This document shows positions 1-64,000 of a stretch of 64,000 bases of DNA, one piece after another. A program made the translations under genes and the position numbers. Location of the stretch: positions 2,912,001-2,976,000 of the forward strand of contig CAVUSO010000001.1 in the NCBI GenBank assembly GCA_963744145.1, written 5' to 3'. Source of the stretch: an uncultured cyanobacterium (GTDB taxonomy: Bacteria; Cyanobacteriota; Cyanobacteriia; Cyanobacteriales; CAWUOF01). The stretch's first letter is position 1. The number at the start of each line of letters is the position of its first letter. The notes beneath the pieces were generated by a model. That model searched no databases and was not told the DNA's origin. It saw only the letters and a list, made by a program, of their open reading frames with translations.

Positions 1-20
1 TAGTAAGTTAGATGATTTTC

Positions 21-95
21 ACCACCAAGACACGAAGACACCAAGTATTGATCAGATCAAACTTTCTGACCTTGGTGCCTTGGTGGCTTGGTGGT
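21..95. repeat. Imperfect inverted repeat (REP/MITE-like hairpin)
   Basis: ACCACCAAGACACGAAGACACCAAG (21-45) pairs with CTTGGTGCCTTGGTGGCTTGGTGGT (71-95) at 22/25 positions; followed by AACTGAACCGTATTG (119-133). Confidence 0.7.
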
Positions 96-457
96 TCATC
101 TCTCCAAACCGGAGCTTTAACTGAACCGTATTGAGTTAGATCCGATCTTGGTAATTTCACATTTGATCAGCACTAATGTATGCTTGAGTTAGGGCTAATC
201 AATCCCAATAACATTAATTTTTACATAACCAAATATTAAATTATTTTGATAGAGATAATATTAAGAATTACGTCTGGATAGCTAGCTAATTTATGGCCCA
301 TATTTGAGCGCGAGCCACCAAAATTGGGACAGCAGTTAATTTATTGGTAAATTTGGTTAATTTTGATATAAAAAGGGAAATAATATTAAATAGGTTTATA
401 CTGATAAATACCATTTTCATCCCAACTTGTATTTACTCCTTATACAAGAATAATCCT

Positions 458-1024
458 ATGTCACTCGATTTGGGAACATCTCAAGCTGGAATAGTAGCAG
501 CTAAACAAGGACGCTATTTAGAAGCGATCGAATTATTAGAATCTTTTTGTCAAAATACTGAGCCCCAGTCCAAAGACTATCTCCAAGCTCAAATGTGGTT
601 GGTCAAAGCATACCAAAGTGTGGGACAGGAAGAAGAAGCGATCGCGCTGTGTCAGTTAATGACCTATAGTGATCATCCCCAGGTAGTCCAATGGGCTCGG
701 AAAATTTTGCCATCCTTATCATCAGCACAAAAAACACAGTCTGATGAGATTACCAAATTACTGGAAGCAGGAAATGAATTTCTGAAGGAAAAACATTACT
801 CCGAAGCAGTACAGTTATTAGAACAATTTTTAGAACTATGTAACGATCGCCATTGTCCAGAGTATAGCCAAGCTCAGGTGTGGTTGGTGAAAGCTTATCA
901 AGGTAATGGACAATTAGAGAATGCTTTTATGCTTTGTCAGGAATTAGCTAATAGTGACAAATCTTCAGTAAAAAACTGGGCAGTAAAAATTATTCCTTTA
1001 CTTTCAAAAGCTAAATCAAAATGA
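458..1024 (+). CDS. TPR-like protein with two internal repeats
   Basis: Repeated helical motif Y..A..LLE.F...Y.QAQ.WLVKAYQ..GQ...A..LCQ; ATG at 458 more plausible than TTG at 344. Confidence 0.75.
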   Translation: MSLDLGTSQAGIVAAKQGRYLEAIELLESFCQNTEPQSKDYLQAQMWLVKAYQSVGQEEEAIALCQLMTYSDHPQVVQWARKILPSLSSAQKTQSDEITKLLEAGNEFLKEKHYSEAVQLLEQFLELCNDRHCPEYSQAQVWLVKAYQGNGQLENAFMLCQELANSDKSSVKNWAVKIIPLLSKAKSK

Positions 1025-1028
1025 AAAA

Positions 1029-1601
1029 TTAGATATTTCTGTAGATTTGATCATCGTTATGATGATTAATCAACCGACGAGAAAGATCTGCAATTTTAGT
1101 AATTACACTGGTAACATTAAAATTAGGATCACTCAGATCAAGGGAACAAATATCAATAAAACCCTCAGCTAGAATAGGTGGGGAATTTTCCAGAGAGTAG
1201 AACATATTTTCAATAATTTCTACTGGTACTTGTCGCTGTCGTTGTTGGTTCCATTGTAAACAAATAGGTAAGGGAGTCTGTAAATACCAACCCATCCACT
1301 GGACTTTGCTACTCATCGCTTTCAATTGATGCAATAGTATCATCCGATAGCAACGTTTAGTATTAGTAGCATCATAGATCACAGGTTGATTTTGGGCGAT
1401 CGCTGCTTGGATATTAGCCAAAACTTCTTTTTCAATTTCCTCCCATTTACCTTGAATCCTTTCATCACCATAGAGTTGCTGACGAATTTGATCAGTGGAG
1501 ATTACCTGATAGTTACCCAAACTAGCTAACTGCGTTGCAAAAGTAGACTTACCACTACCGGGAATACCAATCATGATATGACCAATAAAAGCTTCTTGCA
1601 T
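1029..1601 (-). CDS. AAA_33 / polynucleotide-kinase-like P-loop protein
   Basis: GIPGSGKST Walker A, STDQIR, IYDATN, N..R.RQVP motifs. Confidence 0.8.
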   Translation of the reverse strand: MQEAFIGHIMIGIPGSGKSTFATQLASLGNYQVISTDQIRQQLYGDERIQGKWEEIEKEVLANIQAAIAQNQPVIYDATNTKRCYRMILLHQLKAMSSKVQWMGWYLQTPLPICLQWNQQRQRQVPVEIIENMFYSLENSPPILAEGFIDICSLDLSDPNFNVTSVITKIADLSRRLINHHNDDQIYRNI

Positions 1602-1697
1602 AGTGCCGATCGAAAATATTATTATTAATAGAATTAAAAACTTTGGTTAATTGGGAAAACAGCGATCGCTCTTGGGTCAAAGCGATCGCGTACCAAT

Positions 1698-2309
1698 TTA
1701 GGGAACTAGCTCCGTATTAATTTCGTTAATCGGTCTACGTTTAAGTTCAACTGACTCCGATCGCGGTAAGAGATTAAACACTTCACGTAAAACATCATCT
1801 ACTTTTTCAAAGGATACTAGACCTTTGTGATCAAAAACCACCTTACCCTGTTGGTTCAGCAAAACTGTTTGGGGAGCAAAACCCCTATAATAGTAACCTG
1901 GTTCATTAGGTTGATAACTTGATTTTTGGGGAATTGCATCAATATTAATGGGCATAAAATCTGCTGCCCGACCATAAAATTGTTGTAGCCTTGATACTAC
2001 TGTAGCATATTTTTTGCAATCACTGCTGTCATCAACATAAAATATTAATAATGCTGGGACAGAGCGTTCCAATGATGCTGCTAAGGTGACTCTGGGGGGG
2101 ACTAGGGAACCATTACCACCGTATAGAGCAAAGATGTTACCATCAAATCGATCATCGTTGATCCCAGCTAGTGCTGGGGGTGTTCCTGTCAATGACATCC
2201 AAGCGATCGCGATGATGAAGGTGAAAAGACAGGTAGAAACCACCCGACTCCAAGCATGACGAAGCGTAGTCAGGGTAATTGTCACTAATCGCAACCAGGG
2301 AACTATCAT
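1698..2309 (-). CDS. Thioredoxin-like thylakoid protein (photosystem I accumulation factor family)
   Basis: DDRFDGNIFALYGGNGSLVPP, YVDDSSDCK, FNLLPRSESVELKRR conserved cyanobacterial motifs. Confidence 0.75.
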   Translation of the reverse strand: MIVPWLRLVTITLTTLRHAWSRVVSTCLFTFIIAIAWMSLTGTPPALAGINDDRFDGNIFALYGGNGSLVPPRVTLAASLERSVPALLIFYVDDSSDCKKYATVVSRLQQFYGRAADFMPINIDAIPQKSSYQPNEPGYYYRGFAPQTVLLNQQGKVVFDHKGLVSFEKVDDVLREVFNLLPRSESVELKRRPINEINTELVP

Positions 2310-2382
2310 AAAATTGCCAGTAGAAATTGGTTAACTTCTTTTAGAATCGCACTTTCAGTTACAGTGGTCTAGGGGGGGGTGA

Positions 2383-4929
2383 TCAGTTTAGGGGTTCAGA
2401 TGATGGACAACTAGGATAATTGAACCAAGGATGATCAATTGTGGAGCTGGGTAAACTAGCTACTAATTCTACTCTTCCTTTGTCATTAATGAACCAATGA
2501 TCAGCTTCGATAATTTTGACGGGTTGAGGATCTAATCTAGAAGTATTAGGACGGAAATTATTACTGATCCGATTTTCCTGTTTTCTTCCTAAAATCCAAT
2601 CCGATAATATAGCTTGACTGTTAAGCATTTCCTGGGGATTAGATGGTAAACCACCTCGACCAGTCAGAATGAATTTATTTTCATTATTTTTACGACTCGA
2701 ACATTTTTGAGAAATTTGGTTACTAATATCCACAATTTTTTGGGGTAATATAATTAACCCTTTGCTCGGATCAAGATCAGGAGTTTTTATTTCTACTTCT
2801 CCGTTAATTCCAAACTGGGAACTAGCTGTGATTTTACTATCGGGAGACACAAAATTACCTTGAGTAGTAATAGAAATATTCCCACCTTGTCCTTCAATAG
2901 CATTAGCTGTAATCTTACTACTTTCTAGTAAAACTATATTATCAGCATCCAGAGTCACATTACCCCCAGTAGCTTTTCCACCTGCACTAGCACTAACTAT
3001 ACTATCATGACGTAGCTGAATATTGGGTGAGTTAATTGTAATATTACCTTTAATTCCCTCCGCAGTAATTGCTGCAAAAAGTGATTGATCTAAAGAAACA
3101 AAATTTGCTTGGATTTTTAAATTACCTGCTGCTCCTGTACCTGCTGATAATAGGTTATTTATATCTAAATTACTGACATTAATTTTGGCTCCATTTTGAG
3201 CAATTAAGTTTCCCGCTACAATATCTAAATTTCCCCCCGTTCCTGAACCTAAAGTACCAGCATTCAGAATTCCCTTATCTGCGATCGTTAAATTGGGAGT
3301 ATTAATCATTAAATTACCAGCATTACCACTCCCTCCCTGATTACCAGTAAATATGGTACTATTAGTTTTACCATCGGTTGAAGTACCAATTACTTTGAGG
3401 GTATCTGAAACTAGCAATGTCAGATCACCCCCATCACCTGCTCCCGATGTTCCAGCACTAATAATAGCTCCATTTTTAACAGTTAAATCGGGAGTTTGGA
3501 TAGTTAAATTTCCCGCTTTTCCCTTCCCTCCAGTATTAGCAGTAAATAAATTACTGCGAAGTTGACCATCGGGAGAAATCCCCTCCAGATTAACTGTATC
3601 TGTGGCTATAATATTAATATTTCCTCCATCTCCTATATCCGAGGTAGAAGCACCAATCCGTCCCCCATTGATGATATTTAAGTTAGTGGTATTGATGGTT
3701 AAATCACCAGCATTACCACTACTACCTGATTTACTATCAGCAAATAAACCAGTAGCATTACTACTATTTTCAATGTTACCAATAATATTAATATTAGATG
3801 CTTGGATTATGCAGGAGCCACTATTACCAATTCCAAAGGTATTAGCTGTCATCCTTCCTCCTTCTTGCAAATTTAAATTACCAGTTTTAATTACTATATT
3901 TGCTCCATTTCCCGTTGCTTTTGGGTCAACATCACTAAAGAAACCACTAGGTAAATTTGTTTGGGAAGCTATCCCAGCGATCGCTATGGTATCCGTAACA
4001 TTTACAGTTAAGTTTCCCCCTGGATAATTACCAGTTGTATCAGCAATAATAACGGAACTATCGGTCAAACTCAAATTTTTTGCTTGGATTTGGACATTTC
4101 CAGCTCCCATCCCACTCACATTGAGAGAAGATGCAGAATTCAAGCTAATATTTTGCCAATTTTGGACTCCGGAATAATCTAATTTCCACCCTGGATTAGT
4201 TGAAGTTAAATTTACATAACTTCCAGCACCAACACTTCCTAATTCGATCCTTCCAGCGATCGCGGTTAAATTACCACCAACTAAAGAGATATCTCCACCT
4301 ACTAGAGCTAAAGTCTGAGCAAAGGGTACTTGTAAACCGACGGGACGATTAGTCTGATCAATTAGTTCGGAAGTTGAAGAAAATTTTAGTTGATTACCTG
4401 CACCTTGAACGGTGATGGGAGCAGGATTTGAACCAAATTGTAATCCGATCGGTAAATTAACTGTTAGTAAAGATAATTGATTGGGATTATTAGCATTAAA
4501 AGTAGTTTCATCGCTAAATTTTATACTACTAGCGGTACTAGCTAAAAAAGACCCTCCAATCTTAAGCTGCGTATTAGCACCAAATATAATTCCATGAGGA
4601 TTGATTAAAAATAAGTTTGCTGTATGGTTAGTTTTGATTAATCCGTCGATTTGGGAAACTGAACTACCCGTGACACGGGTGATAATATTTTGAATATCGA
4701 TCGCATTATTAAAAAAAATAGTGTTGTTTGTTGGTAAAGAAAACTGAGTAAAACTATGAAATAGATTGGGACCCGCTCTCGTTCCACCAGTAATGATCTG
4801 AGTATTACCTTGGGTCGTGACTAAGGAATTAATGGGAAGTGTTAGATCCGACAATACTTGAGCAGAAACAACTCTAGGGTATAGGTGAAAAGTCAGCAGA
4901 GCGAAAATCAATAAAGAACTGAATTTCAT
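2383..4929 (-). CDS. Filamentous haemagglutinin N-terminal domain (TpsA-like) exoprotein
   Basis: Signal peptide, NLFHSF, ANLFLINPHGIIFG, Gly/Asn beta-helix repeats, C-terminal TGRGGLP. Confidence 0.9.
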   Translation of the reverse strand: MKFSSLLIFALLTFHLYPRVVSAQVLSDLTLPINSLVTTQGNTQIITGGTRAGPNLFHSFTQFSLPTNNTIFFNNAIDIQNIITRVTGSSVSQIDGLIKTNHTANLFLINPHGIIFGANTQLKIGGSFLASTASSIKFSDETTFNANNPNQLSLLTVNLPIGLQFGSNPAPITVQGAGNQLKFSSTSELIDQTNRPVGLQVPFAQTLALVGGDISLVGGNLTAIAGRIELGSVGAGSYVNLTSTNPGWKLDYSGVQNWQNISLNSASSLNVSGMGAGNVQIQAKNLSLTDSSVIIADTTGNYPGGNLTVNVTDTIAIAGIASQTNLPSGFFSDVDPKATGNGANIVIKTGNLNLQEGGRMTANTFGIGNSGSCIIQASNINIIGNIENSSNATGLFADSKSGSSGNAGDLTINTTNLNIINGGRIGASTSDIGDGGNINIIATDTVNLEGISPDGQLRSNLFTANTGGKGKAGNLTIQTPDLTVKNGAIISAGTSGAGDGGDLTLLVSDTLKVIGTSTDGKTNSTIFTGNQGGSGNAGNLMINTPNLTIADKGILNAGTLGSGTGGNLDIVAGNLIAQNGAKINVSNLDINNLLSAGTGAAGNLKIQANFVSLDQSLFAAITAEGIKGNITINSPNIQLRHDSIVSASAGGKATGGNVTLDADNIVLLESSKITANAIEGQGGNISITTQGNFVSPDSKITASSQFGINGEVEIKTPDLDPSKGLIILPQKIVDISNQISQKCSSRKNNENKFILTGRGGLPSNPQEMLNSQAILSDWILGRKQENRISNNFRPNTSRLDPQPVKIIEADHWFINDKGRVELVASLPSSTIDHPWFNYPSCPSSEPLN

Positions 4930-4948
4930 AAATAATAAAATACCTAAC

Positions 4949-5233
4949 TTATAATTGGGCTCTAATCGTAAATGAATAGTCTCCTCCAGGTTCTAATTGA
5001 TAATCCCATTTTTCTAAAAACCGACCTAGAGGTTCTTTAATTAATGCTCTTCCCCGTGAAGGTTCAATGACTAAATTTCCACCTTGAAAACACCAACAAA
5101 ATTGCCATTCAAAATCACTCGCTCTCACTTCACCTTCTAACGTACCTTTATGCCAGGATTGTCCAGTAATCCTGACATAAGCAGTAGTTTCCGGTAGAGG
5201 TTTCCGACTCACCCTGTTACTTGCCAATGGCAC
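4949..5233 (-). CDS. DUF3146-like conserved cyanobacterial protein
   Basis: PETTAYVRIT...GRALIKEPLGRFLEK.DYQLEPGGDYSFTIRA. Confidence 0.75.
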   Translation of the reverse strand: MPLASNRVSRKPLPETTAYVRITGQSWHKGTLEGEVRASDFEWQFCWCFQGGNLVIEPSRGRALIKEPLGRFLEKWDYQLEPGGDYSFTIRAQL

Positions 5234-5237
5234 TATT

Positions 5238-5879
5238 TTAATGAGTTAATGGTGAAATACTACGATTATTATAAATGTTCATTGCTTTTTCTACTCCTTG
5301 TTTCAGACTAAGTTCGATCGCACTAACTACAATTTGCAAAACTTCCGACATTAATTCAGTTTCGGCTGAGGAAAATTTCCCTAAAACATGAGATATGGTA
5401 TTCTTATCTCCCGTGACAGTTGTATATTGGGGGGAACCAATCCCAATGCGGAGACGGGGAAAATTTTGAGTACCTAGATGCGCGATCGCAGATTTCATCC
5501 CATTATGTCCACCAGCAGAACCCGATAACCGTAACCGTAAACGACCGATGGGTAAATCCATATCATCATAAATGATCAGCACTGATCCTGGAGACAACTT
5601 AAACCAATCAACTACAGCTCTAATCGCATCCCCAGAACGATTCATATAAGTCAAGGGTTTCAGTAAGCGAATTTTCTCTCCATGAATTCCCATTCCTTCT
5701 CCCCATAAACCTTGAAACTTGCGATTTTCTGACCAAGATATTTCCCAGGAACGGGCTAAGGTATCAACCGCAGCAAAACCTATATTATGACGCGTTTGGT
5801 CATATTGGCTAGTGGGATTCCCCAAACCGACGATTAATTGGGGAATCACTAAAGCTAGTGGTGCTTTAGCTTCTGTCAT
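5238..5879 (-). CDS. pth: Peptidyl-tRNA hydrolase
   Basis: LIVGLGNP, TRHNIGF, KPLTYMN, GGHNG motifs. Confidence 0.97.
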   Translation of the reverse strand: MTEAKAPLALVIPQLIVGLGNPTSQYDQTRHNIGFAAVDTLARSWEISWSENRKFQGLWGEGMGIHGEKIRLLKPLTYMNRSGDAIRAVVDWFKLSPGSVLIIYDDMDLPIGRLRLRLSGSAGGHNGMKSAIAHLGTQNFPRLRIGIGSPQYTTVTGDKNTISHVLGKFSSAETELMSEVLQIVVSAIELSLKQGVEKAMNIYNNRSISPLTH

Positions 5880-5901
5880 TATTTTTTTATGATGAAAATT
5901 A

Positions 5902-6174
5902 CTAACCTGAGTGAGACTGTTTAGTCGGGGTTTCTTCGGAAATCACCGGAATGGTTTTTTCCGATTTAGCGACTAAGGTAGCTTTTTCTGATTGTTCGAG
6001 CTGTTCAGCTTCCCGTTTAAATTCAGACTCAAACTCTCTAGACGCATCTTGGAACCCACGAATTGCTTTACCCATACTACGTCCAATCTCGGGCAATTTC
6101 TTTGGACCAAAGATTAATAGGGCAATTACTAAAATTACTATCACTTCCGGGAGACCAATACCAAAAATATTCAT
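5902..6174 (-). CDS. tatA: Twin-arginine translocase TatA/E
   Basis: MNIFGIGLPE...LLIFGPKKLPEIGRSMGKAIRGF. Confidence 0.95.
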   Translation of the reverse strand: MNIFGIGLPEVIVILVIALLIFGPKKLPEIGRSMGKAIRGFQDASREFESEFKREAEQLEQSEKATLVAKSEKTIPVISEETPTKQSHSG

Positions 6175-6324
6175 TAGATTTCCTGACTCTAATTGCAACC
6201 TTATGAATTTTAATTCATTATTTGGGGAAATGAACAGTCATAAGTAATTATACTCAAAACAAAAAAAACCCCGAGCGATCGGGGAATCTACATTGAATTG
6301 AATTAAATTTTGATTGAAAATAGA

Positions 6325-6528
6325 CTAACGACCGAGACTAGTCCAAGAGACATCAAGATTCTCAAGTAACAAAGAGGAATTGTAAATTTGGAGAATAATA
6401 ACCAAAAAGAGGAAAAACAGCAACATAAAGAAAGCCATTACGGGAGTAGTGGCCCAGCCTGGGGCCACTTTACCATATTCAGAGTTTAGGGGTCTGAGAA
6501 CATTACTTAACCAAGTCCGTTGTGCCAT
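6325..6528 (-). CDS. psbH: Photosystem II reaction centre protein H
   Basis: [20 protein letters not shown]; psbH-tatA-pth synteny. Confidence 0.97.
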
Positions 6529-6693
6529 AAATCTATCTTCCAGCCAGAAAAATGTATGGGTAGATGATATCATGCCAAGATACACCATCCAAAAGCAAAA
6601 AAAAAATTCCCAGCAGAACAGGGGTATTAACTATTTACAAAAATTTACCTAAATCTTCTTATATCTACTTAAAAACTGCGCTAGAATGACTGA

Positions 6694-7296
6694 ATGAGTA
6701 AGTTAAGCATCTCTGAAGCCGCACAGCTAAAAGGTGTAAGCGTCTCAACCTTGAGACGATGGGAGTCCGAAGGTAAATTAATCCCAGAACGTACTGCTAA
6801 TGGTCACAGACGTTATAGCATGAATCAGCTTTTAGACATTAAGCCTGATAGTGCCTTAACTGTATGTTACGCCAGAGTTAGCAGCCATGACCAAAAAAGC
6901 GATTTGGAGCGACAAAAACAAGTTTTAGAGTTGTTTTGCTCAACTCACGGTTGGCAGTTTCAAGTAATTGAAGATTTAGGTTCGGGACTTAATTATAGCA
7001 AGCGAGGTTTACAACGATTAATTAGGATGATTACTGACAATCAAGTAGAAAGGCTAGTGCTTACCCACAAAGATAGATTATTAAGGTTTGGCTCTGAGCT
7101 AATTTTTAGTTTGTGTGAACATTTTGGCACGGAAATTGTGATCATCAATCGGACAGAAGATGCTTCATTTGAAGAAGATCTGGCCAAGGATATATTAGAA
7201 ATTATCACGGTATTTTCCGCTCGTCTCTATGGCAGTAGAAACCATAAAAACAAACAAATAATTACAGAACTCAAAGACATTGCTCAAAAGCTTTAA
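6694..7296 (+). mobile_element. IS607-family TnpA (MerR-HTH + serine recombinase); tnpB reduced to a stub
   Basis: HTH ...STLRRWE...GHRRY, YARVSS catalytic motif, DRLLRFG, FSARLYG. Confidence 0.92.
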
Positions 7297-7303
7297 ACGG
7301 ATA

Positions 7304-7386
7304 TTATGCTATCAAATTAGAACTCAGGTACGGGCGCAAGAGCTTTTGCGCCCCTATAACAAGGAACGTACTTTGATAGCGGTATA
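7304..7386. repeat. Short inverted-repeat element containing a GTAG-type REP hairpin
   Basis: GCTATCAAA (7308-7316) / TTTGATAGC (7372-7380) flank GTACGGGCGCAAGAGCTTTTGCGCCCCTAT (7328-7357). Confidence 0.6.
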
Positions 7387-7645
7387 ATAGTAAGGAATTC
7401 GTAAAATCTGCTCGTACACCTCCCATTTTCCGGGTGGTTTGTCGGCGATTTCTCCCATATTTCCATTTCCTTCTAATTGCTCACCTTTATTAGATAAATT
7501 TTCTGCAACCGTTTCCCCTAAATCTTCTTTCTCTGTTCCTGGTGACAGTAATTCTACTACTACAAATGGAGCTACACCTTCTTGCCAAATCACATAAGAA
7601 AGACGCAGATCAGTTTGATCATAAAGTCGAGATACACCTACAGAG
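7381..7645 (-). pseudogene. Internal fragment of a Uma2-family endonuclease
   Basis: VGVSRLY...LRLSYVIWQEGV.PFVVVELLSPGTEKED...KWEVYEQILRIPYY; both termini missing. Confidence 0.8.
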
Positions 7646-7693
7646 TTTGAGAAACAGGGTATTTTAATGGAAACATAGATTTTCGCTTTATGA

Positions 7694-7726
7694 CTAACTT
7701 TCACTATCAAATAAGACTTTCTTCAA
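7694..7726 (-). pseudogene. Stub of a PIN-domain toxin (MKKVLFDSES*)
   Basis: TTG overlaps the upstream stop (TTGA); xxVLFDS resembles a VapC/PIN N-terminus. Confidence 0.45.
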
Positions 7727-7974
7727 CGGTATTTTTCCTCTAGATAATTGATATAAGATTCGTTTAAATCGGCGGATTCAAGCTGAATTACACCAATTAG
7801 ACTTTGAGTCCAATCAGCGAGTTCTGTTAAAGATTTTTCCTTTGGGAGAAAAGAAATAGATAGGGAATAAATTGTGGTTTCCCGTTGAATTGATGTTAAG
7901 ATTGACTGAACTAAACGCCAGCGTTCGGAGAGTGATAATTGTAATATCTGATCTTCTAACTCTGATAATATCAT
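7723..7974 (-). CDS. Small antitoxin-like hypothetical protein
   Basis: LSELE.QILQLSLSERWRLVQ...WTQSLIGVI...Y.NYLEEKY, typical of small proteins preceding PIN toxins. Confidence 0.55.
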   Translation of the reverse strand: MILSELEDQILQLSLSERWRLVQSILTSIQRETTIYSLSISFLPKEKSLTELADWTQSLIGVIQLESADLNESYINYLEEKYR

Positions 7975-8630
7975 CAGTTTTCCTCCCTAAATTGACTTGC
8001 TGAAAATCTAACTATGACCCACTCGAAAAATTACATAAGACTACTGATTTTATGATTTTAGCCAATATTTTGAAATTTTGGGCGATCGCGCTTTGATAAT
8101 TTTACCGTATTACTGATGTATCAATTCAAACTTGACTTTAACCGTATCCCAGAATATTTATAATCGACTATGTAGTTTTTTGTATCGCGATCGCGATACC
8201 ATTATATTAGATCCGAATGCTTCACCCTTCTAAAACCGAGATATTCCAAAAAATTCTTAACTGAATGGATTTTAATATATAGTTGATCTGTTGGTTGCAT
8301 AGATGGTGAGGGCAAAGCATTTCGGTAATATTATCCTTCGCTTCAGCAATTATTTATGCGCCGAAATGCTTTGCCCCTACGAGGAACTGAACTGGATTGA
8401 TATTTAATCAGCGATCGCTTACAGATCAATGGGGTGTAGGGGCGAAGCATTCGGGCGATAATTTACCGCTTAAACCAGCAATATTAGATCCGAATGCTTC
8501 GCCCTTCTTCTGCGTCGAGCTCCCAAAAAATTCTGAACTGAATGTATTTTAATATATAATTGATCTGTTGGCTACATAGATGGCAGGGCAAAGCATTTCG
8601 GTAATATTATTCTTCCCTTCGACTACGCTC

Positions 8631-10087
8631 CAGGGTAAGAGCATCTCAATTAGGCTTGACACAAGGATTAAGAAGGATCTAATGTAGACTCAGAGAAACA
8701 AGAAAGGAGGATTTGGAGCATATAATTATTATCCATAGCAGCGCGTTTACTTTTCTGGCGTAAACTGCGTTTGTAAGTTGACTCGCGATTAAGAGCGTTG
8801 AGAGCTAATCGTCTGAGCAGAGAAAAGTTACGAGGACTGTGAAAAGAACGAATGCGACAGCTATCTTCAAAAAAAGTACAATCTAAAGTCCAGTGTGCAG
8901 AATTTTCGATTTCCCAATGTTGACGAATAGCTCGACCTATGAATTCAGCATTGTTGTCTAAAGAAGTAAGATAGTATTGAGTCTCGCAAGTAGTTTTGTT
9001 CCAAAGATGACGGATACGATGAATGATGACAATACTTTTTAAACCTGCCCATAATTTGGGTTGGTAAAGGTCAGGAATGGCCGTAATAGGGAGCACCCAA
9101 ACTTCACGAATTTCCACCCGATGATGCCCTTTCTCAATCCGTTTGTCATGAGTGAAATCAATTCCTGAAAAATTATTTTTCTGTGCAGTTTGGAAGAATT
9201 GTTGTACCTGATTATGTAAAGTTGGATGATTGGCTTTAAGTGTCAGAATATAATCAGCTTTTTTATCAATAATCTTTTGAGCAATTTCGGTTTGGGTCCC
9301 CATCGCATCAATAGTAATAATTGAGCCAGCGATATCAAGTAACTCTAGTAATGCTGGAATAGCTGTAATTTCATTGGATTTATCTTGGACTTTCATTTGT
9401 GCTAAAACTAATCGTTGTTCACTAGCCCACGCACTAATCAAATGTAATGCTGATTGTCCTTGATTTCGGTCATAGGAACCTCTGACAGTCTTCCCATCTA
9501 TGGCAATTACTTCTCCTCCCATTTGAGTAACTAAGGTGTTTACCCAAGCTTGAAAACATTGCTCCAATTGGTTGGGGTTAATACTTTCAAATACTCGACG
9601 AAAGGTATCATCTGAGGGAATACCATTGGGTAATTCTAAAAACTCTTCTAGCCAAATTTGTTTACTAATCCCATAATTCTCAATGTCTTCCCAGCCTTGT
9701 GCTCCAGCTATTATGACCAGAATTGCCATCACTAAAATGTCTATCAATAAGTGTTTTTTTGTTCGGTTTACTCTCGGGTCTTCAACATCTTCAAAATGCT
9801 TGACTAAACTCTGTTGTATTTCCATCAAGTCAGCTACTACTTGGTTTTTCCTAGCAGAATGGGAGTTTTGTTTAGCATTAGCTATATTGATATCGAACCC
9901 TTGAGACATTTGAATATTCCTGGAGATTATGAGTTGGACGGTATAGTTTTTCACCTACCACTCTCTATGCTCTTTTGTCAACTATTTTCTCTACCAGATT
10001 TGTGATGTTCTGATCTCGATGGCTATATTTCATATTTGATGAAAATATTCTGTATCCTCGGTGACAAAATTAGATGCGCTAACCCTG
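8631..10087 (-). mobile_element. Complete ISAs1-family insertion sequence (1457 bp)
   Basis: Terminal IRs CAGGGTAAGAGCATCT / AGATGCGCTAACCCTG; 10-bp target duplication GACTACGCTC at 8621-8630 and 10088-10097. Confidence 0.95.
8668..9909 (-). CDS. ISAs1-family DDE transposase
   Basis: DPR, GIPSDDTF, AIDGK, SNEITAIP, TIDAMG, HWEIEN..HW.LD..F.ED. Confidence 0.95.
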   Translation of the reverse strand: MSQGFDINIANAKQNSHSARKNQVVADLMEIQQSLVKHFEDVEDPRVNRTKKHLLIDILVMAILVIIAGAQGWEDIENYGISKQIWLEEFLELPNGIPSDDTFRRVFESINPNQLEQCFQAWVNTLVTQMGGEVIAIDGKTVRGSYDRNQGQSALHLISAWASEQRLVLAQMKVQDKSNEITAIPALLELLDIAGSIITIDAMGTQTEIAQKIIDKKADYILTLKANHPTLHNQVQQFFQTAQKNNFSGIDFTHDKRIEKGHHRVEIREVWVLPITAIPDLYQPKLWAGLKSIVIIHRIRHLWNKTTCETQYYLTSLDNNAEFIGRAIRQHWEIENSAHWTLDCTFFEDSCRIRSFHSPRNFSLLRRLALNALNRESTYKRSLRQKSKRAAMDNNYMLQILLSCFSESTLDPS

Positions 10088-10242
10088 GACTACGCTCAGG
10101 GTAAACGCTTCAGCAATTATTTATTCGCCGAAATGCTTTGCCCCTACGAGGAACTGAATTGGATTGATATTTAATCAGCGATCGCTTACAGATCAATGGG
10201 GTGTAGGGGCGAAGCATTCGGGCGACAATTGAACAATCAAAC

Positions 10243-10290
10243 TTTACCCTGAGTTTACCCTGAGCGTAGTCGAAGGGCGTAGTCGAAGGG
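10243..10290 (-). mobile_element. 24-nt small dispersed repeat nested within itself
   Basis: Minus strand CCCTTCGACTACG[CCCTTCGACTACGCTCAGGGTAAA]CTCAGGGTAAA; absent from the same loop in sister array units. Confidence 0.85.
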
Positions 10291-11001
10291 CAGTAATATT
10301 AGATCCGAATGCTTGAGCCCTTCTTCTGTGCCGAGATATCACAAAAAATTCTTAACTGAATGGATTGTAATATCTAGTTGATCTGTTGGTTGCATAGATG
10401 GTGAGGGCAAAGCATTTCGGTAATATTATCCTTCGCTTCAGCAATTATTTATGCGCCGAAATGCTTTGCCCCTACGAGGAACTGAACTGGATTGGTATTT
10501 AATTAGCGATCGCTTACAGATCAATGGGGTGTAGGGGCGAAGCATTCGGGCGATAATTTACCGCTTCAACCAGTAATATTAGATCCGAATGCTTCGCCCT
10601 TCTTCTGCGCCGAAATCCCCAAAAAATTCTTAACTGAATGGATTGTAATATCTAGTTGATCTGTTGGTTGCATAGATGGTGAGGGCAAAGCATTTCGGTA
10701 ATATTATTCTTCGTTTCAGCAATTATTTATGCGCCGAAATGCTTTGCCCCTACGAGGAACTGAACTGGATTGGTATTTAATCAGCGATCGCTTACAGATC
10801 AATGGGGTGTAGGGGCGAAGCATTCGGGCGATAATTTACCGCTTAAACCAGCAATATTAGATCCGAATGCTTCGCCCTTCTTCTGTGCCGAAATCCCCAA
10901 AAACATTATAGTTTAAGCAACTAATGAAATGCTGTACACCCCATTCCTACGTCATCCAATTTTTCAGAAAAATATTGTTGATCTTTTAGAAAAGCTATAT
11001 G

Positions 11002-12510
11002 TTAGAGTCTAGAGAAGAGAAAAGAGATACCCCCACACAACCCCCACACAACAGCACACACAACGCCCCGCACATCAAACTCCCCACCCCCCCAACCCCC
11101 CCACCCACAATCAGGGAGGTGTCCCACAGGAGCAGATATATTAAAAGTGAGGTCAGAGTAGCTCAACCAGCTTCCTCCTTTTTTCCAACCGACTTCATTT
11201 GCTAGTTTAACATAAGTATCGTAATCATAACTATCTAGCTTACCACCCAATTTGAGCCAGATTTTCTTCTGGACTGAAAACCCAAATTTGTCATTAGAAT
11301 GCTTTAACCACAACTGGTCAATGATCCGCAGTTCATTGTTCGGAAAATTACGACAGTTATCTTCTGTTAAGTATCCCTCTTTTTCCCTGTTCATAATTTT
11401 TAACATGACTCGACCAGTTTCTTGATCTGCTTCTTGCCATTTTTTGTCTGATAATAATTGCTCCAGTTTCCTCAAATCAGCTTTAGGTGTAACTAAATTA
11501 ACTTGGGGTGATGGAGGAGAAATTGGTTGAGGAATTGGTTGAGGAGGTTTAACAACAGGTTGAGGAATTGAGGTCGGTTGTAAATTCGCTAAAACCTCCT
11601 GTGCTGATGAAAACCGATCGTCTATCCGATCCTGTAACATCTTATCTAAAACTTTCGCTAAATCTCGATTAACAGAAATCCCTTTTTTCTGTAACCATTC
11701 TTTCCACACCCAGGATAAACTATTGAGATTGAAAATTTCATCCACAACTGAGCCATTTCTTTCCGTTGGTAATACTCCCGTTAATAATCTAATCGCTGTT
11801 ACTGCTAAACTATATAAATCACCAGAAGGGTGAAAACCTCCTCTCATTTGTTCTGGGGGTGCATAACCAGGAGTTCCTACTCCCGTCCCCAATTTAGTCA
11901 TTACTGTCGTACTGACTTGTTTAGATACACCAAAATCAATTAACACCAAATTGCTCACTTGACTATAAATCGCTGCATCGAGGGGGATACTACGACGGAT
12001 AATATTTTCTGGCTTAATATCTCGATGAATTACCGACTTTTTATGAATAAAATCTAAAACAGGTAAGATTTCTAATAGGAAATTTTTCACCTGAGTTTCG
12101 CTCAATCTCCCCGACTGTTGTAATTCGGCTAATAAATTTTGACCGGGAATAAATTCTTGAATTAAATATAATATCCCCTCCTGTTCAAAAAAAGCTAATA
12201 AATCAGGAATTTGGGGGTGTTTCCCTAATTTTTCTAATAAATCTGCTTCTTGTTCAAACAATTGAATACATTTTTGTAAAGCACCACTACCTTGTTGTAC
12301 GGGTAAGAATTGTTTAATCACACATTGAGTATTACGTCGATCTGTATCCACCGCGATCAAAGTTCGACCAAATCCACCCTCACCCAGGGAACGGATCAGA
12401 TGATAGCGATCGCGCAAGAACATTTTTGTCCCACAACCCTGACAAAACTTAGATTGAGGGGGGTTTTCGTAGGAACAATTAGGGTTAAGACATTTAATAA
12501 GGTTACTCAT
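11002..12510 (-). CDS. Ser/Thr protein kinase with N-terminal Cys4 ribbon, Pro-rich linker and C-terminal GUN4-like domain
   Basis: CLNPNC..CQGCG, LGEGGFG, HRDIKPEN, DFG, GTPGYAPPEQ; WQEADQET, IDQLW..S..KFGFSVQKKIW, APVGHLP. Confidence 0.92.
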   Translation of the reverse strand: MSNLIKCLNPNCSYENPPQSKFCQGCGTKMFLRDRYHLIRSLGEGGFGRTLIAVDTDRRNTQCVIKQFLPVQQGSGALQKCIQLFEQEADLLEKLGKHPQIPDLLAFFEQEGILYLIQEFIPGQNLLAELQQSGRLSETQVKNFLLEILPVLDFIHKKSVIHRDIKPENIIRRSIPLDAAIYSQVSNLVLIDFGVSKQVSTTVMTKLGTGVGTPGYAPPEQMRGGFHPSGDLYSLAVTAIRLLTGVLPTERNGSVVDEIFNLNSLSWVWKEWLQKKGISVNRDLAKVLDKMLQDRIDDRFSSAQEVLANLQPTSIPQPVVKPPQPIPQPISPPSPQVNLVTPKADLRKLEQLLSDKKWQEADQETGRVMLKIMNREKEGYLTEDNCRNFPNNELRIIDQLWLKHSNDKFGFSVQKKIWLKLGGKLDSYDYDTYVKLANEVGWKKGGSWLSYSDLTFNISAPVGHLPDCGWGGWGGGEFDVRGVVCAVVWGLCGGISFLFSRL

Positions 12511-12660
12511 AATTTTGGAGACCTGATGTGATAAAATCAATTAGGTGGTTCTGATCATATCAGAAAAATTAATGGCGTTGCTGATGATCGGCAGACACCA
12601 AGAGATAATCAGGCAATTCCTGGTTTAGCAATATCAATCAAAACTCGCGCTGCAAGCACT

Positions 12661-12981
12661 ATGACTCCTCTATTAATGCTTCAACCCTCATCTCTAATCT
12701 CCTCTGGTGTTAAAATGAGGCAATTCGGTAATATTTATTTATTCAGGTTTACCGATGAACTCCAGTTTCGCTTTGAAGAACTTTTAGAAAAGAAAAAAGC
12801 TCATATACTCACTCCTAACGAAGAAGCTGAATATATGGGAATATCAGAACTAGAGCAGATTTTTACCCTAATTAACGCTCAACTTGCAGCCAAAAGCCAA
12901 TGGTGTCCAACTCAACTCGAAGACTTGTACGACGACGAGCCCGATACCTCTGTGAATACTGTCATTCCCCCGAATATCTAA
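12661..12981 (+). CDS. Hypothetical antitoxin-like protein overlapping the HNH gene
   Basis: RFEELLEKKK...LT..EEAEY; overlaps downstream HNH ORF by 82 nt. Confidence 0.6.
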   Translation: MTPLLMLQPSSLISSGVKMRQFGNIYLFRFTDELQFRFEELLEKKKAHILTPNEEAEYMGISELEQIFTLINAQLAAKSQWCPTQLEDLYDDEPDTSVNTVIPPNI

Positions 12982-13346
12982 GTCCAGACCGTTTCACAAT
13001 TGACCATATTATGCCTCAATCTTTAGGAGGATCTGACCAACCTGATAATCTTGCTTTGGCTTGTCATCGCTGTAACGAGCGCCGTTATAACTTTACATCA
13101 GGAATTGATCCCCAAACTCAAGCAGAGATCCCTTTGTTTAATCCCCGTCAACAACAGTGGTCTGATCATTTTATTTGGACAAAAGACGGTACAATAATTT
13201 TAGGAAAAACTCCTACAGGTAGGGCTACTGACCATCGCATTGACTTAAATGATAAACGCATTGATGAGCCATCTATTCAAATTGCCCGTCGTTTTTGGAT
13301 AGTAGCAGGTTGGCATCCACCTCAGCTTGATCCGCTTCAAGAATGA
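12900..13346 (+). CDS. HNH endonuclease
   Basis: CEYC, IDHIMP...GG, NLALAC.RCN, LFNPR...W..HF.W, TPTGRAT. Confidence 0.9.
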   Translation: MVSNSTRRLVRRRARYLCEYCHSPEYLSPDRFTIDHIMPQSLGGSDQPDNLALACHRCNERRYNFTSGIDPQTQAEIPLFNPRQQQWSDHFIWTKDGTIILGKTPTGRATDHRIDLNDKRIDEPSIQIARRFWIVAGWHPPQLDPLQE

Positions 13347-13365
13347 CGAAGTTAAGGTGTTGCTT

Positions 13366-13930
13366 AATCAGCGATCGCTTGCAGATCAATCCGGTGTAGG
13401 GGCGAAGCATTCGGGCGATAATTTACCGCTTAAACCAGCAATATTATATCCGAATGCTTCGCCCTTCTTCTGCGCCGAGCTCCCCAAAAATTCTTAACTG
13501 AATGGATTGTAATATCTAGTTGATCTGTTGGTTGCATAGATGGTGAGGGCAAAGCATTTCGGTAATATTATTCCTCGCTTCAGTAATCATTTATGCGCCG
13601 AAATGCTTTGCCCCTACAAGGAACTGAACTGGATTGGTATTTAATCAGCGATCGCTTGCCGATCAATCGGGTGTAGGGGCGAAGCATTCGGGCGATAATT
13701 GAACAATCAAGCCAGCAATATTATACCCGAATGCTTCGCCCTTCTTCTAAAGCCGAGAGTTCCCAAAAAATTCTTAACTGAATGTATTATATAATATTTA
13801 GTTGATCTGTTGGTTGCATAGGTGGCAATGGCAAAGCATTTCGGTCATATTATTCTTCGTTTCAGTCATCATTTATGGGCCGAAATGCTTTGCCCCTACA
13901 AGGAACTGAACTGGATTGGTATTTAATCAG
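13366..13930. repeat. Second REP-hairpin tandem array (~2 units, ~282 bp), same family as 8203-10903
   Basis: Same hairpins A and B and linkers; AAGGAACTGAA at 13618 and 13900. Confidence 0.92.
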
Positions 13931-13985
13931 CGATAAACCTACGGCTCGTTGCCGCGATAAGCCTACGGCTCGCTGCCGCGATCGC
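13930..13985. repeat. Two 24-nt units inserted at a HIP1 site
   Basis: GCGATAAACCTACGGCTCGTTGCC GCGATAAGCCTACGGCTCGCTGCC GCGATCGC. Confidence 0.75.
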
Positions 13986-14082
13986 GCCAGAACATTTTTG
14001 TCCCACAACCCTGACAAAACTTAGATTGAGGGGGGTTTTCGTAGGGACAATTAGGGTTAAGACATTTAATAAGGTTACTCAT
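13978..14082 (-). pseudogene. 5' remnant (35 codons) of a second copy of the kinase-GUN4 gene
   Basis: 13978-14180 closely matches 12406-12609; reads MSNLIKCLNPNCPYENPPQSKFCQGCGTKMFWRDR, then stops after GSEP. Confidence 0.85.
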
Positions 14083-14205
14083 AATTTTGGAGATATGATG
14101 TGGTAAAATCATTTAGCTACTTTTATCATATCAGAAAAATTAATAGTGTTGCTGATGATCGGCACACACCACGAAATAATTAAATAATGATTTCCCAAAT
14201 GGATC

Positions 14206-14844
14206 ATGACTCAAACTTTCCCGATCGAGCGCAGTTTGAAAACATTCAATCAACTGCAAAGTCAATTCAACCTGCAACGCAGTACAGATGACCAATTCTT
14301 TACTGAATGGTTAAACCCTGACAGCAAACTAACGGAGAAAGAACAACAAGCACTTAATGCTATTCAACAGAAATACTTTTATCAATTATCTGATGGTCAA
14401 TTAGGAGAAGAAACAATTAAATTAATTGTTCTATCCCCATTGCTAGATTTAGCAGGATTTTTTAATCCTCCCTTTCGATTTAAAACGGAAACAACTGTAC
14501 AAATTAGGGTAGAAAGTGATGATGTAACTTATCGAGGACGTATTGATGCGCTGGTGATTCAAGAAAAACTTTGGGTTGTGGTAATAGAATCCAAGGAAAC
14601 CAGCTTTTCCTTAGAACTTGCTTTGCCACAAACATTAGCTTATATGTTAGCTAGTCCTAACCAAGAACAACCCGTTTTTGGGATGGTGACAAATGGGGGA
14701 AGTTTTATTTTTGTCAAGCTGTTAACTCAAGATTTCCCTCAGTATGAATTATCTGATCTATTTTCTCTCCTTCCTCGACGCAATCAGCTTTATAATGTGT
14801 GTCAAATTCTCAAATATTTGGGAAAATGTATTAGCTCTCAATAA
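14206..14844 (+). CDS. HsdR N-terminal-like / PD-(D/E)XK restriction-endonuclease-fold protein
   Basis: EETIKL..LSPLL.LAGF, GRID.L, VIESK, QTLAYM, GMVTNG..F.F. Confidence 0.8.
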   Translation: MTQTFPIERSLKTFNQLQSQFNLQRSTDDQFFTEWLNPDSKLTEKEQQALNAIQQKYFYQLSDGQLGEETIKLIVLSPLLDLAGFFNPPFRFKTETTVQIRVESDDVTYRGRIDALVIQEKLWVVVIESKETSFSLELALPQTLAYMLASPNQEQPVFGMVTNGGSFIFVKLLTQDFPQYELSDLFSLLPRRNQLYNVCQILKYLGKCISSQ

Positions 14845-14849
14845 ATACC

Positions 14850-17800
14850 ATGACTAATTTTGATGCTGCTACCACCGAACTTTGTCAACAACTCACTCAA
14901 ACCTATTATCAGCTATCAACAGTAGACCAAAAAATTATCCAATTATTTGCCCTTATTTACGAACCGATCAGCCGAACAGCTTTCCTCGCTTGTTTGAATC
15001 AAAGCGGGACTAGGAATGAAGACGGGAAAGTTTTTATCGACTCAACCTTAAAACTACATATTGATAAATTAATCACAGCTGGCTTACTGATTCAAGAAAG
15101 AGGACAAGGGCCACAATGTCATCGGTTACTAACAGAGATAGCAATTCGCCATGCTGTAAAAAGCGGAACTTTTGAAGCACTAGCCACAACAGTACAGGAA
15201 AAACTACCCGTATCCAGAAGCCACACAAGCGGCACAATATATTTTCAAAATCAACGTCAATTCCTGCGGGAAGTACGGATTGGTATATATCGTCAAGACC
15301 TGAAATTCATTAATCAAGCAGTAGAAGATTACTATAAATACGGGCCGGGTAAAGACAAGATATTAATCAATGACATCTTTGAACAAATTTTTAACCAACC
15401 CTTCGATGCCGATTGGTTTAGTACCTTAACTCAAGAATTATATGAAACCGCTTTATTAAGTATTTTTGGAAATGCCACATTCCAATGTTATCCTGCCGAA
15501 GAACCATTAGCAATGCTTCAAGCAGAATGTACAAATCATGGACAACATTGCTCAGATTATCTCCAACTAATTTTGACAGAACAATTGCTGCTGCGCGGTT
15601 GTCTAGCAGAAGCACAACAGACATTAGAACGAATATCAGATAACTATCAAGATCATGCTGCTGTCTTTTGGGGTTGGTTACACTTTTTGCGAGGTGAGAA
15701 CGAAAAAGCGATCGCAATTTACAAAACAACCCTGCAATTACTCAAAAAAACTTTGGGAAAAAACAAGGCTTATTTCAAAACTATCCCTGGGCTATTTTTC
15801 ATCTTAGCATTATTAAAAGATGGTTCACCCGCACGCCTACAAGAAGCCGAAGAATATGCTAATTTAATGTATCGTCAATCTGACCATTGGCTAAAACCTA
15901 TTTATAGCCAACTGAAAAATTTATTGCAAGTACAACAGGGTAATATTACCCAAAAAGAATTGATTATCAGTGCCGATATTCCCCTCTGGGAAGAAGGCAA
16001 TAGTTTAGCAACATTGTTATTTTCCCTCTGTCTTTACTGGGTAGATGCGAATGGAGCAAAAAAGCGTTTACCTAAATTGTTAGAATCGTTATATCAGCAA
16101 GCATTAACATCTAATTATCACTGGCTGGCAATGGAGTGTGCCGAACTCCTATCGCGGCTCAAACCTCGCAGTAGTTATAACACACAAGCAGAAATATTAC
16201 GCTCTGATAGCAGCATTCACAGCATAGTAGATATGATTCACCCCCAAGAACATTGGGAACTTTGCTTGAATGCTCTCGCTAATCTCCACCAAGAACCTGT
16301 CGCACCTGTCAACACCAAATCGGAACTGCGTTTGGTATGGTTTATTACCTTTTACCCTAGCCAATGTTTCCTGCAACCCCGCGAACAAAAAATCAGTAAA
16401 AGTGGATGGAGTAGAGGTCGTCCCATTGCCCTGAAACGCTTAACCAGTAATTTAGCAGAGTTTGATTATCTTACACCCCAGGATATTCGAGTTTGTAGCT
16501 ATATCGAGACTTATATTAACGGAAATTATGGATATGGCGGTAAAACCGATTATAAATTTAACGAAAAAGCCATTTGTGCATTAATTGGACATCCCTTAGT
16601 CTTTTGGGAAGATGCACCAAACATTCGTGTCGAAATCGTTAAAGGAGAACCGGAACTAATTATCAAAAAAGGTAAACAAGACCGCTTAATTCTAGAATTT
16701 TTTCCGAAACTACCAATCGACCAGGACTTGGTAACTATTAAAGAAACTCTAACCCGGATTAAAGTAATTGAAATTAATGCCGAACACCGACGGATTGCCG
16801 AGATTATTGGTCAAGGAAATCGGTTAGAAGTACCTGCTTTTGCCCAAGAACGAGTCTTAGCAGCCATCAAAACTGTTTCCAGCATAGTTACAGTACATTC
16901 AGATATCGGTGGAGAGTTTTCTATTGCTGAAGAAGTACCAGCCCAGACAATCCCCCATATTCAATTATTGCCTGCGGGTGGTGGATTAAAAGTAGCAATA
17001 TTATCTCGTCCTTTTGCCCAAGGTGGTTCCTACTATCGTCCAGGAACAGGGGGCGAAACTGTGATTGCTGAGATTGAGGGTAAACGACTGCAAACTAAGC
17101 GTAATCTAAGCGAAGAAAAACAACTCGCTCATGCTGTAGTTACGGCTTGTCCTACCTTAACTAGCACTGAAGAAGAGGACGGTGAATGGGTAATCGAAAA
17201 TCCAGAAGATTGTTTGGAACTGCTACTGGAACTGCAAGCATTGGGCGATCGGGTGGTGCTGGAATGGCCCGAAGGAGAGAAACTGCGGGTTAAATACCAA
17301 GCAGACTTGAAAGATTTCCATTTGGCAATTCAACGTCAGCAGGACTGGTTTGCGGTGACTGGTGAATTGTCCTTAGAGAGTGACTTGGTGCTTTCGATGC
17401 AGCAGCTTTTGGTACTTTTGGAACAAACACCTAGCCGTTTTATTCCTTTGGGAGATGGTCAATTCCTGGCTTTAACCCAATCCTTTCGCAAACATCTCGA
17501 TGAATTGCGGACGATCGCCGAAAAACAGGGTAAAGGGATGCGCGTTCACCCTTTAGCAACTTTGGGATTGCAAGATTTCGTTGATGAGGTGGGTCAACTC
17601 AAAGCAGACAAACACTGGCGATCGCATATCCAGCGTTTGCAGGAAGCGCAGAACCTCCAACCAGAATTACCCTCTACATTGCAAGCCACACTCCGCGATT
17701 ATCAAATGGAAGGTTTCGAGTGGATGGCGCGTTTGGCCCATTGGGGTGTGGGCGCTTGTTTAGCTGACCAAATGGGACTTGGTAAGACTGTCCAGGCTTT

Positions 17801-19067
17801 GGCTGTGATTCTGTCTCGCGCCCAAGCTGGAGCGACTCTAATTGTGGCACCAACTTCTGTGTGCCTAAATTGGGTGAGTGAAACCCAAAAGTTTGCGCCT
17901 ACACTCAATATTATTCAATTTGGTACTAGTGACCGTCAAAAATTGTTGGATAGTTTAAAGCCATTTGATCTGTTGGTTTGCAGCTATGGTTTGTTGCAGC
18001 AAGAAGAAGTTTCCCAAATGCTGTCTCAGGTGGAATGGCAAACAATTGTACTCGATGAAGCCCAGGCGATTAAAAATATGGCTACCAAGCGTTCCCAAGC
18101 AGCGATGAATCTCCAAGCTGGTTTTAAGTTAATTACGACGGGAACTCCGATTGAAAACCATTTGGGTGAGTTGTGGAATTTGTTTCGTTTTATTAATCCT
18201 GGGTTGTTAGGTTCTTGGGAAAGTTTCAATCAGCGTTTTGCGATTCCGATTGAGAAGTTTCAGGATAAACAGGTACGTCATAGATTGAAAAAGCTAATTC
18301 AACCATTCCTGCTACGACGGACGAAGACTCAAGTGTTAGAAGAATTGCCGGAACGTACTGAAATTTTGCTGCAAGTAGAGTTAAGTCAGGAAGAAATGGC
18401 ATTGTATGAGGCGTTGCGTCAGAAGGCGATCGCTAAACTTGCTGATAGTGAGGCGAATGCGGGACAGAAACATCTGCAAGTGTTGGCAGAAATTATGAAA
18501 TTGCGTCGTGTTTGCTGTAATAGCCGTCTGGTAATGCCGGAGATGGAAATACCTTCTTCAAAGTTACAATTGTTTGGTGAGATATTGAATGAGTTGTTAG
18601 AAAATCGTCATAAAGCTTTGGTTTTTAGTCAGTTTGTTGACCATCTGCACATTCTTCGCGATTATTTGGATAAGCAAGAAATTAAATATCAATATTTAGA
18701 TGGCAGCACTCCCGCAGCCGAACGAAAAAAACGAGTGGATGCTTTCCAGTCAGGGGTTGGAGATGTGTTTTTAATTAGTCTAAAAGCTGGGGGAACTGGA
18801 ATAAATTTAACTGCGGCTGATTATGTGATTCATACAGACCCTTGGTGGAATCCAGCAGTTGAAGACCAAGCTTCTGACCGTGCTCATCGCATTGGTCAAC
18901 AACGTCCGGTTACTATTTATCGCTTGGTTGCTAAGGATACTATTGAGGAAAAAATTGTGGATTTACATCATCATAAACGAGATTTGGCGGCTAGTTTGTT
19001 AGAAGGTACTGATACTAGTGGTAAGATATCTACTGAGGAGTTGCTGCGGTTGATTCAGGGAAGTTAA
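14850..19067 (+). CDS. SNF2-family helicase with long helical N-terminus
   Basis: LRDYQ, LADQMGLGKT, DEAQ, TGTPIEN, LVFSQF, SLKAGGTGINL, DPWWNPAVEDQASDRAHRIGQ. Confidence 0.95.
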   Translation: MTNFDAATTELCQQLTQTYYQLSTVDQKIIQLFALIYEPISRTAFLACLNQSGTRNEDGKVFIDSTLKLHIDKLITAGLLIQERGQGPQCHRLLTEIAIRHAVKSGTFEALATTVQEKLPVSRSHTSGTIYFQNQRQFLREVRIGIYRQDLKFINQAVEDYYKYGPGKDKILINDIFEQIFNQPFDADWFSTLTQELYETALLSIFGNATFQCYPAEEPLAMLQAECTNHGQHCSDYLQLILTEQLLLRGCLAEAQQTLERISDNYQDHAAVFWGWLHFLRGENEKAIAIYKTTLQLLKKTLGKNKAYFKTIPGLFFILALLKDGSPARLQEAEEYANLMYRQSDHWLKPIYSQLKNLLQVQQGNITQKELIISADIPLWEEGNSLATLLFSLCLYWVDANGAKKRLPKLLESLYQQALTSNYHWLAMECAELLSRLKPRSSYNTQAEILRSDSSIHSIVDMIHPQEHWELCLNALANLHQEPVAPVNTKSELRLVWFITFYPSQCFLQPREQKISKSGWSRGRPIALKRLTSNLAEFDYLTPQDIRVCSYIETYINGNYGYGGKTDYKFNEKAICALIGHPLVFWEDAPNIRVEIVKGEPELIIKKGKQDRLILEFFPKLPIDQDLVTIKETLTRIKVIEINAEHRRIAEIIGQGNRLEVPAFAQERVLAAIKTVSSIVTVHSDIGGEFSIAEEVPAQTIPHIQLLPAGGGLKVAILSRPFAQGGSYYRPGTGGETVIAEIEGKRLQTKRNLSEEKQLAHAVVTACPTLTSTEEEDGEWVIENPEDCLELLLELQALGDRVVLEWPEGEKLRVKYQADLKDFHLAIQRQQDWFAVTGELSLESDLVLSMQQLLVLLEQTPSRFIPLGDGQFLALTQSFRKHLDELRTIAEKQGKGMRVHPLATLGLQDFVDEVGQLKADKHWRSHIQRLQEAQNLQPELPSTLQATLRDYQMEGFEWMARLAHWGVGACLADQMGLGKTVQALAVILSRAQAGATLIVAPTSVCLNWVSETQKFAPTLNIIQFGTSDRQKLLDSLKPFDLLVCSYGLLQQEEVSQMLSQVEWQTIVLDEAQAIKNMATKRSQAAMNLQAGFKLITTGTPIENHLGELWNLFRFINPGLLGSWESFNQRFAIPIEKFQDKQVRHRLKKLIQPFLLRRTKTQVLEELPERTEILLQVELSQEEMALYEALRQKAIAKLADSEANAGQKHLQVLAEIMKLRRVCCNSRLVMPEMEIPSSKLQLFGEILNELLENRHKALVFSQFVDHLHILRDYLDKQEIKYQYLDGSTPAAERKKRVDAFQSGVGDVFLISLKAGGTGINLTAADYVIHTDPWWNPAVEDQASDRAHRIGQQRPVTIYRLVAKDTIEEKIVDLHHHKRDLAASLLEGTDTSGKISTEELLRLIQGS

Positions 19068-19156
19068 AACTATTGCCATAAGATGACTCAGTTTCTAGGA
19101 AGATCTGACCAACCTGATCACCTAAGCTCCTGAATGATCCCAATATTTGCCTAAAA

Positions 19157-20074
19157 TTAAAGTAGACATTGTTCAATCGTTGCGACAACTGATTGAGACA
19201 AGGATGATAAATCATAACCACCTTCTAACCCAAACAAAATCCGACGCTGGATTTGTAAACAATATTGGGTAAATAGTTTAAAGTCCTGGGGTAAAAGTTG
19301 GATTTGGGCTAAAGGATCAGCCATGTTAGCATCATAACCAGCACTAACAATTAATAAATCTGGCTGAACTTTAGTTAAAAAAGGCATTACCTTGGTTTCA
19401 AAAGCTGTCTGATATTCTAGACTACCACTACCTGGAATCATGGGAATATTTAAAACATTATCGTAGGCACCACATTCATTTTCATAGCCAGTTCCAGGAT
19501 AACAAGGTGATTGATGTAATGAACAATAAGCGATCTGGGGATGATTTTCCACGATCGCTTGTGTCCCATTACCATGATGGACATCCCAATCTAAAATAGC
19601 TACGCGCTGAATTCCTGCTTGAGTTAAAGCATAAATAGCTGCGATCGCTGCATTAGAAAACAAACAAAAACCCATCCCTTGCTCACTCATCGCATGATGT
19701 CCAGGAGGACGTGCTAACACAAAAGCTGGTTCATTCCTAGTGATGACCAGATCCACCCCATCTAACCAAGCACTAATCGCTAAGAGAGCTACATCATAAC
19801 TCTGAGCAGAAACAGGAGTGTCAGGAGTGAGGTAACCACCACCCCGATCGGCAATATACTTCACTTCTTCAATATATGCAGGGTCATGCACTTGTGTGAG
19901 TAAAGGCATGAAAGAGCGTTGGTCAACCCTAGTAGGTAATTGCCATTTGATCTGGTTAGCCCAAGGAACAGCTTGTAATGCTTCCACGATCGCACTCAAA
20001 CGAGCAGGTCGTTCTGGGTGAACTCGACCAGTATCATGGAGCAAGAAATCTTCTGAATAGATTACAGATACCAT
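19157..20074 (-). CDS. Histone deacetylase-family (AcuC/AphA) protein
   Basis: HPERPARL, RPPGHHA, GFCLF, DWDVHHGNGT, SAGYD, LEGGY. Confidence 0.95.
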   Translation of the reverse strand: MVSVIYSEDFLLHDTGRVHPERPARLSAIVEALQAVPWANQIKWQLPTRVDQRSFMPLLTQVHDPAYIEEVKYIADRGGGYLTPDTPVSAQSYDVALLAISAWLDGVDLVITRNEPAFVLARPPGHHAMSEQGMGFCLFSNAAIAAIYALTQAGIQRVAILDWDVHHGNGTQAIVENHPQIAYCSLHQSPCYPGTGYENECGAYDNVLNIPMIPGSGSLEYQTAFETKVMPFLTKVQPDLLIVSAGYDANMADPLAQIQLLPQDFKLFTQYCLQIQRRILFGLEGGYDLSSLSQSVVATIEQCLL

Positions 20075-20140
20075 AGATGCCGATACAGATGTGTGATGGG
20101 CAAGTGATGACATTAACCCAATGCCATCAGCGATCGCTTT

Positions 20141-20716
20141 TTAGCTATCTTGATCAATATTAATGGGATTTTTACTATTGGGTTTTGGTTCAAAATCCGG
20201 GGCATAAGCTTGGAGTAAGGTGCTAACTTGAAAGAGAACTTCATTACTCGAAGATTTACCCAAAGCTTGACGCTCTGGAAAAAAGACTGGTCGATTAATA
20301 CTACGAGTGATCGCTTCATTCACTTGACTCGCAATCAGTCCTTGTAATTCTTCTTTAGCACGGGAACGCTGGTAGTTAGCACCTTCTTCCGTCGTCGCAT
20401 AGAGAGGAGGTAAGCGATTTAAAGCATAAGCAGCAATATCCCCCACATCCATAGTCCGATCGCTAGTTGCTTCAATTTCTGCTACTCGGGCGATCGCTTC
20501 TGAGAGTACCAATTCTTCCATCACATTGATAAACTGTTTGCGGGGAAGAACTACCACCTCACCAGTTAACAAAGCTCCCATCAGCCGATCGAGAGCCATA
20601 TACTCTTCAATCGACAGTTCAGAAGCAGTATTACAGATCCGACCGACCTCAGCTTCCATCGATGGTGTTAAATAACCATCCTGCAATGCTTGTTCAACAA
20701 TTTTTTCAATACTCAT
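20141..20716 (-). CDS. ComFB-domain protein
   Basis: INVMEELV, DIAAYALNRLPPLYAT. Confidence 0.85.
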   Translation of the reverse strand: MSIEKIVEQALQDGYLTPSMEAEVGRICNTASELSIEEYMALDRLMGALLTGEVVVLPRKQFINVMEELVLSEAIARVAEIEATSDRTMDVGDIAAYALNRLPPLYATTEEGANYQRSRAKEELQGLIASQVNEAITRSINRPVFFPERQALGKSSSNEVLFQVSTLLQAYAPDFEPKPNSKNPINIDQDS

Positions 20717-20846
20717 AATACCCTTATACTCCACAAGCCCACTTCTCCTCATCGGATTTCGCTGTGATTTAATGCTAGTCCGGCTCTAAATTGCTCAAAC
20801 CTGAAAATTACTTGCTACATAACAATTATTTTTATCAAGTCCTACC

Positions 20847-21740
20847 TTACTCTAATCCTTGGTAGCGCCAGGGAACTGGGTCAACTGCAAGTCCATGTAC
20901 ATATAATCCCCAATGTAAATGAGGACCAGCTGCTGCACCAGTATCACCCACAGCACCGATGACCTGTCCAGCTTGGACAAAATCACCTTCCTTGACATCA
21001 ATCCGACTTAAGTGCAAAAACGCACTGGTAATTCCTTGACCGTGATCAATGCCGATGATGTTACCGTTGATTTGGAATCCCTGAGATTCTAGTCCCACTA
21101 AAGCCACTTTTCCAGGTGCTGGTGCAACCACTGGAGAACCCTTGTCACCGGCATAATCTACTCCTCGATGATAATAGTCTTTGGCAAATTCTCCATTGTA
21201 ATAACGACGTACTCCGTAAATAGCTGTGATTTCCCCCTCATTAGGTCGCAAAAATTTTCCATTCCAAAGTTTTTTTGGTGTTTCTAATTTTTTGAAAGCA
21301 TCCACGCGATTAAATTCATAATCCGAGATGTCAACGTCTTTACCAGGATCTAACCAAATTGATTGGGTCGGAAATTCCCGATCGCGAACTTCTACAGCTA
21401 AATTTTTCCTTTGACCAGCTTGGGTCACCTGAATTGGCCAAGTCCCTGGTTGATCTAAGGGTGTGGTCGGTAAAAAAGCCCGGAAGCGATGTTGGTCTAT
21501 GGGATAAGCAGGATAGTTTTGTTTATTCATGGAAATCAGCGGTGGAGTGGTCGGGTCTCCAGATTGATCAAGTTGAATCACCACTGACAAGGTATCTCCT
21601 AGTTGAGCTGAGATCGGGTGTAATTGTACCTGGAAAGCTAAACTTGGCATTGCTACCACGATTAAAAATGTACAAACACAAATTGCCATCCCGATTGTCT
21701 GATTTTTTAATGCTTTTAAAGCGAAGCTAATTTTCTTCAT
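20847..21740 (-). CDS. M23-family peptidase
   Basis: HRGVDYA, IDHGQG, HL, GPHLHW. Confidence 0.92.
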   Translation of the reverse strand: MKKISFALKALKNQTIGMAICVCTFLIVVAMPSLAFQVQLHPISAQLGDTLSVVIQLDQSGDPTTPPLISMNKQNYPAYPIDQHRFRAFLPTTPLDQPGTWPIQVTQAGQRKNLAVEVRDREFPTQSIWLDPGKDVDISDYEFNRVDAFKKLETPKKLWNGKFLRPNEGEITAIYGVRRYYNGEFAKDYYHRGVDYAGDKGSPVVAPAPGKVALVGLESQGFQINGNIIGIDHGQGITSAFLHLSRIDVKEGDFVQAGQVIGAVGDTGAAAGPHLHWGLYVHGLAVDPVPWRYQGLE

Positions 21741-22156
21741 GAGTATTTACCAACTTTCCTAATTACAGGACAATAGGACTTAAATCACCACTTTTGGGGG
21801 TCATAAGTCAGAAAAATCTTTGTCGTATTCGCCAATAGACTAACGCTTTCTCGGGATACTTTCCACTTTATCAGGTAATGTCTCTTGGCCCAAATAAAAT
21901 TCTAATTCACCATGATTAATTTTCGCGATCGAATTAGAACCAACGGGCGATCGGCTTTTGTATTTTGCCCCAAGTTCGATCCCTAGAGATTTAGTCGGAC
22001 AAATTATCTTTTAAATGATAACTGGGTCGCAATTATATTCACTTAACAGATTAATCTGCCCAATTACCTAAATATTTTTCTGTTCAATGGGCTGTAATTT
22101 TTACTCATAGAAAAATAAATATAGTCCCGACCTAACTGTTTCAAACTACCCGAACA

Positions 22157-22268
22157 CCTCTCCCCCAACCCCTCTCCTAAGAGGAAAGGGGAGCAGAAAT
22201 TAATCCGATTAAATCACGCATATTAATTACTCCCTATCCCTAGTAGGGAAGGGGGTTGGGGGGTTAGG
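22157..22268. repeat. Inverted pair of CCCCCAACCCC-type cyanobacterial palindromic repeats
   Basis: CCTCTCCCCCAACCCCTCTCCTAAGAGGAAAGGGGAG ... CTCCCTATCCCTAGTAGGGAAGGGGGTTGGGGGGTTAGG; half copy near 43837-43875. Confidence 0.7.
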
Positions 22269-22319
22269 TCTATAATTTAGAGGTGAGAGTAAAACAGTCC
22301 TAACTTAGTCAGGGAGGAT

Positions 22320-22532
22320 TTATTCTTTTGGTTTGATATAAACTAAAGCTTCTAAACGGATCATAATTTGATGCTCTTGGCTATCAAGAATACAGATAAA
22401 TTGGGTATCTTGCCAAAAAATTTTGCCGTTTAAGACATCATTGGTGATAATTTTTACCTCTACTTCTTTTTTCTCTTTAATCAAACTCTGAATTTTGCGA
22501 ATACTCGGCAAATCTCTCTCTAATTCAGCCAT
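22320..22532 (-). CDS. hfq: Cyanobacterial Hfq
   Basis: LPSIR.IQ..I...KEVEVK, GKIFWQD, A.VYIKP; divergent from dapF. Confidence 0.85.
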   Translation of the reverse strand: MAELERDLPSIRKIQSLIKEKKEVEVKIITNDVLNGKIFWQDTQFICILDSQEHQIMIRLEALVYIKPKE

Positions 22533-22594
22533 AATAAGATCCTGATTAAGTACAAATTCAGCTTACCTTTGGAATTGACACATGGGAGATGTTT

Positions 22595-23473
22595 ATGGCA
22601 ATTGAGTTTAGTAAGTATCATGGTTTAGGTAATGATTTCATTTTAATTGATAATCGCTACCAGTCTGAACCTTGTCTAACCCCAGAATTAGCTGTACAAT
22701 GGTGCGATCGCCATTTTGGAATTGGTGCTGATGGGGTAATTTTTGCCTTACCAGGACAAAATGGAGCTGATTATACCATGAGAATCTTTAATTCTGATGG
22801 TTCTGAACCAGAAATGTGTGGTAATGGGATTCGTTGTTTAGCTAAGTTTATTGCTTCTTTCGATCGCACCCTGAACACAGTCGAAGGGTCTAAGAGTTTT
22901 GACCACCATGATAGTCATTTGAGTGAATATCGGATTCATACTCTAGCTGGGATCATCACACCCCAATTAACTGCTTCCGGGGAAGTTAAGGTGGATATGG
23001 GTATACCACGACTGTTAGCTCATGAAATTCCTACTACTATAGTTGCGGCTGATGCTAAAGTGGTTGATACTAATTTAGTGGTAAATGACCAATCTTGGCT
23101 AGTCACTTGTGTGAATATGGGCAATCCCCATTGTATCACTTTTGTCGATGATGTGAGTGTGATTGACTTAGCAAAAATTGGACCGGAGTTTGAGCATCAT
23201 CCAGTTTTTCCCCAACGGACTAATACGGAATTTATCCAAGTGATCAGTAGAGATTACCTGAAAATGCGGGTCTGGGAAAGAGGTGCTGGGATCACTTTAG
23301 CTTGTGGAACTGGTGCTTGTGCAGCTGTCGTTGCTGGGGTATTAAGTGGTAAATGCGATCGCATTGCTACGGTAGAACTTCCTGGTGGTTTACTGGAAAT
23401 AGAATGGTCTAGTGCGACCCAACGAGTTTATATGACGGGTCCAGCGACCAAAGTTTTTACTGGTACAGTTTAA
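22595..23473 (+). CDS. dapF: Diaminopimelate epimerase
   Basis: [41 protein letters not shown]. Confidence 0.97.
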
Positions 23474-25273
23474 TTATTGTAATTGTTCCACAGTAGCCCT
23501 AAAACCGTTACTAGTCATGCGTTTTAACATCCATTCCGCTTTATCCTGTTCCCGATCGCGATAAGCTCCTACCTGGATCACTGTTCTTCCTTGAAAAACT
23601 CGCTCGAAAGCATCAGGAACCAGCTTTTTTACTTTTGCTTCCTGACGATCATTTTCGATTTCGACTACCACTCGATAGCGAAACCCCATAATTGTCACTG
23701 GGTTAGGTGGGGGTGGAGGATTTCCTGATGTAGTTTGATTGAGATCAACGGGGGTTGGTAGTGTTGTTTGATATCCAATGGGAATATCGGGACTTGGAAC
23801 CGGTAATACACCCGGAGTCAGGGTTGGTAGATCCGGATTTATATTAGATCTACTTAAATTGGTTGGTAATTCTGTTGCTCTTGGTGATGGTACTACCAGA
23901 TTAACAGGTTTAGATGTGGATGTTACTTGGGTATTAGGTTGAGGTACAGGGATGGGAATGGGAGAGAGTTCTCTAGATGGAATCTGTTTAGAAACAACGG
24001 GAGTAGAGGATTGGGGGGGTGATAGCTGAATAACTTGGACCGGAGGGAGAGAAAATTGAGGGTTACTTGGTGCTGTGACTGGTATATTGGTAGCTATTTG
24101 AGGCTCGATCGGCACACTAGTAATAGTTGTGTTTCCTCCTAGATCAATACGTCCATTCGTATGTCCAGAGGTGATCTGATTACCAAAAGCAGGAATAATT
24201 TGCTTAGTAGCTTTGGCATCAATATCTAGTTTGCCATTATTCCGTAAAATATTGCCACCCTGTTCACGGGTAGTACCTAAATCCGGTTGAGCATTAGCGA
24301 TCGCGACTACTCCATCTTCCAGATTACCTTCAATCACATTCTTGCGTAAAATTGGCCGGGAATTAGCTTGAGCAACCACACCAGACCGATTTTTGGTAAT
24401 TCGATTACTGACTAAAACTGGTGTAGCATTTTGGGCAATGTTAATTCCATATCCAGTTTGATCAAAGATATTTTCCCTAATCTCTGGTTGAGCTGTCCCA
24501 TAAATCGTGATCCCATTAGCTCCGTTTTGGTAAAAATAATTGTTACGAATGATCGATGTACTACTACCCATAATGGAAACCCCATCATGGTTATTTCCGG
24601 TAAAAGTATTATCACTAATGATTGGACTGGTAGATTCAATCCATACTCCATAACCCCGATCGTTGGGATTGACTACAGTTACTCCAGTTAATCCAGCTTG
24701 GTTTTCTCCTAAAATTGTAATATTTTGTTCAGCAAAGCTCGGACTGATAAAAAGTCCACCACCTTTAATGATAATATTCTGTCCATGATTGCCTGGATCA
24801 CCTTGAATTGTGATCCCTGGTTTTAATTTTAAGGGGAATGTTTCACCACTATCGTTGCTGTAGGTGCCGGGTGCGATTAAGATGACTGTATTTGGAGTAG
24901 CCAGATTTAAAGCATAGCTGATCGTTTTTAAAGGAGCGCGATCGCTACCGTTATTTGGTGTATCCTGACCGTTAGTAACATTAACAAACAATATTTTTGT
25001 TTGCGCTAAGAGTTGTAGACTAGGATTTTGGGCTAATGGTCGTGATGGTGCGCTGATCATTGCTTCAACTGGCACCCTTACACTTAAGATGATGCTAACT
25101 GCTAATCCTAAGTAGGTTAAATGGCTGTAGTTAGGTTGACTGTGACTGAGGAAATTTTGGCGGGCACTATGGTTTGGAGCGGTATATTTACAACTACGGG
25201 GGTTAATTAAATTCACAGCTTTCCTCCTGGGCTGGTGTAGACTGATGGCAGATTGGCAAGAGATTAACAACAA
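23474..25273 (-). CDS. DUF1565 beta-helix protein with Pro-rich linker and SPOR-like C-terminus (start uncertain)
   Basis: PLKTI..AL, PGTYS..SGETFPL, parallel beta-helix repeats, YRVVV...VP.AF...IQVGAY. Confidence 0.8.
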   Translation of the reverse strand: MLLISCQSAISLHQPRRKAVNLINPRSCKYTAPNHSARQNFLSHSQPNYSHLTYLGLAVSIILSVRVPVEAMISAPSRPLAQNPSLQLLAQTKILFVNVTNGQDTPNNGSDRAPLKTISYALNLATPNTVILIAPGTYSNDSGETFPLKLKPGITIQGDPGNHGQNIIIKGGGLFISPSFAEQNITILGENQAGLTGVTVVNPNDRGYGVWIESTSPIISDNTFTGNNHDGVSIMGSSTSIIRNNYFYQNGANGITIYGTAQPEIRENIFDQTGYGINIAQNATPVLVSNRITKNRSGVVAQANSRPILRKNVIEGNLEDGVVAIANAQPDLGTTREQGGNILRNNGKLDIDAKATKQIIPAFGNQITSGHTNGRIDLGGNTTITSVPIEPQIATNIPVTAPSNPQFSLPPVQVIQLSPPQSSTPVVSKQIPSRELSPIPIPVPQPNTQVTSTSKPVNLVVPSPRATELPTNLSRSNINPDLPTLTPGVLPVPSPDIPIGYQTTLPTPVDLNQTTSGNPPPPPNPVTIMGFRYRVVVEIENDRQEAKVKKLVPDAFERVFQGRTVIQVGAYRDREQDKAEWMLKRMTSNGFRATVEQLQ

Positions 25274-25505
25274 CTATTTTTTTTTTGGTAGGTAGTAGTA
25301 GTTGGAGGCTTGGCAATGAGCAACTAATAAAAACTGAGGATAGCCCGATCAGATTTTGTTTGCTGAAGATAATTTGAAAATTTAATAAAACTTAATATAT
25401 AAGGGAAATGACTGCATAACTGGCAAAATTATTTCGGGATTTGCTGGTTTGTCCAAGGGTGACCAGAACGGAAACAGATGGTTAGGATCAAAAAATTAAT
25501 GGGAT

Positions 25506-26615
25506 ATGATTTCCATGAGTGATAAACAGAACTGGATAGAAGAACGGACACCAGGAGGGATCTTACAAGCACAACCAGCCCTCTGTCGCATTTTAGATGC
25601 TAATCTAGATCGGGCAAGGGAAGGGTTGCGGATTGTGGAAGAATGGTGTCGTTTTGGACTAAATAATGCTCAGTTGGTAAGTGAGTGTAAGCAATTACGA
25701 CAAGAATTAGCAACTTGGCATAAGATGGAATTGCGAAGTTGGAGGGATACTCCGGGAGATCCTGGAACTGACCTAACCCATCCCCAGGAAGAAGAACGTG
25801 CTGGGATTGGACAATTGTTACAAGCAAATTTCTGTCGGGTCGAAGAAGCACTCCGAGTATTAGAAGAATATGGCAAATTGTATAAACTAGAGATGGCAAA
25901 TGCTTTAAAACAAATGCGTTATCGGGTTTATACCTTAGAAAGTACCCTGTTAGCTTATCGACGACATCAGCAACTAGAGCGATCGCAATTATATTTGATC
26001 ACCTCACCAGCCGAACAATTAATCCCGATCGTCGAAGCAGCTTTACAAGGTGGGTTGAGTATGGTGCAATACCGTGATAAAACGGCTGATGATCGGAAAC
26101 GGTTAGAGCAAATTACTCAAATTCGTCAGCTCTGCGATCGCTATGGGGCTCTGTTTATTGTTAACGATCGAGTGGATCTAGCTCTAGCTGTGGGTGCTGA
26201 TGGTGTTCATTTGGGTCAGGGGGATGTACCCATTAACTTAGCCCGACAAGTGCTTGGTCCGCAACGTTTAATTGGTCGCTCCACTACTAATCCCGAAGAA
26301 ATGCACCGAGCAATTCAAGAGGGAGCAGATTATATTGGTGTCGGTCCGATCTATGAAACTCCTACCAAACCTGGTAAAGCCGCTGTAGGATTAGATTATG
26401 TTCGTTATGCTGCGGCCCATTGTTCGATTCCTTGGTTCACTATTGGTGGAATTGATACTAATAATGTACTCGAAGTTCTCTCTGCTGGTGCCGAGCGAGT
26501 GTCAGTAGTCCGAGCAATTATGCAAGCTGAACAACCGACTTTGGTGACTCAATATTTCCTCTCCCAATTAACTCGTGTTCACACTCTCCGAGTTTTAAAA
26601 GGTAACGAGCGTTAA
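25506..26615 (+). CDS. thiE: Thiamine-phosphate synthase (long cyanobacterial form)
   Basis: RILDANLDRAREGLR, VQYRDK, NDRVD, GVHLGQ.D, TPTK. Confidence 0.95.
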   Translation: MISMSDKQNWIEERTPGGILQAQPALCRILDANLDRAREGLRIVEEWCRFGLNNAQLVSECKQLRQELATWHKMELRSWRDTPGDPGTDLTHPQEEERAGIGQLLQANFCRVEEALRVLEEYGKLYKLEMANALKQMRYRVYTLESTLLAYRRHQQLERSQLYLITSPAEQLIPIVEAALQGGLSMVQYRDKTADDRKRLEQITQIRQLCDRYGALFIVNDRVDLALAVGADGVHLGQGDVPINLARQVLGPQRLIGRSTTNPEEMHRAIQEGADYIGVGPIYETPTKPGKAAVGLDYVRYAAAHCSIPWFTIGGIDTNNVLEVLSAGAERVSVVRAIMQAEQPTLVTQYFLSQLTRVHTLRVLKGNER

Positions 26616-26631
26616 TTTAATCTTAAATCAG

Positions 26632-26847
26632 ATGATCTCTAGCCAAATTACCCTCCAAATTAATGGTGAAAACCATACCTGTGACGCTAATACTAAACTT
26701 CCAGACCTGTTAATTATGTTGGGATTAAATCCCCGCTTGTTGGCAATAGAATATAATGGAGAAATATTACATCGACAATTTTGGCAAGAAACGGAAATCC
26801 AACCGGGCGATCGTCTAGAAATAGTGACAATTGTAGGTGGTGGTTAA
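26632..26847 (+). CDS. thiS: Sulfur carrier ThiS
   Basis: EYNGEIL, DRLEIVTIVGGG C-terminus. Confidence 0.95.
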   Translation: MISSQITLQINGENHTCDANTKLPDLLIMLGLNPRLLAIEYNGEILHRQFWQETEIQPGDRLEIVTIVGGG

Positions 26848-26898
26848 GCTTGTTAGAACTGCTATCGTGTTTTTTAAGCTGGGATTTGGTAAGGTAAT

Positions 26899-27867
26899 AT
26901 GCACAAAAAACTACTTTCTGTAATTAAACCACTGTTGAAATCTTTACTACTGCTCGGTCTGATCTTGGGAGTAGCACTCGGACAACCAGATGGGGCTCTA
27001 GCTGCTCGGAGTGGTGGTCGAATTGGGGGTGGTTCTTTTTCAGCACCAAGTCGGAGTTATGCTCCACCAAGTCGGAGTTATGCTCCTTCTGGGGGGTATT
27101 ATCCCTCCTATCCAGGTGGAGGTTTTGGGTTTCCCTTCTTGATTCCGTTTTTTGGTGGGAGCGGAATTTTTGGTGGGTTCTTCTCGATTTTGATCTTTTT
27201 AGCGATCGCGAATTTTATTGTCCAAAGTTTCCGTCGCATTGGGGCTTCAGAAACGACGGATGAGTTAGGTTATAGTAATCCTAATGTATCTGTTGCTAAG
27301 GTACAAGTTGGTCTGTTAGCTAATGCTCGGACTTTACAAACAGAGTTGAATGAATTAGCTGAATCTGCTGATACTGGATCAGCTAATGGTCGAGCGAAAG
27401 TATTACAAGAAGCTTCTCTTGCATTATTACGTCATCCAGAATATTGGATTTATGGTGGTGCTGAATCTGAACAAACTCGTTTAGCGACAGCGGAAGCTAA
27501 GTTTAATCAATTAGCGTTAGCAGAACGGAGTAAGTTTACTGAAGAAACTCTGTCTAATGTTAATAATCAGCTTCGACAAGCTCGTCAGTCTCTACCTGGG
27601 GGAGACAATGGGAGTGAATTAGCACAACAAAGTGTAACCGAATCGGGAGAATACATAGTTGTCACAATTCTAGCAGGAATACAAGGAGCGCTCAAGTTTC
27701 CTCCTATTCATAATTCAGAGGATCTAACTCAAGCACTACGTCAAATAGGTAGTATATCGAGCGAAAACCTGTTAGCGATCGAGATTCTCTGGACTCCTCA
27801 AGCTGTCGGTGATACACTTTCTGCCGATGATATGATTGCTGAATATGCTAATCTGAAACTGATTTAG
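26899..27867 (+). CDS. DUF1517 membrane protein
   Basis: SGGRIGGGSF, LALLRHP, ERSKF..ET, E.LWTPQ..GDTL. Confidence 0.88.
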   Translation: MHKKLLSVIKPLLKSLLLLGLILGVALGQPDGALAARSGGRIGGGSFSAPSRSYAPPSRSYAPSGGYYPSYPGGGFGFPFLIPFFGGSGIFGGFFSILIFLAIANFIVQSFRRIGASETTDELGYSNPNVSVAKVQVGLLANARTLQTELNELAESADTGSANGRAKVLQEASLALLRHPEYWIYGGAESEQTRLATAEAKFNQLALAERSKFTEETLSNVNNQLRQARQSLPGGDNGSELAQQSVTESGEYIVVTILAGIQGALKFPPIHNSEDLTQALRQIGSISSENLLAIEILWTPQAVGDTLSADDMIAEYANLKLI

Positions 27868-27895
27868 TCGGATTAAGTATTACAAGTAATCAATG

Positions 27896-27923
27896 CCCGC
27901 TTTTTACTGAAAGCGGGTTTTTT
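27896..27923 (+). terminator. Intrinsic terminator
   Basis: CCCGCTTT-loop-AAAGCGGG followed by a T tract. Confidence 0.8.
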
Positions 27924-27967
27924 ATTAACGTTTGCTATAATCAAGTGATCCTAAATACATCAAAAAT

Positions 27968-29134
27968 ATGAAAATCAAAAGACTAGAATACCATGACCAT
28001 GCACATGGATGGTGTCTAAAACCAATAGAGTTTTCTAATCTCAATTTACTTGTTGGTATATCAGGTGCAGGTAAAACAAAAATTATAGAATCAATTTTAA
28101 ATCTGAGAAAAATCCTCAATCTCAGAAAAATTAAAGACCGAACATTTTTGAACGGTATTGAATGGAAAGTTATATTCTTAGCAGGAGAGCAAGAGTATTG
28201 CTGGGAAGGAAAATTTGAAACAAAGAAAATTATAGAAACAGATTTTCTTGATGAAACTAATAGTGATGACCAGGCTAAGATCATTTATGAAAAGCTGTAT
28301 TTAGATAAAAAAGTAATACTAGAAAGACGGGAGGTAAATGAGATTACATTCCAAGAAAAACAACTTCCTAAGTTGTCACCTTTTGAGAGTGTTGTAGAGC
28401 TTTTAAATAATGAAGATATTGTTAAACCAGCATGGGAAAGTTTTGAAAAAATAATTAATAGCGATGATAATCTACTGTCACAAAATGAGCTTTATCCTGT
28501 GCCCCTATCTATACTTTTAAATAAATATTTGTCTGAGGAAGAAATAATTAAAAGTGGTTTAAAAACACAGGTTAAATTAGCTTTAGTATACAATAAATTC
28601 CCAAAACTATTTCAAGAAATTCAAGATAGATTTATCCAGATTTTCCCCACCATTGAGGAGATTAAAATTGAGACTGTGGGCCATGAAATTTTGTCAAAAC
28701 TTCCGCAAATGTTAAGTGAGTTTCCATTTCTATATCTTAAAGAAAGAGATGTAGATAACTGGATCGAGCAAAGTGAAATTTCTTCTGGTATGTATAAAAC
28801 TATTATTCATATCGCTGAACTTTATTTGTCAGCCAATGGTAGTCTGATTATGATCGATGAATTTGAAAATAGTCTAGGAATTAACTGCATAGATGCTATA
28901 ACTGAAGAGCTAATTTCAGGGGAAAAAGGCTTACAATTTATTTTAACTAGCCATCATCCATACATAATTAATAATATTCCTATGGCTTATTGGAAAATAG
29001 TTATTCGTAAAGGTGGAGTAGTCACTGTCCGAAGTGCCGAAGATTTAAACTTAGGAAAATCCAAGCATCAAGCTTACCTACAGCTCATGAATAAACTAGA
29101 AGAATTTAGTGAGAAGGAAACTCAATCTGTATGA
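27968..29134 (+). CDS. AAA_21/ABC-type ATPase
   Basis: GISGAGKT, SSGM signature, MIDEFENSLG, LTSHHP. Confidence 0.88.
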   Translation: MKIKRLEYHDHAHGWCLKPIEFSNLNLLVGISGAGKTKIIESILNLRKILNLRKIKDRTFLNGIEWKVIFLAGEQEYCWEGKFETKKIIETDFLDETNSDDQAKIIYEKLYLDKKVILERREVNEITFQEKQLPKLSPFESVVELLNNEDIVKPAWESFEKIINSDDNLLSQNELYPVPLSILLNKYLSEEEIIKSGLKTQVKLALVYNKFPKLFQEIQDRFIQIFPTIEEIKIETVGHEILSKLPQMLSEFPFLYLKERDVDNWIEQSEISSGMYKTIIHIAELYLSANGSLIMIDEFENSLGINCIDAITEELISGEKGLQFILTSHHPYIINNIPMAYWKIVIRKGGVVTVRSAEDLNLGKSKHQAYLQLMNKLEEFSEKETQSV

Positions 29135-29853
29135 ATCTATATTTTCTTGTAGAAGGAAAATCTGAATTGGTTATCTATCGACAATGGTTAACTTATCTCT
29201 TACCCAATTTGACTAGAGTTAATGATTTTGATCAAATTACTGACAATAATTACTACATCTTCACTTGTGAAGGATATCCTAGCATGATCGATCAAGATTT
29301 ACCCAATGCGATTGAAGATGTAAATTCATTCAACTCTAATAACGCTCGTTATGATTATTTGTTAGTTTGTTTAGATGCAGATGAACTGGCGATAGAAGAG
29401 CGAAAAGAAGAAGTATACACATCATTACAATCCATAGATTTAGCTGGTTTAAAGCTAGTTTTAATTATCCAGAATCGTTGTCTAGAAACATGGCTTTTAG
29501 GAAATCGAAATTTTGTGCGAATGCAACTCGAAAATCAACCTGATGAGCGGCGAAAACCATTCCTAACTTACCAACAATTCTATAATGTTGCAACATCCGA
29601 TCCAGAATTAATGGGAGTGCATGACAATTTTAATACCCACTCTCAATTTCACGAGGCATATCTGAAGGCTGTGTTCAAAGCTAGGGGACTTTCCTATACA
29701 AAAGGTACATCAGGTGAAGCAGGGAAAGACTTCTATTTAAAAGAGTTAATTAAACGCACTCAAGATGAGCCGAATCATTTGAAATCTTTACAAAATTTAT
29801 TGAATTTTTGTAATATGATCAAAAATTATGGTTTTATCGGACTTGAGATGTAA
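29131..29853 (+). CDS. TOPRIM-like (DUF4276/DUF4435-like) protein coupled to the ATPase
   Basis: YFLVEGKSE, CLDAD, NRCLETWLL; ATGA overlap with the ATPase stop. Confidence 0.65.
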   Translation: MNLYFLVEGKSELVIYRQWLTYLLPNLTRVNDFDQITDNNYYIFTCEGYPSMIDQDLPNAIEDVNSFNSNNARYDYLLVCLDADELAIEERKEEVYTSLQSIDLAGLKLVLIIQNRCLETWLLGNRNFVRMQLENQPDERRKPFLTYQQFYNVATSDPELMGVHDNFNTHSQFHEAYLKAVFKARGLSYTKGTSGEAGKDFYLKELIKRTQDEPNHLKSLQNLLNFCNMIKNYGFIGLEM

Positions 29854-30051
29854 AATATCCAGATAAGATCTGATTTTTTGCGAAAAACATCAAATTTAGA
29901 AGTCATCCCAGCCCAAATAGCGCAAGTCCCGGAAATCGAACAAGCATTTGCCGATCGCGAATCGAATTAATTTAAGTGTCGAAGAACTAGATACCTTAGA
30001 AAAGCAAGAACAGTTTGTGTGAGAACAAAAAAATTTAGCGGAGGTTCCTAC

Positions 30052-30438
30052 TTACCAATAACGAGTAACTGCATAATTGTCGAGCACTGCATCCACACTA
30101 ATGATCGGGATCTTTTCTGTGAGTGCTTGGGCAACCAAAAGCCGATCAAAGGGATCTTTATGATAGAATGGCAAAGTGATGATCGCGGTTACATGAGCAA
30201 CTTTAATCGGTAATATTTCCAATTCGTTAACTTGGATTTGATGTTCCATCCATGTTTCAAAATTTCCAGGAATTTGATACTTACCAATACTAATTTTGAT
30301 CGCAATTTCCCAATAGGAAGCAGGGCTGATCAATATGTCATTCAGGGGATCGACAATCAAATCACAGGCAACTGGACTAAGGGCGCGATCGTTAAGCACA
30401 AACCAGAGAAATGCCTGAGTATCGAGCAGAAACTTCAT
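30052..30438 (-). CDS. vapC: VapC PIN-domain toxin
   Basis: LLDT..FLW, S.ASYWEIAIK, HKDPFDRLLVAQA, S.D. Confidence 0.92.
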   Translation of the reverse strand: MKFLLDTQAFLWFVLNDRALSPVACDLIVDPLNDILISPASYWEIAIKISIGKYQIPGNFETWMEHQIQVNELEILPIKVAHVTAIITLPFYHKDPFDRLLVAQALTEKIPIISVDAVLDNYAVTRYW

Positions 30439-30665
30439 GGGATATAGTCGCGAAAGTTTTCCCAGTGGGTTTCGTCTTCGGACAGGATCGTTAGGGTTCC
30501 GATCGCACTACCAGGTTGACGAGGTTTGCGGGGTGGTTGGAGTTCGGCAATCAGTCTAGCGACGGTGCGATCGCCGGAAAAAATCTGCACTTCTTCACCA
30601 GGTTGCAGACTTGCAATCAGTTCGGGTAAATGAAGCTGAGCTTCTGTTAATGGAATCCTTGTCAT
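30435..30665 (-). CDS. Phd/YefM-like antitoxin
   Basis: EAQ..LPELI...GEEV.I, R.PGSA.G; 4-nt overlap with vapC. Confidence 0.8.
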   Translation of the reverse strand: MTRIPLTEAQLHLPELIASLQPGEEVQIFSGDRTVARLIAELQPPRKPRQPGSAIGTLTILSEDETHWENFRDYIP

Positions 30666-30737
30666 ATAAGTTTTTTGATTCTCTAGTCCCACTGGTTATG
30701 ATTATTTGTTAGTTTGTTTAGATGCAGATGAAATGGC

Positions 30738-30833
30738 TATAGCGTTTCTGGATGAGAGCGAGGTACGCTTTTAACCTTGAAAACCTTTTCCTGCTTACAT
30801 TTAAGTATACCTCATCTCTTTGAGAACCGCTAT
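30738..30833. repeat. ~95-bp inverted-repeat element (TATAGCG...CGCTATA type)
   Basis: TATAGCGTTTCT..GAGGTAC / GTATACCTC..AGAACCGCTATA. Confidence 0.65.
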
Positions 30834-31116
30834 ATACAAAAGGTAAATCACTGATTGGAATATTGCTATTTTTACAAAACGCGATCGGCTCATTCAGTAT
30901 CCGATGGTGAAAACAGCAATTCTAAATCTCGAATCGCATTATATGAGAAAGAATATGTACTCATCGTTAGGACTCAGAGATATTACTCAAGAGTATTCTC
31001 GTTTAAATCTTGCGTAAGTTTTGCCCAAGCTAATCACATCTTTAAAACAACTGTTTGGCATAGTATTTATGCCTTTTTTATTGTGCTTAATTTAACAGCT
31101 TCTATAGAACCTATAA

Positions 31117-31210
31117 TAAAGCGGATTCCTACTTGATGAAGTACACTCTTCTTTGAAGATCACCTAGTTTCTGGCCAGCGCTGTACTCTATTTTTATGGA
31201 ATCCGCTGTA
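31117..31210. repeat. Second inverted-repeat element of related type
   Basis: AGCGGATTCC..AGTACA / TGTACT..GGAATCCGCT. Confidence 0.6.
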
Positions 31211-31252
31211 TACTCCAGTCGAACCTAGCATTAGTTGTTGGCTGTTCTAAGT

Positions 31253-32101
31253 TTACTGGGTTCTTTTTTGTTCACTTTGATAGCGTAAATATTCACCAAT
31301 AAATGCTAAGAAACCAGATGCAATCATTAAAATTACACTCAGAGCATTAATATCTGGTTTGACACCTGTCCGAATCCGACTAAAAATTTCCATTGGTAAG
31401 GTATTAGCACCACTACCAGAGGTGAAACTAGCAATTAAAAAGTCATCCATACTTAATACAAATGCTAGTAAACAACCTGAGACAATTCCTGGCATTAATT
31501 GCGGCAATAAAACTTGAAAAAAAGCTTGAACTGGTGTTGCTCCTAAATCAAGAGCAGCTTCTTCTAAAAAAGGATTTAAGTCTGCTAATCGAGTTGAAAC
31601 GTTAATAGCTACATAGGAAATACAGAACACAATATGAGCCGCAACAATTGTCCACAAACTCAGCGGAATAGACACCACAGCCAAAAAAATCAGAGTAGCA
31701 ACAGCGATCGCAATATCGGGAATAATTAACGGTAGATAAGAAATCCCTCGATATAAAGCTTTACCAGGAAATCGATATCGAGCTAATCCCACAGCCATTA
31801 AAGTTCCTAAAACTGCGGAAGTTAACACAGCACATATTGCCACAGTTAAGCTAATTCTCAATGCGCTTAAAATGCGCTCATCGTTAAATAATTTGTTATA
31901 CCAATTGAGAGTAAATCCTTCCCAACCAGCACTATAAGAAGATTGGTTAAAACTATAAAAAGTCAGTACAAAAATGGGCAAATACATGAATAAAAACATC
32001 AGCAAAGTAAAAATTACTTGCCAAGATAGGGGGTTTTTAGACTTTTCCTTTAACATCTCTACGGGGATTTCCTCTGGTTGATTGCTGATAGTTTGTGCCA
32101 T
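31253..32101 (-). CDS. potC: Spermidine/putrescine ABC transporter permease
   Basis: LEEAALDLGA, SMDDF, TLPMEIFS, P.INALS. Confidence 0.92.
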   Translation of the reverse strand: MAQTISNQPEEIPVEMLKEKSKNPLSWQVIFTLLMFLFMYLPIFVLTFYSFNQSSYSAGWEGFTLNWYNKLFNDERILSALRISLTVAICAVLTSAVLGTLMAVGLARYRFPGKALYRGISYLPLIIPDIAIAVATLIFLAVVSIPLSLWTIVAAHIVFCISYVAINVSTRLADLNPFLEEAALDLGATPVQAFFQVLLPQLMPGIVSGCLLAFVLSMDDFLIASFTSGSGANTLPMEIFSRIRTGVKPDINALSVILMIASGFLAFIGEYLRYQSEQKRTQ

Positions 32102-32134
32102 TAAGTTTCACCTAATTATTCTTGATCCTTAACC

Positions 32135-33073
32135 TTAACGTTTGGGATTCATTTCCCCAAATTTAATTAAAAGTGCGATCGCAATACTGACAGCAAAAAT
32201 CAACACCATGCTTAAAGCTGAACCAAAACCCCAGTTTTGAGTTGCTCCCAGAAACTGGTTATAAATTAAACGAGCCATCGTCATACTCGAAGCACCACCG
32301 AGTAATTCCGGATCGACAAAATCTCCTAAACAAGAGATAAAAACCAATAAGGAACCAGCTGCTATTCCTGGTAAACTTTGAGGTACAGTGACTTTCCAGA
32401 AAGTTTGAATTGGATTAGCACCTAAATCAGCCGAAGCTTCTAACAAGCGCCGATCTAACTTTTCTAGGGAAGCATAAAGAATCGTCACAATATAAGGTAA
32501 ATAGCTGTAACTCATCCCAATAAAAACTGCGGGAGCAGAGTTAAGAATTTCTAATTTAGGTAAATGCAAAAAACCTAAAAACGAATTCATTACACCTGTG
32601 GGACGTAAAATCGTAATCCAAGCATAGGACCGGAGTAGGGATGAAGTCCAGAGCGGCAAAATAAAGCCTAATAGTAACAAATTTCGCCATCTTTTTGGTG
32701 ATAACAAAGCAATCCAATAAGCTACAGGAAAACCGAGGAGCAAACAGATCACCGTTGTCCCCGCAGCTAAAAATAGCGATCGCAGCATTACCTGAAGATT
32801 AATCGGCAGAAATTTAGCTGGATCACAGTCAACAAATCCCACCGTGAGACAATAATTTTGTAATCCGGTCGGATTAACAACATCCCCCGGATGGATATTC
32901 CGAACTAAACTAAGTTCAAAAATTACCAAACTCGGCAATACCAACAAAAGAGTTAACCATAACCCAGCCGGAAATAGCAACACCAAAGGTCCGATTTTTT
33001 TAGACAATGATTGCCAAAATGACGGTTCTGAGTTGGTTGGTAAAGAGGCAGAATTTTTGGTAGATATAGTCAC
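32135..33073 (-). CDS. potB: Spermidine/putrescine ABC transporter permease
   Basis: LPLWTSSLLRSYAW, LLEASADLGA, NWGFGSALS. Confidence 0.92.
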   Translation of the reverse strand: MTISTKNSASLPTNSEPSFWQSLSKKIGPLVLLFPAGLWLTLLLVLPSLVIFELSLVRNIHPGDVVNPTGLQNYCLTVGFVDCDPAKFLPINLQVMLRSLFLAAGTTVICLLLGFPVAYWIALLSPKRWRNLLLLGFILPLWTSSLLRSYAWITILRPTGVMNSFLGFLHLPKLEILNSAPAVFIGMSYSYLPYIVTILYASLEKLDRRLLEASADLGANPIQTFWKVTVPQSLPGIAAGSLLVFISCLGDFVDPELLGGASSMTMARLIYNQFLGATQNWGFGSALSMVLIFAVSIAIALLIKFGEMNPKR

Positions 33074-33125
33074 AGATTCACCAACTTACTTGTTAATTAT
33101 CCATTCGGGCTGATTAAGGATTAAT

Positions 33126-34241
33126 TTAGCCGCTAGTCAATTGCGTCCATAGACGATCATAAATTTCTTCAGTCCCACGAGATAAAGGAGCAATTCCTTC
33201 ACATTTGGCTAGCAAAGACTCAGGGGGAAAGATCAACTCATTATTCTGCATTGCCGGCGGTAAGAGATGATAGGCTTCACGATTAGGAGTAGCAAAATTT
33301 AATCTGGCACTAATTTGAGCGCTAATCGCAGGTTGAAACATAAAATTGATCCATTTATAAGCCCACTCAGGATTAGGCGCATATTTGGGGATTACCATGG
33401 TATCCGTCCAGAGAGAAGTCCCACTGCGAGGGATAATAAATTTAAGATTGGAGTTACTTTTGATCACTTCGCTAGCATCAGCAGAATAACTCATCGCGAG
33501 GGATAGATCACCAACCGCAATTTGGGAACGCCAAGCATCAGAAGTAAAAGAAGCGATCGCTGGTTTTAGCTCCATCAAAGCTTGATAAGCTTGTTTAATT
33601 TCGGCGGGATTTTGAGAATTATAGGAATATCCTAATTTTTTTAAGGTTGCCCCCATCACTTCCCGCACATCATTAAGCAAGGTCAATCTTTTACTTAGTT
33701 CTTGTTTATGGTCCCACAGATAATTCCAATCTTCTGGGGGCGTTTTGAGCTTCTGGGGATTATAAATCAAACCAGTAGTGCCCCAACTGACGGGCACACT
33801 ATACTTATTGCCGGGATCATAAGCGGGATTTTGGAATTTGGGAGTAAGCTGATTGAAACCTTCGATTTGAGATTGATCGATTGGTGCTAATAAACCCAAA
33901 TCAGCCATTTTTTGCACCATATAATCAGATGGATAGATGATGCTATAGGCTGCACCACCTCCCGCTTCAATCCGGGCTAACATAGCCTCATTGGAATCGT
34001 AGACATCCGTCACTACAGGAATACCAGTTTGGGCACTAAAGCTATTGAGTAAATCCTCATCGCTATAGTTAGCCCAAGTGTAAATGTAAAGTTTATCCTT
34101 GGGACCGGAGGTCTGACGGACTTTCGCCAGAGTCCAGCCACAACTAGATAACATCATTCCCGAAAGCGCTGCTGCTGACGTTTGTAAAAAACTACGCCGA
34201 GTTGGGCGGTTTAGAGAAGAGGATAAGTTAGTCGGAGGCAC
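33126..34241 (-). CDS. potD: Polyamine ABC substrate-binding protein (Tat lipoprotein signal)
   Basis: RRSFL...LSSC, YTWANY, YDSNE, PSDYMV, WTDTM. Confidence 0.92.
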   Translation of the reverse strand: MPPTNLSSSLNRPTRRSFLQTSAAALSGMMLSSCGWTLAKVRQTSGPKDKLYIYTWANYSDEDLLNSFSAQTGIPVVTDVYDSNEAMLARIEAGGGAAYSIIYPSDYMVQKMADLGLLAPIDQSQIEGFNQLTPKFQNPAYDPGNKYSVPVSWGTTGLIYNPQKLKTPPEDWNYLWDHKQELSKRLTLLNDVREVMGATLKKLGYSYNSQNPAEIKQAYQALMELKPAIASFTSDAWRSQIAVGDLSLAMSYSADASEVIKSNSNLKFIIPRSGTSLWTDTMVIPKYAPNPEWAYKWINFMFQPAISAQISARLNFATPNREAYHLLPPAMQNNELIFPPESLLAKCEGIAPLSRGTEEIYDRLWTQLTSG

Positions 34242-34327
34242 AGTTTCCTTTCCATGGGTCGGATCTAACAGAACTTAAGAATTAGGTTAGCAAAATCGGG
34301 GTAGAAGAGAGGAGGAAACTACCACAA

Positions 34328-35459
34328 CTAACTGCCCACTAAAGCGATCGCATCGGTAGGATGCCAATAAGCATAGAGGGGAGTATCCATACTTGGCCAA
34401 TGACGTTCTGTATTTGGTTGTCGAACTGTAATCTGATCGCCTGTATTTAACTGCACAAAATAATGAACATGAGTGCCCAAATACATCACATTTTTCAGAA
34501 CGTCCTTCAAAGCAATTGACGGATACACTAGGCAGTTCCCAACTTAACTGAATTTTTTCTGGACGAACACTGACTACCACTTGATCAGTAGCTGAGTTAC
34601 TATAGACTTCTGGATGCTGAACTACAATTTTCAGTCCAGTTTTAGTGCCAATTTGCCAGGAATTAGCATCATTTGTGTCTATCCGACCGGAAAAAAGATT
34701 GGTTTCCCCAATAAAATCAGCTACAAAAGCCGTCCGGGGACGATTATAGATTTGATCAGGGGCACCTAGTTGTTCAACTCTGCCTTCATTCATGACGGCA
34801 ATCCGATCGGATAAAGACAGGGCTTCTTCTTGATCATGAGTAACCATGACAAAAGTCAATCCCAAATCTTGATGCAAATTGGAGAGTTCCATTTGCATTT
34901 CTTTGCGAAGTTTCAAATCCAAAGCCCCCAGAGGTTCATCTAACAACACAACTGCGGGCCGATTCACTAAAGCCCTGGCCAAAGCTACCCGTTGCTGTTG
35001 CCCCCCCGAAAGTTGAGCAGGATAACGTTTAGCAAAGGATTCCATCTTTACCAGTTTGAGAGCTTCTTTGACTCGTTCTTCTAGTTCTACCTGAGCGAGC
35101 CGTTTAATCTTGAGACCAAAAGCGATATTTTCCCAAACCGTCAAATGATTAAACAAAGCATAGCTTTGAAACACCGTATTAACTGGACGACGATAGGGAG
35201 GGGTGTGAGTCATTAACTGACCCCGAATCAAGACTTCTCCAGCCGAGGGGCTTTCAAAGCCAGCAATTAAACGAAGAGTAGTGGTCTTACCACAGCCAGA
35301 TGGGCCAAGAATACTGAAAAATTCGCCCTGGGCGATATCGAGGTCAACACCACGAACAGCTGTTTCACCATTGAAAACCTTAAAAACTTTACGGAGTTCA
35401 ACATCGATGGCCGTTTCAGCTAGGGTTGAGTATTGATTATGGGTAGCAGTTTGAGACAT
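34328..35459 (-). CDS. potA: Polyamine ABC ATPase with an apparent +1 frameshift near 34499
   Basis: GPSGCGKTT, LSGGQQQR, LLDEP; TOBE-type tail LKNVMYLGTHVHY... lies in another frame. Confidence 0.88.
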
Positions 35460-35558
35460 AATAGCGAATTCCTGCGGTGATGCCTCTTTAATACTTTTTG
35501 TTTGATTGAGCAATCCGAATTGTTCCCAATATAATTCTTCCTCACAGTTTTTTGAAAT

Positions 35559-37403
35559 ATGACCTTAACTCAGTCTTCTTCCAGAATTAGTCACCAAACT
35601 TCTACACGCACAGTGGGACGGGATTTTCAGTCAATTATTTTGATGCTCCTGTTTACTTTGATGATGATTGGTGGTATTGGCTCTCGCTTGACCTTCCTCC
35701 AACTGGTTGAAGGCCAACATAATCGTCTGCTGGCCGAAAATAACCGGATTCGTTTGATTCCCAAACTCCCGGAACGGGGCCGCATTCTTGATCGTAAAGG
35801 CCGGATTTTGGCCACTAGCCGTCTGTCCCATGCGGTTTATGTATGGCCATTGATTCGGAAACATCCGTCATGGCCAAAAACCTTGAAGCGTCTGGCCCAA
35901 ATTCTGGAAATTCCGGCAGCCGATATTCAAAAACGCATGGAGCAAGCTGGTGATGCTTCCCCATTTTTAGTCCGGATTGCCCGGAGTCTCAATCCAGCCC
36001 AAGTAACAGCGATCGAAGAACAACGATTGGAATTAGAAGGGGTGGAAGTTGATTCAGAAGTGGTGCGCTATTACCCCAATGGAGATTTAGCCTCTCACAT
36101 TCTGGGTTATACCGGAGAAATGACTGACGAAGAATTAGATAAGCTCCATGATAAAGGTTATCGCTTGGGTGATGTGATTGGTCAAATGGGAGTGGAAGCA
36201 GCGTTTGAAGACCAATTACGGGGAGAATGGGGTGGTCAACAGGTTGAGGTTGATGGTGCAGGTCAAATATTAAGGGTTTTAGGACAAAAACCGGCTCAAG
36301 CTGGCAATGATGTGCATTTAACCATAGATATTGATTTACAGCGGGTAGCGGAGAATGCACTTGGGGATACCAAAGGGGCGATCGTCGTTCTTGATCCGGA
36401 AAATGGGGCAGTTTTAGCCATGGCTAGTCGTCCGGCTTTCGATCCTAACTTATTTTCTGGTCGGATTTCTGAAACTGCTTGGAAACGTTTACAAAATGAA
36501 GACCACCCTTTTGTTAACCGAGCTTTGCAAGGCTTTCCCCCTGCTAGTACATTTAAGATTATTACTACTACTGCTGGAATTGAATCGGGCAAATTCTCGG
36601 CTGATAGCGTAATCGATACATACGGCTCAATTATGGTCGGTGGGATTGAGTTTGCTGATTGGAACCATGCTGGTTTTGGTCCTCTAGATTTTGTGGGCGC
36701 TCTGACCTGGAGTAGTGATACGTTCTTTTATCAAATTGGGATGGGCGTTGGCGGGCCGACTTTAATCGAGTGGACTAGAAAATTTGGGTTTGGTCAAAAA
36801 ACCGGAATTGAGTTAGGTAAGGAAGAAGCTGCTGGTTTAGTTGCTGATGAAGAATGGAAGAAGCAGGAAATTGGCGAAGGTTGGTATTTAGGTGATACGG
36901 TGAATATGTCTATTGGTCAAGGTTTTCTGCAAGTTACTCCCATTCAAGCTGCGGTGATGTTTTCGGTGCCCGCTAATGGTGGATATCGGGTTAAACCGCA
37001 TATTCTCAAAGATAATGAATCTAATCGAAATTGGCGGGAATCTTTACATTTAAAACCGGAAACAATTCAGGTTTTACGAGAAGGTTTACGGGGTGTGGTT
37101 AATGGTGGGACTGGAGCAGTTCTAAATGTTACTACTATTCCCCCTGCTGCTGGTAAAAGTGGTACAGCCGAAGATCCCCCACGTTTATCTCATACTTGGT
37201 TTGGTGCTTATGCACCTGCTAATAAACCAGAAATTGTGGCTGTTGCTTTTGGGGAAAATTCTGGTGGTGGTGGTGGTTCTTTTGCTGCACCAAAAGTCCT
37301 TCAGGTATTAGAATATTATTTTAAAGCTAAAAAAGGTGGCAAACCTACACCTTTAGAATCCTCGATCCCGACCGAATCTATACCTGTTGATAATTCTCAC
37401 TAG
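35559..37403 (+). CDS. mrdA: Penicillin-binding protein 2
   Basis: RGRILDR, R.YP, STFK, SSD, KSGT motifs. Confidence 0.95.
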   Translation: MTLTQSSSRISHQTSTRTVGRDFQSIILMLLFTLMMIGGIGSRLTFLQLVEGQHNRLLAENNRIRLIPKLPERGRILDRKGRILATSRLSHAVYVWPLIRKHPSWPKTLKRLAQILEIPAADIQKRMEQAGDASPFLVRIARSLNPAQVTAIEEQRLELEGVEVDSEVVRYYPNGDLASHILGYTGEMTDEELDKLHDKGYRLGDVIGQMGVEAAFEDQLRGEWGGQQVEVDGAGQILRVLGQKPAQAGNDVHLTIDIDLQRVAENALGDTKGAIVVLDPENGAVLAMASRPAFDPNLFSGRISETAWKRLQNEDHPFVNRALQGFPPASTFKIITTTAGIESGKFSADSVIDTYGSIMVGGIEFADWNHAGFGPLDFVGALTWSSDTFFYQIGMGVGGPTLIEWTRKFGFGQKTGIELGKEEAAGLVADEEWKKQEIGEGWYLGDTVNMSIGQGFLQVTPIQAAVMFSVPANGGYRVKPHILKDNESNRNWRESLHLKPETIQVLREGLRGVVNGGTGAVLNVTTIPPAAGKSGTAEDPPRLSHTWFGAYAPANKPEIVAVAFGENSGGGGGSFAAPKVLQVLEYYFKAKKGGKPTPLESSIPTESIPVDNSH

Positions 37404-37472
37404 CTTGGCGATCGAAGAAATTTTCGGTTTAACAAATTAGCTATTTTTGCTGTTAGTGGTTGGTTTTTGCTC

Positions 37473-37502
37473 ACCGACCAAATTCATCAGAATTTGGTCG
37501 GT
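37473..37502. terminator. Hairpin between convergent genes
   Basis: ACCGACCAAATTC-ATCA-GAATTTGGTCGGT perfect 13-bp stem. Confidence 0.7.
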
Positions 37503-37518
37503 AAATAGATCACAGGTT

Positions 37519-38514
37519 CTAGAAGTTATAACCAATTCCTAAACGCGCTTCTGCATCAACATTGTCGAGAAACAGTAAATTGACTGCGCCTGTGAAGGTA
37601 AAATTGTTACTCAAAACGTAATCAACGCCACCCGTGAGCATAAAATCAAACTGAGTATCAGAGTTATTGCTCGTATCTACTGACACGGTCACTCCAGCAC
37701 CAGCAAAAGGAGAGAGTTGATCTAGTGGTGTTTGTGTCTCCAGGTTGAGTTGGGGAAAATCTAAAGTTATGGGAAGACGGATATCTAAACCATCACTAAA
37801 TGCTACTGAAGGACGCACCGACACGGTAAATTGTGAATCCTTCCAATCAATGTCGTAGAGTTTCAATTTGCTGACGATCGCAAATCGGACGGGATCTCCT
37901 ATTTGCACACCAACACCTAAGTAGTTATCTCCCGCTCGTCCATTATTGAAAAATCGATGTTCTTGAGGAACAGCATGAGGTGTCGGTTGGACTACTGGTG
38001 TCGTCGGTTGGACTACTGGTGTCGTTGGTTGGACTACTGGTGTCGTTGGTTGGATTACTGGTGCTGGTTGGATTACTGGTGCTGGTTGGATTACTGGTGC
38101 TGGTTGGACTGTCGATGGGTCTACACTGATCAAATCAGCTGCTGAAGTTGAAATTTTTGAATTTAAAGTTGGATAATTAGCGATCGGTTGACTGGGACTT
38201 TTTGATGTAATATCAACTGCTGGGGAAATGATGGACTGATTATTAGCAATTTGAAAGTGCGGTGCTGTACCTGACTTGATTAATTTATCTAGATTTGGGA
38301 GCTGAAAATCAGTTGCGTGAAAATTTGATTCTCCCGTGAATGTCCTTGGCTGGGCTGGGACAACAGTTTCACTTAGTTGAGATGTTGCTGTACTATATGC
38401 TAAAGGGCTGTTCCCTGTTTCCGCTTGAGCTGATAAGCTAACAACCATAGTGCTCAATGCGGTAAAACTGATGATTGAAGGTAAATGCCTGATAAAACTT
38501 GGTTTCACGGTCAC
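37519..38514 (-). CDS. Secreted protein with C-terminal outer-membrane beta-barrel-like domain
   Basis: Signal peptide, Pro-rich linker, NYLGVG...PFAGAG...TGGVDY...LGIGYNF with terminal Phe. Confidence 0.75.
   Translation of the reverse strand: MTVKPSFIRHLPSIISFTALSTMVVSLSAQAETGNSPLAYSTATSQLSETVVPAQPRTFTGESNFHATDFQLPNLDKLIKSGTAPHFQIANNQSIISPAVDITSKSPSQPIANYPTLNSKISTSAADLISVDPSTVQPAPVIQPAPVIQPAPVIQPTTPVVQPTTPVVQPTTPVVQPTPHAVPQEHRFFNNGRAGDNYLGVGVQIGDPVRFAIVSKLKLYDIDWKDSQFTVSVRPSVAFSDGLDIRLPITLDFPQLNLETQTPLDQLSPFAGAGVTVSVDTSNNSDTQFDFMLTGGVDYVLSNNFTFTGAVNLLFLDNVDAEARLGIGYNF
37985..38110 (-). repeat. In-frame coding tandem repeats (18- and 21-nt units)
   Basis: (QPAPVI)x3 then (QPTTPVV)x3. Confidence 0.85.
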
Positions 38515-38842
38515 TCCTCTCTGGTAATCGGTTTTACAATTGGAAAAAGCGCCGAAACTAAGCTATCTGCACAGATTAGCTCAATGTTTGGGCTTTTATT
38601 GGACTAAATTGCCCAAGTCCTAACCTGGGATATCTAGATTCTGCTGTTAATTTACAGGATACTAGGTGAGACTGCCAATAGTTTGTGTTCAGTGTTCAGG
38701 ATAATTTATTGTACACTAACAGCCAAATTTTAGCCTTTGTATGCTTTTAGACTATTAAGATATTACCAACTACTATTCTTTCGATCATCTTTACTCCCCC
38801 ATTAATTTTCCCAATCCAATTTGTTAATTGGCTTTATTTTTC

Positions 38843-40732
38843 TTAACGAAAAGAATTAATCTGACGATCTAACTCTACTATCTTTTGTTCGATCGCAGAA
38901 AGTTCCTGATGGTACTTTTCCGCGAGCTCACGATCTTTAGAAATGTCGGTTTTTTTCCACAATTCTAAAATTTGACTACGGTGTTTATCATACATTATTC
39001 GTTCCATCTGAGTAGCTGCATCTTGGATTAATTCACTAGCCCGAATTAGATCCCGTTCTGTATACTCATCTAAATGAAATAAGTGAAAAACTTGTTTCAT
39101 TTGAGTGGGAAATTCGATCAACAAGTCTTGCAATTTCGAGATTAAATCAGGTTGTTCAGTTTCAGATATTGGTCGTAATTTTAAAAGCTGTTGCCACAAA
39201 AAACGGTGATGGGATAGACTAAATTGCAGATCCTTTTCTTCTAACAGATTAATGATCCTTTGACGTTGTTCGCTACAGTGGAGATAAAGACGTAAAAGTA
39301 AAGCTTCAGCTTTTTCTAATAAAATGGAATCGGAACCAACTGAAAGTGCTGGGGTGCGATCGCGTTTTAGTTTACCAACTAGTTGCGGTTCTAATTGTTT
39401 TTTCAATTGAGCAATCAGTCGCAAAACCATTCGTGATTTTCCCTGACTTAAAATCTCTGCACATCTGCTTAAATAATGAGTCCGCTGATTCTCATTAGTA
39501 ATCTGATTCAGCAACTTTACCATACCCTGAAAAACTTGTTGATACTGATCTGCTTGTTTCAGGTCTTGATCAGTGAGCAGTTGTTCAATTTGCCAATCTA
39601 ACCAGAGAGGTGCATTTTGAAGTAATTCTTTATATGCTGTTGGATCAGATGTTTTCAGAAATTCATCCGCATCTTTACCAGTGGGAAGATTAATGATGCG
39701 GAGTTGTATTTCCCCAGCATATACTAAACTATAAATCCCTTCAACTGCCCGAAAAACAGCATTGTTACCCGCTCGATCAGCATCAAAATTAAAGACTATT
39801 TGTTTCGATTCAGTGTAGCGCAGTAATTGCCGGATTTGTTCAATATGCAGAGCTGTTCCGAGGGCCGCAACTACCTGATTAATTCCTCGGGAATGGAGAG
39901 CGATCGCATCAAAATATCCCTCGACAATAATAGCTTGATCTGATTTAGCGATCGCAGTTTTGGCTTTATCAATTGCAAATAATATTTGACTTTTATGAAA
40001 CAATTCTGTGTCGGGAGAATTGAGATATTTAGGTTGTTCATCTCCTAAACTTCTCCCCCCAAAACCAATAATACGTCCTTGGGGATCGTGAATGGGAATC
40101 ATCAACCGATTGCGAAATATATCATAGTAGCTATCTCCCGATTTGCGCGGTTTAATTAAGCCAGTTTTTTCCACTAATTCAGGTGGAAAACCTTTTTGTT
40201 TAACTAGATAACCATAAACTGTTTCCCACCCAGATGGTGCTAAACCGAGCTGAAAATATTGGATCGTTTCTTGACTGAGTTGTCGGTTAGTTTGTAAATA
40301 AGCTAAAGCTGAATTTCCGGGTTGAGCTAAAACATGTTGATAAAAACTGGCAGCGATCGCCAAAATTTCATATAATTGTTCTCGGAAATTAGCTTGACGC
40401 TGAAATTCTGCTTGCTGTTCAGGTGCTAGGGATTTGACCACAATCTGGTAGCGTCGTGCTAAATCTAGCAGCACATCAGAAAAAGAACGTTTTTCCAGAT
40501 CCATCAGGAATTTAATCCCATTCCCCCCCGATTGACACCCAAAGCAGTAGTACATCTGTTTATGGGGACTAACGGTAAAGCTGGGTGACTTTTCCTCATG
40601 GAATGGACATAACCCAACATAATCTTTACCACGCTTACGCAGTACCACCCGTTCGCCAATAATATCAACAATATCAGCGCGTTGTTTAATTTCTTCGATC
40701 GTGTCTGGATGTAGTCGCAGATTATAACCCAT
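38843..40732 (-). CDS. dnaG: DNA primase
   Basis: CPFH.EKSPSF, CFGC, KYLNSP, VEGYFD, FDAD, KDADE. Confidence 0.97.
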   Translation of the reverse strand: MGYNLRLHPDTIEEIKQRADIVDIIGERVVLRKRGKDYVGLCPFHEEKSPSFTVSPHKQMYYCFGCQSGGNGIKFLMDLEKRSFSDVLLDLARRYQIVVKSLAPEQQAEFQRQANFREQLYEILAIAASFYQHVLAQPGNSALAYLQTNRQLSQETIQYFQLGLAPSGWETVYGYLVKQKGFPPELVEKTGLIKPRKSGDSYYDIFRNRLMIPIHDPQGRIIGFGGRSLGDEQPKYLNSPDTELFHKSQILFAIDKAKTAIAKSDQAIIVEGYFDAIALHSRGINQVVAALGTALHIEQIRQLLRYTESKQIVFNFDADRAGNNAVFRAVEGIYSLVYAGEIQLRIINLPTGKDADEFLKTSDPTAYKELLQNAPLWLDWQIEQLLTDQDLKQADQYQQVFQGMVKLLNQITNENQRTHYLSRCAEILSQGKSRMVLRLIAQLKKQLEPQLVGKLKRDRTPALSVGSDSILLEKAEALLLRLYLHCSEQRQRIINLLEEKDLQFSLSHHRFLWQQLLKLRPISETEQPDLISKLQDLLIEFPTQMKQVFHLFHLDEYTERDLIRASELIQDAATQMERIMYDKHRSQILELWKKTDISKDRELAEKYHQELSAIEQKIVELDRQINSFR

Positions 40733-41105
40733 CTATACTAGAAGAAATCAGGCAGTTCAAAACCAGGTTTGAGGTTTTGTAGATTTCCTCACCTAATCTT
40801 AACTGCCGGTGAATGCCTTATTTTAGCTAACTCATGTTGGCGATAATATCCTTATTTCATAGTTGTGCAACTATTTTGAAAAAAAAATTTACAAATCTAT
40901 CCGTATATATACTGAGGTAAGCACCACACCAGATCGCTTTAACCAGAAATAATCCGGGGAAATTTGGGAAAAACAATAATAGCAGGTCGAGCATCGGAAT
41001 TGTCAAATTAGAGGGTATATTTTGGGAAAAAAGCAATGTGAGCGGATCAAAACACCATTCCTAGATCCAGACATCACAAATGTAGCGCAAGCAAAAAGTA
41101 ACTTT

Positions 41106-42362
41106 ATGAAACATATTATGATTGGGTTGGTCTTAGTCGTAACGGGTTTGATGGTGATAATTAGCTCGGAAGTAGGTGGATTAAAAGCGGTCAGTCAACC
41201 AAGTCCAGCAGCTTCAGGAGAGTTAAAAGCTGACCTAGCAACGTTAGTAGATGGTAATAATACTTTTGCGATCGAACTTTATCACCAATTAGATGGGGAA
41301 AAAGGAAATATATTTTTTTCACCCCATAGTATTACCAGTGCGATCGCGATGACTGCTGCGGGTGCTAAAGGTGAGACCGCAGCTCAAATGAATAATATTA
41401 TCCATGTCAACCTAGATCAAGAACGTCTGACTCGAGTTTTTAGGGAATTAATGGCTAATCTGGAGGATAGTGACACCCAGAAAAATCGATTAACCATAGC
41501 AAATCGACTATGGAGTCAAAAAGGACTTACCTTGTTGGATTCTTTTGTGAAACTCACTACCGAAAAATATGGTACTCCCATCCAACAATTAGACTTTGAG
41601 GAATCTCCGGAAGCTGCTCGGATCACGATTAATAATTGGATCGCTAATCAAACTGAACAGAAAATTTTAAATTTCCTCCATCAAGGCATTATAGATAGCT
41701 TAACCAGGTTGGTATTAACTAATGCTATTTATTTTCAAGGGATCTGGTCTAGTCCTTTTGATTCTACCCAAACGATCCCAGAATTATTTACTCTTCCAGG
41801 AGGTAAACAAGTCCAGGTCCAGATGATGCACCAACAAAGTGGTAACATCTTTGGTTATGCGGCGATTGATGGGATGCAAATATTAGAAATGTGTTATGTT
41901 GGTGAGAAGTTATCGCTAGTTGTATTATTACCAGATGATGTAAATGGGCTCGGTCAGCTAGAAGAACAAATGACGCTAGAAAATCTGAAAAAGTGGCTAT
42001 CAAGTTTTTCCTATGATGAGCAAATTGCTGTCTCGATCCCTAAGTTCAATGTAAATACAGAGTTTGATTTGAAAAAAAAGCTTTCCCAACTGGGAATGTC
42101 TTTAGCGTTTACTACTGCTGCTGATTTTTCTGGGATTAATGGTCAAAAAGACCTATACATTTCCGCTGCAGTTCATGAAGCTTTTGTCAACGTCAATGAA
42201 AATGGTACTGAAGCTATAGCCAGTAGTGCTGTGATCGGCTCAACTAGAGGAGGTGGAAACTGGAAAATTTTTCGAGTTGATCATCCATTTATCTTTATTA
42301 TTCGCGATCGGGAATCTGGTACTATTTTGTTTCTTGGTCGTCTAGTCAATCCCTTAACATAA
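41106..42362 (+). CDS. Secreted serpin
   Basis: N-terminal hydrophobic segment, NIFFSP.SI, LVLTNAIYF.G.W, V.ENGTEA, F.VDHPF.F.IRD..SG.ILFLG. Confidence 0.93.
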   Translation: MKHIMIGLVLVVTGLMVIISSEVGGLKAVSQPSPAASGELKADLATLVDGNNTFAIELYHQLDGEKGNIFFSPHSITSAIAMTAAGAKGETAAQMNNIIHVNLDQERLTRVFRELMANLEDSDTQKNRLTIANRLWSQKGLTLLDSFVKLTTEKYGTPIQQLDFEESPEAARITINNWIANQTEQKILNFLHQGIIDSLTRLVLTNAIYFQGIWSSPFDSTQTIPELFTLPGGKQVQVQMMHQQSGNIFGYAAIDGMQILEMCYVGEKLSLVVLLPDDVNGLGQLEEQMTLENLKKWLSSFSYDEQIAVSIPKFNVNTEFDLKKKLSQLGMSLAFTTAADFSGINGQKDLYISAAVHEAFVNVNENGTEAIASSAVIGSTRGGGNWKIFRVDHPFIFIIRDRESGTILFLGRLVNPLT

Positions 42363-42425
42363 TTTTAAATCTTACCATTGATTTCCTGCCCAATATGGAG
42401 CCTAATCAAAACTGATTTTAATTAG

Positions 42426-43025
42426 TTATTTTTTCGACCAAAAATCTGTAACTTCATAACCTAAATCCTGAAGCATTTGCCGGAATAGAGGTAAACTCAG
42501 ACCAATCACATTACTGTGACAACCGCTAATTTTTTCGATGAATAAACCTCCTTGACCTTCTAGAGCAAAACATCCAGCACAGTTAAGAGGTTCACCTGTA
42601 TGGACATAAGCTGCAATTTCCTGATCGCTAATCGGGGCAAAATTTACCTCAGTAACTTGATATTTCACCAAAGTTTGTGATTTGGATAAGTCAATTAAAG
42701 CATGACCAGTATAGAGTTGACCGATTTTGCCCCTGAGCCGATACCACCTGGCGATCGCGTCATCATGGTCAATGGGTTTACCATGAATTTCGCCATCAAC
42801 GACTAAAATTGAATCACATCCTATAATTAAACCAGTTTGTAAGCGATTAGCTACGGTTTGTGCTTTATTACGGGCTAAAGTTTGCACTAATTCGATCGGA
42901 TCACTGATTTTAATTTGAGATTCATCGAAATCACTTGGAGCAACAATTGGTTCAATTCCAGCATTTTGTAATAAGCGTAGACGAGCACCAGAAGCAGAAG
43001 CAAGGATTAGGTGTGGAATGTGCAT
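42426..43025 (-). CDS. maf: Maf nucleotide pyrophosphatase
   Basis: ILASAS..R, GCDS, GKP, GEP..CAG, SNVIGL. Confidence 0.93.
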
Positions 43026-43221
43026 AAGAAATACCAGGGATGTGGGAAATTCAGACAGTCCATCCAACCAACTGTTCCTTGATTAGATAGTGGATCTGCG
43101 TGAGCATAATGATTCGCTATCTATCCTTAACACTTGGGTTGTTCGAGGATCTATTAAATTTTATGACAAAATCCGCGATCGCACACCATCAATTTAGAGC
43201 CTGTATAATAACCATAAAGAA

Positions 43222-43410
43222 AGGGCGGGTTGATCAAGGTGAACGGTAATCAACAAAATTGATCGTTGAATCCGCCCCGACAAATTTAATTAAATTTTAA
43301 TTCAATATTTGACGCTAAATTTCATTGCATATTTTCCAAGAATTGTAGGGGCGGGTTCACCGAAATTTTTGATATTTACCAATCAATAATAAAAACCCGC
43401 CCACCCCCAC
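43222..43410. repeat. Pair of GTAGGGGCGGGTT-type REP hairpins
   Basis: AGGGCGGGTT..AATCCGCCCCGAC and GTAGGGGCGGGTT..AACCCGCCC. Confidence 0.65.
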
Positions 43411-43568
43411 AGATCAATCACAAATTAATTACATTTAATGATTCACACCAGGAGAACAGATTAATCTAGATTAATGATCATAAAATAGCGATCGCCTCTA
43501 TTAAGACGGCTAGATCATGGCGATCAAATTATTTTATATAGTTAATCTATTTGATTCATAAATGGCCG

Positions 43569-43688
43569 AGGGCAAAGCATTCCGGTCATAGCTTTCTGCC
43601 CTTCGACTACGCCCTTCGACTACGCTCAGGGAACGCTCAGGGCAAGCATTTAGACCATCATTGATCTGCCGGAATGCTTTGCCCCTAC
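43569..43688. repeat. REP hairpin B carrying a self-nested 24-nt element (43599-43646)
   Basis: AGGGCAAAGCATTCCGG..CCGGAATGCTTTGCCCCTAC; loop contains CCCTTCGACTACG[CCCTTCGACTACGCTCAGGGAACG]CTCAGGGCAAG. Confidence 0.85.
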
Positions 43689-43880
43689 GAATCCGGACAA
43701 AATTCTGGCTTAAAATTGTACTGAACCCAAGCAAATATTTGTGAAGAAAAAGTAATTTATGTCTATGCTTTATAAAAGTTGCGATCGCCATCGTGTCTGG
43801 TATGTAATAGCGATTTAATTGCTCATCAAAATCATGCTCCCCTCGCCTTGTAGGAGAGGGGTTGGGGTAGAGGTCAAAAA

Positions 43881-44798
43881 TCAAATCACATGATCAGGAG
43901 CTAAAGCACAAGGATGATGAGGATCACCTGTTTCTATTTGCAAAGTTGAGTGATCAATATCAAATCGATCATGCAATTCATGACATACCTTAGCTAAAAA
44001 AGCATCACCAGGGCTACCATTTGGGATAACTAAATGAGCAGTGAGAGCAGTTTCCGTGGTACTCATCCCCCAGATATGCAAATCGTGAACTTCCTCAACC
44101 CCAGGTAGCTCACTTAAATAAGTACGAACTGCTCTTAGTTCTATTCCTATCGGTACACCATCAACCGCAAGATGAAAAGCATCAAGCAAAAGTTGCCAGG
44201 TACTAATTACCACAAAAACAACAATTACTAAACTAATTGCTGGATCAAACCACAGCCAATGAGTCACCAGAATAGCGATTCCCGCTAAAACCACACCAAA
44301 AGATATTAAAGCATCTCCTGCCATGTGCAGAAAAGCACTGCGAATATTTAAGTCCCGGTCTTTACCAGAGACAAACATCAGGGCTGTAATCGTATTAATG
44401 ATAATACCAACCACAGCCACTGCAATGACGATCCCACCAGGTACGGGTTGGGGATCACTAAAACTCCGAATTGCTTCCCAACCGATTCCACCTAAAGCTA
44501 ACAATAAAAATATCCCATTGAGCAAAGCTGCTAAAATTGAGGAACGACGCATTCCATAAGTATAACGTTGAGTAGGACGCCGACGTGACAGGATGCTCGC
44601 TGTCCACGCAAGTAATAAACCCAGAATATCACTAAGATTATGACCCGCATCCGCTAACAGTGCCAAAGAGTGGATCAAAAAACCATAAACAGTTTCCAGA
44701 ATGACAAATCCGACATTCAAAACCATACCAACTATAAAAGCACGGTTATAATTAGCTGGTTCGTGATCATGTCCGTGATGGTGGTGATGAGAAGACAT
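43881..44798 (-). CDS. CDF family Zn/Co/Cd efflux transporter (CzcD/ZitB-like)
   Basis: His-rich N-terminus, SLALLADAGHNLSD, N.RSAFLH..D, VHDLHIW, HSTLQIE. Confidence 0.93.
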   Translation of the reverse strand: MSSHHHHHGHDHEPANYNRAFIVGMVLNVGFVILETVYGFLIHSLALLADAGHNLSDILGLLLAWTASILSRRRPTQRYTYGMRRSSILAALLNGIFLLLALGGIGWEAIRSFSDPQPVPGGIVIAVAVVGIIINTITALMFVSGKDRDLNIRSAFLHMAGDALISFGVVLAGIAILVTHWLWFDPAISLVIVVFVVISTWQLLLDAFHLAVDGVPIGIELRAVRTYLSELPGVEEVHDLHIWGMSTTETALTAHLVIPNGSPGDAFLAKVCHELHDRFDIDHSTLQIETGDPHHPCALAPDHVI

Positions 44799-44889
44799 AA
44801 AATTAAAGAAAAATGAAAAAAATAACTAAAATGTTAGTCTAACATAAACAATATCATGTTCCTGAACATCGGGTTTAATTAAATCTCTG

Positions 44890-46773
44890 ATGCAAAAATT
44901 AGCTGTTTTCTTTGGCTGGATTAACGGAATTGGGATCAGTCTCGCGATCGCTAATCATGCTGGGGCAGAACCAATTATGAGTGATGGCACTTTATCGACC
45001 AAAGTGACATCTGCGGATCATCTAAACTTTACCATTAGCAATGGTAATCAAGTCGGGAATAATTTATTTCACAGCTTTAGCCAATTTTCCATTCCTACTG
45101 GTGGTTCGGTTATTTTTAATAATCTCCCCAATATTGAAAATGTAATTAGTCGAGTCACTGGTAACTCCATTTCTCAAATCGATGGCTTAATCCGTAACAA
45201 CACGAATGCTAATCTATTTTTAATTAATCCTAATGGAATTATTTTTGGTCCAAATGCTAGTTTAAATATCAATGGCTCCTTGATCGTTTCTACCGCTAAT
45301 GGGATCAAGTTTGCAGATGGGAGTGAATTCAAAACAACCATAGTTAATCCAGCTCCCTTACTAACCATGAGTATTCCGATCGGACTCCAATATACCAGTA
45401 GAGGAGCAACCATAGCAGTGCAAGGAGCTAAGTTAGCAGTTAATTCGGGTAAGAGCTTAATTTTAGTTGGTGGTGCTCAAACCTTTCAAGGTGCAAACTT
45501 GAGCGCACCACAAGGAATAATAGAACTTGGTAGTATTGCTAGTGCTGGTTTGGTTAGCTTAAATCCAACTGGAACAACTTGGAACTTAAGTTATGAAAAT
45601 ATTCCAGATTTTGGTAATATTGACATTGGTCAGGGAACGTTTATTAATACCAGTGGTAATGGTGGTGGAAGTGTCCAAATTCAATCCCGATCGCTAAGAC
45701 TAAGTGGAGGTTCTCGAATTACTAATTTTACTTTAGGAACCCAAGCAGGAGGAAATATTACCATAAATGCTGCTGATACGGTAGAAATAGATGGAACAGG
45801 AACCTATCCCAAAGACTTCCTGAATTTTTTATCGGGAACAGTAACACCAACTAATATTTCCAACGGATTACTTAATCTAACTTTCAATTCTGGTGCAGCC
45901 GGAGATATAAATATTAATACTGCCAATTTTCTTGCCAATAATGGAGCATTTGTAGCAACTTCTACTTTAGGAGCAGGTAAAGGGGGAAATATTACCCTGA
46001 ATGCTAATAATCGGTTCAACCTAAATTCTTCCGCTTTAATTACTGGGGCTATTAATCAAGGAGATGCAGGAAATGCTGGGAATATTAAGATTAAAGCTGG
46101 TTCAGTCCAGCTCAACAATTATGGCAAAATAGCAGGTAGAAATATTCAGATTTACGGTGAATTTTTGCAATTAAATAATAACAGTCTGATCTCCGCAGAA
46201 GCTGGTAATCTGAATATAAATACAACTACATTTGTGGCTTTACAAGATAGTAATATTAGTGCTAATAATTTTTTAGGTATGGGTGGAAATATCGACATCA
46301 ATACCCAAGGTTATTTTGTTGCTCTAGATAGTGGTGTTAATGCTAGTTCTCAGTTAGGGATTAGTGGTGCAGTTAAGATAAATACATCATTTATAGACCG
46401 TAATAAAGCATTTACAATTATTCCAAAACGAGCATTTAATAGTGAAAAATTGGTAGTTCGAGATTGTGTCATAGGTAGCAAACCAAACATTAGTAAGTTA
46501 ATCCTCAGTGGAAGAGGTGGATTACCTCTTAACCCGGAAGGAATACTCACTAATGATTTGGTGTTGACCGACTTAAATCCAGTACCAGTTCAGAGTGAAA
46601 GTAAATCAGCTCAAACTTCTTCTCCACCCCAAATTCAGTTATCTGATCATTCTTTAGTAGAAGCACAAGGATGGAGCATTAATGCTGAGGGTAAAGTTAT
46701 CCTGACAACTACTCCACCGAATATTACGCTAGAAAGTTCTGGATTTGCACCCCCAGGTTGCCAACCACTTTAA
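44890..46773 (+). CDS. Filamentous haemagglutinin N-terminal domain protein
   Basis: NLFHSFSQF, NLFLINPNGIIFG, SGRGGLP, EAQGW. Confidence 0.9.
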   Translation: MQKLAVFFGWINGIGISLAIANHAGAEPIMSDGTLSTKVTSADHLNFTISNGNQVGNNLFHSFSQFSIPTGGSVIFNNLPNIENVISRVTGNSISQIDGLIRNNTNANLFLINPNGIIFGPNASLNINGSLIVSTANGIKFADGSEFKTTIVNPAPLLTMSIPIGLQYTSRGATIAVQGAKLAVNSGKSLILVGGAQTFQGANLSAPQGIIELGSIASAGLVSLNPTGTTWNLSYENIPDFGNIDIGQGTFINTSGNGGGSVQIQSRSLRLSGGSRITNFTLGTQAGGNITINAADTVEIDGTGTYPKDFLNFLSGTVTPTNISNGLLNLTFNSGAAGDININTANFLANNGAFVATSTLGAGKGGNITLNANNRFNLNSSALITGAINQGDAGNAGNIKIKAGSVQLNNYGKIAGRNIQIYGEFLQLNNNSLISAEAGNLNINTTTFVALQDSNISANNFLGMGGNIDINTQGYFVALDSGVNASSQLGISGAVKINTSFIDRNKAFTIIPKRAFNSEKLVVRDCVIGSKPNISKLILSGRGGLPLNPEGILTNDLVLTDLNPVPVQSESKSAQTSSPPQIQLSDHSLVEAQGWSINAEGKVILTTTPPNITLESSGFAPPGCQPL

Positions 46774-46787
46774 AAGTAGCTCATGAT

Positions 46788-49403
46788 ATGAAATCTAAAT
46801 GGTTGAATAAAACTTATGATCACGCGATCGCTTTCCTCCTCTGGATCTGTCTCGGTCTAATTTTAACCCTATTTTGTTTAAATCAAAAAATCCTACCAGT
46901 TATTGCTCAAACTTCTTTAATGGTTCAGACTGAAATTGAGCCAAGTCAAATCGAACCACAAGCTGATCAATTATACAGTTCTGGACAGTTTAATCAAGCT
47001 ATCAAGATTTGGCAACAAGTTTTTCAGCTTTACCAAACTAGAAAAGATATCTTAAATCAAGCAAGAGTCTTGAATAATCTCTCCCTAGCTTATCAACAGC
47101 TCGGACAATGGTCTTTAGCTAAAGATGCGATCGCCCAAAGTTTGGAATTATTACAAACATCCCATCTCAGTAATTCTCAAGCACAATTGGATATTCAAGC
47201 TCAAGCTTTAAATAATCAAGGTAGTTTATTGATGGCGATCGGTCAAACTGAATCAGCATTTTTAGTATGGCAGCAAACTACTACGATCTACACTAAAGCT
47301 GGAGATGATCATGGCAAAATTCGGAGTTTAATTAACCAATCCCAAGCTTTAAAAGCTTTAGGAATGTATCAGCGATCGCTAACTGTGATTAATGAAGCTA
47401 AACAATTACTTGACCAACAACCAGATACTCTTCTCAAAGTAGTAGGATTAAATAGTCTGGGTAATACCTGGCGTCTCATTGGAGATTTTCAGCAATCTCA
47501 ACAAATATTACAGCAAAGTTTAAGGATAGCAGAACAACTCAAATCGAGCCAAGAATTAGCATTAGTATTATTGAGTTTAGGTAATACAAATCGCAGTCAA
47601 CAAAATTATCAATTAGCTTTAGATTTTTATCAACGAGCAGCCAGCATTTCCCCAGATAAAATTACACAAATCCAAGCTCAATTAAATCAACTTAGTCTCT
47701 TGGTGGAAACTCAACAATGGTTAGATGCTAACTTATTATGGCCGCAAATTCAACCCCAAATTGGTAATTTACCTCCGAGTCAAGCAGGGATTTATGCTCA
47801 AATTAACTTTGCTCGTAGTTTAATCAAACTAAAACAAGCGGTTAAGATTGATCTCGATTGGTCAATAATTGCCCAGATCGTAGCTGAAAGTCTCCAACAA
47901 GCTAAAAGTTTGGGAGATGAGCGATCGCAATCTTATGCTCTGGGGATTTTAGCTGAGGTATATACCCAAACCCAGCAATGGTCGATCGCCCAAGATTTAA
48001 CTCAGCAAGCATTATTATTAGCTCAATCTATAAATGCTACAGATATTGCTTATCGGTGGCAATGGCAATTAGGAAAATTGTTAAAAACCCAAGGATATCT
48101 GCAAGAAGCGCTCAGTGCTTATCATCAAGCAGTCAATACTCTCAAATCATTACGGAGCGATTTAGCTACTACTAATCAAGATATTCAGTTTTCTTTTAAA
48201 GAAAGTGTCGAACCTGTATATCGAGAATTTGTGAGTTTACTTTTACAACCTTCCTTAAGACCTACTCAACAAAACCTGCTCCAAGCTCGTAACCTGCTGG
48301 AATCATTGCAACTAGCTGAACTAGATAACTTTTTTCAAGCATCCTGTTTAGAAACCAAAACAGTTCAGATTGAGCAGGTAGATCCACAAACAGCAGTAAT
48401 TTATCCGATTATCTTAGCCGATCGATTAGAATTAATTGTCAGTTTACCAAACCAGCCGCTCCATCACTATACAACCGTTTTACCTCAAATAGAAATAGAC
48501 AATGTAGTCGAAAAATTCCGTCGAGATTTAATCATACCTAGCCATCGTGGTATCAGCCATTTTTCTCAGCAATTATATAACTGGTTGATTCGTCCGATCG
48601 AACCTGACTTCGCTAATAGTGATATTAAAACTTTAGTATTTGTTTTAGATGGGGTACTACGAAATATTCCGATGGCAGCTTTGCATGATGGGAAACAATA
48701 TCTGATTGAAAAATATAGTATTGCTTTGGCACCTGGGTTACAATTAATCGATCCTAAAAAATTACCACGAAACCATCTCCGGGTACTTATTGCTGGACTA
48801 ACTCAAGCTCGTTCTGGTTTTCCAGCTTTAGAAAATGTAGCACAGGAACTAAAAGCAATCAAGTCGAAAATTCCCACCAGTAAAGTTTTACTAGATCAGG
48901 ATTTTACGAGCGCAAACTTGCAATCAGAAATAAAATCTAACTTTTTCCCGATCGTCCATATAGCTACCCACGGTCAATTTAGCTCAATCGCAGCAGAGAC
49001 TTTTATTTTAGCTTGGGATCATCGGATTGGGGTGGAACAGTTGGATCAGTTGTTACAATTGGGTGAAAAAGATCAACAACAAGCGATCGAATTACTAGTC
49101 TTGAGTGCTTGTGAAACCGCCACAGGGGACAAACGAGCTGCGTTGGGGATTGCGGGTATGGCTATTCGTTCTGGAGCTCGCAGTACATTAGCCACACTCT
49201 GGGCTATCAGTGATGAAGCTACCTTGAAACTAATGGATAATTTTTACCAACAGTTAACTAAAACTAAAGATAATAGTCAACTAGATGCTCATCTCACCAA
49301 AGCTGAAGCATTGCGTCGGGCACAATTATCCCTACTACACAATCCCCGATATCAACATCCGATTTATTGGGCACCTTTTATTTTAGTTGGTAATTGGCTT
49401 TAA
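46788..49403 (+). CDS. TPR + CHAT (caspase-like) domain protein
   Basis: TPRs, HIATHG and LSACET dyad, HPIYWAPFILVGNWL. Confidence 0.92.
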   Translation: MKSKWLNKTYDHAIAFLLWICLGLILTLFCLNQKILPVIAQTSLMVQTEIEPSQIEPQADQLYSSGQFNQAIKIWQQVFQLYQTRKDILNQARVLNNLSLAYQQLGQWSLAKDAIAQSLELLQTSHLSNSQAQLDIQAQALNNQGSLLMAIGQTESAFLVWQQTTTIYTKAGDDHGKIRSLINQSQALKALGMYQRSLTVINEAKQLLDQQPDTLLKVVGLNSLGNTWRLIGDFQQSQQILQQSLRIAEQLKSSQELALVLLSLGNTNRSQQNYQLALDFYQRAASISPDKITQIQAQLNQLSLLVETQQWLDANLLWPQIQPQIGNLPPSQAGIYAQINFARSLIKLKQAVKIDLDWSIIAQIVAESLQQAKSLGDERSQSYALGILAEVYTQTQQWSIAQDLTQQALLLAQSINATDIAYRWQWQLGKLLKTQGYLQEALSAYHQAVNTLKSLRSDLATTNQDIQFSFKESVEPVYREFVSLLLQPSLRPTQQNLLQARNLLESLQLAELDNFFQASCLETKTVQIEQVDPQTAVIYPIILADRLELIVSLPNQPLHHYTTVLPQIEIDNVVEKFRRDLIIPSHRGISHFSQQLYNWLIRPIEPDFANSDIKTLVFVLDGVLRNIPMAALHDGKQYLIEKYSIALAPGLQLIDPKKLPRNHLRVLIAGLTQARSGFPALENVAQELKAIKSKIPTSKVLLDQDFTSANLQSEIKSNFFPIVHIATHGQFSSIAAETFILAWDHRIGVEQLDQLLQLGEKDQQQAIELLVLSACETATGDKRAALGIAGMAIRSGARSTLATLWAISDEATLKLMDNFYQQLTKTKDNSQLDAHLTKAEALRRAQLSLLHNPRYQHPIYWAPFILVGNWL

Positions 49404-49426
49404 AATCAGCGATCGGCAAAAAAAAA

Positions 49427-51721
49427 TCAATTAGATTGATGTTGAAACTCTTTGGTCAACAATAGTTGCACATCTTCAGGATTGAGAGGTTTAGAAAAAA
49501 AGTATCCTTGCCCCTGTCCATTTATACAGCCCATTTCCCGCAATTTTTGGAGTTGAACATCGGTTTCTACTCCTTCGGCAACTATATATATCCCTAAATT
49601 TTGAGCTAGCGCGACGATCGTTTTGATAATTTCTAAATTTTCTCCAGTAGTATCAATTTTCCTAATAAAAGAAGTATCAATTTTCAAAGCATCAAAGGGA
49701 AAACGATGGATGAAACTAAGCGATGAATATCCCGTGCCAAAATCATCTATATAAAGCTGAATACCGAGATTTTTTAACTGGATAATTGTCTGAGCCGCCG
49801 ATTCGATATTTTCCATGATTGCGCTTTCCGTAATTTCCAATTTCAAACTTTGCGGATTAAGTTTAGTTTCCGCCAAAATTTTGATAATTTCTGGGATTAA
49901 ATCTGCTTGAAAAAACTGTTTGCTAGAAAGATTGACATTAATGCTTAAGGGGGAACTAAATGGAAATAATTCTTGCCATCTATACATTTGACGACAAGCT
50001 TCGTGCATGATCCAGTAACCCAGAGGAACAATTAATCCGGTTTCTTCCGCAAAGGGAATAAATTCGGTTGGTGAAACATTACCTCGATGAGAATGTTGCC
50101 AGCGAATTAGGGCTTCAAATCCAGTAATTGCACCAGTTGCTAAAGAGACTATGGGCTGATATTCAAGTTGAAATTCGCTATTATTGATCGCTCTTTGTAA
50201 GTCATTTTTAAGCTGCAAAACTGTGACTGCTTGAAAATTCATTGATGGATCGAAAACTTGGTAACAAGCTTTACCAAGCGATTTAGCCCGATACATGGCT
50301 ATATCTGCATCTCTGAGAATTTCCTCGGGTTTTTTATAATCACCTGTACTCAAAACTATGCCAATACTAACAGAAGTTAATAATTCGTGATTGTTAATGT
50401 GAAAAGGTGATTGTAATTGAGCTTGAATTCGGTCAGCCACAAGCGTAGTGTCACTGACATAATTGATATCTTCCAGCAAAATGGCAAACTCATCTCCACC
50501 TAAACGGGCTAGGGTATCTCCAGAACGTAAACAAGGTATCAATCTTTGCACAACTTCGATCAATAGTTGATCTCCTGTTTGGTGTCCGAATTTGTCATTG
50601 ATACTTTTAAATCGATCTAGGTCAAGAAATAAAACGGCAAATAAATAATTTTGTCGTCGTTTCGTGAGCTGAAAAGCGTGTTTGAGCCGATCCATAAACA
50701 AGGCTCGATTTGATAATCCCGTGAGACAATCATGAAAAGCATCATGCAGTAATTGTTCTTCGGCTACTTTATATTTAGTAATGTCTGTATTGGCACCAGC
50801 TAAATGATGAATTTGCTGGTTTTTATCGCGGAATGCTTGACCTCTACTCATGATCCAGCGATAGGTTCCGTCTTTGTGTAATAGACGATATTCAATTTCT
50901 AAATAAGGGGTAATTTGGTTGAAATGATTGCCAATTTCGGCCTGAAGTCGGCTCAGATCTTCCGGATGAACTCGACTTAACCATTCTACTAGGCTATTGC
51001 CGATTTCTGCTGCTGTGTAGCCTAGCATGGTTTTCCAACGCTCGGAAAAATAAATGGTATTGGTTTGCAGATCCCAATCCCACAGCCCATCTTGATTAGC
51101 GATCGCTAGTCGGGCATAATTTTCTGCATCCTGAACGCTATTGCTGTCTGGATGTATTTCTAAGGAACTATCGGTATTTGATAAATGAACTGCCATATTT
51201 CCTGCTGCTACCATCGTAGCTGTGCGATTCAGCTTGGCTAAACCTTGTAATACAGCCCAATAGAAGATCAATGCGATCACACCAATATAGATTAGTTGAC
51301 CCGATTGTGGTGTAACCGCTGTGTTTTGAGTCAGTAGGATGGGGGTAGGTAAAGGGAATTTTAAGCTTTTATTAAGGTATTGAGGTAATGGGGATGTAAC
51401 CGGAAATTGAGCTGGGACTAGGTAAGGGACATGGGAGAGGTCGCTAGGATATAAATAATTATAGTCATGATCGAGCTTGGCAATGCCTTTGCTTTCACTG
51501 AGTGTAGATAGGGTAGCAGTAAACGCTATAATGATCATACCCAGTTTCACTGCCTCTGACAACCCCTGTTTGCCTAGGTTTTGCTGGCGATCGCCATTGC
51601 CTATTCGGGATCTGCTCAGAAAAGATAAATTCAGTATTAGCTGTTCTTTGATCAGTTGTCTTTTCCATAGTGAAAGCATTTTTTCTGCTTTGCTATTAAT
51701 CTGTTTTATCATCTCTTTCAT
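49427..51721 (-). CDS. PAS-GGDEF-EAL c-di-GMP enzyme
   Basis: DGLWDWD PAS, RLGGDEF, GFEAL, DDFGTGYSSL. Confidence 0.93.
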   Translation of the reverse strand: MKEMIKQINSKAEKMLSLWKRQLIKEQLILNLSFLSRSRIGNGDRQQNLGKQGLSEAVKLGMIIIAFTATLSTLSESKGIAKLDHDYNYLYPSDLSHVPYLVPAQFPVTSPLPQYLNKSLKFPLPTPILLTQNTAVTPQSGQLIYIGVIALIFYWAVLQGLAKLNRTATMVAAGNMAVHLSNTDSSLEIHPDSNSVQDAENYARLAIANQDGLWDWDLQTNTIYFSERWKTMLGYTAAEIGNSLVEWLSRVHPEDLSRLQAEIGNHFNQITPYLEIEYRLLHKDGTYRWIMSRGQAFRDKNQQIHHLAGANTDITKYKVAEEQLLHDAFHDCLTGLSNRALFMDRLKHAFQLTKRRQNYLFAVLFLDLDRFKSINDKFGHQTGDQLLIEVVQRLIPCLRSGDTLARLGGDEFAILLEDINYVSDTTLVADRIQAQLQSPFHINNHELLTSVSIGIVLSTGDYKKPEEILRDADIAMYRAKSLGKACYQVFDPSMNFQAVTVLQLKNDLQRAINNSEFQLEYQPIVSLATGAITGFEALIRWQHSHRGNVSPTEFIPFAEETGLIVPLGYWIMHEACRQMYRWQELFPFSSPLSINVNLSSKQFFQADLIPEIIKILAETKLNPQSLKLEITESAIMENIESAAQTIIQLKNLGIQLYIDDFGTGYSSLSFIHRFPFDALKIDTSFIRKIDTTGENLEIIKTIVALAQNLGIYIVAEGVETDVQLQKLREMGCINGQGQGYFFSKPLNPEDVQLLLTKEFQHQSN

Positions 51722-52465
51722 TGCTGTCTACCTGATGGATCTTATTTGTTGGCCATAGCTAATTGACCGGGACTGATCATATAAACATTTTTTGTTTTTA
51801 AATTTCTGAATTATTTCTGATCCTTTCCCCGATTGATTTAGTAGATGCTATGCCTATCTTTTTAAAATCTTCACAATTCTTTTTGAAATCTTTAAAATTT
51901 TACATTTAGAATTCTACCTTTTCCGGAAATGACTACTCCAATTATATCACTAGCTTTCAGGGTAGTTAAAAAATTACTCGGTCTATAAAATGCTTGCTCT
52001 GACTGGCGCCTCCGTGGCTTGATTTAATCCGTATCATTACTAACAAATATCGCTATTATTGTTCTAATTAATGCACTTTTGTCAGCAATTAGTTGTCTTT
52101 ACCTGGAAAAAATCGAATTTATTGGTTGTAGTTTTTCTTGCTCATCCGTAATTATACGGAAAAATGATTTTTGCTGATTTCGGCAAATAGTGATATTCAA
52201 GTAACCCGCGTTTCTTACCACTTTATTATCATGAATATAAGCAATTGCTAATTAAAATTTAATCAAATATTTTGCTCATTCAAAAACTTTAATTTAGATC
52301 ACCTTTAAACATTAAACTATCCTGATCAATCAAGTTATTAATCGGACTATGGTTTTTACCAGGGGATGAAGTATTTATCGATTTGTTAAGAAAGTTCAGG
52401 AGGGAGAAAATTCACGCTAATTTAAAAAAAACTAATATACCATTCGGACAATAGTGATCCCATCT

Positions 52466-52930
52466 ATGGCCATTAAAGTTGGAGATATTGCCCCTGATTT
52501 TACCTTACCCTCCCAAGGCAGGCAATCGATCAGCCTGAAAGATTTCCACGGACAAAAGTGTGTTGTGCTATATTTTTATCCTAAAGATGACACTCCTGGC
52601 TGTACAGCGGAATCCTGTGCTTTTCGAGATAGTTATCAAGCGTTTCAGGATGCTGGAGCTGAAGTGATTGGAGTGAGTGGTGATTCTCCCGAGTCCCACC
52701 AACAATTTGCGAGCAAGCATAACTTACCTTTTATCTTACTCAGTGATTCTGGTAATCAGTTACGGAAACTGTACGGTGTTCCCTCCACCTTTGGACTAAT
52801 CCCAGGTCGAGTGACCTATGTAATTGACAAAACCGGAGTAGTTAGATATATCTTCAACTCCCAGTTAAATTTTAATGGTCACGTTGAAGAATCTCTGACT
52901 TGGATTGTTAATGAACTACAAAAAAGCTAA
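52466..52930 (+). CDS. bcp: Peroxiredoxin Q/BCP
   Basis: FYPKDDTPGCTAESC. Confidence 0.9.
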   Translation: MAIKVGDIAPDFTLPSQGRQSISLKDFHGQKCVVLYFYPKDDTPGCTAESCAFRDSYQAFQDAGAEVIGVSGDSPESHQQFASKHNLPFILLSDSGNQLRKLYGVPSTFGLIPGRVTYVIDKTGVVRYIFNSQLNFNGHVEESLTWIVNELQKS

Positions 52931-52983
52931 TTGTTAATTTGTTGATCAAAAATAAGTAGCGAGTTAGATCGCCCATAATAGAT

Positions 52984-53012
52984 TAGGGGCGCGTTTTGAC
53001 CTTCGCCCCTAC
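52984..53012. repeat. Single GTAG-type REP-like hairpin between convergent genes
   Basis: TAGGGGCG..CGCCCCTAC. Confidence 0.55.
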
Positions 53013-53035
53013 ATGAAAATTAAGTATGACTAAGC

Positions 53036-53695
53036 TTATACCTTGCCAGATTTAGATTTTTCCGGAGTGGGGTTAAGCGTTTGGGCGGTTTTGCCATTTT
53101 TACTATGGGAATTACCATTAGCTTGACGCGGTTGAATCACCCCATAGCCACCATGGTGTTTTCTTTCATAGATAACGTTAATTTCTCCAGTTTCTGCATT
53201 CTGAAACATATAAAAATCGTGATCGATTAGTTGCAGTTGCTCTTGGGCTTCTTGAATTGTCATCGGGGGCATCGCGAAATATTTGGTTCGTACTACTTCA
53301 CTTGGTAGTTCCGGGGTGCGATCGCCAATTAGATCTGCAACTATCGGGGTCTCTTCAGTCCCAATGCCATCTTTCCCTAAAGATGGGGTTTTCTTACCAT
53401 TACGTTTTTCTTTATATTTGCGGAGTTTGCGGGCAATTTTATCTGCTACCAAGTCGATACTGGCATATAAACTTTCGCTACTTTCTTCTGCCCGAATTAC
53501 CGTACCGTTCGCGTAGATAGTTACTTCTGCCGCTTGCTTAGTAGTTATTCTCGGATTGCGGGCCACTGACAAATGCACATCTACTTCCGTCGTTAAATTT
53601 TGAAAGTGACTTACCGCTTTTTCAATTTTTTGATTGACGTATTCACGAATCGCTTCAGTAATTTCAATATTTTTGCCGTGGATAACAAGCTTCAT
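53036..53695 (-). CDS. hpf: Ribosome hibernation factor LrtA/HPF
   Basis: [37 protein letters not shown]. Confidence 0.95.
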
Positions 53696-54131
53696 ACTCA
53701 ATGTTCCCGCTGAAGACCCCACCGCAGTTGCCGACGTTTAATCAAGATAGCTCAGGAATTTTGCTTTTCCTAGTACCACTCATGATTTAGTCAAGACCAT
53801 TGTGGGTGGAAAGCGGGGCGGGGATTACCGCTTTCCTAGAACTATTAATAATTGCCCGTTTATCCCCATGATTTGCCAATAACGGTGCCTAAACTTGGCC
53901 GAGATGATGTAGTTTTGATCTAGCTATCTTAAGCTAGCTATTCAAACTTTTTCTGAGTGGAGCGGTTTCACCCGTTTCCTCTTTCTCAATTTTTAGGTTA
54001 TATATTAACCCTACCACTTTGTATTCTATAAAACATCGCCTTTTTCATTCTCTTTAAAATCTTTTGCATACCTTGACAATTCTTGATTATATTTTGGTAG
54101 CTTTTGGCTAATATCCCTCTTGATTTTCTGC

Positions 54132-54845
54132 ATGACTTCGAGTACATATTCCTACCTCCCCCTCCCTAGCGATCGCCCTCCTCGTCTCGGTTGGCTCTAT
54201 AACCAAGGCTTGATTCCCTACCCGATCGCTTGGGAATGGCAGCGATCGCTTCTGGCTGAACGTCTGGATGATCCCACCGCTAACGATGTTTTGATCTTGT
54301 TGGAGCATCCTCCTGTTTATACATTAGGACAAGGATCTAGTCGCGCCTTTCTCAAATTTGATCCAGCGCAAACCGATATCCAGTTATATCAAATCGAGCG
54401 CGGTGGTGAGGTAACTTATCATTGTCCTGGTCAACTGGTGGGCTATCCGATTTTAAATCTCCGTTATTATCGTCAAGACTTACACTGGTATTTACGCAGT
54501 TTAGAATCCGTATTAATTAAAGTGCTAGAACAATATCAATTGAACGGGGAACGTATCCCCGGGATGACCGGTGTTTGGGTCCAAGGGCGCAAAGTAGCCG
54601 CGATTGGAATTAAAGTTAGTCGTTGGATTACGATGCACGGCTTCGCTTTAAATGTTTGTCCCAATTTAGCTGGATTTAGGCAAATTGTCCCTTGTGGTCT
54701 GATCGATCGACCTGTTGGTAGTTTAGCTGAATTTGTCCCTCAGATTAGCCCGGAACAAGTACGTTTACAAATAGTCTCTGCTTTTAGTGAAGTCTTCGCT
54801 CTCAATTTGGTGGAAAAGTGCCCAAATTTTCCAATTTTGCCGTAA
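54132..54845 (+). CDS. lipB: Lipoyl(octanoyl) transferase
   Basis: [37 protein letters not shown]. Confidence 0.95.
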
Positions 54846-55177
54846 TTATTAAATATTTGTTAAATTTTAGGAATTTATTCCGATTAGATATTATGTGAAT
54901 CATGGTTGCGAAGTTTAAGTTAATTACTAGCAAAGATGAATGATAATTCTTAAAATATATATATTTCTTGTGATGAAAAACACAATGGCCTAGTGACCAC
55001 TAACAATTACGATTCTTCCATTGTATGTGATTTTAATACTTAGTGTGCAGAAAAAACATTTATTAGTCGAGGTAAAAACACTTAGTTCTGCTGATTTTTT
55101 TTTGAGAAAATATTAAATCTGCTCGTGATCTAGGTTCAGTCCTAGCTTCATCCTATGCGTCAAATTAGCGCAGTTCT

Positions 55178-55561
55178 GTGGTATCTGCCATGTTTATAAA
55201 TCCATCAGATGACAATCTACAATCGCGATTTGTGGAGCTAATTCCTTCTCCTGGCCGAAAAAACCTCAAATTTTCTTGGAAATCCCGTCGTTCCGGATCA
55301 AGAAAAACCTCCTTGTCTCCTGTCAATCCTGTAGATTTAGACGATTTAGGACCAACAAACCTAAATACGTCGAGAAGGCTTAACCATCACGCAGCACCTG
55401 TAACATCATTAAGAGAACAAGATACAAAAGCCCTCCTCTCCCTGTTCGATCGCCCAGATTCAGATCAAATTGAAGCAGATATAATTAAAGGATTACGTTG
55501 GCGTTGTCCTGAACCATTCTGGGAAGATGAGAGCTTTGATTTTTTACGGGAATATCTTTAA
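55178..55561 (+). CDS. Hypothetical protein
   Basis: ORF with DRP...IEA.IIKGLRWRCPEPFWE.E; no family recognised. Confidence 0.5.
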   Translation: MVSAMFINPSDDNLQSRFVELIPSPGRKNLKFSWKSRRSGSRKTSLSPVNPVDLDDLGPTNLNTSRRLNHHAAPVTSLREQDTKALLSLFDRPDSDQIEADIIKGLRWRCPEPFWEDESFDFLREYL

Positions 55562-55621
55562 TCAGCTTGATCTCATTGATAGGAAGGACAACTGGAGTAT
55601 GGAGAATATATCATCAGCCTT

Positions 55622-57517
55622 ATGTCTATTTCTTCGATTCAAGCTCTGAATATTGCTATTCAAAGTTCTAATCCTTTCGAGCCAGTACCGATGGTCAAAG
55701 AACCAGATATCTGGGGGAGTGGGTTGACCGATGTCACGAGCTTGAATGAATCTATATCTAATCAAGTTTTTCAGACCATAGAACAAGTTAAGCATCGCTC
55801 AAATAAAGTTATTACTCTGGCGATCGCGGCGAACCGAGGTACTGGTAAAAGTCACCTGATTAAACGGATTCGTCAACGTTTGCAAAGCGAAGGTAATGTT
55901 TTATTTTCCTATATCAATGCTCATCAATTTACGGATCTAAATATAATTCGTTATCAATTTCTGCAAACCCTAGTTGATAGTTGGAGACATTTGGGCAATC
56001 AAGGGGTAATGCAATGGCAAATAATTGCCACAGAAATGGCTAATCAAGCTATTAAAATCATTAACCCTCAAGCTCGAAATTTTTTAGCTAAAGATTTAAT
56101 TAAAAAACTAGATATTAATACCTTAGACAAAAATCAAACTTGGGTAAATCAATTAACAGAAGCATATTTCCGGATCAAACCAGATGTGAGTGATCCTGAT
56201 TTAGTCCGAGCAATTTTTTGGACTTTAGCTAATAGTCAGGCACCTTTTGCGATTAAATGGTTAAGTGGAAAAATGCTAGCTCAATGGAAAATTGAGGAAT
56301 TAGGATTACCGAATCCGAGTCGCGATGGACGGGAGTCAGAAGCATTTGATACGCTCTTACATCTGATCAATATAATTAATCCTTATCAAGGATTAATTAT
56401 TTGTTTTGATGAATTAGATTCTTATGAATCCAGCGATAATGGGTTGAAACGAGAGCGGATAGTTGCTAGTTTAGTTAAACATTTATCGGAAAGACTCACG
56501 ACTATTCACCTGAATTTGGGTGTAGTTATATTAACGGTTATGACTCCGGAGACTTGGATTTATAAAATTAAGCCCCTTCCGGTAGGAATATCAGAACGTC
56601 TTTCTTCTCAAGGAAATCCCTTGGAATTAAACGAGATTAATACTGCACAAATTGTGGAATTAGTTTCACTTTGGTTAAAAAAGTTTTATGACCAGAAAGG
56701 AGTAAAACCTCCGACAAATATCTATCCGTTTGATCTAGATCAGTTGCAAGCTTTAGGACGAGAAAAATTAAATGTCCGGCAAGTTTTACAATGGTGTTCC
56801 GAAAACTTTCGGACTGTAGAAGTTGATCCTTTAGAACGAGTTGAACAAATTTTTAATGAAGCGATCGCTGAAATTAGGATCAATTTAGATAATGATTTAG
56901 AGCAGAATCATCTGGTCGCTAATGCTCTTTACCTGGGATTGATTAGTTTGCAGGGAAAAACCGTCGAGGGTGTGACGATTGAAGTCGTAAGCAATGAGAT
57001 TAAGCATAAGGCTGACCATCAAGATTATCTTAATTTTCGAGTCATTGGTAGAGAAAATGGTCAAGTGGTGAAAATTGGTGTTGCTATTCTCCAAGATGAT
57101 CGAGGTAAAAGGATCGGAGCGGGTTTAAAAAGGTTAATTGACTATCAACATTTTGATTTAACTCGTGGATGTTTAGTTCGGTCCCAGACTAAAAAAATTA
57201 AACATTGCTGGAAAGCCTATAATTATTTAACTCAGTTAACTTTATTGGGAGGAAAATGGGTAGACTTGAAAGCCGAGGATATTAAACCCCTGATGGTAAT
57301 TTGGTCAATTTACCAACAACGGGAACATCATCAACTAGAACCAGGACAAATTTTTGAATTTATGTTTCAGCGTAAATTAGCAAGTGAAAATTTGTTGATT
57401 CGAGCGATTTTAAGTGAACCAGCCCATCAGGGAACAGTGACCAATCTGGCTGTTCCCGAACCAGCTATGGCGATCGCACTTGTCCCGATCGCCGCAGAAC
57501 CAGAAATTTTCACCTGA
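55622..57517 (+). CDS. P-loop ATPase (cyanobacterial family) with C-terminal nuclease-like region
   Basis: ANRGTGKSH Walker A, ICFDELD Walker B, YPF, C-terminal KIGVA...LTRGCLVRS. Confidence 0.75.
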   Translation: MSISSIQALNIAIQSSNPFEPVPMVKEPDIWGSGLTDVTSLNESISNQVFQTIEQVKHRSNKVITLAIAANRGTGKSHLIKRIRQRLQSEGNVLFSYINAHQFTDLNIIRYQFLQTLVDSWRHLGNQGVMQWQIIATEMANQAIKIINPQARNFLAKDLIKKLDINTLDKNQTWVNQLTEAYFRIKPDVSDPDLVRAIFWTLANSQAPFAIKWLSGKMLAQWKIEELGLPNPSRDGRESEAFDTLLHLINIINPYQGLIICFDELDSYESSDNGLKRERIVASLVKHLSERLTTIHLNLGVVILTVMTPETWIYKIKPLPVGISERLSSQGNPLELNEINTAQIVELVSLWLKKFYDQKGVKPPTNIYPFDLDQLQALGREKLNVRQVLQWCSENFRTVEVDPLERVEQIFNEAIAEIRINLDNDLEQNHLVANALYLGLISLQGKTVEGVTIEVVSNEIKHKADHQDYLNFRVIGRENGQVVKIGVAILQDDRGKRIGAGLKRLIDYQHFDLTRGCLVRSQTKKIKHCWKAYNYLTQLTLLGGKWVDLKAEDIKPLMVIWSIYQQREHHQLEPGQIFEFMFQRKLASENLLIRAILSEPAHQGTVTNLAVPEPAMAIALVPIAAEPEIFT

Positions 57518-57559
57518 TCGAGTTCATCAGATTAAGTCTTCCATGCGTAGAATTAATGC

Positions 57560-57997
57560 TCAAATATAGTACATAATATCCAACTGACGCTTCGCATCCC
57601 GCTTGTCACAAAGATCCTGAAGTGTATATTTTTGCAAAACTGAATTAGACGCTTGGTAAGCTTCTTGCCAGACTTCGCTAATTATTGCACTTTCAACGGT
57701 TTTACTTGTCGGTTCATTTTCACTCCCTTGAGATTCTGAGCCCTCTAAACAAGTAATAATTTCCAACAGGGTAATTTTCCCAGGCTCTCGAGCGAGGAGA
57801 TAACCTCCTTTTGCCCCTCTTTGACTTTTAAGTAAACCACAGCGTCGTAAACTGGCCAATAGCTGCTCTAAATAGCGGTCAGGAATATTTTGCTGGGCCG
57901 CAATCTGCCGAATTTGCAGCGGTTCTCCTTCATTATAGTGAGCTGTCAATTCTAGTAGGGCTAGAAGGGCATATTCACTTTTACACGACAGTTCCAC
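57560..57997 (-). CDS. Rrf2-family transcriptional regulator
   Basis: EYALLAL, YLEQLL..L, SQRG.KGGY.LA, ITLLEI. Confidence 0.92.
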   Translation of the reverse strand: MELSCKSEYALLALLELTAHYNEGEPLQIRQIAAQQNIPDRYLEQLLASLRRCGLLKSQRGAKGGYLLAREPGKITLLEIITCLEGSESQGSENEPTSKTVESAIISEVWQEAYQASNSVLQKYTLQDLCDKRDAKRQLDIMYYI

Positions 57998-58088
57998 AGA
58001 TAAGATCCATATTCTAAGATCCTTTTCAGTATACTCCGGTTCTAAGGTGGAGTTTAGTAGTTCAGTCAGCAACAACACTAATTAACAC

Positions 58089-58117
58089 AAAAAAGCCCCG
58101 CACTAAGCGGGACTTTG
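58089..58117 (-). terminator. Intrinsic terminator of the porin gene
   Basis: CCCGC-ACTAA-GCGGG hairpin with a T tract on the minus strand. Confidence 0.7.
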
Positions 58118-58145
58118 GCTCATTCTCAAATTTTCCCTAAACCTG

Positions 58146-60011
58146 TTAGAAGGTAAAGGTAGTTCTCAAAGTACCAATTACTAGACTATAGTTCCGGTTA
58201 TTTTGATCAGGAGAGTCTACCCAAATTACCCCAGGAGTAACGGAGATATTGTCATTAACTTGGAACTTGTAAAAACCTTCAACATGTAATGGTGTATCAC
58301 GGCGAATACCGATTTGTCTGCCACTACTGCCACTTTCTAAACCTGCTAGATAAGGTTCTACACCAGCTATCAGCCCACCAACGTTACCCTTTTTGCCCAA
58401 ATCTGGGAAAGCCAGACCTAAAGCATAGGTCCAAATTTCTCCATCACCTCGGCCCAGAATCCGCACATCCGTGAGACTGCCCCAACCAGTAATCACCAAT
58501 TTGGGAGTAAACCGGAAAGCACCAGATAAACCGTAGGAATTGGTTGATAACGCTGGATTACCGGCAAACAGACGGCTACCAGTTCCCGTGAAATTAACGT
58601 CACCTTGAATCGGATTGGTTGCGTTATTAGGGTTACCCAAGTTAGCTGAAGATGTCCCCACCACAGCAGTCCCACCACCATTATCAAAGATTGATTGGGA
58701 GCTATTGGTGTGATATCCGTGAACGTAAGTAGCGCCCAAGGTAATTGCATCACCAACAGTAAAGTTCAGTTGTGCTAATGCACCGTAAGAACCGTTAAAT
58801 AGACCAGTTCCTTGACCAGGATTATTACCTTGGTCAGCTAGGTAACCCAAGGTCAAAGAACTTGGTCGGAGAATAGTACCACCATGACCAAACTTCAGAT
58901 TTACACCAAGTCCTTGTCCACCACCAATCCGATAGATGGGGTTGCGCTGGGCAAAGGTAGATAAAGAACCATTACCACCATCATTATCTTCAAAGTAAGG
59001 GTTCTCAGTCGGGGTAAAGTCGTCGAAAGTACCATTGTTCGCTGCAACCGCTACATCTAAGCGATCGCCAAAAGGAAAGCGGTATTCTAAGGTATCTAAC
59101 TTAAAGACGTTACCGCTAGTACCATAATTAAATGTCTGTAACCCTTCTCCACCAGCGGTTAAGAAATTCTTGGAACTACCTACCGCAGTATCCGCGTTAC
59201 CTGCCTGTAACCTAGTTTGTAAGACATCTTTACCAGTAAAACTGGTGTTGAAGTTTAAACGAACCCGTTCTTGGAATACGGTTTGATCAGTGTTGCGTGC
59301 TAATCGAGATCCCGTCGAACCCCGATCGCGGTTACCACCAAAATCTTGTGTGACAGCGAAAATCGCTTCACCTTGTAATTTGGTTGTAGTGGAAAACTGA
59401 TTAGCTTCTAACTCAGCAGTCCGAGCTTCGAGAGAATCTACTCTTCCTCTTAATGTTGCTAGTTCTGCGGCAAATTGTTCTTGGAGCTTTTGGACAGTGG
59501 CTAAATCGTTTTTGGTCACTTGCGATGAATTTGCCGAGATTAATTCAGTAATTTTCTCCATACAGGAGTTTAAACCTGCGGCAAATTCGTACCGACTCAG
59601 CGCCTTGTTTCCCTTGAAGGTTCCATCTGGATAACCTGCAATACAACCATAACGTTCTACCAGAGATTGGAGTGCTTGGAAAGCCCAGTCTGTTGGTTGG
59701 ACATCAGATAACTCAGAGACTGATGTTACTTTTCCATCTGCACTTCTGCTGATCAACTGATTTAATGAACCTTCGTTGCTATAACGGTTCACCTGCTGTA
59801 AAAGACTTGGATTCCCTGCTTGGTTAGTTCCAGCGTTTTTGTCTTGGATATTTTCTGCAATTTTTACGGGCAGCTTAATTTGGTCTGCCTGGTTTTCTTG
59901 GGTTTTTCCTGGGATCTGGGTTGGGGCTGCCATTCCGGCACCAGCGACTAATAGTAAAGTTCCTACAATAGTTGGGCTAGCTACCAATGAAATCCATAGG
60001 GGTTTAATCAT
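58146..60011 (-). CDS. Cyanobacterial SLH-domain porin (OprB/SomA-type)
   Basis: VTSVS.LSDVQPTDWAFQALQSLVERYGC, FSTTTKL, GTLRTTFTF. Confidence 0.95.
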   Translation of the reverse strand: MIKPLWISLVASPTIVGTLLLVAGAGMAAPTQIPGKTQENQADQIKLPVKIAENIQDKNAGTNQAGNPSLLQQVNRYSNEGSLNQLISRSADGKVTSVSELSDVQPTDWAFQALQSLVERYGCIAGYPDGTFKGNKALSRYEFAAGLNSCMEKITELISANSSQVTKNDLATVQKLQEQFAAELATLRGRVDSLEARTAELEANQFSTTTKLQGEAIFAVTQDFGGNRDRGSTGSRLARNTDQTVFQERVRLNFNTSFTGKDVLQTRLQAGNADTAVGSSKNFLTAGGEGLQTFNYGTSGNVFKLDTLEYRFPFGDRLDVAVAANNGTFDDFTPTENPYFEDNDGGNGSLSTFAQRNPIYRIGGGQGLGVNLKFGHGGTILRPSSLTLGYLADQGNNPGQGTGLFNGSYGALAQLNFTVGDAITLGATYVHGYHTNSSQSIFDNGGGTAVVGTSSANLGNPNNATNPIQGDVNFTGTGSRLFAGNPALSTNSYGLSGAFRFTPKLVITGWGSLTDVRILGRGDGEIWTYALGLAFPDLGKKGNVGGLIAGVEPYLAGLESGSSGRQIGIRRDTPLHVEGFYKFQVNDNISVTPGVIWVDSPDQNNRNYSLVIGTLRTTFTF

Positions 60012-60324
60012 TTTTTCTCTTGACCTCACACCTTAGTTATAGATAGACTTACTAACATCTTTGCTAGTTTAGCTTAACATCGCACTTTTTTCACAATGCT
60101 GTTAGCCTAAGTATAGTTCTTTAAATTATATATAAATTTTCAATTTTGGCTACAAAACCCAAGTTTTATTTTTATGACCTCACCACTGTTACCCCTGATT
60201 CCACCAATATTTATCTAACCGGATCGCTCTCCACCGCAAATCCGCTTGGGGAGTTTTTCGGTTAAATTGGGCATCAATTGTCATCAACCCACTATATTTA
60301 CTCGATCGGACTAAACAAGTTGAT

Positions 60325-61971
60325 TTAAGCTGAAGAACGGTTATCTCCCAGGTTATGTCCTAGTACAGTAAATACTTGACGGTGTTCAAACAAATCCAAA
60401 AAGTCGCTGTTGATTTTATTATGTGCTGCTTCTTCTCGAAGAATTTTGAGGGCTGTTTCTACAGATAAACCGCGTTTATAGGGGCGATCGCCCGCAGTCA
60501 GAGCATCATAAATATCCGCAATGGTCATCATCTGGGTCTGAATTGGGATATCTTCCTGCTTTAATCCCCGTGGATAGCCCGAACCATCTAGTTTTTCGTG
60601 GTGTCCATAAGCAATCATCGGGATATTTTTCAGTGGTTTTGTCCAGGGAATTCGTTTCAAGAATTCATAGCTGTGGGTGACATGGGATTCGATCGCTAAA
60701 CGTTCTTCGGGGGTCAGATTCCCCCGCGACACCATGAGTTGAGATATTTCTTTAGCATTGAGTAGGGGTTTAAAGTTACCATCAATATCTTGATAAGTGT
60801 ATCCTGACAGTTCTTTTAACTGAGCGGAAGGCTTTTCTGCTAACACATGAGGTTCGTTTGCTTGTAAGACCAGTTCCCAGTAAGAGTTAAGTTGTTCGAC
60901 TTTTTGTAGCAGTTCTTGATCTAGATGATTTAGTTTTTGACAAAAAGGACAAGTTGATTCCGAGTGTTTGTCTTGAGCTGTAGCTCTAGGATGTTCGATT
61001 AAATGTTTATATTTGGTTTGGGCACATTCGAGTTCTAAGGTTCTTTGTGCTAAAGCAAAACGGTGTCGTACTACTTCTAATTGATCAGGGTAAAGTTTTT
61101 TTTGTTTGACTAAAATTGCTTCAGGCACACCAACTTTGCCAAAATCATGTAATAGGGCAGCATAACGAATTTCTTGTAGTTGTCTTAGATCAAAGTGGAA
61201 TGGGCGTAATGGACCAGTAATGACCGTATTTACTTCTTGACTTAAGCGGACTGTGATTTCTGCTACTCGCTCTGAATGTCCCGATGTGGTCGGATCTCGG
61301 GCTTCAATAATTTGTACTGATGCTCTAGCAAACCCTTCAAATAGGTTTTCAATACTTTCTTGGAGATGATTTCTTTCGATCGAAATTGCTGCTTGTGATG
61401 CTAGCGATCGCAAAATTCGCTCTTCCCAATCTGAATAAGGTTGAGTTGCCTCTAACACATTTTCGGCATTAATGGTAATATTTCCTCGGACTTTTCGGTT
61501 AATTAGTTGCAGTACCCCAATGGTTTCTCTTTCGCGATTTTGCATCGGTAGCACTAAGACGGAGCGGGTGTAATAAGAAATATTTAGGTCAAAACTCCGA
61601 TCAAATTCGTAGGGCACATCCTTGGGCAAATTATAAGCATCTGGTAAATTTAAACTTTCTCCAGTTACTGCCACATATCCAGCCAAGCTTTGGCGGGTCA
61701 TTGGGATCGCAAATTCGCGGAAGGAAACGTTAGGACGAGAGGCATTTTGGGCAACTTTAAATATTAATTTGGGGGTAGCATCAGTCTGATCTACTAAATA
61801 AACGCTGCCAGCATCGCTACAGGTAATTTCTCGGCTTTTAGATAAAATTAAATTTAGCACCTGACCTAAGTCATAGGTGCTAGACAGAGCTGCACCAATA
61901 TCTAAAAGCTGGGAAATTAGTTCAACTCTGTCTCCAAACTCTTGCAAGAGTTCTTGGTTCTCAAATTTCAT
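60325..61971 (-). CDS. GAF + HD-GYP phosphodiesterase
   Basis: GAF (GVLQLIN), HDFGK, HHEKLDGSGYP, ADIYDALT..RPYK. Confidence 0.92.
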   Translation of the reverse strand: MKFENQELLQEFGDRVELISQLLDIGAALSSTYDLGQVLNLILSKSREITCSDAGSVYLVDQTDATPKLIFKVAQNASRPNVSFREFAIPMTRQSLAGYVAVTGESLNLPDAYNLPKDVPYEFDRSFDLNISYYTRSVLVLPMQNRERETIGVLQLINRKVRGNITINAENVLEATQPYSDWEERILRSLASQAAISIERNHLQESIENLFEGFARASVQIIEARDPTTSGHSERVAEITVRLSQEVNTVITGPLRPFHFDLRQLQEIRYAALLHDFGKVGVPEAILVKQKKLYPDQLEVVRHRFALAQRTLELECAQTKYKHLIEHPRATAQDKHSESTCPFCQKLNHLDQELLQKVEQLNSYWELVLQANEPHVLAEKPSAQLKELSGYTYQDIDGNFKPLLNAKEISQLMVSRGNLTPEERLAIESHVTHSYEFLKRIPWTKPLKNIPMIAYGHHEKLDGSGYPRGLKQEDIPIQTQMMTIADIYDALTAGDRPYKRGLSVETALKILREEAAHNKINSDFLDLFEHRQVFTVLGHNLGDNRSSA

Positions 61972-62011
61972 GATTTCGGTAATGGGAACCGCTATTTTAA
62001 TCTGATTAGGT

Positions 62012-62296
62012 TTAATTTAACTGAGAAATTACCTGGGCTAGAGCCAAGTCTTTTTCTGTTAATCCACCGGCGTCGTGAGTTGTCAGACTTACTGTCACTC
62101 GGTTATAGGAAATAAAAATATCTGGATGGTGGCCAGCTTGTTCGGCTGGTTCAACCAACTGATTCACAAAAGCGATCGCTGCTAGAAAATCTTTAAACTC
62201 ATAGATTCGAGTTAGAGATTTATCTTCAACTTCCCATTCAGGCAGTTTAGCTAAACCCTCTTTTATTTCTGCATCGTTGAGTAGCTGTATCATCAT
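62012..62296 (-). CDS. phhB: Pterin-4a-carbinolamine dehydratase
   Basis: AE.AGHHPD, TTHDAGGLT.KD. Confidence 0.93.
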   Translation of the reverse strand: MMIQLLNDAEIKEGLAKLPEWEVEDKSLTRIYEFKDFLAAIAFVNQLVEPAEQAGHHPDIFISYNRVTVSLTTHDAGGLTEKDLALAQVISQLN

Positions 62297-62354
62297 CCAG
62301 CACCTTTCATGCTTAATTTAATCAATAATACAAATCAACTATTTAGCTTTTCGG

Positions 62355-62653
62355 AAAAAAATTAGCCGCTCTCACCAGTAGTGTTTCAGCTTGCCGCTGA
62401 CTACACTATTTTAGGTAAGAGCGGTGAGTGGGGGGTCTTCAGATTGGAACCAGACTACCGGGAGGAAATCCAAATTTAGCCTAGTTGCCTTAGTTACATT
62501 AGTCTTTCGGTCGGAAGACAGCTAACTATTTAGAGAACAGCCCCGGCACATAGCCGGCTAACTCCAATCTGATGACCCATGCGTTTACTACTATCTATCA
62601 TAGGCATCACCTCCTGTTTTTCCTAAACGGTTTAGTATTTTCAAGGATTAACT
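62355..62653 (-). ncRNA. Putative ~300-nt structured RNA with a small ORF
   Basis: Extended -10 TGTTATACT (62660-62668); long stem 62433-62448 with 62563-62578; terminal hairpin 62366-62424 followed by a T tract. Confidence 0.55.
62530..62601 (-). CDS. Candidate 23-aa small protein MIDSSKRMGHQIGVSRLCAGAVL
   Basis: AGGAGG Shine-Dalgarno 8 nt upstream of the ATG. Confidence 0.4.
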   Translation of the reverse strand: MIDSSKRMGHQIGVSRLCAGAVL

Positions 62654-62684
62654 TGATTGAGTATAACACTAAAAACTGAAAAAT

Positions 62685-62717
62685 AAAAATACCCCCTATT
62701 GACTAGGGGGTATTTTT
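62685..62717 (-). terminator. psbD terminator (bidirectional form)
   Basis: AAAAATACCCCCTA-TTGAC-TAGGGGGTATTTTT. Confidence 0.85.
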
Positions 62718-62769
62718 CCTAAATCAGTAATTCAGATAGTTAACCCGAGTTGAACATTTAGGACTGAGT

Positions 62770-63828
62770 TTAGAGAGCGTTACCACGAGGTAGAACTTCT
62801 TCAGGGAAGATGAAGTTTTCGTGGGGTTGGTCTTGAGGAGCCATCCAAGCGCGGATTCCCTCATTGAGCAGAATATTTTTGGTGTAAAAAGTCTCAAATT
62901 CTGGGTCTTCAGCAGCCCGCAGTTCCTGAGAAACAAAATCGTAAGCCCGTAGGTTTAAGGCTAAACCGACAATTCCGACCGAACTCATCCACAAACCGGT
63001 AACTGGCACAAATAACATAAAGAAATGGAGCCAGCGTTTGTTGGAAAAAGCAATCCCAAAGATTTGCGACCAGAAACGGTTCGCGGTCACCATGGAGTAG
63101 GTTTCTTCCGATTGGGTGGGATTAAATGCGCGGAAGGTGTTGGCTGCTTCCCCATCTTCAAATAGGGTGTTTTCTACAGTAGCACCGTGAATCGCACATA
63201 ATAAGGCTCCTCCTAAGATCCCTGCCACACCCATCATGTGGAAAGGGTTGAGAGTCCAGTTATGGAAACCTTGGAGGAATAAGAGGAAACGGAAGATAGC
63301 AGCGACTCCGAAGCTGGGGGCAAAGAACCAGCCTGATTGACCCAAGGGGTACATCAGAAAGACGGAGACGAATACGGCGATCGGACCAGTGAAAGCGAGG
63401 GCGTTGTAAGGACGAATCCCAACTAAGCGAGCGATTTCAATTTGGCGTAAGCAAAAGCCGATTAAGCCAAAGGCACCGTGGAGGGCAACAAATGTCCACA
63501 AGCCGCCCAGTTGACACCAGCGGACAAAATCCCATTGAGCTTCTGGTCCCCAGAGGAACAATAAGGAGTGTCCGAGACTGTTGGGAGGGGTGGATACAGC
63601 AACGGTGAGGAAGTTGCAGCCTTCTAAGTAGGAAGAGGCTAACCCGTGGGTGTACCAAGATGTGACGAAGGTGGTGCCAGTCAGCCAGCCTCCGAGCGCC
63701 AAATAGGCACAAGGGAAGAGAAGTATACCAGACCAGCCCACGAAGACAAAGCGATCGCGTTTTAACCAGTCGTCGAGGACATCAAACCATCCTCGTTCGA
63801 CTTGGGGGCGTCCGAGTGCAATTGTCAT
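62770..63828 (-). CDS. psbD: Photosystem II D2 protein, monocistronic copy (no psbC follows)
   Basis: Canonical D2 sequence; terminator directly downstream. Confidence 0.98.
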
Positions 63829-63929
63829 TGCTCGAATCTCCAAGGAAAAATATTATGAGTGCAAAGGAACTAGCTCTGCTCAATTTTGGTTTTGGGTCTA
63901 AGCACAAAACGAGTAAAATATGAGGAGAG

Positions 63930-63960
63930 TTTACGTTTCTTTACTATAAAATTTATTATA
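63930..63960 (-). promoter_or_regulatory. psbD -10 box and HLR1-like direct repeat
   Basis: TATAAT on minus strand at 63955-63960; TTTACGTT-TC-TTTACTAT at 63930-63947 resembles the RpaB HLR1 motif. Confidence 0.5.
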
Positions 63961-64000
63961 AGCACAAGTTGGAAATTTTCGATCGGGAATTTTGGACAGT

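Follow-up and report, generated by a model that had tools for sequence, protein, structure and literature searches.

The window analysed here is a stretch of 64,000 nucleotides from the genome of an uncultured cyanobacterium (assembly GCA_963744145.1, contig CAVUSO010000001.1, positions 2,912,001 to 2,976,000), and positions are given within it unless stated otherwise. A gene joining a protein kinase domain to a GUN4-like domain lies on the minus strand, and the following features were delimited in it and behind it:

11002..12540, minus strand: kinase-GUN4 gene, 512 codons from the first TTG (from the open reading frame list and the translation)
11590..12405, minus strand: Ser/Thr protein kinase domain, residues 46-317 (PF00069, 138 bits, cut-off 31.7)
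11110..11481, minus strand: GUN4-like core domain through the GHLP motif, residues 354-477 (PF05419)
11028..11112, minus strand: hypervariable tract of 85 nt, encoding DCGWGGWGGGEFDVRGVVCAVVWGLCGG, delimited by its composition and its lack of similarity to 7 paralogous tracts
10995..11027, minus strand: terminal module TCTCTTTTCTCTTCTCTAGACTCTAACATATAG, the same DNA being read in three frames in 9 copies and in other frames in other organisms
10917..10994, minus strand: non-coding 3′ flank, common to three other cassette copies (95-98% identical over the first 60 nt)

The database copy of this gene (P0002) starts at an ATG located 10 codons later and is 502 aa long. The kinase domain is of the Hanks type, with 138 bits for the Pkinase profile and the motifs HRDIKPEN and DFG in the translation, and a weak zinc-ribbon match lies N-terminal to it at residues 20-40 (PF12773 and PF13240, both below the Pfam cut-offs). 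The GUN4-like domain matched PF05419 with 136 bits (cut-off 29.2) over profile positions 6-124 of 141, that is, the match ends at GHLP, and it is placed in the GUN4 family both by this score, which exceeds the curated cut-off, and by its GUN4 core fold, described below. The tail of the gene is made of three parts, namely the conserved GHLP codons, a G/T-only tract and a conserved pyrimidine module, the stop codon at 11002-11004 being preceded by a pyrimidine tract. No promoter or terminator was found in a scan of positions 10450-11150, and an Rfam search of positions 10500-11400 returned no family, only sub-threshold hairpin matches in MITE-like repeats.

Regarding the composition of the tail, the minus strand of positions 11011-11110 had 3 A, 9 C, 50 G and 38 T (100 nt), and that of positions 11030-11110 had 2 A, 3 C, 50 G and 26 T (81 nt), the gene overall having 30% A and 23% G. 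These values reproduced the counts of an earlier sequence-only reading of this DNA (3 A in 100 nt and 50 G in 81 nt), which had also described a sharp switch after GHLP and a frame open to LFSRL* (the asterisk denoting a stop). Both descriptions were borne out by composition and translation, as the switch sets in immediately behind the Pro of GHLP, whose codon has 11113 as its last base, and ends at the pyrimidine tract before the stop, and the reading frame stays open through the tail (...GHLP DCGWGGWGGGEFDVRGVVCAVVWGLCGGISFLFSRL*). In particular, the 85-nt tract consists of G and T except for four A and three C, and contains two G7 runs and a quadruplex-type motif. Only 10 regions with at most 2 A in 80 nt were found on both strands of the 7.7-Mb genome, two of them being GUN4 tails and the remaining eight looking by eye like regular tandem repeats. 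Similarly, 14 segments of the genome had at least 42 G+T in 45 nt, of which the six irregular ones were all in GUN4 tails (five flagged by script and one assigned by coordinates), and the other eight were regular tandem repeats. Moreover, 11 of the 84 quadruplex-type motifs of the genome sit just past a GHLP-like motif.

The 11-nt tandem duplication noticed previously in the tract does exist, although its coordinates had been given one base off and are really 11031-11052, and it was borderline when compared with composition-matched shuffles (p=0.054). Slippage footprints were found in the tracts p416 (p=0.001) and p7459b (p=0.004); overall, tandem-duplication footprints were significant in two of eight tracts, borderline in the studied gene and absent in five. 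An RNA structure formed by tract and module was considered and rejected: pairing between the G runs and the pyrimidine module is possible, yet the z-scores of eight copies ranged from -1.3 to +1.3, and that of the 141-nt region was -0.95. The lengths of the two G7 runs may carry homopolymer errors of the assembly. As eight paralogues and other genomes have it too, the A-poor feature as such is no artefact.

A total of 54 GUN4 matches were found in this genome. Comparison of the paralogues, as suggested in the sequence-only reading, showed that the stretch behind GHLP varied in length and sequence in 42 of them, being rich in Gly, Trp, Val and Cys, and that most of these tails ended in an L(F/A)S(R)-type motif near the stop. 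The expected loss of A was present as well: at 4-fold degenerate sites, the 42 tails had 30% G and 22% A, compared to 11% and 31%, respectively, in the domain bodies (chi-square p 1e-27), and therefore the bias does not come from amino-acid choice alone. The same architecture appeared in 28 other genomes of the order, taking the best GUN4-like gene of each, with a milder bias (27% vs. 16% G). Many kinases of cyanobacteria, as well as NACHT/STAND, caspase-like and TIR proteins, carry a GUN4-like domain as what is presumed to be their sensor end (Kaur et al. 2020, PMC7159879).

The tail of the studied gene is part of a unit of about 650 nt, which was found at 83-90% DNA identity in genes with at least four different N-terminal parts, its hosts being three kinase types, a 938-aa TPR-containing protein and a 238-aa ORF. 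This cassette comprises the end of the linker, the GUN4 body, the tract and the module, plus the 3′ flank in the terminal copies, and four cassettes follow one another in a 1066-aa kinase. The synonymous divergence (dS) of the body among eight cassette copies, taken over the 120 codons before the tract, ranged from 0.03 to 0.28, and the first 60 nt behind the module were 95-98% identical among the four terminal copies; a fifth copy of the 3′ flank lies at G000:C1:7454115-7454220 (G000 being this genome), with no GUN4 gene directly upstream. Between these flanks, the tracts had lengths of 51-88 nt, and the 28 pairwise alignments of the eight copies were no better than those of shuffles (mean z -0.19, maximum 1.8). 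The left boundary of the tracts was inside the Pro codon of GHLP, and the right boundary was at TCTCTTTTCTC. Consequently, the region had been rightly taken to be hypervariable and sharply bounded, since eight paralogous tracts are unrelated between near-identical flanks.

A blastn search of the whole genome with the region and the eight tracts gave no second copy of any tract, the only hits being the queries themselves and short stretches of low complexity, no longer than 27 nt. No donor cassettes were found either, in a whole-genome search here or in five genomes of a second genus considered below. A link to a transposase was discarded: an IS transposase lies 1 kb downstream and has 11 near-identical copies, none of them near another cassette copy.

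The length of the tract modulo 3 was 0, 1 and 2 in three, five and one of nine copies, respectively, so that the module, identical over 23-26 nt, is read in three frames. The module of the studied gene reads ISFLFSRL*, and its +1 and +2 frames read (V)SLFSSLDSNI* and (Y)LFSLL*, respectively, while the readings in the cassette copies were FLFSRL* (studied gene), LFSSLDSNM... running into the next cassette, and LFSLL*. Thus, some 30-40 nt of conserved module DNA provide an LFS-type ending and a stop in each frame. With a 22-nt exact pattern, the module was also recovered from a family-level relative and from other cyanobacteria in metagenome contigs, where it reads LFSSLDSNT* or LFSLL*; the metagenome copies were identical at 27-28 of 28 positions, their domain DNA being only 58-69% identical to that of the studied gene. 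The scan of genome contigs with the exact pattern yielded four loci, one of which was the family-level relative; the other three had no GHLP upstream, look like chance matches and were dismissed.

A colinear DNA core (...TCTTCTCTCGCG..AGACTTGTAACCTGTAA.ATATAA...) gives in its three phases the three canonical endings of the family, which are ...LLSRKDL*, ...FSRAKTC(N/K)L* and ...LA(S/Q)RLVxC(N/K)I*. The 10-mer AGACTTGTAA, allowing at most two mismatches, was present at the end of 29 tails across the order, in phases 0, 1 and 2 in three, five and ten tails of this genome and in three, six and two tails of other genomes, respectively. These phases correspond to the endings ..RLVxCxI* (phase 0), ..SRAKTCNL* (phase 1) and ..SRKDL* (phase 2), an Arg codon being available in each phase of the core, and the studied gene falls in phase 0, in the class that stops early (AGA CTC TAA). 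Among tails of greater divergence, Arg, Leu and Ser residues are retained despite a switch to another codon family. Third positions of the module showed a weak excess of variation in phases 0 and 1 and none in phase 2, and the conservation of the DNA extends beyond the last stop (ATATAACAATTTCAGG-type sequence), with a flank of 120-270 nt in 12 copies. Given both this conservation behind the stop and the weak codon-position signal, the three-frame readability could be a by-product of a conserved non-coding element.

On the other side of the module, a tract devoid of A cannot contain TAA, TAG or TGA. The alternative frames were open in 29 of 76 cases for the 38 tracts of this genome, compared to 14% in length-matched pieces of domain bodies, and both alternative frames were open in only seven of the 38 tracts, compared to 3.6% in the controls. 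For the studied gene, one alternative frame was fully open, ending in ...SLFSSLDSNI*, and the other one hits a single TGA.

The pace at which the tails change was addressed in orthologues. No near-identical orthologue of the kinase-GUN4 gene was found, the closest sequence being an ENA protein with 76% identity over the full alignment and the closest named protein being that of Crinalium epipsammum PCC 9333 (74%). One public sequencing run contained 55% of the sampled words, and none of its assembled contigs spans positions 11028-11109, which carries no information on variation, presence or absence of the tract. Among 13 groups of orthologues from other lineages, eight had a tail whose conservation equalled or exceeded that of the remaining protein, which indicates that most tails are under ordinary purifying selection with no continuous mutation; for instance, the 18 Microcystis-type representatives listed (652-656 aa) had the same tail, with single substitutions in two of them. 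The other five groups included at least one pair with a much more diverged tail, such as P0007/P0010 (body 93%, tail 32%) and P0038/P0039 (91% and 56%). Furthermore, five orthologous kinase-GUN4 genes with 93-97% identity over about 1 kb were found in a second genus (the proteins of two of its species are named Microcoleus), and these carry two unrelated tracts, one of 89 nt and one of 61 nt (z 0.95). The module DNA behind both is the same, and it is read as FSLLSH(R/Q)EL* (SHREL*) or SSLASRAVSCNL* (SLASRAVSCNL*). Each tract type was 95-100% conserved and of equal length among the species having it, one gene was recombinant at GHLP, with the body end of one type and the tract of the other, and no second copy of either tract was found in any of the five genomes. 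Tracts being as stable as their flanks within a lineage, the change would correspond to rare wholesale replacement and not to continuous hypermutation. Identity between orthologues had been named in the sequence-only reading as grounds for abandoning the idea of local diversification; such identity was indeed found in other lineages, where it speaks for rare jumps and against continuous mutation.

Concerning the position of the tract in the protein, the AF2 model (mean pLDDT 85.6) was confident for the kinase and the GUN4 core, with pLDDT values <50 over residues 484-500, which form the tract, and of 81-91 in a terminal helix at residues 500-511 (LCGGISFLFSRL). With the whole-protein model, Foldseek gave only kinases among the matches listed, so the domain was folded alone. 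The resulting model matched GUN4 structures with Z values of 18-21.5, the fold thus being GUN4 and not C-type lectin; for Synechocystis GUN4 with bound porphyrin (4xkb), Z was 21.5 and the rmsd 1.3 A over 142 residues, with residues 5-173 of the model aligned on residues 48-228 of the chain. As the alignment runs to chain residue 228, the module corresponds to the last GUN4 helix. In the model, the tract corresponds to an expanded alpha6/alpha7 loop of canonical GUN4, which AF2 cannot place; the sequence alignment to solved GUN4 structures stops at GHLP, the tract holds one Arg, and the structural alignment consists of ranges only. Leu210, Arg214 and Arg217 of that loop are at the porphyrin site of GUN4, as stated in a part of Verdecia et al. 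2005 (PMC1084334). The two arginines seem not to be kept in the tracts. Hence, the position of the tract as a ligand-binding tip, proposed earlier, agrees with the predicted loop that contacts porphyrin in canonical GUN4, and by its modelled place in the fold such a role appears reasonable. An equivalence of the Arg of LFSR with GUN4 Arg214 was considered and dropped, as the terminal helix matches the last GUN4 helix and not the loop.

Taken together, these results suggest that, in filamentous cyanobacteria, GUN4-like sensor domains end in a frame-tolerant tail, and that the A-poor stretch is the variable and rarely replaced spacer within it, a reading to which a probability of about 0.6 is assigned. 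Tracts would be replaced in rare saltatory events, and both the G/T-only alphabet and the three-frame module would make any new tract length viable, through which, as is proposed here, paralogues could acquire different loops at the ligand site. As for the source of the new tracts, which is suggested with less confidence, slippage or duplication together with break repair may act in a G-run-rich and quadruplex-prone tract, or recombination may use the conserved flanks as handles; neither a reverse transcriptase (RT) nor a template would take part. A different origin, which we consider rather unlikely, is that the tract is an untemplated junction filler, left by G/T-biased synthesis or break repair wherever a GUN4 body and the conserved module were joined or re-joined, in which case the module would have been selected for being readable in three frames because the length of the junction is random. 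If true, the ligand loop of sensor domains in cyanobacterial signalling and conflict proteins would owe its diversity to a bacterial counterpart of junctional diversity that acts in the germline.

The main competing account of the same data, possible though doubtful, is that the tracts are old, weakly constrained Gly/Trp-rich linkers of low complexity, and that gene conversion homogenizes the body and the non-coding 3′ element and halts at the non-homologous tract, so that the ORFs run into a conserved 3′ element and end at whichever stop is in frame. Such concerted evolution would agree with DNA conservation that continues past the last stop, with a 3′ flank that is more conserved (95-98%) than the body at its silent positions (dS up to 0.28), with phase-2 modules lacking a codon-position signal, with the stability of the orthologue tails and with the second-genus gene that is recombinant exactly at GHLP. 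However, the cassettes of the 1066-aa protein have long homology on both sides of their tracts, and these are unrelated at dS values of 0.03-0.17; nor is any tract common to two of the eight copies, when conversion should sometimes copy one. Moreover, the module was modelled by AF2 with confidence as a terminal helix, superposable on the last one of GUN4, the Arg, Leu and Ser residues are kept in spite of the codon-family switches, and both the G excess and the A loss at silent sites would be unexpected for a drifting AT-rich linker. Frequent slippage of the G7 runs within the population, by which cells would switch loops and C-terminal endings as in poly-G phase variation, was judged improbable. 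Homopolymers and a repeat do lie inside the ORF (two G7 runs and the 11-nt tandem duplication), all three downstream frames give family-type endings, and the G/T tracts are depleted of stops; against such a contingency locus, one of the two shifted frames of the studied gene meets a TGA, and in the second genus, tracts of a given type have 95-100% identity and equal length across species.

The sequence-only reading had put forward a diversity-generating retroelement (DGR), with templated mutagenesis of adenines, while doubting that the pattern of A loss fitted such a system. The doubt was justified and the proposal was not supported, owing to the lack of an intact RT and of a template copy and to length differences that include non-multiples of three, and a DGR or other RT-templated process writing the tract is now very unlikely. 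What spoke for it was a variable region, bordered by conserved flanks, at the C-terminus of a cyanobacterial sensor fused to a kinase, and the genome does contain a 183-aa RT fragment with an IGNLTSQ motif, which may be DGR-like. This fragment, however, covers positions 74-216 of a 263-position RT profile and is adjoined only by MITE-like repeats, which are non-coding and were rejected as a template and variable repeat pair; the other two of the three RT matches were CRISPR-associated (beside Cas1) and Drt5 (659 bits, cut-off 550). Accordingly, no intact DGR-type RT was present among the three matches in this genome, which is 96.3% complete, so that a missed RT gene is possible. Blastn of the whole genome retrieved no template repeat matching the tract except at adenines, and the fold is that of GUN4 and not a C-type lectin or Ig-like one. 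With these results, the DGR explanation is already largely refuted. Finally, G7 runs are error-prone in long-read assemblies, but an assembly artefact in a G-rich homopolymer region is extremely improbable given that the architecture is repeated in eight further cassette copies, in other genomes and in metagenomes, and that the frame reaches a canonical ending.

A full-text literature search found no published description of a frame-tolerant GUN4 tail. If the loop is exchanged in jumps, this would explain how paralogues diversify their specificity with no retroelement involved. Furthermore, if any tract length yields a folded ending, the tail would be a clear natural case of a coding sequence organized for frameshift robustness, its design, if true, consisting of a two-letter stop-free alphabet followed by a triple-frame terminal module.

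With respect to known systems, simple-sequence contingency loci are those in which poly-G or short repeats cause phase variation in Neisseria, Haemophilus and Campylobacter. The GUN4 tail shares with them the G runs inside the reading frame and a downstream frame that is set by the length of the tract. It differs in giving a family-type ending in all three frames, with no on/off switch, in having an irregular tract and not a pure repeat, and in being stable between species as opposed to switching rapidly. Domain swapping at conserved flanks, on the other hand, occurs in the target-recognition domains of type I restriction hsdS genes and in pilin cassettes. Common to these and to the GUN4 tails are discrete unrelated segments between conserved handles, one second-genus gene being recombinant at the boundary, although the genomes searched here had neither silent donor cassettes nor a tract common to two genes.

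The variable regions of DGRs, as described in sections of Vallota-Eastman et al. 2020 (PMC7517822), resemble the GUN4 tract in being C-terminal, sharply bounded, flanked by conserved DNA, located in a sensor fused to a Ser/Thr kinase and variable between paralogues. In contrast to what those sections describe, the GUN4 tract has no template repeat or intact RT and no adenine-specific pattern, it belongs to a GUN4 and not a C-type lectin fold, its length changes include non-multiples of three, and it is stable once formed. The closest counterpart in position is the loop of canonical Synechocystis GUN4 (1y6i and 4xkb), which likewise leads from GHLP into the last helix; that loop is short and conserved, to judge from the part of PMC1084334 dealing with it, whereas the tracts described here encode 25-30 residues of Gly, Trp, Val and Cys and are unrelated between paralogues.

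Besides the GUN4 tails, the only A-free stretches in the source genome (7.7 Mb; contig C1) were regular G/T-only tandem repeats of the types (GTTGGT)n and (GGGTTG)n, found at C1:5244351-5244524, C1:7241046-7241182 and six more positions.

Outside the window, the cassette (linker end, GUN4 body, G/T-rich tract and terminal module) was found four times in tandem in a 1066-aa kinase (C1:7458208-7461405), where the Pro/Ser/Thr linkers between cassettes were near-identical, and the tract differed in each of the four. This gene is adjoined by a 488-aa gene with one GUN4 cassette (C1:7455668-7457131), the kinase domains of both being near-identical. Another kinase ORF outside the window terminates with the terminal module, the conserved pyrimidine DNA behind the tract, of which it carries a copy at C1:2896303-2896333. 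Its HRD motif (…VHRDVKPG) was immediately followed by this copy, read in the frame CFSFLFYRI*, and the catalytic loop looks to have been joined to the terminal module through a deletion.

In 12 copies of a second GUN4 subfamily (among them C1:3279373-3279646, C1:4710408-4710689 and C1:378988-379281), non-coding DNA on the 3′ side of the stop was 75-87% conserved over 120-270 nt. The motif ATATAACAATTTCAGG is located past the last of the three stops.

Within the window, the following elements surround the kinase-GUN4 gene:

8668-9954 (-), transposase ORF of 428 aa, 1 kb downstream of the gene
8397-8552, 10532-10688, 10770-10916 and 13327-13497, each a copy of a MITE-like palindromic repeat (GGCGAAGCATTCGG...CCGAATGCTTCGCC)
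12900-13346 (+), ORF of 148 aa with an HNH-type motif (…DHIMPQSLGG…CHRCN…)

The transposase ORF has 11 copies in the genome (99.5-100% identity) and looks like an insertion sequence that is active. The palindromic repeat had sub-threshold matches to Rfam hairpins and very high contig depth in one public soil metagenome run. The HNH-motif ORF lies immediately upstream of the kinase-GUN4 gene and overlaps a 106-aa ORF.

Finally, a total of three reverse transcriptase matches were found in the genome:

C1:5012329-5012829, truncated fragment of 183 aa with the motif IGNLTSQ
C1:5091854-5092474, reverse transcriptase with a Cas1-like gene directly downstream
C1:3190312-3190773, intact Drt5 defence reverse transcriptase
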